Assembly (NCBI RefSeq): GCF_003018115.1
Contig: NZ_CP027457.1
Source: Escherichia coli
GTDB lineage: Bacteria; Pseudomonadota; Gammaproteobacteria; Enterobacterales; Enterobacteriaceae
Reading direction: 5' to 3' (one strand)
Length of the DNA: 64,000 nt
Part shown: in pieces, positions 1 through 64,000 of the stretch
Position numbering within the stretch: position 1 is the first letter of the stretch
Layout of the letters: each line of letters opens with the position of its first letter
Notes under the pieces: model-generated
The model's input: only the letters and a program-made list of their open reading frames with translations
Told to the model about the DNA's origin: nothing
Database searches by the model: none
Program-made: the position numbers and the translations under genes

Positions 1-25697: not shown

Positions 25698-25992
25698 CTC
25701 TAGATCTCTTTTTTGCCTGCAAGCCCGGGTAATGCGCCCACAAGTTCTGCTTAATCGATTGAAAAAACATCTTTTTTTTAAAGATGTGTTCGATGCTGTG
25801 TACCAGTGCTCACAGAGGTCTACTTTTTCGCGAAAACGTAGATCTCTAACGCCCAACGAAAAGCATGAAAGCGATCACGAATCCCATTGGGTCGTCATGT
25901 TCTGCCGATCGCATCTTCCTATCCTCGCTCCAGGCCTGCCGCATAACCAATCAGGCTTCCTACTTACAGAATTGAGAAAAGAGGATGTGGAA

Positions 25993-29821
<3,829 letters not shown>

Positions 29822-29987
29822 TTTAATATCCCTCCGGCGAATTATGCTCACAACCTGAACTTAACAGAAAACAATCCGTTCAGGGATACGACGTTTGTAT
29901 TTTAAGAATCTGACTGCCTGACCCGACGCATTTTACCTCTCCCTATATTCATGCGTCCGGGACATAAACATAAATAAGGGCTATGAG

Positions 29988-31703
29988 ATGAATTCGTTAC
30001 AAATCTTGAGTTTTGTCGGTTTTACGCTGCTGGTGGCGATCATCACCTGGTGGAAGGTTCGCAAAACAGATACCGGATCGCAACAAGGCTATTTTCTTGC
30101 CGGACGTTCACTAAAAGCGCCGGTTATTGCCGCTTCGTTAATGTTAACGAATCTTTCCACGGAACAACTGGTTGGTCTTTCCGGGCAGGCCTACAAAAGC
30201 GGCATGTCGGTGATGGGCTGGGAAGTCACTTCAGCGGTGACGCTGATCTTCCTCGCGCTAATCTTTTTACCGCGCTATCTGAAGCGCGGCATTGCCACCA
30301 TCCCCGATTTTCTGGAGGAACGTTATGATAAAACGACGCGTATTATCATCGACTTCTGCTTCCTCATTGCCACCGGCGTCTGCTTTCTGCCGATTGTTCT
30401 CTACTCCGGCGCGTTGGCGCTCAACAGCCTGTTTCACGTCGGGGAATCGCTACAGATTTCTCACGGTGCGGCTATCTGGCTATTGGTAATTTTGCTTGGT
30501 CTGGCGGGAATTTTGTATGCGGTGATCGGCGGACTGCGCGCAATGGCAGTGGCGGACTCCATCAACGGTATTGGGCTGGTTATCGGCGGGTTGATGGTGC
30601 CGGTATTTGGCCTGATCGCGATGGGCAAGGGCAGCTTTATGCAGGGCATTGAGCAAATTACCACCGTTCACGCCGAGAAATTAAACTCAGTCGGTGGCCC
30701 GACCGATCCCTTGCCGATTGGCGCGGCATTTACCGGTTTAATTCTGGTGAACACCTTTTACTGGTGTACAAATCAGGGCATCGTGCAACGCACGCTGGCG
30801 TCAAAAAGCCTGGCGGAAGGGCAAAAGGGGGCGCTGTTAACGGCGGTGCTGAAAATGCTCGACCCGCTGGTACTGGTGCTGCCAGGGTTGATTGCGTTTC
30901 ATTTGTATCAGGATTTACCGAAAGCCGACATGGCCTACCCGACGCTGGTCAATAACGTTCTGCCAGTGCCACTGGTGGGTTTCTTCGGCGCGGTGTTATT
31001 TGGTGCGGTGATCAGTACCTTCAACGGCTTTCTGAATAGCGCCAGTACGTTATTCAGTATGGGTATTTACCGTCGCATCATTAACCAGAATGCCGAGCCG
31101 CAGCAGCTGGTCACCGTCGGGCGCAAATTTGGTTTCTTTATCGCTATCGCTTCGGTGCTGGTAGCGCCGTGGATCGCCAACGCGCCGCAGGGGCTGTATA
31201 GCTGGATGAAACAGCTCAACGGCATTTACAACGTGCCGCTGGTTACCATCATCATTATGGGCTTTTTCTTCCCGCGCATCCCGGCGCTGGCGGCAAAAGT
31301 AGCGATGGGGATTGGCATAATCAGCTACATCACCATCAACTATCTGGTGAAGTTCGACTTCCATTTCCTCTATGTGCTGGCCTGTACGTTCTGCATCAAC
31401 GTGGTCGTGATGCTGGTGATCGGTTTTATCAAACCGCGCGCCACGCCGTTCACCTTCAAAGATGCGTTTGCGGTGGACATGAAACCGTGGAAAAACGTCA
31501 AGATCGCGTCAATTGGCATCCTGTTCGCGATGATTGGCGTCTATGCCGGGCTGGCTGAATTCGGCGGCTACGGTACGCGCTGGTTAGCGATGATCAGTTA
31601 TTTCATTGCCGCCGTAGTGATTGTCTACCTGATTTTTGACAGCTGGCGGCATCGTCACGACCCAGCCGTAACCTTTACTCCCGATGCAAAGGATAGCCTA
31701 TGA
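29988..31703 (+). CDS. yidK: Sodium:solute symporter family transporter YidK
   Basis: 571-aa multi-TM ORF of the SSF family; translationally coupled to yidJ (ATGA overlap). Confidence 0.88.
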   Translation: MNSLQILSFVGFTLLVAIITWWKVRKTDTGSQQGYFLAGRSLKAPVIAASLMLTNLSTEQLVGLSGQAYKSGMSVMGWEVTSAVTLIFLALIFLPRYLKRGIATIPDFLEERYDKTTRIIIDFCFLIATGVCFLPIVLYSGALALNSLFHVGESLQISHGAAIWLLVILLGLAGILYAVIGGLRAMAVADSINGIGLVIGGLMVPVFGLIAMGKGSFMQGIEQITTVHAEKLNSVGGPTDPLPIGAAFTGLILVNTFYWCTNQGIVQRTLASKSLAEGQKGALLTAVLKMLDPLVLVLPGLIAFHLYQDLPKADMAYPTLVNNVLPVPLVGFFGAVLFGAVISTFNGFLNSASTLFSMGIYRRIINQNAEPQQLVTVGRKFGFFIAIASVLVAPWIANAPQGLYSWMKQLNGIYNVPLVTIIIMGFFFPRIPALAAKVAMGIGIISYITINYLVKFDFHFLYVLACTFCINVVVMLVIGFIKPRATPFTFKDAFAVDMKPWKNVKIASIGILFAMIGVYAGLAEFGGYGTRWLAMISYFIAAVVIVYLIFDSWRHRHDPAVTFTPDAKDSL

Positions 31704-33193
31704 AACGCCCCAATTTTCTGTTCATCATGACCGATACCCAGGCCACCAATATGGTCGGTTGCTATAGCGGTAAGCCGCTGAATACGCAAAATATTGATAG
31801 TCTGGCGGCGGAAGGTATTCGCTTTAACTCCGCCTACACCTGTTCACCGGTTTGTACACCGGCGCGCGCCGGGCTGTTTACCGGTATCTACGCTAACCAG
31901 TCCGGCCCGTGGACCAATAACGTCGCGCCAGGCAAAAACATTTCCACTATGGGGCGCTACTTTAAGGATGTCGGCTATCACACCTGTTACATCGGCAAAT
32001 GGCATCTCGACGGTCATGACTATTTCGGCACTGGCGAGTGTCCGCCGGAGTGGGACGCTGATTACTGGTTCGATGGAGCGAACTATCTTAGCGAACTGAC
32101 GGAAAAAGAGATTAGCCTGTGGCGCAATGGCCTAAACAGCGTCGAAGATTTACAGGCGAACCATATCGACGAAACCTTCACCTGGGCGCACCGCATCAGC
32201 AATCGGGCGGTGGATTTTCTGCAACAGCCCGCGCGCACCGAGGAACCCTTCCTGATGGTGGTTTCGTATGATGAGCCGCATCACCCGTTCACCTGTCCGG
32301 TGGAGTATTTAGAGAAATACGCTGATTTTTACTACGAGCTGGGCGAGAAAGCACAGGATGACCTGGCTAACAAACCGGAACATCACCGCTTATGGGCGCA
32401 GGCGATGCCATCGCCAGTCGGTGATGACGGGCTTTATCACCATCCGCTCTATTTTGCCTGTAATGACTTTGTTGATGACCAAATCGGACGGGTCATCAAT
32501 GCCTTAACGCCAGAGCAACGTGAAAATACGTGGGTTATTTATACCTCCGATCACGGCGAAATGATGGGCGCACATAAGCTGATCAGTAAAGGGGCGGCGA
32601 TGTATGACGACATCACCCGCATTCCGCTGATCATCCGTTCGCCGCAAGGGGAGCGGCGACAGGTCGATACGCCAGTCAGTCATATCGATTTACTGCCGAC
32701 AATGATGGCGCTGGCAGATATTGAAAAACCAGAGATTCTGCCGGGGGAAAATATCCTTGCAGTGAAAGAGCCACGCGGTGTAATGGTGGAATTTAACCGC
32801 TACGAGATTGAGCATGACAGCTTTGGCGGTTTTATTCCGGTGCGTTGCTGGGTGACGGATGACTTTAAACTGGTGCTCAACCTCTTCACCAGTGATGAAC
32901 TTTACGATCGCCGTAATGATCCAAATGAAATGCATAACCTGATCGATGATATCCGTTTTGCCGACGTGCGCAGCAAAATGCATGACGCCTTATTGGATTA
33001 CATGGACAAAATTCGCGATCCGTTCCGCAGTTACCAATGGAGCCTGCGTCCGTGGCGTAAAGATGCACGGCCGCGCTGGATGGGGGCGTTTCGTCCACGC
33101 CCACAAGATGGCTATTCGCCAGTGGTACGCGACTATGACACCGGCCTACCGACACAAGGGGTGAAGGTGGAAGAGAAAAAACAGAAGTTCTGA
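31700..33193 (+). CDS. yidJ: Sulfatase family protein YidJ
   Basis: 497-aa ORF MKRPNFLFIMTDTQATNMVGCYSG...CSPVCTPARAGLFTG... with the sulfatase C-x-P-x-R signature (CTPAR) that is converted to formylglycine. Confidence 0.9.
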   Translation: MKRPNFLFIMTDTQATNMVGCYSGKPLNTQNIDSLAAEGIRFNSAYTCSPVCTPARAGLFTGIYANQSGPWTNNVAPGKNISTMGRYFKDVGYHTCYIGKWHLDGHDYFGTGECPPEWDADYWFDGANYLSELTEKEISLWRNGLNSVEDLQANHIDETFTWAHRISNRAVDFLQQPARTEEPFLMVVSYDEPHHPFTCPVEYLEKYADFYYELGEKAQDDLANKPEHHRLWAQAMPSPVGDDGLYHHPLYFACNDFVDDQIGRVINALTPEQRENTWVIYTSDHGEMMGAHKLISKGAAMYDDITRIPLIIRSPQGERRQVDTPVSHIDLLPTMMALADIEKPEILPGENILAVKEPRGVMVEFNRYEIEHDSFGGFIPVRCWVTDDFKLVLNLFTSDELYDRRNDPNEMHNLIDDIRFADVRSKMHDALLDYMDKIRDPFRSYQWSLRPWRKDARPRWMGAFRPRPQDGYSPVVRDYDTGLPTQGVKVEEKKQKF

Positions 33194-33199
33194 CGATAA

Positions 33200-33232
33200 T
33201 GCCCGCTGATGATCACCCGGCGGGCATTATTC
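33200..33232. terminator. Bidirectional hairpin between yidJ and yidI
   Basis: atgcccgc ... gcgggcat inverted repeat in the convergent intergenic region. Confidence 0.5.
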
Positions 33233-33239
33233 AGGCTGC

Positions 33240-33689
33240 TTAAACCAGTGAACCGCCGGTCAGGAAGGAAAAGATAAGGAATATCAGCAAAATGCTGCAC
33301 ACGATGCCGATACCAAAAAGCAAGGTATGGAAAGCCAGCGTCCCGCCGCCAAAAACCAGCGCGCCGCGAATGCCCCAGCGATTTTCCTTACGCATACCGC
33401 CAATAAATGCGCAAAGTAGCGCAGCAATGGCCAGTGCGATACCGCTTTGATTGAGGATTTTATCGACATCTACGTCCTCTTTTTTCTCCACGGTGGTAAT
33501 TTTTTCGCCTTTTATTCCGGCGACAAGACCTCTTTTAATTTCAGCCGTTTTGTCCGCCACGATGCTTTCAAACGTTGGCGGTGGTGCGGAGAAAGGGCCG
33601 AATGAAAAGTGGATAATCCCCATCATTAAAGCGATGGCACCGAACAGCATGCCCAATGAACTGATTTTATTTTGAGCTATGATACCCAT
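33240..33689 (-). CDS. yidI: Inner membrane protein YidI
   Basis: 149-aa hydrophobic ORF at the syntenic position. Confidence 0.8.
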   Translation of the reverse strand: MGIIAQNKISSLGMLFGAIALMMGIIHFSFGPFSAPPPTFESIVADKTAEIKRGLVAGIKGEKITTVEKKEDVDVDKILNQSGIALAIAALLCAFIGGMRKENRWGIRGALVFGGGTLAFHTLLFGIGIVCSILLIFLIFSFLTGGSLV

Positions 33690-33797
33690 CTGACCTCCTT
33701 GTAGCGGATGGCAAAAGCATATCAGGAAACGGGCGGACGAAATTCTTAAAAAAAACCGCTAAAGGTAGAGCGTTAGTGAAATTGCAAAGGAGCAACA

Positions 33798-34145
33798 ATG
33801 AAAATTTCCCGCCTCGGAGAAGCGCCCGATTACCGCTTCTCGCTGGCTAATGAGCGTACTTTTCTGGCGTGGATCCGTACTGCACTAGGATTTCTGGCGG
33901 CGGGGGTTGGGCTTGATCAACTTGCGCCAGATTTCGCCACGCCCGTCATTCGTGAACTGTTGGCGTTGTTGTTGTGTCTGTTTTCCGGCGGGTTAGCGAT
34001 GTATGGCTACCTGCGCTGGTTACGCAATGAAAAAGCGATGCGTCTGAAAGAGGACCTGCCTTACACTAACAGCTTATTAATCATCAGCTTAATATTGATG
34101 GTCGTGGCGGTGATCGTTATGGGACTGGTGTTGTATGCCGGATAG
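33798..34145 (+). CDS. yidH: Inner membrane protein YidH (DUF202)
   Basis: 115-aa ORF MKISRLGEAPDYRFSLANERTFLAWIRTALGF...; overlaps yidG start. Confidence 0.8.
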   Translation: MKISRLGEAPDYRFSLANERTFLAWIRTALGFLAAGVGLDQLAPDFATPVIRELLALLLCLFSGGLAMYGYLRWLRNEKAMRLKEDLPYTNSLLIISLILMVVAVIVMGLVLYAG

Positions 34146-34497
34146 CCGCAAAGCCAGACGCATTGCCGACCCAGGACTGCAGCCGGAGCGTACATCACTG
34201 GCGTGGTTTCGTACCATGCTGGGCTACGGCGCGTTGATGGCGTTGGCTATCAAACACAACTGGCACCAGGCGGGCATGTTATTCTGGATTTCGATTGGCA
34301 TCCTCGCCATCGTGGCGCTGATCCTCTGGCACTACACCCGTAATCGCAATTTAATGGATGTCACGAATAGCGATTTTTCCCAATTTCACGTAGTCCGTGA
34401 CAAATTTTTGATCTCCCTCGCGGTGTTATCTCTCGCAATACTGTTTGCTGTAACGCATATACATCAACTTATCGTATTTATTGAGAGAGTCGCATGA
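34135..34497 (+). CDS. yidG: Inner membrane protein YidG
   Basis: 120-aa ORF MPDSRKARRIADPGLQPERTSLAWFRTMLGYGAL...; paralogous in style to YidH (both contain ERT.LAW.RT). Confidence 0.8.
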   Translation: MPDSRKARRIADPGLQPERTSLAWFRTMLGYGALMALAIKHNWHQAGMLFWISIGILAIVALILWHYTRNRNLMDVTNSDFSQFHVVRDKFLISLAVLSLAILFAVTHIHQLIVFIERVA

Positions 34498-34991
34498 CAG
34501 GAAGTCAGGTCATTGATGCTGAAGAGGACAGGCATAAACTGGTTGTAGAGTATAAGGATACTCTGCAACCTGCCGATTTTTATCACAATTTCAAACAGCG
34601 GGGCATCCGCTCCGTACAGCTTATTCCCCATCTTGAATTTGATGACCGGGGCGATATGACGGCCGCTTCGGTGACAGCAGAGCTGTGGGGGAAATTTTTA
34701 ATTGCCCTGTTTGAGTGTTGGGTGCGGGCAGATATCAGTCGTATTTCGATTGAGCTTTTTGATGCCACTTTACAAAAATGGTGTGGCAGCGAAAACCCGC
34801 ACCCGCGCCGTGACTGCCAGGCGTGCGACTGGCATCGGCTGTGTCCGCACGCTCGGGAGGAGACGCCAGACAACGTGCTTTGTGCGGGCTATCAGGCGTT
34901 TTATTCTTACTCCGCACCGCATATGCGGGTGATGCGTGATCTGATAAAGCAGCATCGTTCTCCCATGGAGCTGATGACGATGCTGCGGTGA
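34494..34991 (+). CDS. yidF: YidF, short protein resembling the C-terminal Cys-rich part of radical-SAM sulfatase maturases
   Basis: 165-aa ORF with a cysteine cluster (CQACDWHRLCPHAREETPDNVLCAGY); sits in the same locus as the sulfatase yidJ. Confidence 0.8.
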   Translation: MTGSQVIDAEEDRHKLVVEYKDTLQPADFYHNFKQRGIRSVQLIPHLEFDDRGDMTAASVTAELWGKFLIALFECWVRADISRISIELFDATLQKWCGSENPHPRRDCQACDWHRLCPHAREETPDNVLCAGYQAFYSYSAPHMRVMRDLIKQHRSPMELMTMLR

Positions 34992-34998
34992 TGTGCGC

Positions 34999-36183
34999 TT
35001 AAACGGGCTGCCCCTGATGCGACATCCGCGTCGCCAGCGGTAGCCAGCACAGCACGATCAACAATCCCATTAAGGTCATCAACAACCCCAGGCTGCCCTG
35101 ACCGGTTTGCGGCAACATCGCTGATAGCGACGCCAGCACGCCGGAACCAATGTTTTGCAGACCACCGACCAGCGCGCCAGCCGTGCCCGCCAGGAAGGGG
35201 AACGGCTCCATCGCGCCGCTGGTCGCCAGCGGAAACAGCATCCCGGCACCGAAAAAGAACAGCGCGGCGGGAACAAGCAGCGTCCAGACATTCATCACGC
35301 CAAACCAGTCGGGGATCCACATCAGCAAGCCAGCCAGCAGGCAGCAGATAACCGACTGCCACATCAACGTTGAGAAGCGTTTATTAGGACGCCCGGCAAA
35401 CCATGCCCCAAAAAATGCCGCCGGAATCGGCAGAATAAACAAAATACTGACCGTCATACTGCTCAGCCCTAACACCGCGCCCATCAGCACGCCGGAGCAG
35501 GCTTCAAAGGCGGCAATCCCGGCCAGACCGCCAATCAGCATCAGCAAATAACAGTTAAAACCGCCGTTACCGAAAAGCGTTTTATAACTGGTAAGCAGGC
35601 GCGTGCGCGGTGCATCGACCGGACGCGTTTCCGGCATCCAGCGGGCCATACTGAAGGTCACACCAGCACAAAGAACCAACAAAAAGAGATAACAGGCGCG
35701 CCAGTTCCACATCGTATCCAGCAGACCGCCGATTAGCGGTGCGAGCAACGGACTAACAAGAATCCCCATGTTTAACAGGCTGTTAGCATGGCGCAACTGT
35801 GTCCGTTCATATAAATCACGCGGCAAAGTACGCGCCATTACGCCGCCAACGCCGGTGCCCATCCCCTGCATCGCGCTGGCGGCAATTAACACCGTCAAAC
35901 TGGAGGTCGTGACCGCGACCAGCGTTGCCAGCATAAAAATGGACATTCCGATGAGGATCACCGGTCGGCGGCCCACGCGGTCGGAAATCGGGCCATAAAA
36001 CAGCTGTGAGACACCGTAAGTCAGCAGATAAGCGCCCATTACGCTCTGCACCGCCCCTTCACGGACGTTGAGATCGCGCGCCATATCGGCAATAGCTGGA
36101 ATATAAATGGTTTGCGCCATCTGACCGACGGCCACGAGTAATACCAACATCAATAACAAATTGACGTTTCTTTGCCTTTTCAT
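34999..36183 (-). CDS. emrD: MFS multidrug efflux transporter EmrD
   Basis: ORF 34999..36189; from Met3 the product is MKRQRNVNLLLMLVLLVAVGQMAQTIYIPAIADMARDLNVREGAVQ..., 394 aa. Confidence 0.9.
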   Translation of the reverse strand: MKRQRNVNLLLMLVLLVAVGQMAQTIYIPAIADMARDLNVREGAVQSVMGAYLLTYGVSQLFYGPISDRVGRRPVILIGMSIFMLATLVAVTTSSLTVLIAASAMQGMGTGVGGVMARTLPRDLYERTQLRHANSLLNMGILVSPLLAPLIGGLLDTMWNWRACYLFLLVLCAGVTFSMARWMPETRPVDAPRTRLLTSYKTLFGNGGFNCYLLMLIGGLAGIAAFEACSGVLMGAVLGLSSMTVSILFILPIPAAFFGAWFAGRPNKRFSTLMWQSVICCLLAGLLMWIPDWFGVMNVWTLLVPAALFFFGAGMLFPLATSGAMEPFPFLAGTAGALVGGLQNIGSGVLASLSAMLPQTGQGSLGLLMTLMGLLIVLCWLPLATRMSHQGQPV

Positions 36184-36359
36184 TATCACGGATGCTTTTA
36201 TAAAAATAATTAGAATAAGTCACTACGCATTCCCATAAATGCGGGAGAGGAATCTATCACATTGATAAATGTTAGCCAGATATACGCCAGGAATGGGGAA
36301 TTGTTTAGCGGCAGAATATGTAAACAAAAGCGGCAATAAATGTTGCCGGGAGGGATTAC

Positions 36360-36480
36360 GTGCGAACTGTAACCCTCTCCCTGAAAGGGCGAGGGGGAAA
36401 CCACCGTTCCCTTTCAGAAAATGAGCTAAACATTGCACGGGACGGTCCCCTCGCCCCTTTGGGGAGAGGGCTAGGGTGAG
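36360..36480. repeat. Nested inverted-repeat intergenic element (REP/BIME-like, family not identified)
   Basis: ccctctccc...gggcgagggg on the left arm pairs with cccctcgccc...gggagaggg on the right arm; ORF-track frames here (36223..36537, 36356..36544) look like palindrome artefacts. Confidence 0.45.
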
Positions 36481-36550
36481 GGGCACAGGCAGCGCAGGTG
36501 CAAACATTCTGCTGGTAGAAGAAGCCCCCAACTCCAACCCGCACGCTAAA

Positions 36551-36579
36551 TATAAAAGGGGAGCGGTTACCCGCTCCCC
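36551..36579 (-). terminator. Rho-independent terminator of tisB
   Basis: ggggagcgg-ttac-ccgctcccc perfect 9-bp hairpin; on the minus strand it is followed by a TTTTATA tract and lies just downstream of the tisB stop. Confidence 0.6.
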
Positions 36580-36601
36580 TTTGGTGCGACTTGAATCTGA
36601 A

Positions 36602-36691
36602 TTACTTCAGGTATTTCAGAACAGCATCAAGCAGTTGCAGTGCTGCAACAATGAGTTTGAGGATAAGAATGGCGATATCCACCAGGCTCAT
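36602..36691 (-). CDS. tisB: Type I toxin TisB (29-aa SOS-induced membrane peptide)
   Basis: Reverse complement encodes MSLVDIAILILKLIVAALQLLDAVLKYLK; matches TisB as I recall it (my recollection has Asn at position 2). Located between emrD and ivbL as in K-12. Below the ORF-track size cut-off. Confidence 0.88.
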   Translation of the reverse strand: MSLVDIAILILKLIVAALQLLDAVLKYLK

Positions 36692-36793
36692 ACGCGTCTC
36701 CTGTGGTTCAGGAGCACTGCCAGCTGACGTACCTTTCCGCTGCCTGTTGCCAGCTGTTGTGCACGCGGTATCTCAAGGAGAAACGTTGTGCTT

Positions 36794-36814
36794 GTTGACA
36801 TAACACAGTGTGCT
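36794..36814 (-). promoter_or_regulatory. IstR-1 antisense target site within the tisAB mRNA leader
   Basis: gttgacataacacagtgtgct (plus strand) ~100 nt upstream of tisB is near-identical to the plus-strand segment at 37052-37072; the minus-strand transcript is therefore complementary to the RNA from 37052 over 21 nt with one G-U pair. Confidence 0.5.
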
Positions 36815-36927
36815 CACGCGGGGTTAAGGCGCTGACGGCACCACCCGTTTCAGCCAGGACTTAGTGCGCCGGGTAACGATACGGCCCCCGCATAACACAT
36901 TGCGTACAGTGATATTATAGAAGTTTA

Positions 36928-36943
36928 CTGTATAAATAAACAG
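36928..36943. promoter_or_regulatory. LexA box (SOS box) of the divergent tisAB / istR-2 promoters
   Basis: CTGTATAAATAAACAG fits CTGT-N8-ACAG, placed between tisB (minus) and the istR region (plus). Confidence 0.7.
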
Positions 36944-37051
36944 TAATATTTAGACAAAACGTAAACTGTGATCGATACTCAACTATGTACTAAATACGTC
37001 AAAATTCGTGCCGAAATTGCGCGTTCTGCGCGGAACAGGTATACTTTCAGT

Positions 37052-37126
37052 GTTGACATAATACAGTGTGCTTTGCGGTTACCAGCCGCAGGCGGCTGAC
37101 GAAACCTCGCTCCGGCGGGGTTTTTT
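37052..37126 (+). ncRNA. istR: IstR-1 antisense sRNA (antitoxin of tisB); IstR-2 would start ~65 nt upstream and share the 3' end
   Basis: Promoter-like -35 TTGCGC (37017-22) and -10 TATACT (37040-45) with 17-nt spacing; transcript would start near 37052 with the 21-nt region complementary to the tisAB leader and end at a GC-rich stem plus T6 near 37121-37126, giving ~75 nt. Confidence 0.6.
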
Positions 37127-37255
37127 GTTACCTGCAACTCAGTACAAAACGTGATCAACCCCTCAATTTTCCCTTGCTGAAAAATTTTCCATTGTCTCCT
37201 CTGTAAAGCTGTGCTTGTATAAATATTGTTAAACACAAAACCAACAAGGTCCCCA

Positions 37256-37354
37256 ATGACTACTTCCATGTTCAACGCAAAACTACTACCAACTGCGCCA
37301 TCCGCCGCAGTGGTCGTCGTGCGTGTGGTGGTGGTCGTCGGCAATGCGCCGTAG
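37256..37354 (+). CDS. ivbL: ilvB operon leader peptide IvbL (32 aa)
   Basis: ATG ACT ACT TCC ATG TTC AAC GCA AAA CTA CTA CCA ACT GCG CCA TCC GCC GCA GTG GTC GTC GTG CGT GTG GTG GTG GTC GTC GGC AAT GCG CCG TAG = MTTSMFNAKLLPTAPSAAVVVVRVVVVVGNAP, a Val/Leu-rich attenuation leader. Confidence 0.85.
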   Translation: MTTSMFNAKLLPTAPSAAVVVVRVVVVVGNAP

Positions 37355-37381
37355 GGACTGGAACAACACACGATTCCAAAA

Positions 37382-37411
37382 CCCCGCCGGCGCAAACCGG
37401 GCGGGGTTTTT
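37382..37411 (+). terminator. ilvB attenuator (rho-independent terminator after ivbL)
   Basis: ccccgccgg ... ccgggcgggg hairpin followed by TTTTT, between ivbL and ilvB. Confidence 0.7.
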
Positions 37412-37459
37412 CGTTTAAGCACCTCCCGGAAAGTCGGCCCAGAAGAAAAGGACTGGAGC

Positions 37460-39148
37460 ATGGCAAGTTCGGGCACATCATCGACGCGTAAGCGCTTTAC
37501 CGGCGCAGAATTTATCGTTCATTTCCTGGAACAGCAGGGCATTAAGATTGTGACGGGCATTCCGGGCGGTTCTATCCTGCCTGTTTACGATGCCTTAAGC
37601 CAAAGCACGCAAATCCGCCATATTCTGGCTCGCCATGAACAGGGCGCGGGGTTTATCGCTCAGGGAATGGCGCGCACCGACGGTAAACCGGCGGTCTGTA
37701 TGGCCTGTAGCGGACCGGGTGCGACTAACCTGGTGACCGCCATTGCCGATGCGCGGCTGGATTCCATCCCGCTGATTTGCATCACTGGTCAGGTTCCCGC
37801 CTCGATGATCGGTACCGACGCCTTCCAGGAAGTCGATACCTACGGCATCTCTATCCCCATCACCAAACACAACTATCTGGTCAGACATATCGAAGAACTC
37901 CCGCAGGTCATGAGCGATGCCTTCCGCATTGCGCAATCAGGCCGCCCTGGCCCGGTGTGGATAGACATTCCTAAGGATGTACAAACGGCAGTTTTTGAGA
38001 TTGAAGCTCAGCCCGCGGTGGCAGAAAAAGCCGCTGCACCCGCCTTTAGCGAAGAAAGCATTCGTGACGCGGCTGCGATGATTAACGCCGCCAAACGCCC
38101 GGTGCTTTATCTGGGTGGTGGTGTAATCAACGCACCTGCGCGGGTGCGTGAACTGGCGGAGAAAGCGCAACTGCCTACTACCATGACCTTAATGGCGCTG
38201 GGTATGCTGCCAAAAGCGCATCCGCTGTCGCTGGGTATGCTGGGGATGCACGGCGTGCGCAGCACCAACTATATTTTGCAGGAGGCGGATTTGTTGATTG
38301 TGCTCGGTGCGCGTTTTGATGACCGGGCGATTGGCAAAACCGAGCAGTTCTGCCCGAATGCCAAAATTATTCATGTCGATATCGACCGCGCAGAGCTGGG
38401 TAAAATCAAGCAACCGCATGTGGCGATTCAGGCGGATGTTGATGACGTGCTGGCGCAGTTGATCCCGCTGGTGGAAGCGCAACCGCGTGCAGAGTGGCAC
38501 CAGTTGGTGGCGGATTTGCAGCGCGAATTTCCGTGTCCAATCCCGAAAGCGTGCGATCCGTTAAGCCATTACGGCCTGATCAACGCCGTTGCCGCCTGTG
38601 TCGATGACAATGCAATTATCACCACCGACGTAGGTCAGCATCAGATGTGGACCGCGCAGGCTTATCCGCTCAATCGCCCACGCCAGTGGCTGACCTCCGG
38701 TGGGCTGGGCACGATGGGCTTTGGCCTGCCTGCGGCGATTGGCGCAGCGCTGGCGAACCCGGATCGCAAAGTGTTGTGTTTCTCCGGCGACGGCAGCCTG
38801 ATGATGAATATTCAGGAGATGGCGACCGCCAGTGAAAATCAGCTGGATGTCAAAATCATTCTGATGAACAACGAAGCGCTGGGGCTGGTGCATCAGCAAC
38901 AGAGTCTGTTCTACAAGCAGGGCGTTTTTGCCGCTACCTATCCGGGCAAAATCAACTTTATGCAGATTGCCGCCGGATTCGGCCTCGAAACCTGTGATTT
39001 GAATAACGAAGCCGATCCGCAGGCTGCATTGCAAGAAATCATCAATCGCCCTGGTCCGGCGCTGATCCATGTGCGTATTGATGCCGAAGAAAAAGTGTAC
39101 CCGATGGTGCCGCCAGGTGCGGCGAATACTGAAATGGTGGGGGAATAA
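37460..39148 (+). CDS. ilvB: Acetolactate synthase I large subunit
   Basis: 562-aa ORF MASSGTSSTRKRFTGAEFIVHFLEQQGIKIVTGIPGGSILPVYDAL..., a ThDP-dependent enzyme. Confidence 0.95.
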   Translation: MASSGTSSTRKRFTGAEFIVHFLEQQGIKIVTGIPGGSILPVYDALSQSTQIRHILARHEQGAGFIAQGMARTDGKPAVCMACSGPGATNLVTAIADARLDSIPLICITGQVPASMIGTDAFQEVDTYGISIPITKHNYLVRHIEELPQVMSDAFRIAQSGRPGPVWIDIPKDVQTAVFEIEAQPAVAEKAAAPAFSEESIRDAAAMINAAKRPVLYLGGGVINAPARVRELAEKAQLPTTMTLMALGMLPKAHPLSLGMLGMHGVRSTNYILQEADLLIVLGARFDDRAIGKTEQFCPNAKIIHVDIDRAELGKIKQPHVAIQADVDDVLAQLIPLVEAQPRAEWHQLVADLQREFPCPIPKACDPLSHYGLINAVAACVDDNAIITTDVGQHQMWTAQAYPLNRPRQWLTSGGLGTMGFGLPAAIGAALANPDRKVLCFSGDGSLMMNIQEMATASENQLDVKIILMNNEALGLVHQQQSLFYKQGVFAATYPGKINFMQIAAGFGLETCDLNNEADPQAALQEIINRPGPALIHVRIDAEEKVYPMVPPGAANTEMVGE

Positions 39149-39151
39149 GCC

Positions 39152-49791: not shown

Positions 49792-51126
49792 ATGAATAAT
49801 GACAATACCGATTACGTGAGTAATGAATCAGGGACGCTTTCGCGATTATTTAAACTACCTCAGCATGGGACCACCGTCCGCACAGAATTGATTGCGGGGA
49901 TGACCACTTTTTTAACCATGGTGTACATCGTTTTTGTGAACCCGCAAATTCTCGGCGCGGCACAAATGGACCCGAAAGTGGTGTTTGTTACCACCTGTTT
50001 GATTGCCGGTATCGGCAGCATTGCGATGGGGATATTTGCTAACTTACCTGTGGCGCTGGCTCCGGCAATGGGGCTGAACGCCTTCTTTGCCTTCGTGGTC
50101 GTGGGGGCGATGGGTATCTCCTGGCAGACCGGGATGGGCGCGATATTCTGGGGCGCAATTGGGCTATTTTTGCTCACGCTGTTTCGTATCCGGTACTGGA
50201 TGATCTCCAACATTCCATTAAGTTTACGTATTGGTATCACCAGTGGAATCGGATTATTTATTGCCTTAATGGGATTAAAAAACACTGGCGTTATTGTCGC
50301 CAATAAAGACACCCTGGTGATGATTGGCGATTTAAGCTCTCACGGCGTGTTGTTAGGTATATTAGGTTTTTTTATTATAACCGTATTGTCATCACGTCAT
50401 TTTCATGCCGCGGTGCTGGTTTCCATCGTCGTCACTTCCTGCTGCGGATTATTTTTCGGTGATGTTCATTTTAGCGGCGTCTATTCCATTCCGCCTGATA
50501 TTAGCGGCGTCATTGGTGAAGTAGATTTGAGCGGCGCGTTAACACTTGAACTCGCCGGTATCATTTTCTCCTTTATGCTGATCAACCTATTTGATTCATC
50601 AGGAACATTAATTGGTGTAACTGATAAAGCTGGCTTAATAGATAGTAATGGTAAATTCCCCAATATGAATAAGGCGCTGTATGTTGATAGCGTCAGTTCG
50701 GTGGCGGGCGCGTTTATCGGTACCTCGTCTGTTACTGCCTATATTGAAAGTACTTCTGGTGTGGCAGTCGGTGGTCGCACGGGGCTAACGGCGGTTGTGG
50801 TTGGCATTATGTTCCTGTTGGTTATGTTCTTCTCACCGCTGGTGGCGATGGTTCCTCCTTACGCAACCGCCGGAGCGTTAATCTTTGTTGGCGTGCTGAT
50901 GACTTCGAGCCTGGCGCGCGTTAACTGGGATGATTTTACCGAATCGGTGCCTGCGTTTATTACCACGGTGATGATGCCCTTTACTTTCTCGATCACCGAA
51001 GGGATTGCACTCGGCTTTATGTCGTACTGCATCATGAAAGTGTGCACCGGGCGCTGGCGCGATCTGAACCTGTGTGTGGTGGTGGTCGCAGCTCTGTTTG
51101 CACTGAAGATTATTCTGGTGGATTAG
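49792..51126 (+). CDS. adeQ: Adenine permease AdeQ (YicO), NCS2 family
   Basis: ORF 49714..51126; from Met27 the product is MNNDNTDYVSNESGTLSRLFKLPQHGTTVRTELIAGMTTF..., 444 aa; divergent from ade. Confidence 0.85.
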   Translation: MNNDNTDYVSNESGTLSRLFKLPQHGTTVRTELIAGMTTFLTMVYIVFVNPQILGAAQMDPKVVFVTTCLIAGIGSIAMGIFANLPVALAPAMGLNAFFAFVVVGAMGISWQTGMGAIFWGAIGLFLLTLFRIRYWMISNIPLSLRIGITSGIGLFIALMGLKNTGVIVANKDTLVMIGDLSSHGVLLGILGFFIITVLSSRHFHAAVLVSIVVTSCCGLFFGDVHFSGVYSIPPDISGVIGEVDLSGALTLELAGIIFSFMLINLFDSSGTLIGVTDKAGLIDSNGKFPNMNKALYVDSVSSVAGAFIGTSSVTAYIESTSGVAVGGRTGLTAVVVGIMFLLVMFFSPLVAMVPPYATAGALIFVGVLMTSSLARVNWDDFTESVPAFITTVMMPFTFSITEGIALGFMSYCIMKVCTGRWRDLNLCVVVVAALFALKIILVD

Positions 51127-51178
51127 TAACTGGCGAGGGTTTCCAGATATCATGAGTTCTGATTACGCAGGAGAACTC

Positions 51179-51631
51179 ATGATCTGGATAATGCTCGCCA
51201 CGCTGGCGGTAGTGTTTGTGGTTGGTTTTCGGGTGCTGACATCCGGGGCCAGAAAAGCGATTCGCCGTCTCAGCGATCGGCTGAATATCGATGTCGTACC
51301 CGTGGAGTCGATGGTCGATCAAATGGGAAAGTCAGCCGGTGACGAATTTTTACGTTATTTGCATCGTCCGGATGAGTCGCACCTGCAAAACGCCGCGCAG
51401 GTGTTGCTCATCTGGCAAATTGTCATTGTCGATGGTAGCGAACAGAACCTGCTGCAATGGCATCGGATTTTACAAAAAGCCCGCCTTGCCGCGCCGATTA
51501 CCGATGCTCAGGTCAGGCTGGCGCTGGGTTTTCTGCGCGAAACCGAACCTGAAATGCAGGATATTAATGCTTTTCAGATGCGCTATAACGCATTCTTTCA
51601 ACCTGCCGAGGGCGTTCACTGGCTGCATTAA
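51179..51631 (+). CDS. yicN: Uncharacterised protein YicN (DUF1198)
   Basis: ORF 51152..51631; from Met10 (AGGAG Shine-Dalgarno upstream): MIWIMLATLAVVFVVGFRVLTSGARKAIRRL..., 150 aa. Confidence 0.8.
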   Translation: MIWIMLATLAVVFVVGFRVLTSGARKAIRRLSDRLNIDVVPVESMVDQMGKSAGDEFLRYLHRPDESHLQNAAQVLLIWQIVIVDGSEQNLLQWHRILQKARLAAPITDAQVRLALGFLRETEPEMQDINAFQMRYNAFFQPAEGVHWLH

Positions 51632-51639
51632 AACCGCTT

Positions 51640-51705
51640 CGTCTTATCAGCCTACAGACCGCGCCTGACCTGTCGAGTGGATAAGGCGTTCACGCCGCGT
51701 CCGGT
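51640..51705. repeat. REP-like palindromic element(s)
   Basis: ggataaggcgttcacgccgcgtccgg and an adjacent cttatcagcctaca half-site, typical REP sequences downstream of yicN. Confidence 0.45.
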
Positions 51706-51746
51706 ATCGGAACTGACAGTAGGTGAACGCATTATCTACTTTCTAT

Positions 51747-52070
51747 TTACAGCAGCACATCCAGCCCGTGTTTTTGCACAATGCTGAGCAGTTTTAATGA
51801 AATGCCATTGGGGCGTTTAGCGCCACTTTCCCATTTTTGTACAGTTGAAACGCTGGTATTGAGATAGTGAGCGAAGACGGGCTGACTCACTTTTAATTTT
51901 TCCCGCAGTGCTTTTATCTCAACAGGTTGTAAGTCTTGCACGCTGGTCAGGCAGGCTTTGTCAAAAGTACGCATTGTTTCGGCAGAAATAGCATCGACGC
52001 TGGACAATCCAGCCGCTGCGCTGTGAATAGCCTCAAATGCAGGACTTTTAAATTTAGTTTTTGCAGTCAT
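51747..52070 (-). CDS. Putative antitoxin with C-terminal XRE-type HTH (HigA-like)
   Basis: 107-aa ORF MTAKTKFKSPAFEAIHSAAAGLSSVDAISAETMRTFDKACLTSVQDLQPVEIKALREKLKVSQPVFAHYLNTSVSTVQKWESGAKRPNGISLKLLSIVQKHG; its ATG overlaps the stop of the upstream 119-aa gene by 17 nt. Confidence 0.6.
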   Translation of the reverse strand: MTAKTKFKSPAFEAIHSAAAGLSSVDAISAETMRTFDKACLTSVQDLQPVEIKALREKLKVSQPVFAHYLNTSVSTVQKWESGAKRPNGISLKLLSIVQKHGLDVLL

Positions 52071-52413
52071 AGCAGATCTCTGTCAGTTCTTTAGTGTTAA
52101 TCATTGCTGTTAGCTGGGCTTTCGTCAGGAAGGCATAATGCTTTGCAAGTTCACGAAACCCAGCCAGTTCCTGACTATTGATGTTCGACATATCCTGTTT
52201 TGCATATAAAAACGTGTAAAACCAATTGCTTCCCCCTTTTGCCAGAATAATTGCACGCTCACGATTTTGGTGAAGGCGCTTTTTAAAAACGCCACCACCA
52301 AGTGCATCAGCTTTACCTTGCTCCGTTTCTAAAATGGCCCGGCACAACTCTTCATCTGTTATTGCATGAGACCTGGCTTCCCTTGCAAACCATTTGGTTT
52401 TAAACACGCGCAT
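52054..52413 (-). CDS. Putative type II toxin (RelE/HigB superfamily, Gp49-like), encoded upstream of its antitoxin
   Basis: 119-aa ORF MRVFKTKWFAREARSHAITDEELCRAILETEQGKADALGGGVFKKRLHQNRERAIILAKGGSNWFYTFLYAKQD...; small and basic, paired with an HTH partner in toxin-first order. Confidence 0.55.
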   Translation of the reverse strand: MRVFKTKWFAREARSHAITDEELCRAILETEQGKADALGGGVFKKRLHQNRERAIILAKGGSNWFYTFLYAKQDMSNINSQELAGFRELAKHYAFLTKAQLTAMINTKELTEICYDCKN

Positions 52414-52640
52414 ATCGTTGAGGTCCTATTATTAAAGTATATCACCAAGTGCAATACTTTATCCCTTATTCCCAACCCAATCGCGAAAATGCATATCAGC
52501 TTGCCCTATGATTTTTATTTCTTCGAGCAGCCTCGAACTTTTCCCACAACACCGTAAAAGTTGCAAAAACGTTAAATGCATCACACATTTCAATGTTAAA
52601 GTGGTCGGCTTTTCCCCTGAAACATGCCACGGGTAACACC

Positions 52641-53825
52641 ATGAGTGAATTTATTGCCGAAAACCGCGGCGCGGATGCCATCACCCGACCGAACTGGTCA
52701 GCCGTTTTCTCGGTGGCGTTTTGCGTCGCCTGTCTGATTATCGTTGAGTTTTTGCCCGTCAGTTTGTTGACGCCAATGGCCCAGGATTTAGGCATTTCGG
52801 AAGGGGTTGCCGGGCAATCGGTGACCGTGACCGCCTTTGTGGCAATGTTTGCCAGTTTGTTTATTACCCAGACAATTCAGGCCACTGACCGCCGCTACGT
52901 TGTTATTTTGTTTGCCGTTTTGCTGACGCTCTCCTGTTTGCTGGTTTCCTTTGCTAACTCATTCAGTTTGCTTTTAATTGGTCGTGCCTGTCTGGGGCTG
53001 GCGCTGGGCGGGTTCTGGGCGATGTCGGCGTCGCTGACCATGCGTCTGGTGCCGCCGCGTACGGTGCCGAAGGCGCTGTCGGTGATCTTCGGTGCGGTTT
53101 CTATTGCGCTGGTGATTGCCGCGCCGTTGGGCAGTTTTTTAGGCGAGCTTATCGGTTGGCGCAATGTCTTTAATGCGGCGGCGGTGATGGGCGTGTTGTG
53201 TATTTTCTGGATTATCAAATCATTGCCTTCGCTGCCAGGCGAACCCTCGCATCAGAAACAAAATACTTTCCGCTTATTACAACGTCCGGGTGTGATGGCA
53301 GGGATGATCGCCATCTTCATGTCTTTCGCCGGGCAGTTTGCTTTCTTCACGTATATTCGCCCGGTGTATATGAACCTGGCGGGATTCAGCGTGGATGGCT
53401 TAACGCTGGTGCTGTTGAGTTTTGGCATTGCCAGCTTTATTGGTACGTCGCTTTCGTCGTTCATTCTTAAACGTTCGGTAAAACTGGCCTTAGCAGGCGC
53501 GCCGTTAATACTGGCTGTGAGTGCGTTGGTGCTGACGTTGTGGGGAAGCGATAAAATCGTTGCGACCGGCGTGGCGATTATCTGGGGGCTAACTTTTGCA
53601 TTGGTTCCTGTCGGCTGGTCAACGTGGATCACCCGCTCACTGGCCGATCAGGCAGAAAAAGCCGGGTCTATTCAGGTGGCGGTTATTCAGCTTGCTAATA
53701 CCTGTGGCGCGGCAATCGGCGGTTATGCGCTGGATAATATTGGTCTGACTTCGCCGTTGATGTTGTCCGGCACATTGATGTTGCTGACGGCGTTATTGGT
53801 CACCGCAAAGGTGAAAATGAAGTAA
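52641..53825 (+). CDS. nepI: Purine ribonucleoside efflux pump NepI (MFS)
   Basis: ORF 52593..53825; from Met17 the product is [55 protein letters not shown]..., 12-TM MFS. Confidence 0.9.
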
Positions 53826-54026
53826 CGTATTTACAGGAGGGTTATTGCTCTGGCGGGAAAGCTCTCCTGTTCTGCCCCCTGATAACCCTTGATCAGGTAT
53901 TGTTCTTATCTTGTTGTTATTTCCATTATTCCGCCTGTATTCATCATTTGCTAATCATGAATCATCATTTTCCCTCATGTTAAAGAAAGGTCATTTAATC
54001 TGAACGCATAGCGACAGGGATGACAA

Positions 54027-57000
54027 ATGGCAGGGAAAGCGCATGGGAACGGCGATCGTCGGGGCGATAACACCATATGTGGATTGGGGGATCGTTTACG
54101 TCGTCTGACCGCCGGTATTTGCCTGATAACACAAACTATATTCCCTGTTATGGCCGCTGCCCCTACGCATATTAACCATGCGCATTCGGATACTGCCACG
54201 TCACTGATCCTGCCGAACGTTAAAACTATTCCATATACCCTGGGGGCATTGGAATCGCCATCAACGGTCGCGGCACGCTTTGGTATCACCGTTGATGAAT
54301 TACGTCGCCTGAATCAGTTTCGTACCTTTGCGCGGGGCTTTGACAATGTGCGTCAGGGCGATGAAATAGATGTGCCCCTCATTAACAGTAATAGCCTCGA
54401 AGCGCGCAACTTGAAAGCAATGCAGATGGAGCGCGACGGCAAAGATCCGCAAATGCAGGTCGCGGAAGTGGCGCAGCAAAGCGGAACACTTTTAGCTCGC
54501 GATATGGACAGCGAACAGGCGGCGAGTATGGCGCGTGGCTGGGTGGCTTCTTCTGCATCTGCGCAGGCAACGGACTGGCTCAGTCGTTGGGGAACTGCCC
54601 GGGTATCTCTTGGTGTGGATGAAGATTTCAGCCTTAAAAGCTCGTCATTTGAATTTCTCCATCCCTGGTACGAAACGCCGGATAACCTGGTCTTCAGCCA
54701 GCACACACTTCACCGTACGGATGATCGCACTCAAACCAACCACGGTATCGGCTGGCGTTACTTCACCCCGAGCTGGATGTCTGGCGTCAATATGTTTATC
54801 GATCATGACCTGACCCGCTATCACACCCGAACCGGGATGGGCGTTGAATACTGGCGCGATTACCTGAAACTGAGCGGCAACGGTTATCTGCGCCTCAGTA
54901 ACTGGCGTAGTGCACCGGAACTGGACAATGACTATGAAGCACGTCCGGCGAACGGTTGGGATCTTCGCGCTGAAGGCTGGTTACCGGCCTGGCCGCAGCT
55001 GGGCGGCAAGCTGGTCTATGAACAATATTATGGCGATGAAGTGGCGCTGTTTGGTAAAGACGAGCGACAAAACGATCCTCACGCGATTACCGCAGGTTTG
55101 AGTTACACCCCCGTTCCTCTGATCTCCTTTAGTGCCGAGCAACGGCAGGGCAAACAGGGAGAAAACGACACCCGAATTGGTATGGAGTTGACGTTGCAAC
55201 CTGGTCATTCACTGCAAAAACAGCTCGATCCAGCTGAAGTTGCAGCTCGGCGCAGCCTTGTGGGCAGTCGCTATGACCTGGTCGATCGTAATAACAATAT
55301 CGTCCTCGAATATCGCAAGAAAGAGCTGGTACGGCTGACGCTGACCGATCCGCTGAAAGGCAAGCCGGGTGAGGTTAAATCGCTGGTTTCTTCCTTACAG
55401 ACCAAATATGCGCTGAAAGGTTATGACATTGAAGCCGCCGCCCTGCAATCAGCGGGCGGAAAAGTAGCAGTTTCCGGCAAGGATATTCAGGTCACTATTC
55501 CTCCTTACCGATTCACGGCAATGCCTGAAACCGACAACACTTACCCGATAGCGGTTACAGCGGAAGATTCGAAAGGAAATTTCTCCCGGCGTGAAGAAAG
55601 TATGGTGGTCGTGGAAAAATCCACACTAAGCCTCGCCGATTCAACGCTTTCTGTCGATCTGCAAATCCTGCTTGCTGATGGAAAATCAACCTCAACGCTG
55701 ACCTATACCGCGCGAGATTCCAGCGGCAAGCCGATCCCCGGTATGACGTTAAAAACACAGGCAAAAGGTTTGCAGGATTTCGCCTTAAGCGAATGGAAAG
55801 ACAACGGTAACGGAACCTATACCCAAATAGTTACCGCCGGGAAGACGTCTGGCGCGTTATCGCTGATGCCGCAATTTAACGGCGACGATATCGCTAAGAC
55901 GCCAGCGCTGATTGCCATTGTAGCGAATACGGCATCCCGTGCTGACTCCACGATTGAGACAGACCAGGATAATTACGTCGCGGGTAAGCCGATAGTCGTT
56001 AAAGTGACCCTGAGAGATGATAACGGCAACGGGGTTACCGGAAGAAAAGAACTTCTCAAACAAACCGTTAAAGTAGACAACACGAAGGCTGATGCTGTTA
56101 GTGCCTGGACGGAAGAAAGTGAGGGAATTTACAAAGCAAGCTATACGGCCCATCTCATTGGCGACAAATTAACGGCCCAGCTAACGATGCCCGGCTGGCA
56201 AACCAAACATTCGGATGCGTTCAGTATTGCGGGTGATAAAGATACCGCCAAAATCGCTGCGATGCAGATCACCGCGAATAACGCAGTTGCCAGACGCGAT
56301 CACAATACCGTCGCTGTGACGGTCAGGGATGTGCATCAAAATTTACTGCAGGGACAAAATGTTACCTTCACGGTCGTGAATGGTGCGGCGGTTTTTGCCG
56401 ATCCAAACGGCGGTATTGTGACGACAGATAAAGACGGAATTGCCAGCGTTAACCTTGCCAGTGACCAGGCGGTAAACAGTCTTATCAAGGCCGAGATCAA
56501 TGGCAGTAGTCAGTCTGTGGAAGTGAGCTTTATCACTGGCGATATCTCGCAGCTGACCTCCACCATCAAGACGGACGATGTGTCATACACTGCGGGTGGC
56601 AAGATAAAAGTGTCCGTCACCCTTATGGATGAGCAGAAAAACCAGGTGAAAGGGATGGCTTCGCTGCTCGCGGGTAGCGGTGTGGTCGAGGTGAGCGGTA
56701 CAGATAAAAATGAAACGGGTAACTGGAGCGAAGAGTCTGACGGCGTTTATACCACCACCCGAACCGCGAAGATTGCTGGCGATCGCCATTACGCCACGCT
56801 GAAACTATCGACATGGAGTAGCGCGCAGCAATCCGATGCGTATGCCATCCGCGAAAGCGGAGCTGTGCTGGCTTATTCCTCCATCGTTACCGACAAAACG
56901 ACCTACACCGCGGGCGGTGCGATAAAAGTTACGGTGACACTCAAGGATAGCTATGAAAACCTGGTCGGGGGGCAACGAGACGCTATCAACCTGGCTATCC

Positions 57001-60000
57001 AGCTGCCAAATACAAAAGCGGAAAGCATCGCCTGGAATGAAGATCAAAAAGGAATTTATACCGCAACGTATACCGCCTTACTCCCTGGCACCGGTTTAAA
57101 AGCACAGCTACAGATGTCCGGCTGGGCGAACGCTCTGACTTCAAATGATTACAGTATTAGTGGCGATGCCGCCAGCGCACAAATTGTCGCGATGCAAGTG
57201 ACAACGGGTAACCCGGATGTGCTGGCAAATGGCAGCGATCGACATACGGTGAATGTCCGGGTGGAAGATCAGTTTGGCAATGTGCTGCCGGAGCAGACCG
57301 TCACCTTTACGGTGACGAAGGGGGCGGCTGTATTTGCCAATGCAGGGCAGAGCGCAGATATCAGGACGGATGCGCATGGTATGGCAGAGGTTGATCTGAG
57401 CAGTACCGTAGCGGATGCCAGCACTGTTGAGGCTAAGGTCAATCAAAGCAGCGATAGTAAAACGGTGAACTTTGTTGCTGATGTCAGCACGGCGCAGATC
57501 GCTGATCTGGTGGTCATTAAGGATGGCTCAGTGGCAGACGGTTCGACGGCGAACACGCTGCGGGTGAGGGTGACGGATGCGTTCGGTAATGCGCTGGGCG
57601 GGCAGACGGTCAGCGTGTTGGCGGACAACAGCGCAACGGTCGCTCCGACGGTTATCACCGAGCCGGACGGGACGGTGGAGATCTCTGTTACCAGCCAGAC
57701 GGCGGGAGTCAGTGCGGTCACCGCCAGTATCAACAACAGCAGCCTGAGCCGGAACGTGACGTTTGTTGCCGATGTCAGGACGGCGAAGATCGCTGATCTG
57801 GTGGTGATGCAGGACGGCTCAGTGGCAGATGGCACGACGGCGAACACGCTGCGGGCGAGGGTGACCGATGCGTTCGGCAATGCGCTTGCCGGGCAGACGG
57901 TCAGCGTGACTGCAGGCAACAGCGCAACGGTCGCTTCGACAGTGACCACAAAGCCGGACGGCACGGTGGAGATCAGTGTCACCAGCCAGACGGCGGGGAT
58001 CAGTACAGTCACTGCAACCATCAACAGCAGCAGTCAGAGCCGGAACGTGACGTTTGTCGCGGATGTCAGGACGGCGAAGATCGCTGATCTGGAGGTCATT
58101 AAGGATGGTTCAGAGGCGGACGGTGCGACGGCGAACACGCTGCGTGCGAGGGTAACCGATGCATTCGGAAATACGCTTGCCGGACAGACGGTCAGCGTGT
58201 TGGCAGGCAACGGCGCAACGGTCGCTCCGACGGTTATCACCGAGCCGGACGGGACGGTGGAGATCAGTGTCACCAGCCAGACTGCCGGAATCAGTGCAGT
58301 CACTGCAACCATCAACAGCAGTAGTCAGAGTCAGAACGTGACGTTTGTCGCGGATGTCAGGACGGCGAAGATCGCTGATCTGGAGGTCATTAAGGATGGT
58401 TCAGAGGCGGACGGTGCGACGGCGAACACGCTGCGTGCGAGGGTAACCGATGCGTTCGGCAATGCGCTTGCCGGGCAGACGGTCAGCGTGACTGCAGGCA
58501 ACAGCGCAACGGTCGCTTCGACGGTGACCACAAAGCCGGACGGGACGGTGGAGATCAGTGTCACCAGTCAGACGGCGGGGAGCAGTACAGTCACTGCCAG
58601 CATCAACAGCAGCAGCCTGAGCCGGGATGTGACGTTTATTGCGGATGTCAGGACGGCGCAGATCGCGGAGCTGGTGGTCATTAAGGATGGTTCAGAGGCG
58701 GACGGTGCGACGGCGAATACGCTGCGGGCGAGGGTGACCGATGCGTTCGGCAATGCGCTGGGCGGGCAGACGGTCAGCGTGTTGGCGGACAACGGCGCAA
58801 CGGTGTCTCCGACGGTTACCACAGAGTCGGACGGGACGGTGGAGATCAGTGTCACCAGCCAGACTGCCGGAATCAGTGCAGTCACTGCAACCATCAACAG
58901 CAGTAGTCAGAGTCAGAACGTGACGTTTGTCGCGGATGTCAGGACGGCGAAGATCGCTGATCTGGAGGTCATTAAGGATGGTTCAGAGGCGGACGGTGCG
59001 ACGGCGAACACGCTGCGTGCGAGGGTAACCGATGCGTTCGGCAATGCGCTTGCCGGGCAGACGGTCAGCGTGACTGCAGGCAACAGCGCAACGGTCGCTT
59101 CGACGGTGACCACAAAGCCGGACGGGACGGTGGAGATCAGTGTCACCAGTCAGACGGTGGGGAGCAGTACAGTCACTGCCAGCATCAACAGCAGCAGCCT
59201 GAGCCGGGATGTGACGTTTATTGCGGATGTCAGGACGGCGCAGATCGCGGAGCTGGTGGTCATTAAGGATGGTTCAGAGGCGGACGGTGCGACGGCGAAT
59301 ACGCTGCGGGCGAGGGTGACCGATGCGTTCGGCAATGCGCTGGGCGGGCAGACGGTCAGCGTGTTGGCGGACAACGGCGCAACGGTGTCTCCGACGGTTA
59401 CCACAGAGTCGGACGGGACGGTGGAGATCAGTCTCACCAGCCAGACGGCGGGCACCAGTGTGGTCACTGCCAGCATCAACAACAGCAGCCTGAGCCAGAG
59501 CGTGACATTTATTGCCGATGTCAGGACGGCGAAGATCGCGGATCTGGTGGTCATTAAGGACGGCTCAGTGGCAGATGGCGCGACGGCGAACACGCTGCGG
59601 GTGAGGGTCACCGATGCATTCGGCAATGCGCTTGCCGGGCAGACGGTCAGCGTGTTGTCGGACAACGGCGCAACGACTGCCCCGACGGTGAGCACAGAGC
59701 CGGACGGGACGGTGGAGATCAGTGTCACCAGCCAGACTGCCGGAATCAGTGCAGTCACTGCAACCATCAACAGCAGTAGTCAGAGTCAGAACGTGACGTT
59801 TGTCGCGGATGTCAGGACGGCGAAGATCGCTGATCTGGAGGTCATTAAGGATGGTTCAGAGGCGGACGGTGCGACGGCGAACACGCTGCGTGCGAGGGTA
59901 ACCGATGCGTTCGGCAATGCGCTTGCCGGGCAGACGGTCAGCGTGACTGCAGGCAACAGCGCAACGGTCGCTTCGACGGTGACCACAAAGCCGGACGGGA

Positions 60001-63000
60001 CGGTGGAGATCAGTGTCACCAGTCAGACGGCGGGGAGCAGTACAGTCACTGCCAGCATCAACAGCAGCAGCCTGAGCCGGGATGTGACGTTTATTGCGGA
60101 TGTCAGGACGGCGCAGATCGCGGAGCTGGTGGTCATTAAGGATGGTTCAGAGGCGGACGGTGCGACGGCGAATACGCTGCGGGCGAGGGTGACCGATGCA
60201 TTCGGAAATACGCTTGCCGGACAGACGGTCAGCGTGTTGGCAGGCAACGGCGCAACGGTCGCTCCGACGGTTATCACCGAGCCGGACGGGACGGTGGAGA
60301 TCAGTGTCACCAGCCAGACTGCCGGAATCAGTGCAGTCACTGCAACCATCAACAGCAGTAGTCAGAGTCAGAACGTGACGTTTGTCGCGGATGTCAGGAC
60401 GGCGAAGATCGCTGATCTGGAGGTCATTAAGGATGGTTCAGAGGCGGACGGTGCGACGGCGAACACGCTGCGTGCGAGGGTAACCGATGCGTTCGGCAAT
60501 GCGCTTGCCGGGCAGACGGTCAGCGTGACTGCAGGCAACAGCGCAACGGTCGCTTCGACGGTGACCACAAAGCCGGACGGGACGGTGGAGATCAGTGTCA
60601 CCAGTCAGACGGCGGGGAGCAGTACAGTCACTGCCAGCATCAACAGCAGCAGCCTGAGCCGGGATGTGACGTTTATTGCGGATGTCAGGACGGCGAAGAT
60701 CGCTGATCTGGAGGTCATTAAGGATGGTTCAGAGGCGGACGGTGCGACGGCGAACACGCTGCGTGCGAGGGTAACCGATGCGTTCGGCAATGCGCTTGCC
60801 GGGCAGACGGTCAGCGTGACTGCAGGCAACAGCGCAACGGTCGCTTCGACGGTGACCACAAAGCCGGACGGGACGGTGGAGATCAGTGTCACCAGTCAGA
60901 CGGCGGGGAGCAGTACAGTCACTGCCAGCATCAACAGCAGCAGCCTGAGCCGGGATGTGACGTTTATTGCGGATGTCAGGACGGCGCAGATCGCGGAGCT
61001 GGTGGTCATTAAGGATGGTTCAGAGGCGGACGGTGCGACGGCGAATACGCTGCGGGCGAGGGTGACCGATGCGTTCGGCAATGCGCTGGGCGGGCAGACG
61101 GTCAGCGTGTTGGCGGACAACGGCGCAACGGTCGCTTCGACGGTGACCACAAAGCCGGACGGGACGGTGGAGATCAGTGTCACCAGCCAGACGGCGGGCA
61201 CCAGTGTGGTCACTGTCAGCATCAACAACAGCAGCCAGAGCCGGAACGTGACATTTATCGCCGATGTCAGGACGGCGAAGATCGCTGAACTGGAGGTCAT
61301 TCGGGATAACGCGGTGGCAGACGGTTCGACGGCGAACACGCTGCGGGCGAGGGTAACCGATGCGTTCGGTAATGCGCTTGCCGGGCAGACGGTCAGCGTG
61401 TTGGCGGATAACGGCGCAACGGTCGCTCCGACGGTCATCACAGGGCCGGACGGTACGGTGGAAATCAGTGTCACCAGCCAGACGGCGGGCACCAGTGTGG
61501 TCACTGCCAGCATCAACAACAGCAGCCTGAGCCAGAGCGTGATGTTTGTCGCCGATATCAGGACGGCGCAGATCGCGGATCTGGTGGTCATTAAGGATGG
61601 TTCAGAGGCGGACGGTTCGACGGCGAACACGCTGCGGGCGAGGGTGACCGATGCGTTCGGCAATGCGCTTGCCGGGCAGACGGTCAGCGTGACGACGGAC
61701 AACGGCGCAACGACTGCCCCGACGGTGAGCACAGAGCCGGACGGCACGGTGGAAATCAGTGTCACCAGCCAGACGGCGGGGATCAGTACAGTCACTGCAA
61801 CCATCAACAACAGCACCCTGAGTCAGAACGTGACATTTATCGCCGATGTCAGAACGGCGCAGATCGCGAGTCTGGAGGTGACGCAGGATAACGCCGTGGC
61901 TGACGGCGCAATGGCGGATATGCTGCGGGCGAGGGTCACCGATGCGTTCGGTAATACGCTTGCCGGGCAGACGGTCAGCGTGATGGCGGACAACGGTGCA
62001 GCGGTCGCTTCGACGATGACCACAAAGCCGGACGGCACGGTGGAGATCAGTGTCACCAGCCAGACGGCAGGAATCAGTGTGGTCACCGCCAGCATCAACA
62101 GCAGCAGTCAGAGCCGGGATGTGACGTTTATCGCCGATATCAGGACGGCGCAGATCGCGGACCTGGTGGTCATTAAGGACGGCTCAGTGGCTGACGGCGC
62201 AATGGCGAATAAGCTGCGGGCGAGGGTCACCGATGCGTTCGGTAATGCACTTGCCGGGCAGACGGTCAGCGTGTTCGCAGGCAACGGTGCCACGACTGCT
62301 CCGACGGTCACCACGCAGCCGGACGGCACGGTGGAGATCTCTGTCACCAGCCAGACGGCAGGCACCAGTGCGGTCACTGCCAGCATTAACAGCAGCAGCC
62401 AGAGCCGGGATGTGACGTTTATCGCCGATGTCAGAACGGCGAAGATCGCTGATCTGGTGGTCATTAAGGACGGCTCAGTGGCAGACGGCGCAATGGCGAA
62501 CACGCTGCAGGTGAAGGTCACCGATGCGTTCGGCAATGCGCTTGGCGGACAGACGGTCAGCGTGACGGCAGGCAACAGCGCAACGGTCACTCCGACGGTC
62601 ACCACGCAGTCGGACGGTACGGTGGAGATCAGTGTCACCAGTCAGACGGCGGGGATCAGTACAGTCACTGCCAGCATCAACAACAGCAGCCTGAGCCGGA
62701 ACGTGACGTTTGTCGCGGATGTCAGGACGGCGCAGATCGCGGATCTGGTGGTCATTAAGGACGACTCAGTGGCCGACGGTGCAATGGCGAATATTCTGCG
62801 GGCGAGGGTGACCGATGCGTTCGGTAATACGCTTGCCGGGCAGACGGTCAGCGTGTTGTCGGACAACGGTGCAACGGTCGCTTCGACGATGACCACAAAG
62901 CCGGATGGCACGGTGGAGATCAGTGTCACCAGCCAGACGGCGGGGATCAGTACGGTCACTGCAACCATCAACAACAGCAGCCTGAGCCGGGACGTGACAT

Positions 63001-64000: not shown

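What the first reader, a model, noticed from the sequence alone, without database searches (positions are those of the whole stretch)
29821..34991. Cryptic sulfatase utilisation cluster with only a short maturase-like fragment
Seen in sequence: AraC regulator (yidL), Na+/solute symporter (yidK) and a sulfatase with the CxPxR formylglycine signature (yidJ, CTPAR) form a unit; yidF nearby encodes only ~165 aa with a cysteine cluster resembling the C-terminal part of radical-SAM sulfatase maturases. An active sulfatase needs formylglycine generation, so whether this locus is functional depends on a maturase encoded elsewhere or on yidF acting in an unexpected way. This is conserved backbone, so of modest novelty.
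Basis: inference. Interest (0 to 1): 0.2.

Follow-up and report, generated by a model that had tools for sequence, protein, structure and literature searches.

The report
Sulfatase operon with eroded maturase gene
This is the well-annotated E. coli yidL/yidKJ/yidHGF locus: an intact sugar-type transporter and cytoplasmic sulfatase whose own activating enzyme (YidF) has lost its catalytic parts, yet the 165-residue remnant is still kept by natural selection in many enteric bacteria.

Summary
The window is E. coli chromosome. It carries yidL (AraC regulator), yidK (Na+/solute symporter), yidJ (S1 sulfatase with CTPAR and all catalytic residues, no signal peptide) and a 165-aa YidF that is homologous to anaerobic sulfatase maturases (TIGR03942, E 2e-21; predicted fold best matches anSMEcpe).

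YidF is not simply a C-terminal fragment.
- About 25 other Enterobacteriaceae species have a 367-376-aa YidF with every catalytic motif.
- The full-length gene has the same start (MTGC...) and the same ATGA overlap with yidG.
- E. coli YidF keeps that start but has two in-frame internal deletions. These remove the CX3CX2C/SAM-binding core and the Aux I half of the SPASM domain.
- Only the four Aux II cysteines and a near-invariant C-terminal tail remain, so it cannot make formylglycine.

aslB, a full-length maturase, lies 129 kb away in a 99.9%-identical genome.

The short form is not a neutral pseudogene.
- It is open in about 35 species.
- Its deletion junctions differ between lineages.
- dN/dS is 0.13-0.26.

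It travels with yidH-yidG (DUF202 membrane proteins) even where the sulfatase is lost. Some lineages have deleted it completely.

The parts
28928..29821 (-). yidL, AraC-family regulator, divergent from yidK.
   Evidence: Pfam HTH_AraC 5.3e-18, HTH_18 2.2e-17, AraC_binding 6.6e-7. RefSeq annotation in a 99.9%-identical genome.
29822..29987 (.). yidL-yidK divergent intergenic region, the presumed control region.
   Evidence: Position between divergent genes. No convincing sigma-70 match in the simple scan. The regulatory role is inferred.
29988..31703 (+). yidK, sodium:solute symporter family transporter. Its stop overlaps the yidJ start by 4 nt.
   Evidence: Pfam SSF 4e-50 over residues 35-442. 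Coordinates.
31700..33193 (+). yidJ, family S1 (formylglycine-dependent) Cys-type sulfatase with no signal peptide, so predicted cytoplasmic.
   Evidence: Pfam Sulfatase 3.5e-71 and SGSH_C 9.3e-17. Best PDB relative 9IHK S1_30A, 3.9e-46; residue 2 aligns to residues 25-26 of secreted homologs. Catalytic residues present. dN/dS 0.047 within Escherichia.
31853..31867 (+). Codons for C52-T-P-A-R56, the sulfatase signature. C52 is the residue that must be converted to formylglycine.
   Evidence: Motif search on the translation. It aligns to SPVSTPSRA / TGLCSPSRA of solved sulfatases.
33240..33689 (-). yidI, a small predicted membrane protein on the opposite strand. It splits the ancestral yidK-J-H-G-F gene string. 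Probably not functionally part of the system.
   Evidence: No Pfam family. Present only in Escherichia and a few Citrobacter/Salmonella loci; elsewhere the yidJ-to-yidH gap is 13-100 bp.
33798..34145 (+). yidH, DUF202 inner-membrane protein. It overlaps yidG by 11 nt.
   Evidence: Pfam DUF202 2.8e-19. 81-99% identical in all 63 related loci, dN/dS 0.02-0.08.
34135..34497 (+). yidG, second DUF202 membrane protein. Its stop overlaps the yidF start (ATGA).
   Evidence: Pfam DUF202 7.1e-12. Sequence gtcgcATGAcagg at 34489-34501. The same overlap occurs in most related loci.
34494..34991 (+). yidF, a 165-aa derivative of an anaerobic sulfatase maturase (anSME) formed by in-frame deletions. It lacks the radical-SAM core and the Aux I half of the SPASM domain.
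   Evidence: TIGR03942 2.2e-21 but 76 bits against a cut-off of 349. Alignment to full-length orthologs. AlphaFold pLDDT 90.1 and top fold hit anSMEcpe. dN/dS 0.175.
34815..34883 (+). Codons for C108, C111, C117 and C130, the equivalents of the four Aux II [4Fe-4S] ligands of anSMEcpe (C317, C320, C326, C348).
   Evidence: Residue-by-residue alignment to 4K36. Ligand identities from PMC5682303 and PMC5715301. The full CCCC set is kept in 25 of 34 short or intermediate-length forms; 8 C. freundii-complex forms have CCYC with a spare Cys nearby.
34911..34988 (+). C-terminal tail SAPHMRVMRDLIKQHRSPMELMTMLR, the most conserved part of YidF in both short and full-length forms.
   Evidence: Invariant columns P142, M144-L150, R155-P157 and L160. 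Tail dN/dS 0.05-0.17 with ordinary dS of 0.41-0.73.

Best explanation
The locus is the Escherichia version of an Enterobacteriaceae operon, yidL | yidK-yidJ-yidH-yidG-yidF.

Transport and hydrolysis. YidK imports an unidentified sulfated small molecule, most likely a sulfated sugar. Cytoplasmic YidJ, a Cys-type S1 sulfatase, removes the sulfate. The AraC-type regulator YidL controls expression. All of this paragraph is inferred from family membership.

Ancestral maturase. The operon originally carried its own radical-SAM maturase: a full-length YidF of ~370 aa, 46% identical to AslB. It was translationally coupled to the two DUF202 membrane proteins YidH and YidG. This is shown by comparison.

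What happened in Escherichia. Two in-frame deletions removed the CX3CX2C cluster, the GGE SAM-binding motif, three of the four Aux I cysteines and the catalytic Asp. A small further deletion removed the fourth Aux I cysteine. E. coli YidF therefore cannot perform the radical chemistry that makes formylglycine. The lost motifs are shown by sequence; the loss of activity is inferred from established anSME mechanism.

How YidJ is activated. YidJ is still under strong purifying selection. It is therefore presumably matured in trans, either by AslB (or YdeM) or by the still-unidentified Cys-type maturation activity reported for E. coli aslB/ydeM mutants. This is inferred.

What the remnant is. YidF keeps the ancestral start codon, the last barrel elements, the four Aux II cysteines and the C-terminal helices. 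It is a folded protein maintained by selection. Most likely it is a non-catalytic, single-metal-site or Fe-S accessory protein co-expressed with YidG/YidH. It is useful but dispensable, because some lineages have deleted it. This is inferred.
For: Gene content and domains.

YidJ:
- Catalytic residues present and no signal peptide.
- dN/dS 0.047.

Homology of YidF to anSMEs.

Full-length orthologs at the same position:
- They share the MTGC start and the ATGA overlap with yidG.
- All 15 full-length YidF genes that sit next to yidJ have the complete set of 11 cluster cysteines, plus GGE and Asp.
- All six Escherichia forms and the window have none of the radical-SAM or Aux I ligands but keep all four Aux II ligands.

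Catalytic-motif integrity is associated with presence of yidJ: 15/7 versus 11/30, Fisher p = 0.003, not corrected for phylogeny.

Selection on the short form:
- Pooled dN/dS is 0.175 in Escherichia, 0.20 in the C. freundii complex plus Salmonella, and 0.26 in Klebsiella/Raoultella.
- Bootstrap upper bounds are at most 0.41 in every sub-region, and dS is normal.
- A neutral 165-codon ORF would stay stop-free with probability below 3% per lineage at the observed synonymous divergence.

N-terminal junction lengths differ between genera (20 to ~113 residues before the conserved QP).

The AlphaFold model is confident, pLDDT 90.1 and pTM 0.86.

aslB and aslA are annotated 129 kb away in strain F9792.

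Against: - No experiment here shows that YidF is expressed or binds metal, or that YidJ is active or carries formylglycine.
- The AlphaFold confidence may be inflated, because the alignment contained full-length anSMEs.
- Short YidF evolves about 2-8 times faster at non-synonymous sites than its neighbours (dN 0.09 against 0.009-0.026 in Escherichia), so constraint is weak.
- Enterobacter kobei and a Salmonella enterica genome keep yidH-yidG with no yidF at all, so whatever YidF does is dispensable.
- One E. albertii strain has a frameshifted yidF.
- AslB acting on YidJ is an assumption. I could not read the primary paper on the aslB/ydeM mutants.
- The substrate of YidK/YidJ is unknown.
Confidence: 0.6

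Rival explanations
1. YidF is simply a decaying pseudogene remnant with no function. Its open reading frame persists by chance, or only because deletion has not yet removed it.
For: - It has lost every catalytic element.
- It evolves much faster than its neighbours, and short forms have long branches.
- A graded series exists: full-length, then lesioned full-length, then 249/220/192 aa, then ~165 aa, then absent.
- There are occasional frameshifted alleles.
Against: - dN/dS is 0.13-0.26 in three clades whose members all share the truncated state, so the divergence measured accrued after truncation.
- The ORF is intact from the yidG-coupled start in about 35 species. Neutral survival is below 3% per lineage.
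- The deletions are all in frame despite differing junctions.
- The Aux II cysteines and the C-terminal tail are almost invariant.
Confidence: 0.12
2. The short YidF still takes part in activating YidJ without radical-SAM chemistry. It could act as a chaperone or adaptor that holds the unfolded CTPAR segment for another maturase, or as a component of the unidentified third FGly-forming system of E. coli.
For: - In Escherichia, S. enterica subsp. arizonae, K. oxytoca, K. spallanzanii, Superficieibacter and one unclassified Enterobacteriaceae MAG (UBA5654), the short form coexists with an intact, constrained yidJ.
- The retained region includes parts that line the substrate cavity in anSMEs. This is my own knowledge of the 4K36-4K39 structures and was not tested here.
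- A third maturation system is still unidentified (PMC8379841).
Against: - 24 of the 34 short or intermediate-length forms, including the whole C. freundii complex, sit in loci that have lost yidJ, yidK and yidL. They are still under purifying selection, dN/dS about 0.2.
- Nothing in the sequence suggests an alternative oxidising chemistry.
Confidence: 0.07
3. The whole cluster is cryptic in E. coli. With no cognate maturase, YidJ is never activated, and yidKJ is on its way to being lost.
For: - The dedicated maturase is lost.
- yidJKL has been lost repeatedly in related genera, and yidJ-yidK are missing from one E. albertii strain.
- No substrate or phenotype was found in the searchable literature.
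Against: - In Escherichia, YidJ has dN/dS 0.047, as constrained as emrD. YidK was not put through the dN/dS analysis but is 98-99% identical in protein sequence across the Escherichia loci.
- The locus is present in 5421 of 5426 complete E. coli genomes, at 80% or more coverage in 5100.
- All catalytic residues are intact.
- aslB is present in the genome.
- One study reports yidJ and yidL enriched in gut-associated clade II Escherichia (PMC7716201).
Confidence: 0.1

Closest known systems
Anaerobic sulfatase-maturating enzymes (anSME; AslB/AtsB/ChuR, anSMEcpe PDB 4K36-4K39; NCBIfam TIGR03942)
   Same: - YidF is a true homolog. It matches TIGR03942 at E 2e-21 and its predicted fold best matches anSMEcpe.
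- Full-length orthologs at the same locus are 46% identical to E. coli AslB.
- It keeps the four Aux II cysteine ligands and the C-terminal helices.
   Different: - It lacks the CX3CX2C radical-SAM cluster, the GGE SAM-binding motif, all four Aux I ligands and the catalytic Asp.
- It scores 76 bits against a family cut-off of 349.
- It is 165 aa long instead of about 370.
- It cannot work like an anSME.
Sulfatase plus cognate maturase gene pairs (E. coli aslA-aslB, ydeN-ydeM; Klebsiella atsB-atsA)
   Same: The ancestral yidK-yidJ-yidH-yidG-yidF string is a sulfatase with its own anSME in one operon. More distant anSMEs also sit beside sulfatase genes.
   Different: - Two DUF202 membrane-protein genes lie between the sulfatase and the maturase. 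They were not seen at the two more distant anSME loci I inspected.
- The sulfatase is cytoplasmic and paired with an SSF importer.
- In Escherichia the maturase is reduced to a remnant.
Family S1 formylglycine-dependent sulfatases (e.g. PDB 9IHK S1_30A, 6PT4 exo-2S-iota-carrageenan sulfatase, 5G2V GlcNAc-6-sulfatase)
   Same: YidJ has the full sulfatase domain, the C-x-P-x-R signature and the catalytic Lys, His and Asp residues.
   Different: - It has no signal peptide.
- The substrate is unknown.
- Position 13 is Thr where many sulfatases have a second acidic or Gln metal ligand. This was not assessed further.
Pseudoenzymes and reduced SPASM ('Twitch'-type) auxiliary-cluster domains
   Same: It is a catalytically dead derivative of an enzyme, retained under selection, with a single auxiliary-cluster site. 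The concept comes from general knowledge.
   Different: Twitch domains remain fused to an active radical-SAM core and keep the Aux I-equivalent cluster (my own knowledge). Here the core is gone and the Aux II site is the one kept. I found no description of such a stand-alone remnant in the searchable library.

Membership tests
Anaerobic sulfatase maturase (radical SAM / SPASM, TIGR03942) - YidF | CX3CX2C motif binding the radical-SAM [4Fe-4S] cluster near the N-terminus | tested here: not met
   The columns of C15, C19 and C22 of the 370-aa ortholog are gaps in the window's YidF and in all Escherichia forms. There is no C...C..C in the first 80 residues.
Anaerobic sulfatase maturase (radical SAM / SPASM, TIGR03942) - YidF | GGE motif and radical-SAM partial TIM-barrel core that bind S-adenosylmethionine | tested here: not met
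   The GGE columns are deleted. Pfam Radical_SAM is not detected. No remnant of residues 1-125 of the ortholog is found anywhere in the window by tblastn.
Anaerobic sulfatase maturase (radical SAM / SPASM, TIGR03942) - YidF | SPASM domain with Aux I ligands (anSMEcpe C255, C261, C276, C330) and the adjacent catalytic Asp | tested here: not met
   All four Aux I columns and the Asp column are gaps in E. coli YidF. Pfam SPASM is not detected. Ligand identities come from PMC5682303.
Anaerobic sulfatase maturase (radical SAM / SPASM, TIGR03942) - YidF | Aux II ligands (anSMEcpe C317, C320, C326, C348) | tested here: met
   C108, C111, C117 and C130 align to them.
Anaerobic sulfatase maturase (radical SAM / SPASM, TIGR03942) - YidF | Whole-protein score above the curated family cut-off | tested here: not met
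   76.3 bits against a cut-off of 349.45.
Anaerobic sulfatase maturase (radical SAM / SPASM, TIGR03942) - YidF | Converts Cys or Ser of the sulfatase signature to formylglycine | not testable with these tools
   Needs an enzymatic assay or mass spectrometry of YidJ.
Family S1 formylglycine-dependent sulfatase - YidJ | Sulfatase (alkaline-phosphatase-like) domain | tested here: met
   PF00884 at 3.5e-71 over profile positions 1-301 of 301. 74 solved sulfatases match at E <= 1e-10.
Family S1 formylglycine-dependent sulfatase - YidJ | (C/S)-x-P-x-R signature with the Cys or Ser to be modified | tested here: met
   C52-T-P-A-R56, aligned to the signature of 9IHK and 6PT4.
Family S1 formylglycine-dependent sulfatase - YidJ | Conserved metal-binding and catalytic residues (N-terminal Asp, Lys-x-His, His, Asp-His, Lys) | tested here: met
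   D12, K100/H102, H194, D284/H285 and K297 are present and aligned. The second N-terminal ligand position is Thr13.
Family S1 formylglycine-dependent sulfatase - YidJ | Formylglycine actually present; sulfate-ester hydrolysis | not testable with these tools
   Needs biochemistry.
Sodium:solute symporter family - YidK | SSF transmembrane domain | tested here: met
   PF00474 at 4e-50, profile positions 1-405 of 406.
AraC/XylS regulators - YidL | C-terminal double HTH plus N-terminal AraC-type ligand-binding domain | tested here: met
   PF00165 at 5.3e-18, PF12833 at 2.2e-17, PF02311 at 6.6e-7.
DUF202 / YidH family - YidH and YidG | DUF202 membrane domain | tested here: met
   PF02656 at 2.8e-19 for YidH and 7.1e-12 for YidG.

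The most novel reading that the evidence does not exclude
The 165-aa YidF is a stand-alone, catalytically dead radical-SAM remnant that has been recruited for a new job. It would be a single Aux II-type Fe-S or metal-site protein, made in fixed ratio with the DUF202 membrane proteins YidG and YidH, and acting independently of formylglycine chemistry. Possible roles include redox or metal sensing, or control of a small membrane channel. The same reduction (loss of the radical-SAM core and the Aux I half, retention of Aux II and the tail) has been selected repeatedly in different enterobacterial lineages.
Probability: 0.3. Interest if true: 0.5.

Novelty: new variant of a known kind. Interest (0 to 1): 0.3.

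Why it matters
The genes are ordinary, annotated E. coli backbone, and a sulfatase with a partner maturase is a textbook arrangement.

The comparison adds one clean natural example of how a radical-SAM enzyme is dismantled. In-frame deletions strip the catalytic core but spare one cluster-binding half, which selection then keeps.

This is practically useful in two ways.
- It warns annotators that the RefSeq name 'radical SAM protein' for the 165-aa YidF is misleading.
- It sharpens an old open question: which activity matures Cys-type sulfatases in E. coli. YidJ is a native, constrained Cys-type sulfatase whose cis-encoded maturase is provably dead. That makes it a natural reporter for genetic dissection of AslB, YdeM and the unidentified system.

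It also links the uncharacterised DUF202 proteins YidG and YidH to a sulfatase operon.

Tried and rejected
- **Pfam on YidF.** No family at E <= 0.01. Homology appeared only with NCBIfam, PDB and profile searches.
- **Literature.**
  - No paper holds both 'yidF' and 'sulfatase'.
  - Most 'yidF' hits are unrelated strings or typos for ydiF.
  - An old microarray table calls yidF a 'predicted transcriptional regulator'. I found no sequence support for that.
  - The key FEBS Letters 2007 paper on aslB/ydeM mutants is not held, so I cite it only through PMC8379841 and reference lists.
- **DUF202 literature.** It gave nothing on bacterial function. YidH was a D-alanine exporter candidate in an overexpression screen, but the transport assay did not confirm it.
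- **Promoter and terminator scan.** Fewer promoter-like sites than in shuffles and nothing interpretable.
- **Rfam.** Only istR, outside the cluster.
- **Is the DUF202-anSME pairing general?** Two more distant anSME loci lack DUF202 genes. On this small sample the pairing looks particular to the YidHGF clade.
- **Frameshifted 145-aa E. coli YidF variants.** They are many different rare alleles, mostly singletons from read-level or long-read assemblies. I treat them as sequencing errors or sporadic mutants, not as a common state.
- **Could conservation of the tail reflect a DNA- or RNA-level constraint, or the neighbouring emrD terminator?** Rejected. dS in the tail is ordinary, and in Citrobacter other genes lie between yidF and emrD.
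- **Single origin of the short form.** Not supported. An NJ tree places the Leclercia/Silvania short forms next to full-length Leclercia, apart from the large fast-evolving clade. That tree rests on 146 columns and is open to long-branch effects, so the number of independent events (at least 2, probably more from the junction classes) is uncertain.


Full report
**What is in the window**

The region is E. coli chromosome. A 6.1-kb query covering it matches 5421 of 5426 complete E. coli genomes at 95% identity or better, and 5100 of them over at least 80% of its length. The best record (strain F9792, 99.9% identical) annotates the following order: a PTS EIICB gene, a 6-phospho-alpha-glucosidase gene, then yidL (-), yidK, yidJ, yidI (-), yidH, yidG, yidF, and emrD (-).

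In window coordinates:

| Gene | Coordinates | Strand |
|---|---|---|
| yidL | 28928-29821 | - |
| yidK | 29988-31703 | + |
| yidJ | 31700-33193 | + |
| yidI | 33240-33689 | - |
| yidH | 33798-34145 | + |
| yidG | 34135-34497 | + |
| yidF | 34494-34991 | + |

- Pfam confirms an AraC regulator, an SSF symporter (4e-50), a sulfatase (3.5e-71) and two DUF202 membrane proteins. It finds nothing for YidI or YidF.

**YidJ**

- YidJ has the signature C52-T-P-A-R56. It also has D12, K100/H102, H194, D284/H285 and K297, which align with the catalytic residues of solved S1 sulfatases.
- Its residue 2 aligns with residues 25-26 of secreted homologs. It therefore has no signal peptide and should be cytoplasmic, which fits an importer gene overlapping it by 4 nt.
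- Its closest solved relatives are carbohydrate sulfatases: 9IHK S1_30A at 3.9e-46, an iota-carrageenan exo-2S sulfatase, and a GlcNAc-6-sulfatase.
- Within Escherichia its dN/dS is 0.047, the same range as emrD. It behaves as a working gene, not a relic.

**YidF is homologous to maturases, but is more than a C-terminal fragment**

- NCBIfam's anaerobic sulfatase maturase model matches at E 2.2e-21, but at 76 bits against a cut-off of 349, and in two separate stretches.
- Against anSMEcpe (PDB 4K36), residues 29-95 align to 177-246 and residues 105-152 align to 314-370. About 65 internal residues are therefore missing, as well as the first ~160.
- C108, C111, C117 and C130 align with C317, C320, C326 and C348 of anSMEcpe. 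These are the four ligands of the surface Aux II [4Fe-4S] cluster. The Aux I ligands are C255, C261, C276 and C330 (PMC5682303 and PMC5715301).
- An AlphaFold model built on a 90-sequence alignment is confident (pLDDT 90.1, pTM 0.86). Its only significant PDB matches are the anSMEcpe structures (probability 1.00, TM 0.65 normalised to the query).
- That confidence may be helped by the full-length homologs in the alignment.

**Where the remnant came from**

A protein search found ~165-178-aa YidF proteins in Escherichia, Citrobacter, Klebsiella, Leclercia, Superficieibacter and Silvania, at 40-50% identity to the E. coli protein. The C-terminal tail is almost invariant.

An exhaustive profile search then found longer relatives of 310-363 aa that carry the same tail but have degenerate radical-SAM motifs.

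A scan of one genome per species returned 63 loci in Enterobacteriaceae.
- Every locus has yidH and yidG immediately upstream.
- About 25 species carry a 367-376-aa YidF. It begins MTGCQVMAKPASSRCNLxCRYCFY, has GGEPTL and a complete SPASM domain, and usually starts at the same ATGA overlap with the yidG stop codon.
- The E. coli protein begins MTGSQVID and uses the same overlap. It has therefore kept the ancestral start and reading frame, and lost two internal blocks.
- A column-by-column table shows that Escherichia forms have none of the three radical-SAM cysteines, no GGE, none of the four Aux I cysteines and no catalytic Asp. They keep all four Aux II cysteines.
- tblastn finds no leftover of the N-terminal domain anywhere in the 64-kb window.

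From established anSME mechanism, such a protein cannot cleave S-adenosylmethionine or oxidise Cys52.

**The ancestral operon**

In most genera with yidJ, the gap from yidJ to yidH is 13-100 bp on the same strand. The ancestral arrangement was therefore yidK-yidJ-yidH-yidG-yidF, with yidL divergent. yidI interrupts it on the opposite strand only in Escherichia and a few Citrobacter and Salmonella loci.

Full-length YidF is 46% identical to E. coli AslB over its whole length.

YidF state against presence of yidJ:

| YidF catalytic motifs | yidJ present | yidJ absent |
|---|---|---|
| All intact | 15 | 7 |
| Lesioned or truncated | 11 | 30 |

- All 15 full-length YidF genes next to yidJ have every catalytic motif intact.
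- Among the 12 full-length-sized genes in loci without yidJ, five carry lesions: GGE changed to DGE, GGD or EGE; an Aux I Cys changed to Tyr or Phe; or 14-23-aa SPASM deletions.
- Fisher p = 0.003, not corrected for phylogeny.

This is what one expects if YidF was YidJ's dedicated maturase. Escherichia, S. enterica subsp. arizonae, K. oxytoca, K. spallanzanii, Superficieibacter and one unclassified Enterobacteriaceae MAG (UBA5654) are the exceptions: the sulfatase stays but the maturase is gutted.

**Is the remnant a pseudogene?**

Three results argue against it.

1. *The ORF is intact.* It runs from the yidG-coupled start in about 35 species with short or intermediate forms. Only one E. albertii strain is frameshifted. 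At the observed synonymous divergence, a neutral 165-codon frame would stay free of stops with probability below 3% per lineage, counting substitutions alone.
2. *dN/dS is well below 1* in clades whose members all share the truncated state. The measured divergence therefore post-dates truncation.

| Clade or gene | Pooled Nei-Gojobori dN/dS |
|---|---|
| Short YidF, Escherichia | 0.175 |
| Short YidF, C. freundii complex + Salmonella | 0.20 |
| Short YidF, Klebsiella/Raoultella | 0.26 |
| Full-length YidF | 0.10-0.16 |
| YidH | 0.02-0.08 |

   Bootstrap upper limits are at most 0.41 in each of three sub-regions. The tail has dN/dS 0.05-0.17 with dS 0.41-0.73.
3. *The deletions are all in frame although their junctions differ.* The stretch from the start to the conserved QP is:
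   - 26 residues in Escherichia, the C. freundii complex and Salmonella;
   - 39 in the K. oxytoca group;
   - 35 in K. pneumoniae;
   - 30 in Raoultella;
   - 32 in Superficieibacter;
   - 20-27 in Silvania;
   - 21 in Leclercia adecarboxylata;
   - 42 in one C. amalonaticus, which still has CX3CX2C;
   - about 85 and about 113 in two intermediates.

   A distance tree puts the Leclercia/Silvania short forms beside full-length Leclercia, apart from the other short forms. That suggests at least two origins. The tree is weak, resting on 146 columns with long branches.

Selection on the remnant is nevertheless weak, and the gene is dispensable.
- dN is 3-10 times that of yidG and yidH.
- Enterobacter kobei and a Salmonella enterica genome retain yidH-yidG with no yidF.

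**What the remnant goes with**

- 24 of the 34 short or intermediate-length forms sit in loci that have lost yidJ, yidK and yidL. These include all C. freundii-complex species sampled. Whatever the remnant does is therefore not tied to YidJ.
- It is always next to, and usually translationally coupled with, yidG.
- Two more distant anSME loci lack DUF202 genes. On this small sample the pairing looks particular to this clade.
- I found nothing in the literature that explains bacterial DUF202 proteins.

**How YidJ is probably activated**

In strain F9792, aslB (411 aa, 'anaerobic sulfatase maturase') and aslA lie 129 kb from yidF.

[quoted passage not shown] I could not read the primary mutant study.

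The most economical reading is trans-maturation by one of these. Such redundancy would also explain why the operon's own maturase could erode. This step is inferred, not shown.

**Comparison with what is known, and verdict**

- The locus is a known, annotated one. It belongs to a known kind: sulfatase plus transporter plus regulator plus anSME.
- YidF fails four of the five sequence-based defining features of an anSME. It should not be called a radical SAM protein, although RefSeq does so.
- The new elements are modest but real:
  - a dated series of erosion states of a radical-SAM maturase;
  - repeated in-frame loss of the catalytic parts;
  - retention under selection of the Aux II half and C-terminal tail;
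  - a conserved link to DUF202 proteins.
I raise it slightly, to 0.3. The reason is that YidJ offers a native reporter for the unresolved E. coli Cys-type maturation activity, and the remnant is a candidate pseudoenzyme.

Noticed in passing
L002 8544-12389; L071 4708-6027; L072 5823-8426: In Citrobacter, C. koseri and Enterobacter kobei, a dsdA-like PALP gene sits convergent right after yidF or yidG, with a GntP permease and a LysR regulator in Citrobacter. Separately, a table in PMC12363166 states that YidF overexpression boosts D-serine resistance. PMC10299036 also picked YidH as a D-alanine exporter candidate, which its transport assay did not confirm. This may be coincidence.
   Followed up: no
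L071 4001-4708; L073 4001-4716: Enterobacter kobei and one Salmonella enterica genome keep yidH-yidG but have no yidF at all. Only 7 and 27 bp separate yidG from the next convergent gene.
   Followed up: partly
L017 2784-4756: In E. albertii NBRC 107761, yidK and yidJ are missing, yidL is reduced to its last ~60 codons, and yidF is frameshifted (the space after yidG is 11 bp shorter).
   Followed up: partly
L051 7001-7456: In Leclercia adecarboxylata NCTC13032, the middle of the short yidF reads out of frame and then returns to frame, so the conserved tail is still encoded. It could be a compensated frameshift or an assembly error.
   Followed up: no
window 33240-33689 (-): yidI is a 149-aa predicted membrane protein with no Pfam family. 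It lies on the opposite strand between yidJ and yidH only in Escherichia and a few Citrobacter/Salmonella loci, where it splits the otherwise contiguous yidK-J-H-G-F string.
   Followed up: partly
window 25732-28931: There is an ORF for a PTS EIICB-type transporter and an intact 440-aa 6-phospho-alpha-glucosidase just upstream of yidL. From memory, E. coli K-12 has a disrupted glv locus here. This was not checked.
   Followed up: no
window 36997-37126 (+): The istR antitoxin RNA (Rfam RF01400, 144.8 bits) lies beyond emrD. tisB and the small protein ysdE are annotated beside it in the matching RefSeq record.
   Followed up: no
L038, L041, L042, L052, L053, L057 (yidF at about 7001-7680 in each): Several full-length-sized YidF genes in loci without yidJ (Kosakonia species, isolate RIT691, a soil MAG) carry early lesions in catalytic motifs. 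Examples are GGE changed to DGE, GGD or EGE, Aux I Cys changed to Tyr or Phe, and 14-23-aa SPASM deletions. These are snapshots of the first steps of the erosion.
   Followed up: partly

What the first reader, a model, noticed from the sequence alone, without database searches (positions are those of the whole stretch)
36360..36480. Nested GC-rich palindrome between emrD and tisB that generates phantom ORFs
Seen in sequence: arms ccctctccc...gggcgagggg and cccctcgccc...gggagaggg pair in nested fashion across ~120 bp, upstream of the tisB terminator. The track ORFs 36223..36537 and 36356..36544 are translations of this palindrome (PLPKGARG-type low-complexity peptides). It is probably a member of a dispersed intergenic repeat family, but I cannot name the family with confidence.
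Basis: seen in the sequence. Interest (0 to 1): 0.2.

Follow-up and report, generated by a model that had tools for sequence, protein, structure and literature searches.

The report
BoxC triplex-motif repeat pair, emrD–tisB spacer
The GC-rich palindrome is an inverted pair of BoxC (PIT/TMECO "triplex motif") repeats, a known non-coding dispersed repeat of E. coli; this copy is already in a published catalogue, so the finding is real but ordinary.

Summary
The palindrome is real. Arms 36370-36396 and 36447-36473 are 27 nt and 85% complementary, and both strands fold far better than shuffles (z about -4.5). It is two inverted units of the E. coli BoxC repeat, also called PIT element or TMECO intrastrand triplex motif.

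- **Right unit (+, 36448-36483):** a complete three-block motif, 35/36 identical to K-12 copies.
- **Left unit (-, 36395-36360):** keeps the hairpin and tail but lacks its third block. A 12-nt loss is inferred from paralogues.

Related sequence is found at a median of 15 places per genome in 5408 of 5426 complete E. coli genomes. The same 36-mer at this locus is already listed in Holder et al. 2015 (Table S8, strains SE11 and E24377A).

The pair lies in a 170-bp allele-specific segment (36357-36526) present in about 1509 genomes. K-12, O157 and four outgroup Escherichia lineages carry a single REP element in that slot instead, so the BoxC allele is derived. One strain has an 87-nt deletion between BoxC direct repeats.

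The ORFs across it are mechanical: no Pfam match, not in the protein collection, not annotated in RefSeq.

Most likely it is a structure-prone, functionless repeat that causes local instability. It is already known and of low interest.

The parts
36357..36526 (.). Allele-specific 170-bp segment that holds the BoxC pair. K-12, O157 and AGR6137 have a single ~37-nt REP in this slot instead.
   Evidence: Pairwise and multiple alignments with K-12, O157 and AGR6137. 1509 of 5426 genomes cover at least 80% of 36190-36601.
36448..36483 (+). Complete BoxC/TMECO triplex motif, type A with one mismatch. Block 1 CCCTCGCCCC 36448-36457, loop TTT, block 2 GGGGAGAGGG 36461-36470, loop CTA, block 3 GGGTGAGGGG 36474-36483.
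   Evidence: 35/36 identical to K-12 TMECO #7/#11/#15. 10/10 purine-motif triads with 1 Watson-Crick mismatch. The exact 36-mer is listed 15 times in Holder 2015 Table S8. The SE11 entry lies between tisB and ysdE.
36360..36395 (-). Truncated type-B BoxC unit on the - strand. Block 1 CCCTCGCCC 36395-36387, loop TTTCA 36386-36382, block 2 GGGAGAGGG 36381-36373, then the unit tail TTACAGTTCGCAC 36372-36360. The third block (CCGGGGTGAGGG) is missing.
   Evidence: The first 23 nt are identical to K-12 TMECO #10. Alignment with the cpxA-yiiM and rhaA-rhaD paralogues shows a 12-nt gap (CCCTCACCCCGG on +) with the tail GTGCGAACTG kept.
36398..36446 (.). Spacer of about 50 nt between the two units. 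It is homologous to the spacers of other B(-)/A(+) pairs, made up of the B-unit tail plus the A-unit head.
   Evidence: Alignment with L004 and L005. The K-12 lldD-trmL pair sequence was printed and compared by eye.
36484..36501 (+). Tail of the right (A) unit, CACAGGCAGCGCAGGTGC. It resembles the AACAGGCCGGCAC... tails of other A units.
   Evidence: Alignment with L002, L004, L005 and L006.
36386..36396 (+). Direct repeat AGGGCGAGGGG. It partners 36473-36483 (AGGGTGAGGGG), and the ends of an 87-nt deletion seen in strain 100416 fall in this repeat pair.
   Evidence: the repeat finder family D4, spacing 87. Alignment of L027.
36555..36582 (-). tisB intrinsic terminator, a neighbour and not part of the repeat. 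12-bp stem followed by a T-rich tail.
   Evidence: Terminator scan. Conserved in all tisB-bearing alleles and in outgroups.
36265..36339 (+). ysdE small ORF (24 aa), a neighbour. It is the only feature RefSeq annotates in this spacer. It converges on tisB across the repeat slot.
   Evidence: Annotated under the match in all listed genomes. Coordinates transferred from L007.

Best explanation
The feature is an inverted pair of BoxC repeat units, also called PIT elements or TMECO intrastrand triplex motifs. BoxC is a known non-coding repeat scattered through E. coli intergenic regions.

**Anatomy.** The right unit (+ strand) is intact: a C-rich block, a G-rich block that pairs with it, and a second G-rich block that can lie on the hairpin as a third strand (purine-motif triplex). 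The left unit (- strand, type B) keeps the hairpin and tail but has lost its third block. Because the units are inverted, the region can fold either as two local hairpins or as one long hairpin.

**How it most likely works.** It has no dedicated cellular function at this locus. It is a structure-prone passenger that replaced an ancestral REP element in one E. coli sublineage. I infer that its main effect is local instability. When the DNA is single-stranded, hairpin or triplex folding and the repeated blocks favour polymerase stalling and slippage, which produces deletions between the blocks.

**Shown here:**
- family identity and copy number;
- presence/absence polymorphism at the locus;
- REP present in every outgroup examined;
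- two deletion footprints bounded by BoxC direct repeats;
- no support for coding.

**Taken from the literature:**
- triplex formation in vitro for near-identical sequences;
- no stable triplex detected in vivo;
- no promoter or terminator activity;
- excess variability around these motifs.

**Inferred:** the slippage mechanism, and neutrality of the element.

**Confidence.** The figure of 0.8 is for the whole statement. Family identity alone is about 0.97. The 'functionless passenger that causes slippage' part is about 0.7.
For: **Identity**
- The 36-nt motif at 36448-36483 is 35/36 identical to K-12 TMECO #7/#11/#15, with 10/10 allowed triads (Table 1).
- Holder 2015 states that TMECO is the motif earlier described as BoxC and PIT.
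- The exact 36-mer is in their Table S8, and the SE11 entry maps to this locus. SE11 is 99.0% identical to the window over 36190-36601.

**Dispersal**
- Related sequence is in 5408 of 5426 genomes, median 15 places per genome.

**Pair architecture**
- The same B(-)/spacer/A(+) arrangement occurs at rhaA-rhaD and cpxA-yiiM and at K-12 lldD-trmL.
- Holder reports that pairs always combine a type A with a type B unit.

**Derived state**
- A REP or REP remnant occupies the slot in K-12, O157 and AGR6137.
- The same is true in E. whittamii, Escherichia sp. E1V33 and two further species representatives.

**Instability**
- A 12-nt loss of the left third block is inferred from paralogues.
- An 87-nt deletion in strain 100416 ends in the direct repeats 36386-36396 / 36473-36483.
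- Holder reports that partial deletions at palindromic sites leave a hairpin, and that TM loci are more variable than controls.

**Non-coding**
- No Pfam hit, not in the protein collection, and only ysdE is annotated in the spacer.

**Other**
- No Rfam family matches.
- No terminator-like site falls inside the pair.
Against: - Neutrality is not demonstrated. The allele is 98-100% conserved across about 1500 genomes, though that may only reflect recent common ancestry.
- The slot always holds some stem-loop element (REP or BoxC) in the tisB-bearing Escherichia examined. This could mean a structured element there is useful.
- Triplex formation was not detected in vivo by DMS footprinting (Holder 2015), so the structural cause of instability is unproven.
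- The 12-nt loss is inferred from paralogues. No allele with an intact left unit at this locus was found.
Confidence: 0.8

Rival explanations
1. RNA-level role. The pair acts like the REP it replaced, as a stable stem-loop at the 3' end of the convergent ysdE and tisB transcripts. It would protect against 3' exonucleases, or insulate the emrD promoter region from tisB read-through.
For: - The slot between convergent ysdE and tisB holds a stem-loop element in every tisB-bearing Escherichia allele examined: REP in K-12, O157 and outgroups, BoxC here.
- Transcripts of either strand would fold very stably, at -72.8 and -68.5 kcal/mol.
- REP elements are known mRNA 3'-end stabilisers (established knowledge; abstracts).
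Against: - PIT/BoxC elements showed no promoter or terminator activity and no effect on RNA polymerase in earlier experiments, as summarised by Holder 2015.
- The pair lies after a strong intrinsic tisB terminator, so little - strand transcription should reach it.
- No T-run follows the hairpin.
- Holder found no positional preference of these motifs relative to genes.
Confidence: 0.12
2. Mobile element. The roughly 110-170-bp pair is a MITE-like non-autonomous element that a transposase or recombinase inserted into the REP site.
For: - It has 27-nt terminal inverted arms and a MITE-like size.
- Near-identical units are dispersed in the genome.
- It shows presence/absence polymorphism at three loci, each time alternating with REP/BIME.
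- A few copies lie on plasmids: 33 places.
Against: - No target-site duplication is visible at the junctions.
- The REP is replaced rather than interrupted.
- At cpxA-yiiM essentially the whole spacer differs between alleles, so no clean insertion ends can be defined.
- Most K-12 units are solo rather than paired (13 of 23), and Holder found no association with transposons, phages or plasmids.
- The best paralogue is only about 80-84% identical, so there is no recent donor copy.
Confidence: 0.1
3. The ORFs across the palindrome (104 aa, 62 aa, 39 aa) encode real small proteins.
For: They are open reading frames with start codons.
Against: - No Pfam match at E up to 1.
- The exact sequences are absent from a collection of about 15 billion predicted proteins.
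- RefSeq annotates only ysdE in this spacer.
- The DNA is absent at this locus from about 72% of genomes.
- It suffers 12-nt and 87-nt deletions and loop changes of the kind expected in repeat DNA.
- The peptides are simply the translation of the repeat blocks.
Confidence: 0.01

Closest known systems
BoxC / PIT element / TMECO intrastrand triplex motif of E. coli (Bergler 1992 and Bachellier 1999 as cited in PMC4666352 and PMC2267715; Hoyne and Maher 2000; Holder et al. 2015, PMC4666352)
   Same: - The right unit has the three-block sequence, 35/36 identical to K-12 copies.
- The location is intergenic.
- It forms an inverted A/B pair like five K-12 sites.
- The locus is variable between strains, with partial deletions that leave a hairpin.
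- This very copy is in the published Table S8.
   Different: - Loop 2 is CTA, not the canonical TTA (type A) or CCG (type B).
- The partner unit lacks its third block, so only one unit of the pair is triplex-capable.
REP / BIME elements
   Same: Both are short GC-rich intergenic palindromes. A REP occupies exactly this slot in K-12, O157 and outgroup Escherichia, and REP/BIME alternates with BoxC pairs at cpxA-yiiM and rhaA-rhaD.
   Different: There is no sequence similarity. The REP core CTTATCNGGCCTAC is absent from 36357-36526. REP has no third G-block, and REPs have an associated transposase (TnpA-REP) whereas none is known for BoxC.
MITEs (miniature inverted-repeat transposable elements)
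   Same: Size of about 110-170 bp, terminal inverted arms, long hairpin potential, dispersed copies.
   Different: No target-site duplication. Each arm is a self-standing unit that usually occurs alone. No cognate transposase is known.
'Switched' intergenic regions in E. coli (replacement of a spacer between conserved genes; recalled from Oren et al. 2014 and Thorpe et al. 2018, not read here)
   Same: The flanking genes and the first tens of bases of each flank are conserved while the middle of the spacer is replaced.
   Different: Here the swap is confined to 170 versus 37 bp and involves two named repeat families.

Membership tests
BoxC / PIT / TMECO | Three-block sequence CCCTC(G/T)CCC(C) - loop - GGG(G)AGAGGG - 3-nt loop - GGGTGAGGG(G) | tested here: met
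   The right unit 36448-36483 is 35/36 identical to K-12 TMECO #7/#11/#15 of Holder 2015 Table 1.
BoxC / PIT / TMECO | Block 3 is compatible with purine-motif triads (G*G-C, A*A-T, T*A-T) on the block 1/2 hairpin | tested here: met
   10/10 positions are allowed, with one Watson-Crick mismatch, as in the published 'A mm' type.
BoxC / PIT / TMECO | Third block present in the partner (left) unit | tested here: not met
   The - strand unit reads CCCTCGCCC-TTTCA-GGGAGAGGG and then TTACAGTTCGCAC, with no GGGTGAGGG. A 12-nt gap relative to paralogues shows it is a truncated member.
BoxC / PIT / TMECO | Many dispersed, intergenic copies in the same genome | tested here: met
   12 places in a genome with the identical allele, median 15 per genome, 5408 of 5426 genomes, and no annotated feature under the listed matches. 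Paralogues lie in the rhaA-rhaD, cpxA-yiiM, yijF-gldA, gcvP-ygfF and lldD-trmL spacers.
BoxC / PIT / TMECO | Inverted pairs combine a type A unit with a type B unit | tested here: inconclusive
   The right unit is A-like (loop CTA versus TTA). The left unit matches type B #10 over blocks 1-2 and carries the B-type tail, but its diagnostic loop 2 is deleted.
BoxC / PIT / TMECO | The single strand folds into a stable intramolecular triplex in vitro | not testable with these tools
   Shown by CD and NMR for K-12 type A, B and mm oligonucleotides (Holder 2015). The CTA-loop variant itself was not measured.
BoxC / PIT / TMECO | Listed in a published catalogue of the family | tested here: met
   The exact 36-mer occurs 15 times in Table S8. 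SE11 4102635-4102670 lies between tisB and ysdE.
REP / BIME | REP core consensus (REP2 primer core CTTATCNGGCCTAC, primer text in PMC3867629) | tested here: not met
   With up to 2 mismatches the window hits are at 15424, 16679, 16728 and 21895, none within 36357-36526. The K-12 allele of this slot carries a REP-like sequence that the window segment does not align to.
ERIC / IRU | ERIC core (ERIC2 primer AAGTAAGTGACTGGGGTGAGCG) | tested here: not met
   0 matches in the window with up to 3 mismatches.
MITE | Terminal inverted repeats flanked by a target-site duplication | tested here: not met
   Inverted arms are present, but the junction sequences ...GGGAT|TACG... and ...CCCCC|AACTCC... show no duplication, and the REP is replaced rather than split.
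Intrinsic terminator | GC-rich stem-loop followed directly by a T-run | tested here: not met
   The scan finds terminator-like sites at 36582-36555, 36348-36331 and 36684-36670, none within 36360-36483.
Any Rfam RNA family | Covariance-model match at or above the gathering score | tested here: not met
   The only hit over the element is mir-1275 at 19.7 bits against a gathering score of 71, E 0.82. istR nearby scores 144.8 bits.

The most novel reading that the evidence does not exclude
BoxC pairs and REP/BIME elements may be interchangeable occupants of the same intergenic slots because they share a targeting or replacement mechanism. For example, BoxC composites could be copied into REP sites, or REP-directed breaks could be repaired from BoxC templates. 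At all three loci examined (emrD-tisB, cpxA-yiiM, rhaA-rhaD) the BoxC-pair allele alternates with REP/BIME. At emrD-tisB the outgroups indicate that REP came first. The slot also sits 7 nt from the breakpoint of the tisB-istR presence/absence polymorphism, so it might mark a recombination hot spot that shapes carriage of this toxin-antitoxin locus.
Probability: 0.12. Interest if true: 0.45.

Novelty: already known. Interest (0 to 1): 0.1.

Why it matters
It matters little as a discovery. The family has been known since the 1990s and this copy is already catalogued.

It has practical value for annotation. The mechanical ORFs at 36223-36537, 36356-36544 and 36360-36479 should be ignored. The spacer should be labelled 'BoxC/TMECO pair (one unit truncated)'.

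The locus is also a clean natural example of what Holder et al. described statistically. One slot carries an ancestral REP, a derived BoxC pair, and deletion derivatives bounded by the repeat's own blocks, next to a toxin-antitoxin locus that is itself present or absent among strains.

Tried and rejected
- **Rfam, permissive threshold, 35500-37600.** Only istR is real. The mir-1275 hit over the element is chance level.
- **REP and ERIC cores.** Both are absent from the segment. The first paper search for boxC mostly returned rep-PCR typing papers. The useful sources were PMC2267715 and PMC4666352.
- **Coding reading.** No Pfam hit, and the exact sequences are not found in the protein collection.
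- **Terminator or promoter reading.** No consensus site lies inside the pair.
- **Clean insertion with a target-site duplication.** Rejected from the junction alignments. At cpxA-yiiM and rhaA-rhaD the whole spacer differs, so element ends cannot be defined from filled versus empty sites.
- **REP annotation in NC_000913.3.** No repeat features are listed in the copy available. The K-12 sequence in this slot is called a REP from its palindromic sequence (GTCGGATGCG...CTTATCCGCCCTAC), which resembles the REP2 primer core (PMC3867629). No formal consensus search was run on the K-12 locus.
- **K-12 record NZ_CP032667.1 fetched with standard MG1655 coordinates.** The record starts at a different origin and returned the carAB-ileS region, so NC_000913.3 was used instead.
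- **Possible REP remnant.** 'GGTAG' at 36516-36520 might be one, but the evidence is too weak to claim.
- **tisB terminator resemblance.** It matches BoxC block 1 at 16/20 positions (family D1). I treat this as a chance similarity between GC-rich hairpins.

Full report
**Setting.** The window is E. coli DNA.
- emrD lies on the - strand (34999-36189).
- tisB lies on the - strand (36602-36691, MSLVDIAILILKLIVAALQLLDAVLKYLK).
- istR is at 36997-37126 (Rfam, 144.8 bits).
- ilvB starts at 37460.
- The finding sits in the 412-bp emrD-tisB spacer. RefSeq annotates only the 24-codon ysdE there (window 36265-36339, + strand).

The repeat finder reports inverted arms 36370-36396 / 36447-36473, 27 nt, 85% complementary, 50 nt apart. 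The region 36350-36500 folds at -72.8 kcal/mol on + (z -4.31) and -68.5 on - (z -4.76), and no shuffle of 200 does as well.

**What it is.** Each arm is itself a small hairpin.
- On the + strand, 36448-36483 reads CCCTCGCCCC-TTT-GGGGAGAGGG-CTA-GGGTGAGGGG.
- This is the motif that Holder et al. 2015 (PMC4666352) call TMECO. They state it was described earlier as BoxC and as the PIT element.
- It is 35/36 identical to K-12 copies #7, #11 and #15 of their Table 1.
- All ten positions satisfy the purine-motif triad rules, with the single Watson-Crick mismatch typical of their 'A mm' type.
- On the - strand, 36395-36373 reads CCCTCGCCC-TTTCA-GGGAGAGGG, identical to the first 23 nt of K-12 #10 (type B). 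It then continues TTACAGTTCGCAC instead of CCG-GGGTGAGGG.

**The left unit is truncated.** I aligned the pair with paralogous pairs in the rhaA-rhaD and cpxA-yiiM spacers of other strains.
- They show the same B(-)/spacer/A(+) architecture and a homologous spacer of about 50 nt.
- The tail GTGCGAACTG is the same.
- The window has a 12-nt gap (CCCTCACCCCGG) exactly where the left unit's third block should be.
- The left unit is therefore a truncated BoxC unit, most simply explained by slippage between CCCTC repeats. This is an inference.
- K-12's lldD-trmL pair (TMECO 17+18) has the same arrangement.

**Family size.**
- blastn of 36340-36500 against 5426 complete E. coli genomes finds matches in 5408, with a median of 15 places per genome (range 1-28). 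A genome carrying the identical allele has 12 places.
- Petrillo et al. 2008 list BoxC as a known E. coli stem-loop family: 22 members in their search, against 56 bp and 32 copies in the older literature.
- Only this one locus in the 64-kb window carries the motif.
- REP and ERIC cores, checked against primer texts in PMC3867629, are absent from the segment.
- No Rfam family matches.

**Already catalogued.** The exact 36-mer with the CTA loop appears 15 times in Holder's Table S8. Examples are SE11 4102635-4102670 and E24377A 4170381-4170416. In SE11 that position lies between tisB and ysdE/emrD, and SE11 is 99.0% identical to the window across the spacer.

**Polymorphism of the slot.** Alignment with K-12 shows that a 170-bp segment (36357-36526) is allele-specific. 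K-12, O157:H7 and strain AGR6137 have a single REP of about 37 nt in its place, with near-identical flanks.

| Allele | Genomes (of 5426) |
|---|---|
| BoxC pair (at least 80% of 36190-36601) | 1509 |
| REP (at least 80% of the K-12 junction) | 2861 |
| tisB region present | 4358 |
| tisB region not found | 1068 |

In NGF1 and A13 the tisB-istR region is replaced by unrelated sequence, starting at about window position 36350.

**Direction of change.** A degenerate tisB C-terminus pattern scanned over one genome per species returned 13 loci.
- E. whittamii, Escherichia sp. E1V33 and two further Escherichia species representatives all carry a REP or REP remnant (GTCGGATGCG...) in the slot. None carries BoxC.
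- Four of the five Citrobacter/Enterobacter loci have about 1.1 kb, including a membrane-protein-like open frame, between tisB and emrD. In the Salmonella and Escherichia sp. ESNIH1 loci, which begin with the same open frame, no emrD was found within the 1.4 and 0.6 kb available.
- REP is therefore ancestral in Escherichia, and the BoxC pair is a derived replacement in a subset of E. coli.
- No target-site duplication is visible at the junctions.

**Instability.** Strain 100416 carries the BoxC allele with an 87-nt internal deletion. Its ends fall in the direct repeats AGGGCGAGGGG (36386-36396) and AGGGTGAGGGG (36473-36483). The deletion collapses the pair into one hairpin. This matches the 'palindrome effect' and the excess variability around TM loci that Holder et al. 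reported.

GC skew is positive across the whole window. The + strand, which carries the G-rich triplex-capable strand of the intact unit, should therefore be the lagging-strand template. This is an inference.

**Mechanism.** From the literature:
- near-identical oligonucleotides form very stable triplexes in vitro (Tm 70-82 °C);
- duplex wins when the complement is present;
- in vivo DMS footprinting showed no protection;
- earlier work found no promoter or terminator activity.

I therefore commit to this reading: the pair is a non-coding, structure-prone passenger repeat with no dedicated role at this locus, and its main consequence is local slippage and deletion. The rivals are an RNA stem-loop role inherited from the REP it replaced, and MITE-like mobility. 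Neither is excluded, but each has evidence against it. The coding reading is rejected.

**Verdict.** The family is BoxC/PIT/TMECO and the copy is already published, so interest is low. The one thread that might repay a systematic study is the repeated alternation of BoxC pairs with REP/BIME at the same slots.

Noticed in passing
window 36386-36396 and 36473-36483; locus L027 (E. coli strain 100416): A natural derivative of the BoxC-pair allele has an 87-nt internal deletion whose ends fall in these direct repeats. It leaves a single hairpin, CCCTCTCCC-TGAA-AGGGTGAGGG.
   Followed up: partly
L005 1427-1681 vs L011 13498-13602 (cpxA-yiiM); L004 1424-1664 vs L011 4274-4723 (rhaA-rhaD): At two further loci, strains with a BoxC pair alternate with K-12 alleles that carry REP/BIME clusters in the same spacer. 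With emrD-tisB that makes three of three loci examined.
   Followed up: partly
window ~36350 onward to ~37190; loci L008, L009: About 1068 of 5426 E. coli genomes lack tisB-istR. In NGF1 and A13 the region is replaced by about 155 nt of unrelated sequence. The left breakpoint lies 7 nt from the BoxC/REP junction.
   Followed up: partly
window 36265-36339 (+): The small gene ysdE is annotated here in RefSeq genomes. Its start codon is ATA in this window and in O157, but ATG in K-12 and NGF1.
   Followed up: partly
window 36331-36348 (-): A second terminator-like hairpin (CGGCAACATTTATTGCCG followed by CTTTTGTTTA) on the - strand, just past the repeat slot and overlapping the ysdE 3' end. It is conserved in all E. 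coli alleles examined, including the tisB-less ones, and its core (GCGGCAATAAATGTTGCCGG) is kept in the three outgroup Escherichia aligned.
   Followed up: no
window 16679-16741: A genuine REP pair (BIME-like), with exact REP cores on both strands 36 nt apart.
   Followed up: no
window 54024-63998 (+): One uninterrupted open frame of more than 3325 codons running off the window end. GC is 0.60 with strong GC and AT skew in its last 8 kb. The repetitive text resembles a giant Ig-like-repeat adhesin (my reading of the sequence; not tested).
   Followed up: no
plasmid NZ_AP023207.1 59305-59350 (hit H130) and 33 plasmid places: A few BoxC-like units lie on plasmids, although Holder et al. reported no association with mobile elements.
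   Followed up: no
loci L016, L017, L020-L023 (Citrobacter, Salmonella diarizonae, Enterobacter): In these genera tisB is followed within about 120 nt by a membrane-protein-like open frame. In four of the five Citrobacter/Enterobacter loci emrD starts only about 1.1 kb downstream of tisB. In the Salmonella locus no emrD was found within the 1.4 kb available. The tight tisB-emrD spacer holding the repeat slot was seen in Escherichia, and Intestinirhabdus alba also has a short tisB-emrD spacer but with no REP core or BoxC motif detected.
   Followed up: no

Follow-up and report, generated by a model that had tools for sequence, protein, structure and literature searches.

Organization of the yicN-nepI locus

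The locus described here lies in a stretch of 64,000 nucleotides of an Escherichia coli genome (contig NZ_CP027457.1), which we refer to in its full length as the window. Two small genes occupy the minus strand between yicN and nepI: a 119-aa ORF (52054-52413) is followed by a 107-aa ORF (51747-52070), each with an ATG start, and their coding regions overlap by 17 nt (52054-52070). The upstream gene ends in ...gag atc tgc tat gac tgc aaa aac taa, with the ATG of the downstream gene contained in 'tgc tATGac'. This pair of overlapping genes had been reported in an earlier sequence-only reading of the window, and the ORF list and direct reading of the sequence agree on it. Both flanking core genes are on the plus strand; yicN (DUF1198, 51179-51631) is convergent with the pair and its product is 100% identical to that of K-12, while nepI (purine ribonucleoside efflux pump, 52641-53825, start placed from the K-12 comparison) is divergent.

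[quoted passage not shown] The upstream product is, as had been stated, small and basic (13.7 kDa, pI 9.2); the downstream product is likewise basic (pI 9.6) and contains the XRE-type HTH that had been noticed in it (residues 52-96, Pfam HTH_3, E 6.7e-8). An antitoxin homologue lies directly 3' of the toxin gene in 80 of 80 related loci, and the 17-nt overlap is common to nearly all Enterobacterales loci with intact genes. Given this overlap, translational coupling of the antitoxin to the toxin is likely. Taken as a whole, we put the probability that the pair is a two-gene type II TA operon of the HigBA-2/ToxP-AntitoxP family at about 0.85.

BLAST of the K-12 intergenic region delimited a variable segment of 840 bp (51707-52546) that is present in the window and absent in K-12-type genomes: positions 3-78 of the K-12 region correspond to 51631-51706 of the window and positions 120-216 to 52547-52643. 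The segment contains the two genes and their promoter only. In its place K-12 has 41 unrelated bases; this 41-mer matched none of the filled loci, and its origin was not found. We found no signs of a mobile element at the segment, i.e. no integrase, no transposase, no target duplication and, apart from a REP arm, no terminal repeats.

A REP/BIME-like cluster of inverted repeats (51630-51740) lies just 3' of the antitoxin stop codon. Its REP core, GGCGTGAACGCCTTATCC, is at 51679-51696, and two copies of this core occur in the window. The part of the cluster at 51630-51706 is common to K-12, and a degenerate inverted arm at 51723-51740, inside the variable segment, pairs with the REP at 51676-51693. 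The stretch 51675-51740 resembles the REP-derived Rfam family naRNA4, though below the threshold (32.2 bits, E 0.002), and the MFE fold contains a REP hairpin 3' of the antitoxin gene whose energy is not unusual when compared with shuffled sequences (z = -0.96). The module had been described as flanked by REP-like elements; this holds on the yicN side but not on the nepI side, where 52414-52546 contains the promoter, the operator and a short hairpin but no REP.

The toxin

The HMM search for toxin families that had been proposed as a check gave a full-length match of the upstream product to PF06296 (142.6 bits, E 8.8e-42; protein residues 1-113 on model positions 1-120 of 120), against a curated cut-off of 27 bits. 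Because the toxin matches the full model at this level, both genes are far beyond what chance would produce. V. cholerae HigB-2 (we used a sequence identical to PDB 5JA9_C) is also a member of PF06296, with 34.5 bits. The Pfam search returned no PF05973 (Gp49) match for the window toxin at E <= 1, and HigB-2 itself scores only 12.8 bits against PF05973, below the cut-off of 23.9. None of the NCBIfam or PADLOC models matched the toxin.

The AlphaFold model of the toxin (pLDDT 91.4) has the elements E2-6, H7-15, H20-31, E36-47, E52-59, E63-71 and H80-94, which is the beta1-alpha1-alpha2-beta2-beta3-beta4-alpha3 order of the RelE/BECR fold, followed by an extra helix (98-106) and strand (110-115). 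When this model was compared with the PDB using Foldseek, the top 11 matches were all V. cholerae HigB2 (probability 1.0, TM 0.54-0.63), and the next folds were S. pneumoniae HigB, Cami1, E. coli HigB and RelE. HigB-2 has no counterpart of the extra C-terminal helix and strand (residues ~98-115), so the details of neutralisation may differ from those in HigBA-2.

Direct sequence comparison of the toxin with HigB-2 was negative: phmmer of the toxin against the PDB and a narrow toxin profile against solved structures gave no matches, and hhalign gave the link to HigB-2 a probability of 3.6%. A broad profile that matched HigB-2 at E 2e-14 was discarded as circular, its alignment having included HigB-2; without HigB-2 it scored 10.4 bits. 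The link between the toxin and HigB-2 therefore rests on co-membership of the Pfam family, on the fold match and on a bridging pair from Coxiella (described below).

Residues R46, R53, Y70 and K72 of the toxin align with R51, R64, Y82 and K84 of HigB-2, which have been shown by mutation to matter for HigB2 (PMC5416850), and are its predicted catalytic residues. In 39 paired sequences R46, R53 and K72 are invariant, and position 70 is Y or F throughout the family. R2 is nearly invariant in the family, which favours the ATG at 52413 as the toxin start; this is likely to be the true start, rather than the GTG two codons downstream that was chosen by PGAP. Purifying selection acts on both genes, with dN/dS at 0.02-0.17 for the toxin overall (0.07-0.17 within Escherichia) and 0.00-0.30 for the antitoxin, where the value of 0.30 comes from one change of each kind.

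The antitoxin

The antitoxin has a conserved N-terminal segment (residues ~8-40) and a C-terminal region (residues ~46-107) that, as judged from sequence and model, is a HigA-2-type XRE HTH predicted to serve in DNA binding and dimerisation. V. cholerae HigA-2 was its best PDB match both by sequence (phmmer against 5JAA_A, E 9e-10) and by fold, Foldseek placing the model of the C-terminal domain on that of HigA2 with an rmsd of 0.9-1.3 A over 63 residues at 40% identity. The N-terminal segment is the presumed toxin binder. It contains the motif FEAIHSAA.GL, which is invariant or nearly so in three proteobacterial classes, and in an AlphaFold model of a toxin-linker-antitoxin fusion it forms two confident helices (residues 10-24 and 30-40). 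The N-terminal 59 residues have no relatives in the PDB and no detectable similarity to the N-terminus of HigA-2; sequence comparison showed a resemblance to the N-terminus of AntitoxP.

We tried several other family assignments for the antitoxin and rejected them, since only its HTH part matches. It falls below the thresholds of the MqsA family (PF15731, 26.2 vs 30 bits; TIGR03830, 41 vs 61.8 bits) and, with its single cysteine, does not have the zinc-binding CxxC...CxxC N-domain of the MqsA type. Similarly, only the HTH region aligns with NadS (NF041265, 41.3 bits vs a cut-off of 60) and with YiaG (NF007481, 29.2 bits vs a cut-off of 110). The second gene, whose annotation is limited to 'HTH domain-containing protein', can be named as the cognate antitoxin, of HigA2/AntitoxP type.

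Promoter and candidate operator

An inverted-repeat search identified an imperfect palindrome of 29 bp (52433-52461) upstream of the toxin gene as a candidate operator. Its 15-bp core, TTGCAC-TTG-GTGATA (52440-52454), is a degenerate version of the family consensus TAGCAC-N3-GTGCTA. The motif GCAC-N3-GTG[CA] occurs ~40 nt 5' of the toxin start in 70 of 81 loci, as compared to 0.02 expected per 150 nt, and these 70 loci span alpha-, beta- and gammaproteobacteria. In the 64-kb window the candidate operator is the sole site of its kind.

A strict scan of 51600-52700 for two-hexamer consensus promoters and for terminators found nothing, and because of this the promoter is one that we infer, by eye and from conservation: a putative extended -10 element on the minus strand, TGaTATACT (52436-52444), with the TG at 52444-52443 and the -10 hexamer at 52441-52436. 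It overlaps the right half of the candidate operator, and an equivalent TGcTATAGT is kept in other loci. A Shine-Dalgarno-like AGGA (52424-52427) was read on the minus strand 10 nt 5' of the toxin ATG; 'ACAGGA' is kept at this place in other loci. The predicted transcription start is near 52429. At the level of sequence features, a single palindromic operator placed over the -10 would give the layout of an autoregulated operon, and the mapped HigA2 operator also overlaps its -10 (PMC11006873). The operator motif and the extended -10 promoter are directly testable predictions.

Distribution and origin of the module

Of 5426 complete E. coli genomes, 1715 (32%) carry the module, and the K-12 yicN-nepI spacer is 210 bp long with no such genes, which upholds the view that the module is strain-variable and absent from K-12. 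The additional claim of the sequence-only reading, that it looks like an accessory insertion, was not supported by the analysis. According to that explanation the module arrived recently and horizontally in a yicN-nepI spacer that was ancestrally short, and K-12 retains the original state. In its favour, only about a third of E. coli genomes are carriers, and close relatives of the module are mobile: one cluster, with members from different bacterial families at a dS of only 0.17-0.26, is located in an island that also encodes an integrase, an AAA_25 protein and a SIR2-HerA system, and relatives were found on 183 plasmid records. Furthermore, neither the E. albertii nor the E. fergusonii reference genome is among the best 80 loci, and in an NJ tree of 226 concatenated residues the nepI-linked lineages do not form one clade, their monophyly not being resolved. 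However, the pair adjoins nepI in the same orientation in cryptic lineages of Escherichia, six Klebsiella species, Citrobacter amalonaticus, an Enterobacteriaceae genome and Salmonella. Between these genera the dS of the module is saturated (at least 1.9), like that of nepI and yicN (1.2-2.3), and within Escherichia the values are comparable (0.16-0.26 for the module vs 0.30-0.43 for nepI and yicN). A recent insertion would also be at odds with the lack of mobility genes, target-site duplication and terminal inverted repeats, and with the 41 unrelated bases that replace the segment in the K-12 allele. We therefore regard a recent insertion as improbable.

Ancient residence followed by loss fits better, because of the shared synteny, the saturated dS, the absence of mobility signs and the 41 bases in K-12; for the direction of change the argument depends on synteny and dS. 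In Enterobacteriaceae the module has probably resided on the chromosome beside nepI for a long time and been lost since from about two thirds of E. coli strains, among them K-12, whose 'empty' site is probably the product of such a loss. A stronger version of this reading is a tentative one to which we would not commit ourselves, namely that the module is an unusually old, vertically inherited TA system that stood beside nepI before Escherichia, Salmonella, Citrobacter and Klebsiella split and is now being lost stepwise in E. coli. If this were true, the locus would offer a natural series of the decay of a TA system into an orphan regulator, the kind that YiaG may be.

Decay of the toxin gene

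If the absence of the module is read as loss, three steps of it can be seen in E. coli: deletion of the whole segment in about two thirds of strains, loss of the toxin start codon, and stop or frameshift lesions in some lineages. The toxin ATG is absent, having become ATA, in 630 of ~1706 carrier genomes (~37%), including O157:H7 and O145:H28, and toxin activity is therefore clearly dispensable in E. coli. In E. coli AR Bank #0349 there are three lesions in the toxin gene and none in the antitoxin gene, and Mixta, Lonsdalea and Winslowiella combine a truncated toxin with an intact antitoxin. In decaying modules, then, it is the toxin that breaks first and the HigA2-like repressor that is kept. 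The O157:H7-type allele, with its toxin gene lacking a start codon, is relevant to counts of 'functional' TA loci in pathogenic E. coli.

These observations raise the question of whether the copy in the window is itself a spent addiction module, with a toxin that is inactive or barely made and an HTH protein that acts as an ordinary transcription factor. Apart from the start-codon loss and the stop and frameshift lesions beside intact antitoxin genes, this would be in keeping with the frequency of truncated or frameshifted toxin variants in public data, with the better conservation of the antitoxin (about 80% vs 70% for the toxin) and with the retention of the orphan relative YiaG in E. coli K-12 (PMC11980606). 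Nevertheless, the window copy has both the ATG and the Shine-Dalgarno-like AGGA, its toxin keeps every invariant or nearly invariant residue of the family, including all four of those predicted to be catalytic, and purifying selection acts on the toxin within Escherichia. An ordinary transcription factor also sits poorly with the lack of a second operator-like site in the window. We consequently give the idea of a spent module little credence for this strain, and prefer an intact TA operon.

Proposed mechanism and role

We propose that one promoter, the putative extended -10 element, would serve both genes, the toxin gene being transcribed first. By analogy with HigB-2 and ToxP, the toxin with its RelE/BECR fold would most likely enter the ribosomal A site and cut mRNA under translation by means of R46, R53, Y70 and K72, so that protein synthesis would stop. 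The conserved N-terminal helices of the antitoxin would bind and silence the toxin, and its XRE HTH would dimerise and bind the single palindrome over the -10, leading to self-repression of the operon. Searches by locus, locus tag and accession found no study of the E. coli module in the literature. Homology is the basis on which we predict that the toxin is toxic and cuts RNA, that the antitoxin neutralises it and represses the operon, and that the module may serve in stabilisation, stress response or phage defence. Purifying selection on both genes and the toxin-first pattern of decay lend indirect support to the predicted toxicity, ribosome-dependent mRNA cleavage and antitoxin rescue.

A target other than translating mRNA, e.g. 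DNA gyrase as in the ParE branch, would be compatible with the PGAP name 'RelE/ParE family', which leaves the two activities undistinguished. However, the toxin has no Pfam ParE (PF05016) match, its nearest folds are HigB2, HigB, Cami1 and RelE with ParE structures ranking far lower, the RelE-type R/R/Y/K site is kept, and ToxP, the nearest relative to have been assayed, is an inhibitor of in vitro translation, all of which makes such a target very hard to credit. Anti-phage abortive infection, in which the toxin would be freed when a phage shuts off host expression, is a candidate for the main job of the module, in place of locus stabilisation or stress response. In Enterobacter sp. 10-1 and its relatives the pair lies at the margin of an island that carries an integrase, immediately beside a SIR2-HerA defence system; a review of the RelE/ParE superfamily counts many such toxins as defence toxins (PMC11980606); and the antitoxin matches the phage family phrog_2104 (E 1.9e-26). 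Yet the neighbours at this locus are core transport genes and not defence genes, PADLOC has no model that matches the toxin, and 50,697 phage records contained no real phage-borne copies, the single match being a Salmonella chromosomal contig. In addition, the tested relative ToxP/AntitoxP serves plasmid maintenance, and the frequent loss of the module and inactivation of its toxin in E. coli argue against a strong current benefit. Phage defence as the main function is therefore unlikely.

Comparison with known systems

The closest experimentally characterised relative is ToxP/AntitoxP (CBUA0028/CBUA0027) of the Coxiella burnetii plasmid QpH1. ToxP is 33% identical to the window toxin over its full length, including the C-terminal extension, and AntitoxP is 55% identical to the window antitoxin in an alignment of 104 residues that takes in the N-terminal segment (E 1e-36). 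ToxP has been shown to be toxic and to act as an inhibitor of translation, and AntitoxP to rescue from it, to bind ToxP and to bind PtoxP in EMSA (PMC10098735). The toxin gene comes first and the genes overlap in both pairs, although the overlap is 4 nt in Coxiella and 17 nt here. PtoxP has the palindrome TTCAC-TTA-GTGAT in the same place as here, between a TTGACA -35 and a TATAGT -10. The systems differ in that ToxP/AntitoxP is plasmid-borne and serves plasmid maintenance, whereas the window module is chromosomal and lies between core genes, and in that ToxP keeps a long Gly/Lys-rich beta2-beta3 loop (GKGKRGG) that the E. coli toxin does not have.

V. cholerae HigBA-2 (VCA0468/0469; PDB 5JAA, 8A0X) belongs to the same toxin family, PF06296, and is the best structural match. 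It too has the toxin gene first and a catalytic set (R51, R64, Y82, K84) that is matched here, and HigA-2, like the window antitoxin, consists of an N-terminal toxin-binding segment (here presumed) and a C-terminal XRE HTH dimer domain. A single inverted-repeat operator lies over the -10 in both, the one in the window being a candidate. On the other hand, HigB-2 is only ~20% identical to the window toxin and is invisible to phmmer or to a profile built without it, the HigBA-2 operator TGTACGC-N5-GCGTACA differs from the window palindrome, and HigBA-2 is a superintegron cassette whereas the window module is in a core-genome spacer.

The 'relE-yiaG' modules described by Gerdes (mBio 2025, PMC11980606) have, as here, a PF06296 toxin 5' of a YiaG/HigA2-like HTH protein, and in the model of their antitoxin a C-terminal HTH is preceded by two N-terminal helices that are joined to it (PMC11980606); two N-terminal helices are likewise given by our fusion model. 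The toxins highlighted among them differ from the window toxin, which starts straight at strand beta1, in having long disordered N-terminal extensions. K-12 YiaG matches the window antitoxin in the HTH part alone.

The two proteins of the Salmonella pair are 70% and 80% identical to those of the window; the pair is located beside nepI/yicS, next to a PTS/aldolase operon, and its other neighbour is not yicN. From the gene order of LT2 we take its position to be that of STM3777-STM3778. These genes have been listed as a RelE-superfamily TA, but the sole open paper that names them has been retracted (PMC3868539) and serves as a lead only.

E. coli K-12 HigBA (ygjN/ygjM), Rts1 HigBA, Gp49-type HigB and MqsRA share with the window module a toxin-first order, a RelE-superfamily toxin and an HTH antitoxin. 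However, their toxins belong to PF09907, PF05015, PF05973 and PF15723, none of which is matched by the window toxin, and in fold E. coli HigB matches much more weakly (E 0.06, TM 0.31). A. baumannii HigBA2 was considered as a relative and set aside as Gp49-type and not relevant. Of the two kinds of system that had been named for the pair, higBA is therefore the appropriate one, specifically in its HigBA-2/ToxP (PF06296) form, and the Gp49/PF05973 kind is not. At least 1000 contigs in public databases carry exactly this toxin protein, under the name 'RelE/ParE family toxin' or 'addiction module toxin RelE'. The pair is in this sense an ordinary, already annotated RelE-superfamily type II TA system of a known kind, and it could be said to matter little beyond bookkeeping, the family already having solved structures and tested members.

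The gene pair and its reading frames

In the ORF table the two minus-strand genes between yicN and nepI are ATG-started frames of 119 aa (toxin, 52054..52413) and 107 aa (antitoxin, 51747..52070). Base-by-base reading places the toxin stop at 52054-52056, after ...E-I-C-Y-D-C-K-N, and the antitoxin ATG at 52070, 17 nt inside the toxin frame; the coordinates, lengths and overlap in the sequence-only reading were exact. That reading had also described a basic upstream product and an XRE-type helix-turn-helix (HTH) in the downstream one, and both descriptions hold: the toxin has a pI of 9.2 (the antitoxin, at 9.6, is basic too), and the HTH occupies antitoxin residues 52-96. PGAP models a toxin of 117 aa from a GTG (52407), two codons past the ATG (52413), and does so also where a strain has the ATG. 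The ATG is the likely true start, because R2 is nearly invariant in the family and codon 3 is Ile, i.e. not a start codon, in many genera. The toxin gene also contains an inverted repeat (52267-52301; 17-nt arms, 82% complementary, 1 nt apart), which spans the codons of the conserved motif GGGVFKKRL and gives a spurious sub-threshold miRNA match in Rfam.

Family and fold of the toxin and antitoxin

The toxin matched the whole of Pfam model PF06296 ('RelE') with 142.6 bits (E 8.8e-42, cut-off 27). This was its only Pfam match, with none to Gp49 (PF05973), ParE (PF05016) or other HigB families, and no NCBIfam or PADLOC model covered it. The suggested comparison with toxin HMMs thus yielded a toxin family, but not Gp49. 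V. cholerae HigB-2 (sequence identical to PDB 5JA9_C) also falls in PF06296, more marginally (34.5 bits, model positions 8-96). Outside Pfam the two toxins are too distant for sequence methods: neither phmmer nor a narrow profile matched the toxin sequence to a solved structure, and hhalign against HigB-2 gave 3.6% probability. A broad-profile match to HigB-2 was discarded as circular, as the profile contained HigB-2; without it the score was 10.4 bits.

Predicted structure lends independent support to the kinship with HigB2. When an AlphaFold model of the toxin (44 diverse relatives, mean pLDDT 91.4) was compared with the PDB, the eleven best fold matches were all V. cholerae HigB2 (probability 1.0, TM 0.54-0.63, identity ~20%), followed by S. 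pneumoniae HigB, Cami1, E. coli HigB and RelE. Mutation of HigB2 R51, R64, Y82 and K84 cuts activity 170- to 3000-fold (PMC5416850); these residues align with toxin R46, R53, Y70 and K72, of which R46, R53 and K72 did not vary among the sampled family members. Compared with HigB2, the toxin is predicted to have an additional C-terminal helix (98-106) and strand (110-115). These belong to the PF06296 model, which makes HigB2 the atypical short member.

By sequence, the closest relative of the antitoxin with a solved structure is V. cholerae HigA-2, matched over residues 46-102 (E 9e-10). In a toxin-linker-antitoxin fusion model built from 39 paired sequences, the antitoxin C-terminal domain superposed on that of HigA2 at 0.9-1.3 A with 40% identity, and two confident helices were predicted at the antitoxin N-terminus. 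No solved relative was found for the N-terminal 45 residues, which contain an invariant motif, FEAIHSAA.GL. Identification of the antitoxin as MqsA, NadS or YiaG was rejected, since the HTH part alone matched and scores were below the cut-offs.

Pairing, selection and decay

Relatives were present in 498 of the 100,044 species genomes scanned, and in all of the best 80 loci, which were retrieved, an antitoxin homologue lay directly downstream of the toxin. Across Enterobacterales the gene lengths (119/107 aa) and the 17-nt overlap hardly vary. Purifying selection acts on both genes: dN/dS is 0.02-0.17 in the toxin and 0.00-0.30 in the antitoxin (0.30 representing one change of each kind). The antitoxin is the more conserved throughout the loci (other Enterobacterales match the window copy at ~80% identity for the antitoxin and ~70% for the toxin), which is unusual for toxin-antitoxin pairs. 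This higher conservation goes with deep conservation of the operator motif.

A decaying module loses its toxin first, the asymmetry to be expected if the toxin is active and its antidote essential. Truncated toxins accompany intact antitoxins in Mixta theicola, Lonsdalea quercina and Winslowiella. Three independent lesions have hit the toxin of E. coli AR Bank #0349 (locus L087, 901-1575): loss of the start (ATG to ATA), a stop at W8 (TGG to TAG) and a deletion of 1 nt that yields ...MITLKN*. PGAP annotates this toxin as a pseudogene with a frameshift, while no lesion affects the antitoxin ORF that overlaps it. Public E. coli protein records also commonly contain toxin variants that are truncated or frameshifted. 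The O157:H7 toxin start (52411-52413 in the window) is ATA rather than ATG, and an exact 31-mer at this position in complete E. coli genomes has ATG in 1076 and ATA in 630 (O157:H7, O145:H28 and others), so that the native toxin start is missing from ~37% of carriers.

Candidate operator, putative promoter and flanks

The candidate operator is an imperfect 29-bp palindrome (52433-52461), 20-48 nt upstream of the toxin ATG. Aligned upstream regions of related loci share a family motif, TAGCAC-N3-GTGCTA, at about -40. Of 81 gamma-, beta- and alphaproteobacterial loci, 70 contain GCAC-N3-GTG[CA], for which chance would give 0.02 occurrences per 150 nt, and the other loci mostly have one-mismatch variants. 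The Escherichia version, TTGCAC-TTG-GTGATA (52440-52454), is the single such site in the 64-kb window. Its right half overlaps an extended -10 element, TGaTATACT (TGcTATAGT in other genera). Because a strict promoter scan returned nothing at the module upstream region, this promoter is put forward as putative.

The module had been described as flanked by REP-like elements, and this applies to the yicN side but not the nepI side. The yicN side carries a REP core (51679-51696), linked inverted repeats (51640-51648, 51676-51693 and 51723-51740) and a sub-threshold match to the REP-derived family naRNA4 (51675-51740); the stability of the cluster hairpin is not unusual. Most of the cluster is also present in K-12 and the last degenerate arm alone lies within the variable segment, which places the left breakpoint inside the cluster. 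Between the module and nepI, a ~30-nt box (AAAGTTGCAAAAACGTTAAATGC..., ~52557-52586) is 90-97% conserved in Klebsiella and Citrobacter, unlike the rest of that spacer, and is probably a nepI regulatory site. nepI is annotated at two lengths (1185 and 1191 nt) among L001, L002, L087 and L088, and the annotation of O157:H7 PV15-279 (L002) gives a frameshifted adeQ upstream of yicN.

Distribution and origin of the empty site

The whole region is present in 1715 of 5426 complete E. coli genomes, and nearly all of the others have the K-12-type short spacer, in which 41 unrelated bases replace an 840-bp variable segment (51707-52546). The module had been taken for an accessory insertion absent from K-12; it is indeed strain-variable, but its linkage to nepI across genera and saturated dS fit loss better than insertion. 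The order nepI-toxin-antitoxin-yicN, in unchanged orientation, recurs in two Escherichia lineages outside E. coli proper, six Klebsiella species, Citrobacter amalonaticus and one further Enterobacteriaceae genome, and the Salmonella pair likewise adjoins nepI. Between these genera (Escherichia, Klebsiella, Citrobacter and Salmonella) module dS is at least 1.9 and that of nepI and yicN 1.2-2.3, both saturated, and within Escherichia module dS is similar to that of nepI and yicN. No duplication, terminal repeat or mobility gene was found in the variable segment or at its junctions.

The module family does move horizontally. A cluster from the unrelated families of Pectobacterium, Serratia, Erwinia, Edwardsiella and Enterobacter has module dS of only 0.17-0.26 and occupies an island that also encodes an integrase and an AAA_25 protein, beside a SIR2-HerA system. 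In Enterobacter sp. 10-1 (L009, 1826-9837) and related loci L007, L008, L013, L023 and L024, the module edges a conserved block with the integrase (PF12835) and AAA_25 gene; in L009 a SIR2-like protein, a HerA-like ATPase and a Tlde1-domain protein come next. Homology between genomes of this cluster usually stops at the antitoxin stop. Unlike these, the nepI-linked copies look vertically inherited, because of their synteny and their nepI/yicN-like dS. The empty site in E. coli is thus most simply a deletion, although our neighbour-joining tree is too short to prove this or vertical inheritance.

E. coli GF130 (L003) has a different deletion, which takes out the spacer together with the 5' portion of nepI, and its nepI is annotated as partial with the N-terminus missing. 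Erwinia mallotivora contig_45 (L023, L034) carries two module copies ~13 kb apart. Two ~1-kb contigs of a MAG labelled Collinsella sp. Map_57_008 (L005, L045) also carry the module: one has E. coli-like flanks (toxin 97% and antitoxin 99% identical to the window, yicN 100% over 34 aa), and the other is K. pneumoniae-like, with the same identities to the window as L046 and adjacent to it in the tree. Their presence in an actinobacterial MAG is almost certainly bin contamination.

Comparison with known systems

tblastn of plasmids gave relatives in 183 records, 19 of them Coxiella; in E. coli the module was on plasmids in 0 of 5406 places. The two best 'plasmid' matches in PLSDB, NZ_CP141089.1 (4.94 Mb) and CP125156.1 (5.37 Mb), are of chromosomal size despite being filed as plasmids. 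The closest tested relative is ToxP/AntitoxP of Coxiella plasmid QpH1 (Nine Mile); K79 of the toxin found on this plasmid corresponds to the active-site lysine given for ToxP (PMC10098735). The window toxin and ToxP share 33% identity over the full length, including the C-terminal extension, and the antitoxin and AntitoxP share 55%, including the N-terminus (E 1e-36). ToxP is toxic and blocks translation in vitro, AntitoxP rescues, binds ToxP and binds the promoter, and the module maintains the plasmid (PMC10098735). The Coxiella promoter (TTGACA-17 nt-TATAGT) has TTCAC-TTA-GTGAT inside its spacer. The mapped HigA2 operator (PMC11006873) is, like the candidate operator here, one inverted repeat that extends across the -10.

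Our own results concern family, fold, catalytic residues, pairing, operator motif, selection and decay pattern; the mechanism is drawn from ToxP/AntitoxP and HigBA-2. By this analogy, one autorepressed promoter would give a bicistronic toxin-antitoxin mRNA, and the toxin would enter the ribosomal A site and cut mRNA. The antitoxin would bind the toxin through its N-terminal helices and, as an HTH dimer, the palindrome over the -10; its loss would free the toxin. Possible roles at the yicN-nepI locus are stabilisation, stress response or phage defence.

At least 1000 public contigs encode exactly these toxin and antitoxin proteins, named there 'type II toxin-antitoxin system RelE/ParE family toxin', 'addiction module toxin RelE' and 'HTH domain-containing protein', and our literature search found no paper on the E. 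coli yicN-nepI module. The family is already known from crystal structures and two tested members. A 2025 superfamily survey described this pair type as 'relE-yiaG' modules, noting a HigA2-like HTH and predicting that antitoxin N-terminal helices contact toxin C-terminal helices (PMC11980606). Nothing about the E. coli module departs from this known kind.

Follow-up and report, generated by a model that had tools for sequence, protein, structure and literature searches.

What is encoded by the very long plus-strand frame that opens downstream of nepI in this Escherichia coli genome and is still open where the sequence ends? The stretch that we analysed, the window, comprises 64,000 nucleotides (assembly GCF_003018115.1, contig NZ_CP027457.1), and an earlier note, made from its letters, had read this frame as a giant adhesin of the intimin/invasin family. 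Here we identify the region, with near certainty, as the first ~79% of iatC (air, eaeX), the adhesin gene of the eip/selC-region island between nepI and yicS. The earlier note was right in both observation and interpretation but missed the name that the gene already carries: iatC, air and eaeX are the same. A name, a curated NCBIfam model and experimental characterization all exist for the gene, so the feature is one already known; with air in routine use as a virulence-typing marker and a biofilm phenotype in print, its value as a discovery is small.

The name iatC comes from Goh et al. 2019, who cloned the gene from SMS-3-5 (EcSMS35_4024; 8802 bp, 2934 aa) (PMC6714894). The same locus is eaeX or air in EAEC 042, as described by Sheikh et al. 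2006 in so far as that work is relayed in PMC4210603 and PMC3256949; by the account in PMC4210603, EilA modulates eaeX and the eip genes in that strain. That eaeX/air and IatC are the same is stated explicitly in one genomic study, and air, the 'enteroaggregative immunoglobulin repeat protein', serves in EAEC studies both as an adhesin and as a routine marker for PCR and virulence typing; mentions of Air occur in 58 papers.

An uninterrupted frame downstream of nepI

The features at the 5′ end of the locus are as follows.

52641-53825: nepI, 201 nt upstream of the iatC start
53826..54026, + strand: nepI–iatC intergenic region, AT-rich, presumed regulatory region of iatC (sequence read; AGGGA ribosome-binding motif)
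54027..64000, + strand: iatC (air/eaeX) coding sequence, 5′ portion, 3324 codons, running past the window end

Translation of 54027-64000 on the plus strand gives 3324 codons with zero stops, as expected from the single uninterrupted frame described in the earlier note; base-by-base translation, named beforehand as the step that could refute that description, left the frame open. A frame of this length excludes a chance origin. Its start at 54027 coincides with the start of iatC annotated by RefSeq in relatives (position 21628 of relative locus L001 plus an offset of 32399), and a Shine–Dalgarno-like AGGGA lies 6 nt 5′ of the ATG. A consensus scan of the intergenic region found no sigma-70-like site on its plus strand, and a scan of the same region for a hairpin after nepI returned one, at chance level. 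Given the published control of eaeX by EilA (PMC4210603), 53826..54026 probably acts as an activator-dependent promoter.

Identity and distribution of the gene

The assignment to iatC is carried principally by the curated model NF040978 (Ve_IatC_Nterm, an equivalog domain), which aligns over its whole length (positions 1–1065 of 1065) with a score of 2763.6 bits (cut-off 2400). Other named members of the family were considered and set aside. The intimin model NF033627 (intimin_all), with a cut-off of 1400, reaches 424.4 bits and matches the barrel region only; for SinH, YchO, Ilp and YrIlm, too, the scores are far under the respective NCBIfam cut-offs (YrIlm, 414 bits against 750). A comparison with SinH and intimin had been proposed in the earlier note, and both models lie far below threshold. 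The N-terminal 1150 aa of the window protein are 98.2–99.7% identical in amino acid sequence to those of 15 annotated alleles.

A 4-kb probe spanning nepI and the 5′ part of the gene, scored as present when at least 80% covered, found iatC adjacent to nepI in 747 of the 5426 complete E. coli genomes (~14%), where it is annotated as 'iatC: inverse autotransporter adhesin IatC' or as 'air: inverse autotransporter adhesin EaeX/Air'. In K-12 genomes iatC is absent, with only nepI matched by a nepI-to-eilA megablast. Both the statement that K-12 has no such gene downstream of nepI and the suspicion of a strain- or lineage-specific distribution were thus well founded.

The eilA side of the locus lies beyond the window and was seen in the loci of relatives (17 of 17, the closest draft contig included). 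Downstream of iatC in every one of these, the first gene is a convergent eilA, for a HilA-family regulator, followed by an IpaD/SipD-like gene, a hypothetical gene and a SipB/YopB-like gene, and then, in all relative loci examined, by a small open reading frame, a SycD/LcrH-like chaperone gene and yicS, which together delineate the eip island. The closest draft relative has the same gene context and differs from the window by 27 mismatches in 13.5 kb. In these respects the locus corresponds to that of SMS-3-5 IatC and EAEC 042 Air/EaeX, which share the gene, its position at nepI, the 97-aa Big_1 unit and (in relatives) the eilA and eip neighbours. For two hypothetical genes elsewhere, between ilvN and uhpA, PADLOC, NCBIfam and Pfam gave no match.

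YeeJ, FdeC, IatD and Yersinia ruckeri YrIlm have in common with IatC a long Big_1 passenger, a LysM-type N terminus and a role in biofilm, but they occupy other loci and belong to other NCBIfam families. The repeats of YeeJ and FdeC are divergent, whereas those of IatC are near-identical; almost identical Ig repeats are likewise found in YrIlm.

Domain architecture of IatC

Four regions precede the repeat array.

54027..54161, + strand: extended N-terminal signal region, aa 1–45, with a basic stretch and hydrophobic core, LTAGICLITQTIFPVMAAA (inferred from translation)
54222..54371, + strand: LysM-like periplasmic segment, ~aa 66–115 (weak Pfam and structure matches)
54471..55295, + strand: inverse-autotransporter β-barrel translocation domain, aa 149–423 (PF11924, 4E1T, 4E1S)
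55635..57476, + strand: six divergent barrel-proximal Ig-like domains (Invasin_D3/Big_1), aa 537–1150 (Pfam)

The barrel is the best defined of these. A Pfam search of the first 1200 aa matches IAT_beta (PF11924) at aa 149–423 over the whole length of the model (E = 2.7e-108), and among solved structures the same region matches invasin 4E1T (E = 5.8e-80) and intimin 4E1S (E = 4.2e-68). Pfam Ig-like matches follow at aa 537–633, 639–727, 745–836, 843–918 (weak), 950–1022 and 1056–1150. On this order of predicted domains, with a barrel N-terminal to an Ig-like passenger, IatC is a type Ve inverse autotransporter.

The domain order claimed earlier is upheld for the barrel and for the tandem Ig-like passenger, and less firmly for the two segments that precede them. 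At the extreme N terminus, where the earlier note had placed an extended signal region, the translation has a run of basic residues ahead of a hydrophobic core (aa 24–45). Periplasmic LysM domains occur only in the larger members of type Ve. In IatC the Pfam search, which had been suggested in advance and which recovered both the IAT β-barrel and Big_1, gives for LysM a weak and partial match at aa 77–98 (E = 0.14; model positions 8–29 of 43). Solved structures matched by the segment include 4UZ2 (E = 0.0015, first half only) and LytE (E = 0.026); matches to the designed dTor repeat proteins in the PDB were discarded as additive noise over many weak stretches. Goh et al. 2019 also predicted a LysM in IatC, together with Big_1 repeats and a C-type-lectin cap (PMC6714894). 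A LysM fold for aa ~66–115 is plausible on these sequence matches.

The same architecture bears on the likeness to the giant Ig-repeat adhesins of the SiiE/BapA kind, which are type I-secreted and whose long arrays of near-identical bacterial Ig-like domains superficially resemble that of IatC. A protein of that kind is refuted by the full-length IAT β-barrel N-terminal to the passenger. Moreover, in relatives no type I secretion genes flank iatC, and the C terminus is an invasin-like tip with no RTX-type secretion signal, and we give the type I reading next to no credence.

Type Ve architecture, a homologous barrel and a Big_1/Invasin_D3 passenger are shared between IatC and both the invasin of Yersinia pseudotuberculosis and the intimin of EPEC/EHEC. 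The passenger differs in scale: some 36 Ig-like domains are predicted in IatC, mostly near-identical tandem copies, against 4–5 in invasin or intimin, in keeping with the earlier remark that it is far longer than either.

An array of near-identical 97-aa units

From the end of the proximal domains to the end of the window the passenger consists of a single array, within which two places distinguish this allele from its closest finished relative.

57477..64000, + strand: array of 97-aa (291-nt) Big_1 units, 22 complete plus 40 aa of unit 23
60387..60968, + strand: units 11 and 12, identical copies in tandem (exact repeat of 309 nt, offset 291)
61551..61841, + strand: unit 15, the second unit missing from F9792 (unit-level alignment)

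A single array is called by Tandem Repeats Finder at 57480-64000 (period 291 nt, 22.4 copies, 87% matches, no indels), and at the protein level a unit boundary motif recurs at a spacing of exactly 97 aa, 22 times running. Each unit is one Big_1 domain (10 of 10 units tested, E = 1e-18 to 2.4e-20). The highly repetitive Ig-like passenger described in the earlier note is therefore borne out as a 97-aa Big_1 array. DNA identity between units is 81–100% (median 87%); units 4, 6, 9, 11 and 12 are mutually ~100% identical, the pairs 3/10 and 16/22 are 98–99% identical, and the longest exact internal repeats extend to 504 nt. The G+C content of the array is 0.60–0.63, against 0.46–0.54 in its flanks.

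The differences that do exist between units fall preferentially at third codon positions (4423, compared with 1941 at first and 2215 at second positions), and no variation occurs in 50 of the 97 columns. This distribution is consistent with that expected for a translated, constrained domain. Low-scoring NCBIfam matches within the array (acylphosphatase, PurS, NadN, lipo_with_rSAM and post-PEP-CTERM) contain no individually significant stretch and were rejected as repeat-driven noise.

Repeat number varies among intact alleles

The length of the array was compared with those of relatives locus by locus in 16 annotated loci, as the pieces of a nepI-to-eilA megablast did not join across the array. 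Of these finished alleles 15 are intact, the exception being that of ETEC6334, a frameshifted and C-terminally truncated air pseudogene. The intact alleles contain 11, 14, 16, 18, 19, 19, 20, 20, 20, 20, 22, 22, 23, 25 and 25 units (2933–4292 aa), which substantiates the earlier suggestion of a length-variable adhesin.

The closest finished allele is that of F9792 (ETEC O169:H41, WP_099490873.1, 3996 aa, 22 units), with 99.6% DNA identity to the window over the N-terminal 3450 nt. Aligned unit by unit, the window is the F9792 array with two extra units, namely one copy of the duplicate at 60387-60968 and unit 15. Window units 1–10 correspond to F9792 units 1–10 and units 16–23 to F9792 units 14–21, at 94–100% identity, while unit 13 resembles F9792 unit 12 (98%) and unit 14 resembles F9792 unit 13 (91%); in all, the two arrays are collinear over 21 units (identity 91–100%, and at least 99% in 18 of the units). 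Units 9 and 11 of GF3-3 are identical to units 14 and 15 of the window, whose array is therefore mosaic, with F9792-like and GF3-3-like members.

If the remainder of the gene follows F9792, the complete allele is predicted to have 24 units and ~4190 aa, its last unit followed by a 712-aa tail that ends in SSPLCMKTF, a stop near 66.6 kb and, ~50 nt farther on, a convergent eilA; the SMS-3-5 protein, by comparison, has 2934 aa, against at least 3324 codons already in the window. With at least 23 units, and 24 predicted, the allele in the window is long, yet inside the 11–25 range of finished genomes. Goh et al. 2019 gave a range of 2459–2965 aa for IatC and found "no evidence" for variability in tandem-repeat number (PMC6714894). 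The finished genomes contradict that remark, a modest correction that brings no new kind of feature.

Could the array itself be at fault, its repeat number a product of mis-expansion or mis-ordering during assembly and the extra-long allele unreal? Because five of the units are identical, the exact unit count in the window could be wrong, and exact repeats of up to 504 nt also occur within the array. Mishandling of iatC by short-read assemblies is moreover conspicuous among the 120 best database homologues, of which 46 are one-unit forms of 1959–1964 aa, made up of the N terminus, one unit and the tail, and many others are 'partial' proteins that stop inside the array. In one of the former (P0001) the single unit is a chimera, matching the distinctive first unit over its opening 22 aa and the last unit of F9792 over its final 90 aa; one-unit chimeras of this sort are typical of the collapse of an array in short-read assembly. 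The error known from these cases is nevertheless contraction, not expansion. Counts of 11–25 units occur independently in finished genomes, and the collinearity with F9792 over 21 units is perfectly in frame. We therefore consider it quite unlikely that the repeat number in the window is an artefact. As short-read assemblies often reduce the array to one chimeric unit or break the contig there, published air/iatC sizes, presence/absence calls and 'partial' labels are unreliable without long reads.

A further alternative to an intact adhesin gene is that iatC is a pseudogene in this strain, interrupted past the window or unexpressed, as a decaying remnant of the eip island. There is precedent in the air pseudogene of ETEC6334 and in the complete iatC found in only 4 of 126 genomes by Goh et al. 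(PMC6714894), and another island-associated gene in the window (39706-41001) has a premature stop. Against this, all 9974 nt of the gene that lie within the window are stop-free, 15 of 16 finished alleles are intact and the codon-position bias between units is consistent with selection on the protein. A pseudogene is accordingly very improbable, and iatC is probably intact, its 3′ end, stop codon and tip domain lying beyond the window.

Export, the distal tip and function

Export of a C-terminal passenger through the barrel by way of a hairpin is established for intimin and invasin. By homology to these two proteins, we infer that IatC takes a Sec/barrel route. The signal region would carry the protein through Sec, the LysM-like segment would remain in the periplasm and a 12-stranded barrel would insert in the outer membrane, with the C-terminal passenger threading out through it in a hairpin. 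Outside the cell the passenger would extend as a rod of some 36 Ig-like domains (6 proximal, ~24 near-identical Big_1 and ~6 distal), bearing a lectin-type tip like D4–D5 of invasin that would be encoded past the window end. Such a rod should hold the tip more than 100 nm off the cell surface and so favour surface colonization and biofilm.

Relatives allow the tip to be described. Beyond its last unit the F9792 protein has 712 aa with further Ig-like domains and Invasin_D4 (Pfam, E = 1.6e-12), and the last 300 aa match residues 296–460 of invasin 1CWV, the D4–D5 lectin-like superdomain (E = 8.7e-18). The D4–D5 region of invasin is thus homologous to the tip of IatC relatives. The 15 intact alleles divide into three tail types, ending in PLCMKTF, GLCVEYY and ALCLQEF.

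Two views of what the adhesin does can be weighed against these observations. Overexpressed in K-12, IatC of SMS-3-5 was located at the surface and caused strong biofilm formation, with no autoaggregation and no binding of extracellular-matrix proteins (Goh et al. 2019, PMC6714894); the biofilm factor suspected in the earlier note is, for this allele, a published one. Alternatively, by analogy with intimin and the LEE, the main role might be attachment to host cells in concert with the adjoining translocon of a type III secretion system (eipB/C/D, SipB/C/D-like), the tip binding a host or translocated receptor. The gene is co-located with the eip genes and, from the accounts that cite the original work, reportedly co-regulated with them by EilA, and in the same accounts a defect in eilA changed adherence to epithelial cells. 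Homology of the tip to the integrin-binding D4–D5 of invasin points the same way, and three divergent tip variants suggest diversification driven by receptors. The overexpression phenotype, however, is one of biofilm, with neither matrix-protein binding nor autoaggregation (PMC6714894); most strains have a degraded ETT2 secretion system, air had no association with diarrhoea in a study in Mali, and, in contrast to invasin and intimin, IatC is not known to bind a receptor such as integrin or Tir. Host attachment as the main role would on balance be somewhat unlikely, and colonization of surfaces and biofilm remain the functions that we favour.

How the array changes in length is suggested by its own structure. 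The 11–25-unit alleles, together with the exact tandem duplication specific to the window, argue for unequal recombination in iatC. Homologous recombination between misaligned 291-nt in-frame units, which share exact stretches of up to ~500 nt, would add or remove whole domains.

It is tempting to go further, and we do so tentatively, in the belief that what follows is possible rather than probable. The number of 97-aa units in IatC may be a fast-evolving, selected trait, in which in-frame unequal recombination tunes reach against the thickness of O antigen or capsule and three exchangeable lectin-like tips retarget the adhesin to different receptors. If so, the step from 11 to at least 25 units would amount to a difference in reach of ~50 nm, and IatC would be a modular adhesin, variable in both length and specificity, of a kind explicitly not seen in the sole functional study. 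The tip variants, of which there are at least three, would be where to look for receptor specificity.

Variation and annotation of iatC

Three different C-terminal tips, ending ...PLCMKTF, ...GLCVEYY and ...ALCLQEF, were found among the alleles of iatC (also named air or eaeX), the giant inverse-autotransporter adhesin gene, at the relatives' loci L001–L017. The tip variants lie in the C-terminal 712–717 residues, beyond the end of the window, and because they are carried on N-termini that are 98–99.7% identical, they suggest that the putative receptor-binding domain is exchanged as a module.

In draft assemblies, dozens of 'complete' IatC proteins of 1,959–1,964 residues contain one unit only of the tandem Big_1 array (database homologues P0001–P0046; locus L010). 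The single unit of P0001, the only one-unit form dissected, is a chimera of first and last units. Many EaeX/Air database entries are 'partial', terminating within the array. IatC annotations in draft genomes are systematically too short. Gene decay is exemplified by the pig ETEC strain ETEC6334 (locus L009, 15386–21801), in which air is frameshifted and truncated, with a remnant of its 3′ end covered by a separate 882-nt 'hypothetical' ORF.

Composition and opposite-strand ORFs of the array

The G+C content of the repeat array (57000–64000) is 0.58–0.63, versus 0.46–0.54 in adjacent genes, and its GC skew is strongly positive; this composition is probably due to the Ala/Gly/Val/Thr/Asp-rich unit rather than to foreign origin. 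Numerous long ORFs (57141–63562), recurring at multiples of 291 nt, occupy the minus strand within the array, including:

60896–61816, minus strand, ORF of 306 aa
59150–59770, minus strand, ORF of 206 aa

These were rejected as genes, being shadow ORFs of the G+C-rich repeat.

Neighbouring loci

The adhesin island lies a short way downstream of a pair with overlapping ORFs (119 and 107 aa), located between yicN and nepI and annotated identically in all of the relatives examined:

51747–52413, minus strand, RelE/ParE-family toxin and helix-turn-helix antitoxin

Two 'hypothetical protein' genes are inserted between ilvN and uhpA:

39706–41001, plus strand, gene 1
41257–42696, plus strand, gene 2, intact, 479 aa

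Codon 113 of gene 1 is a premature stop, a one-nucleotide change from the intact copy in the relative GF3-3 that probably makes it a pseudogene in the window strain. Neither gene had a match in PADLOC or NCBIfam, and the gene 2 product had none whatever in Pfam. The insert varies among strains, comprising 1,296 + 1,440 nt versus 483 + 1,104 or 483 + 1,260 nt.
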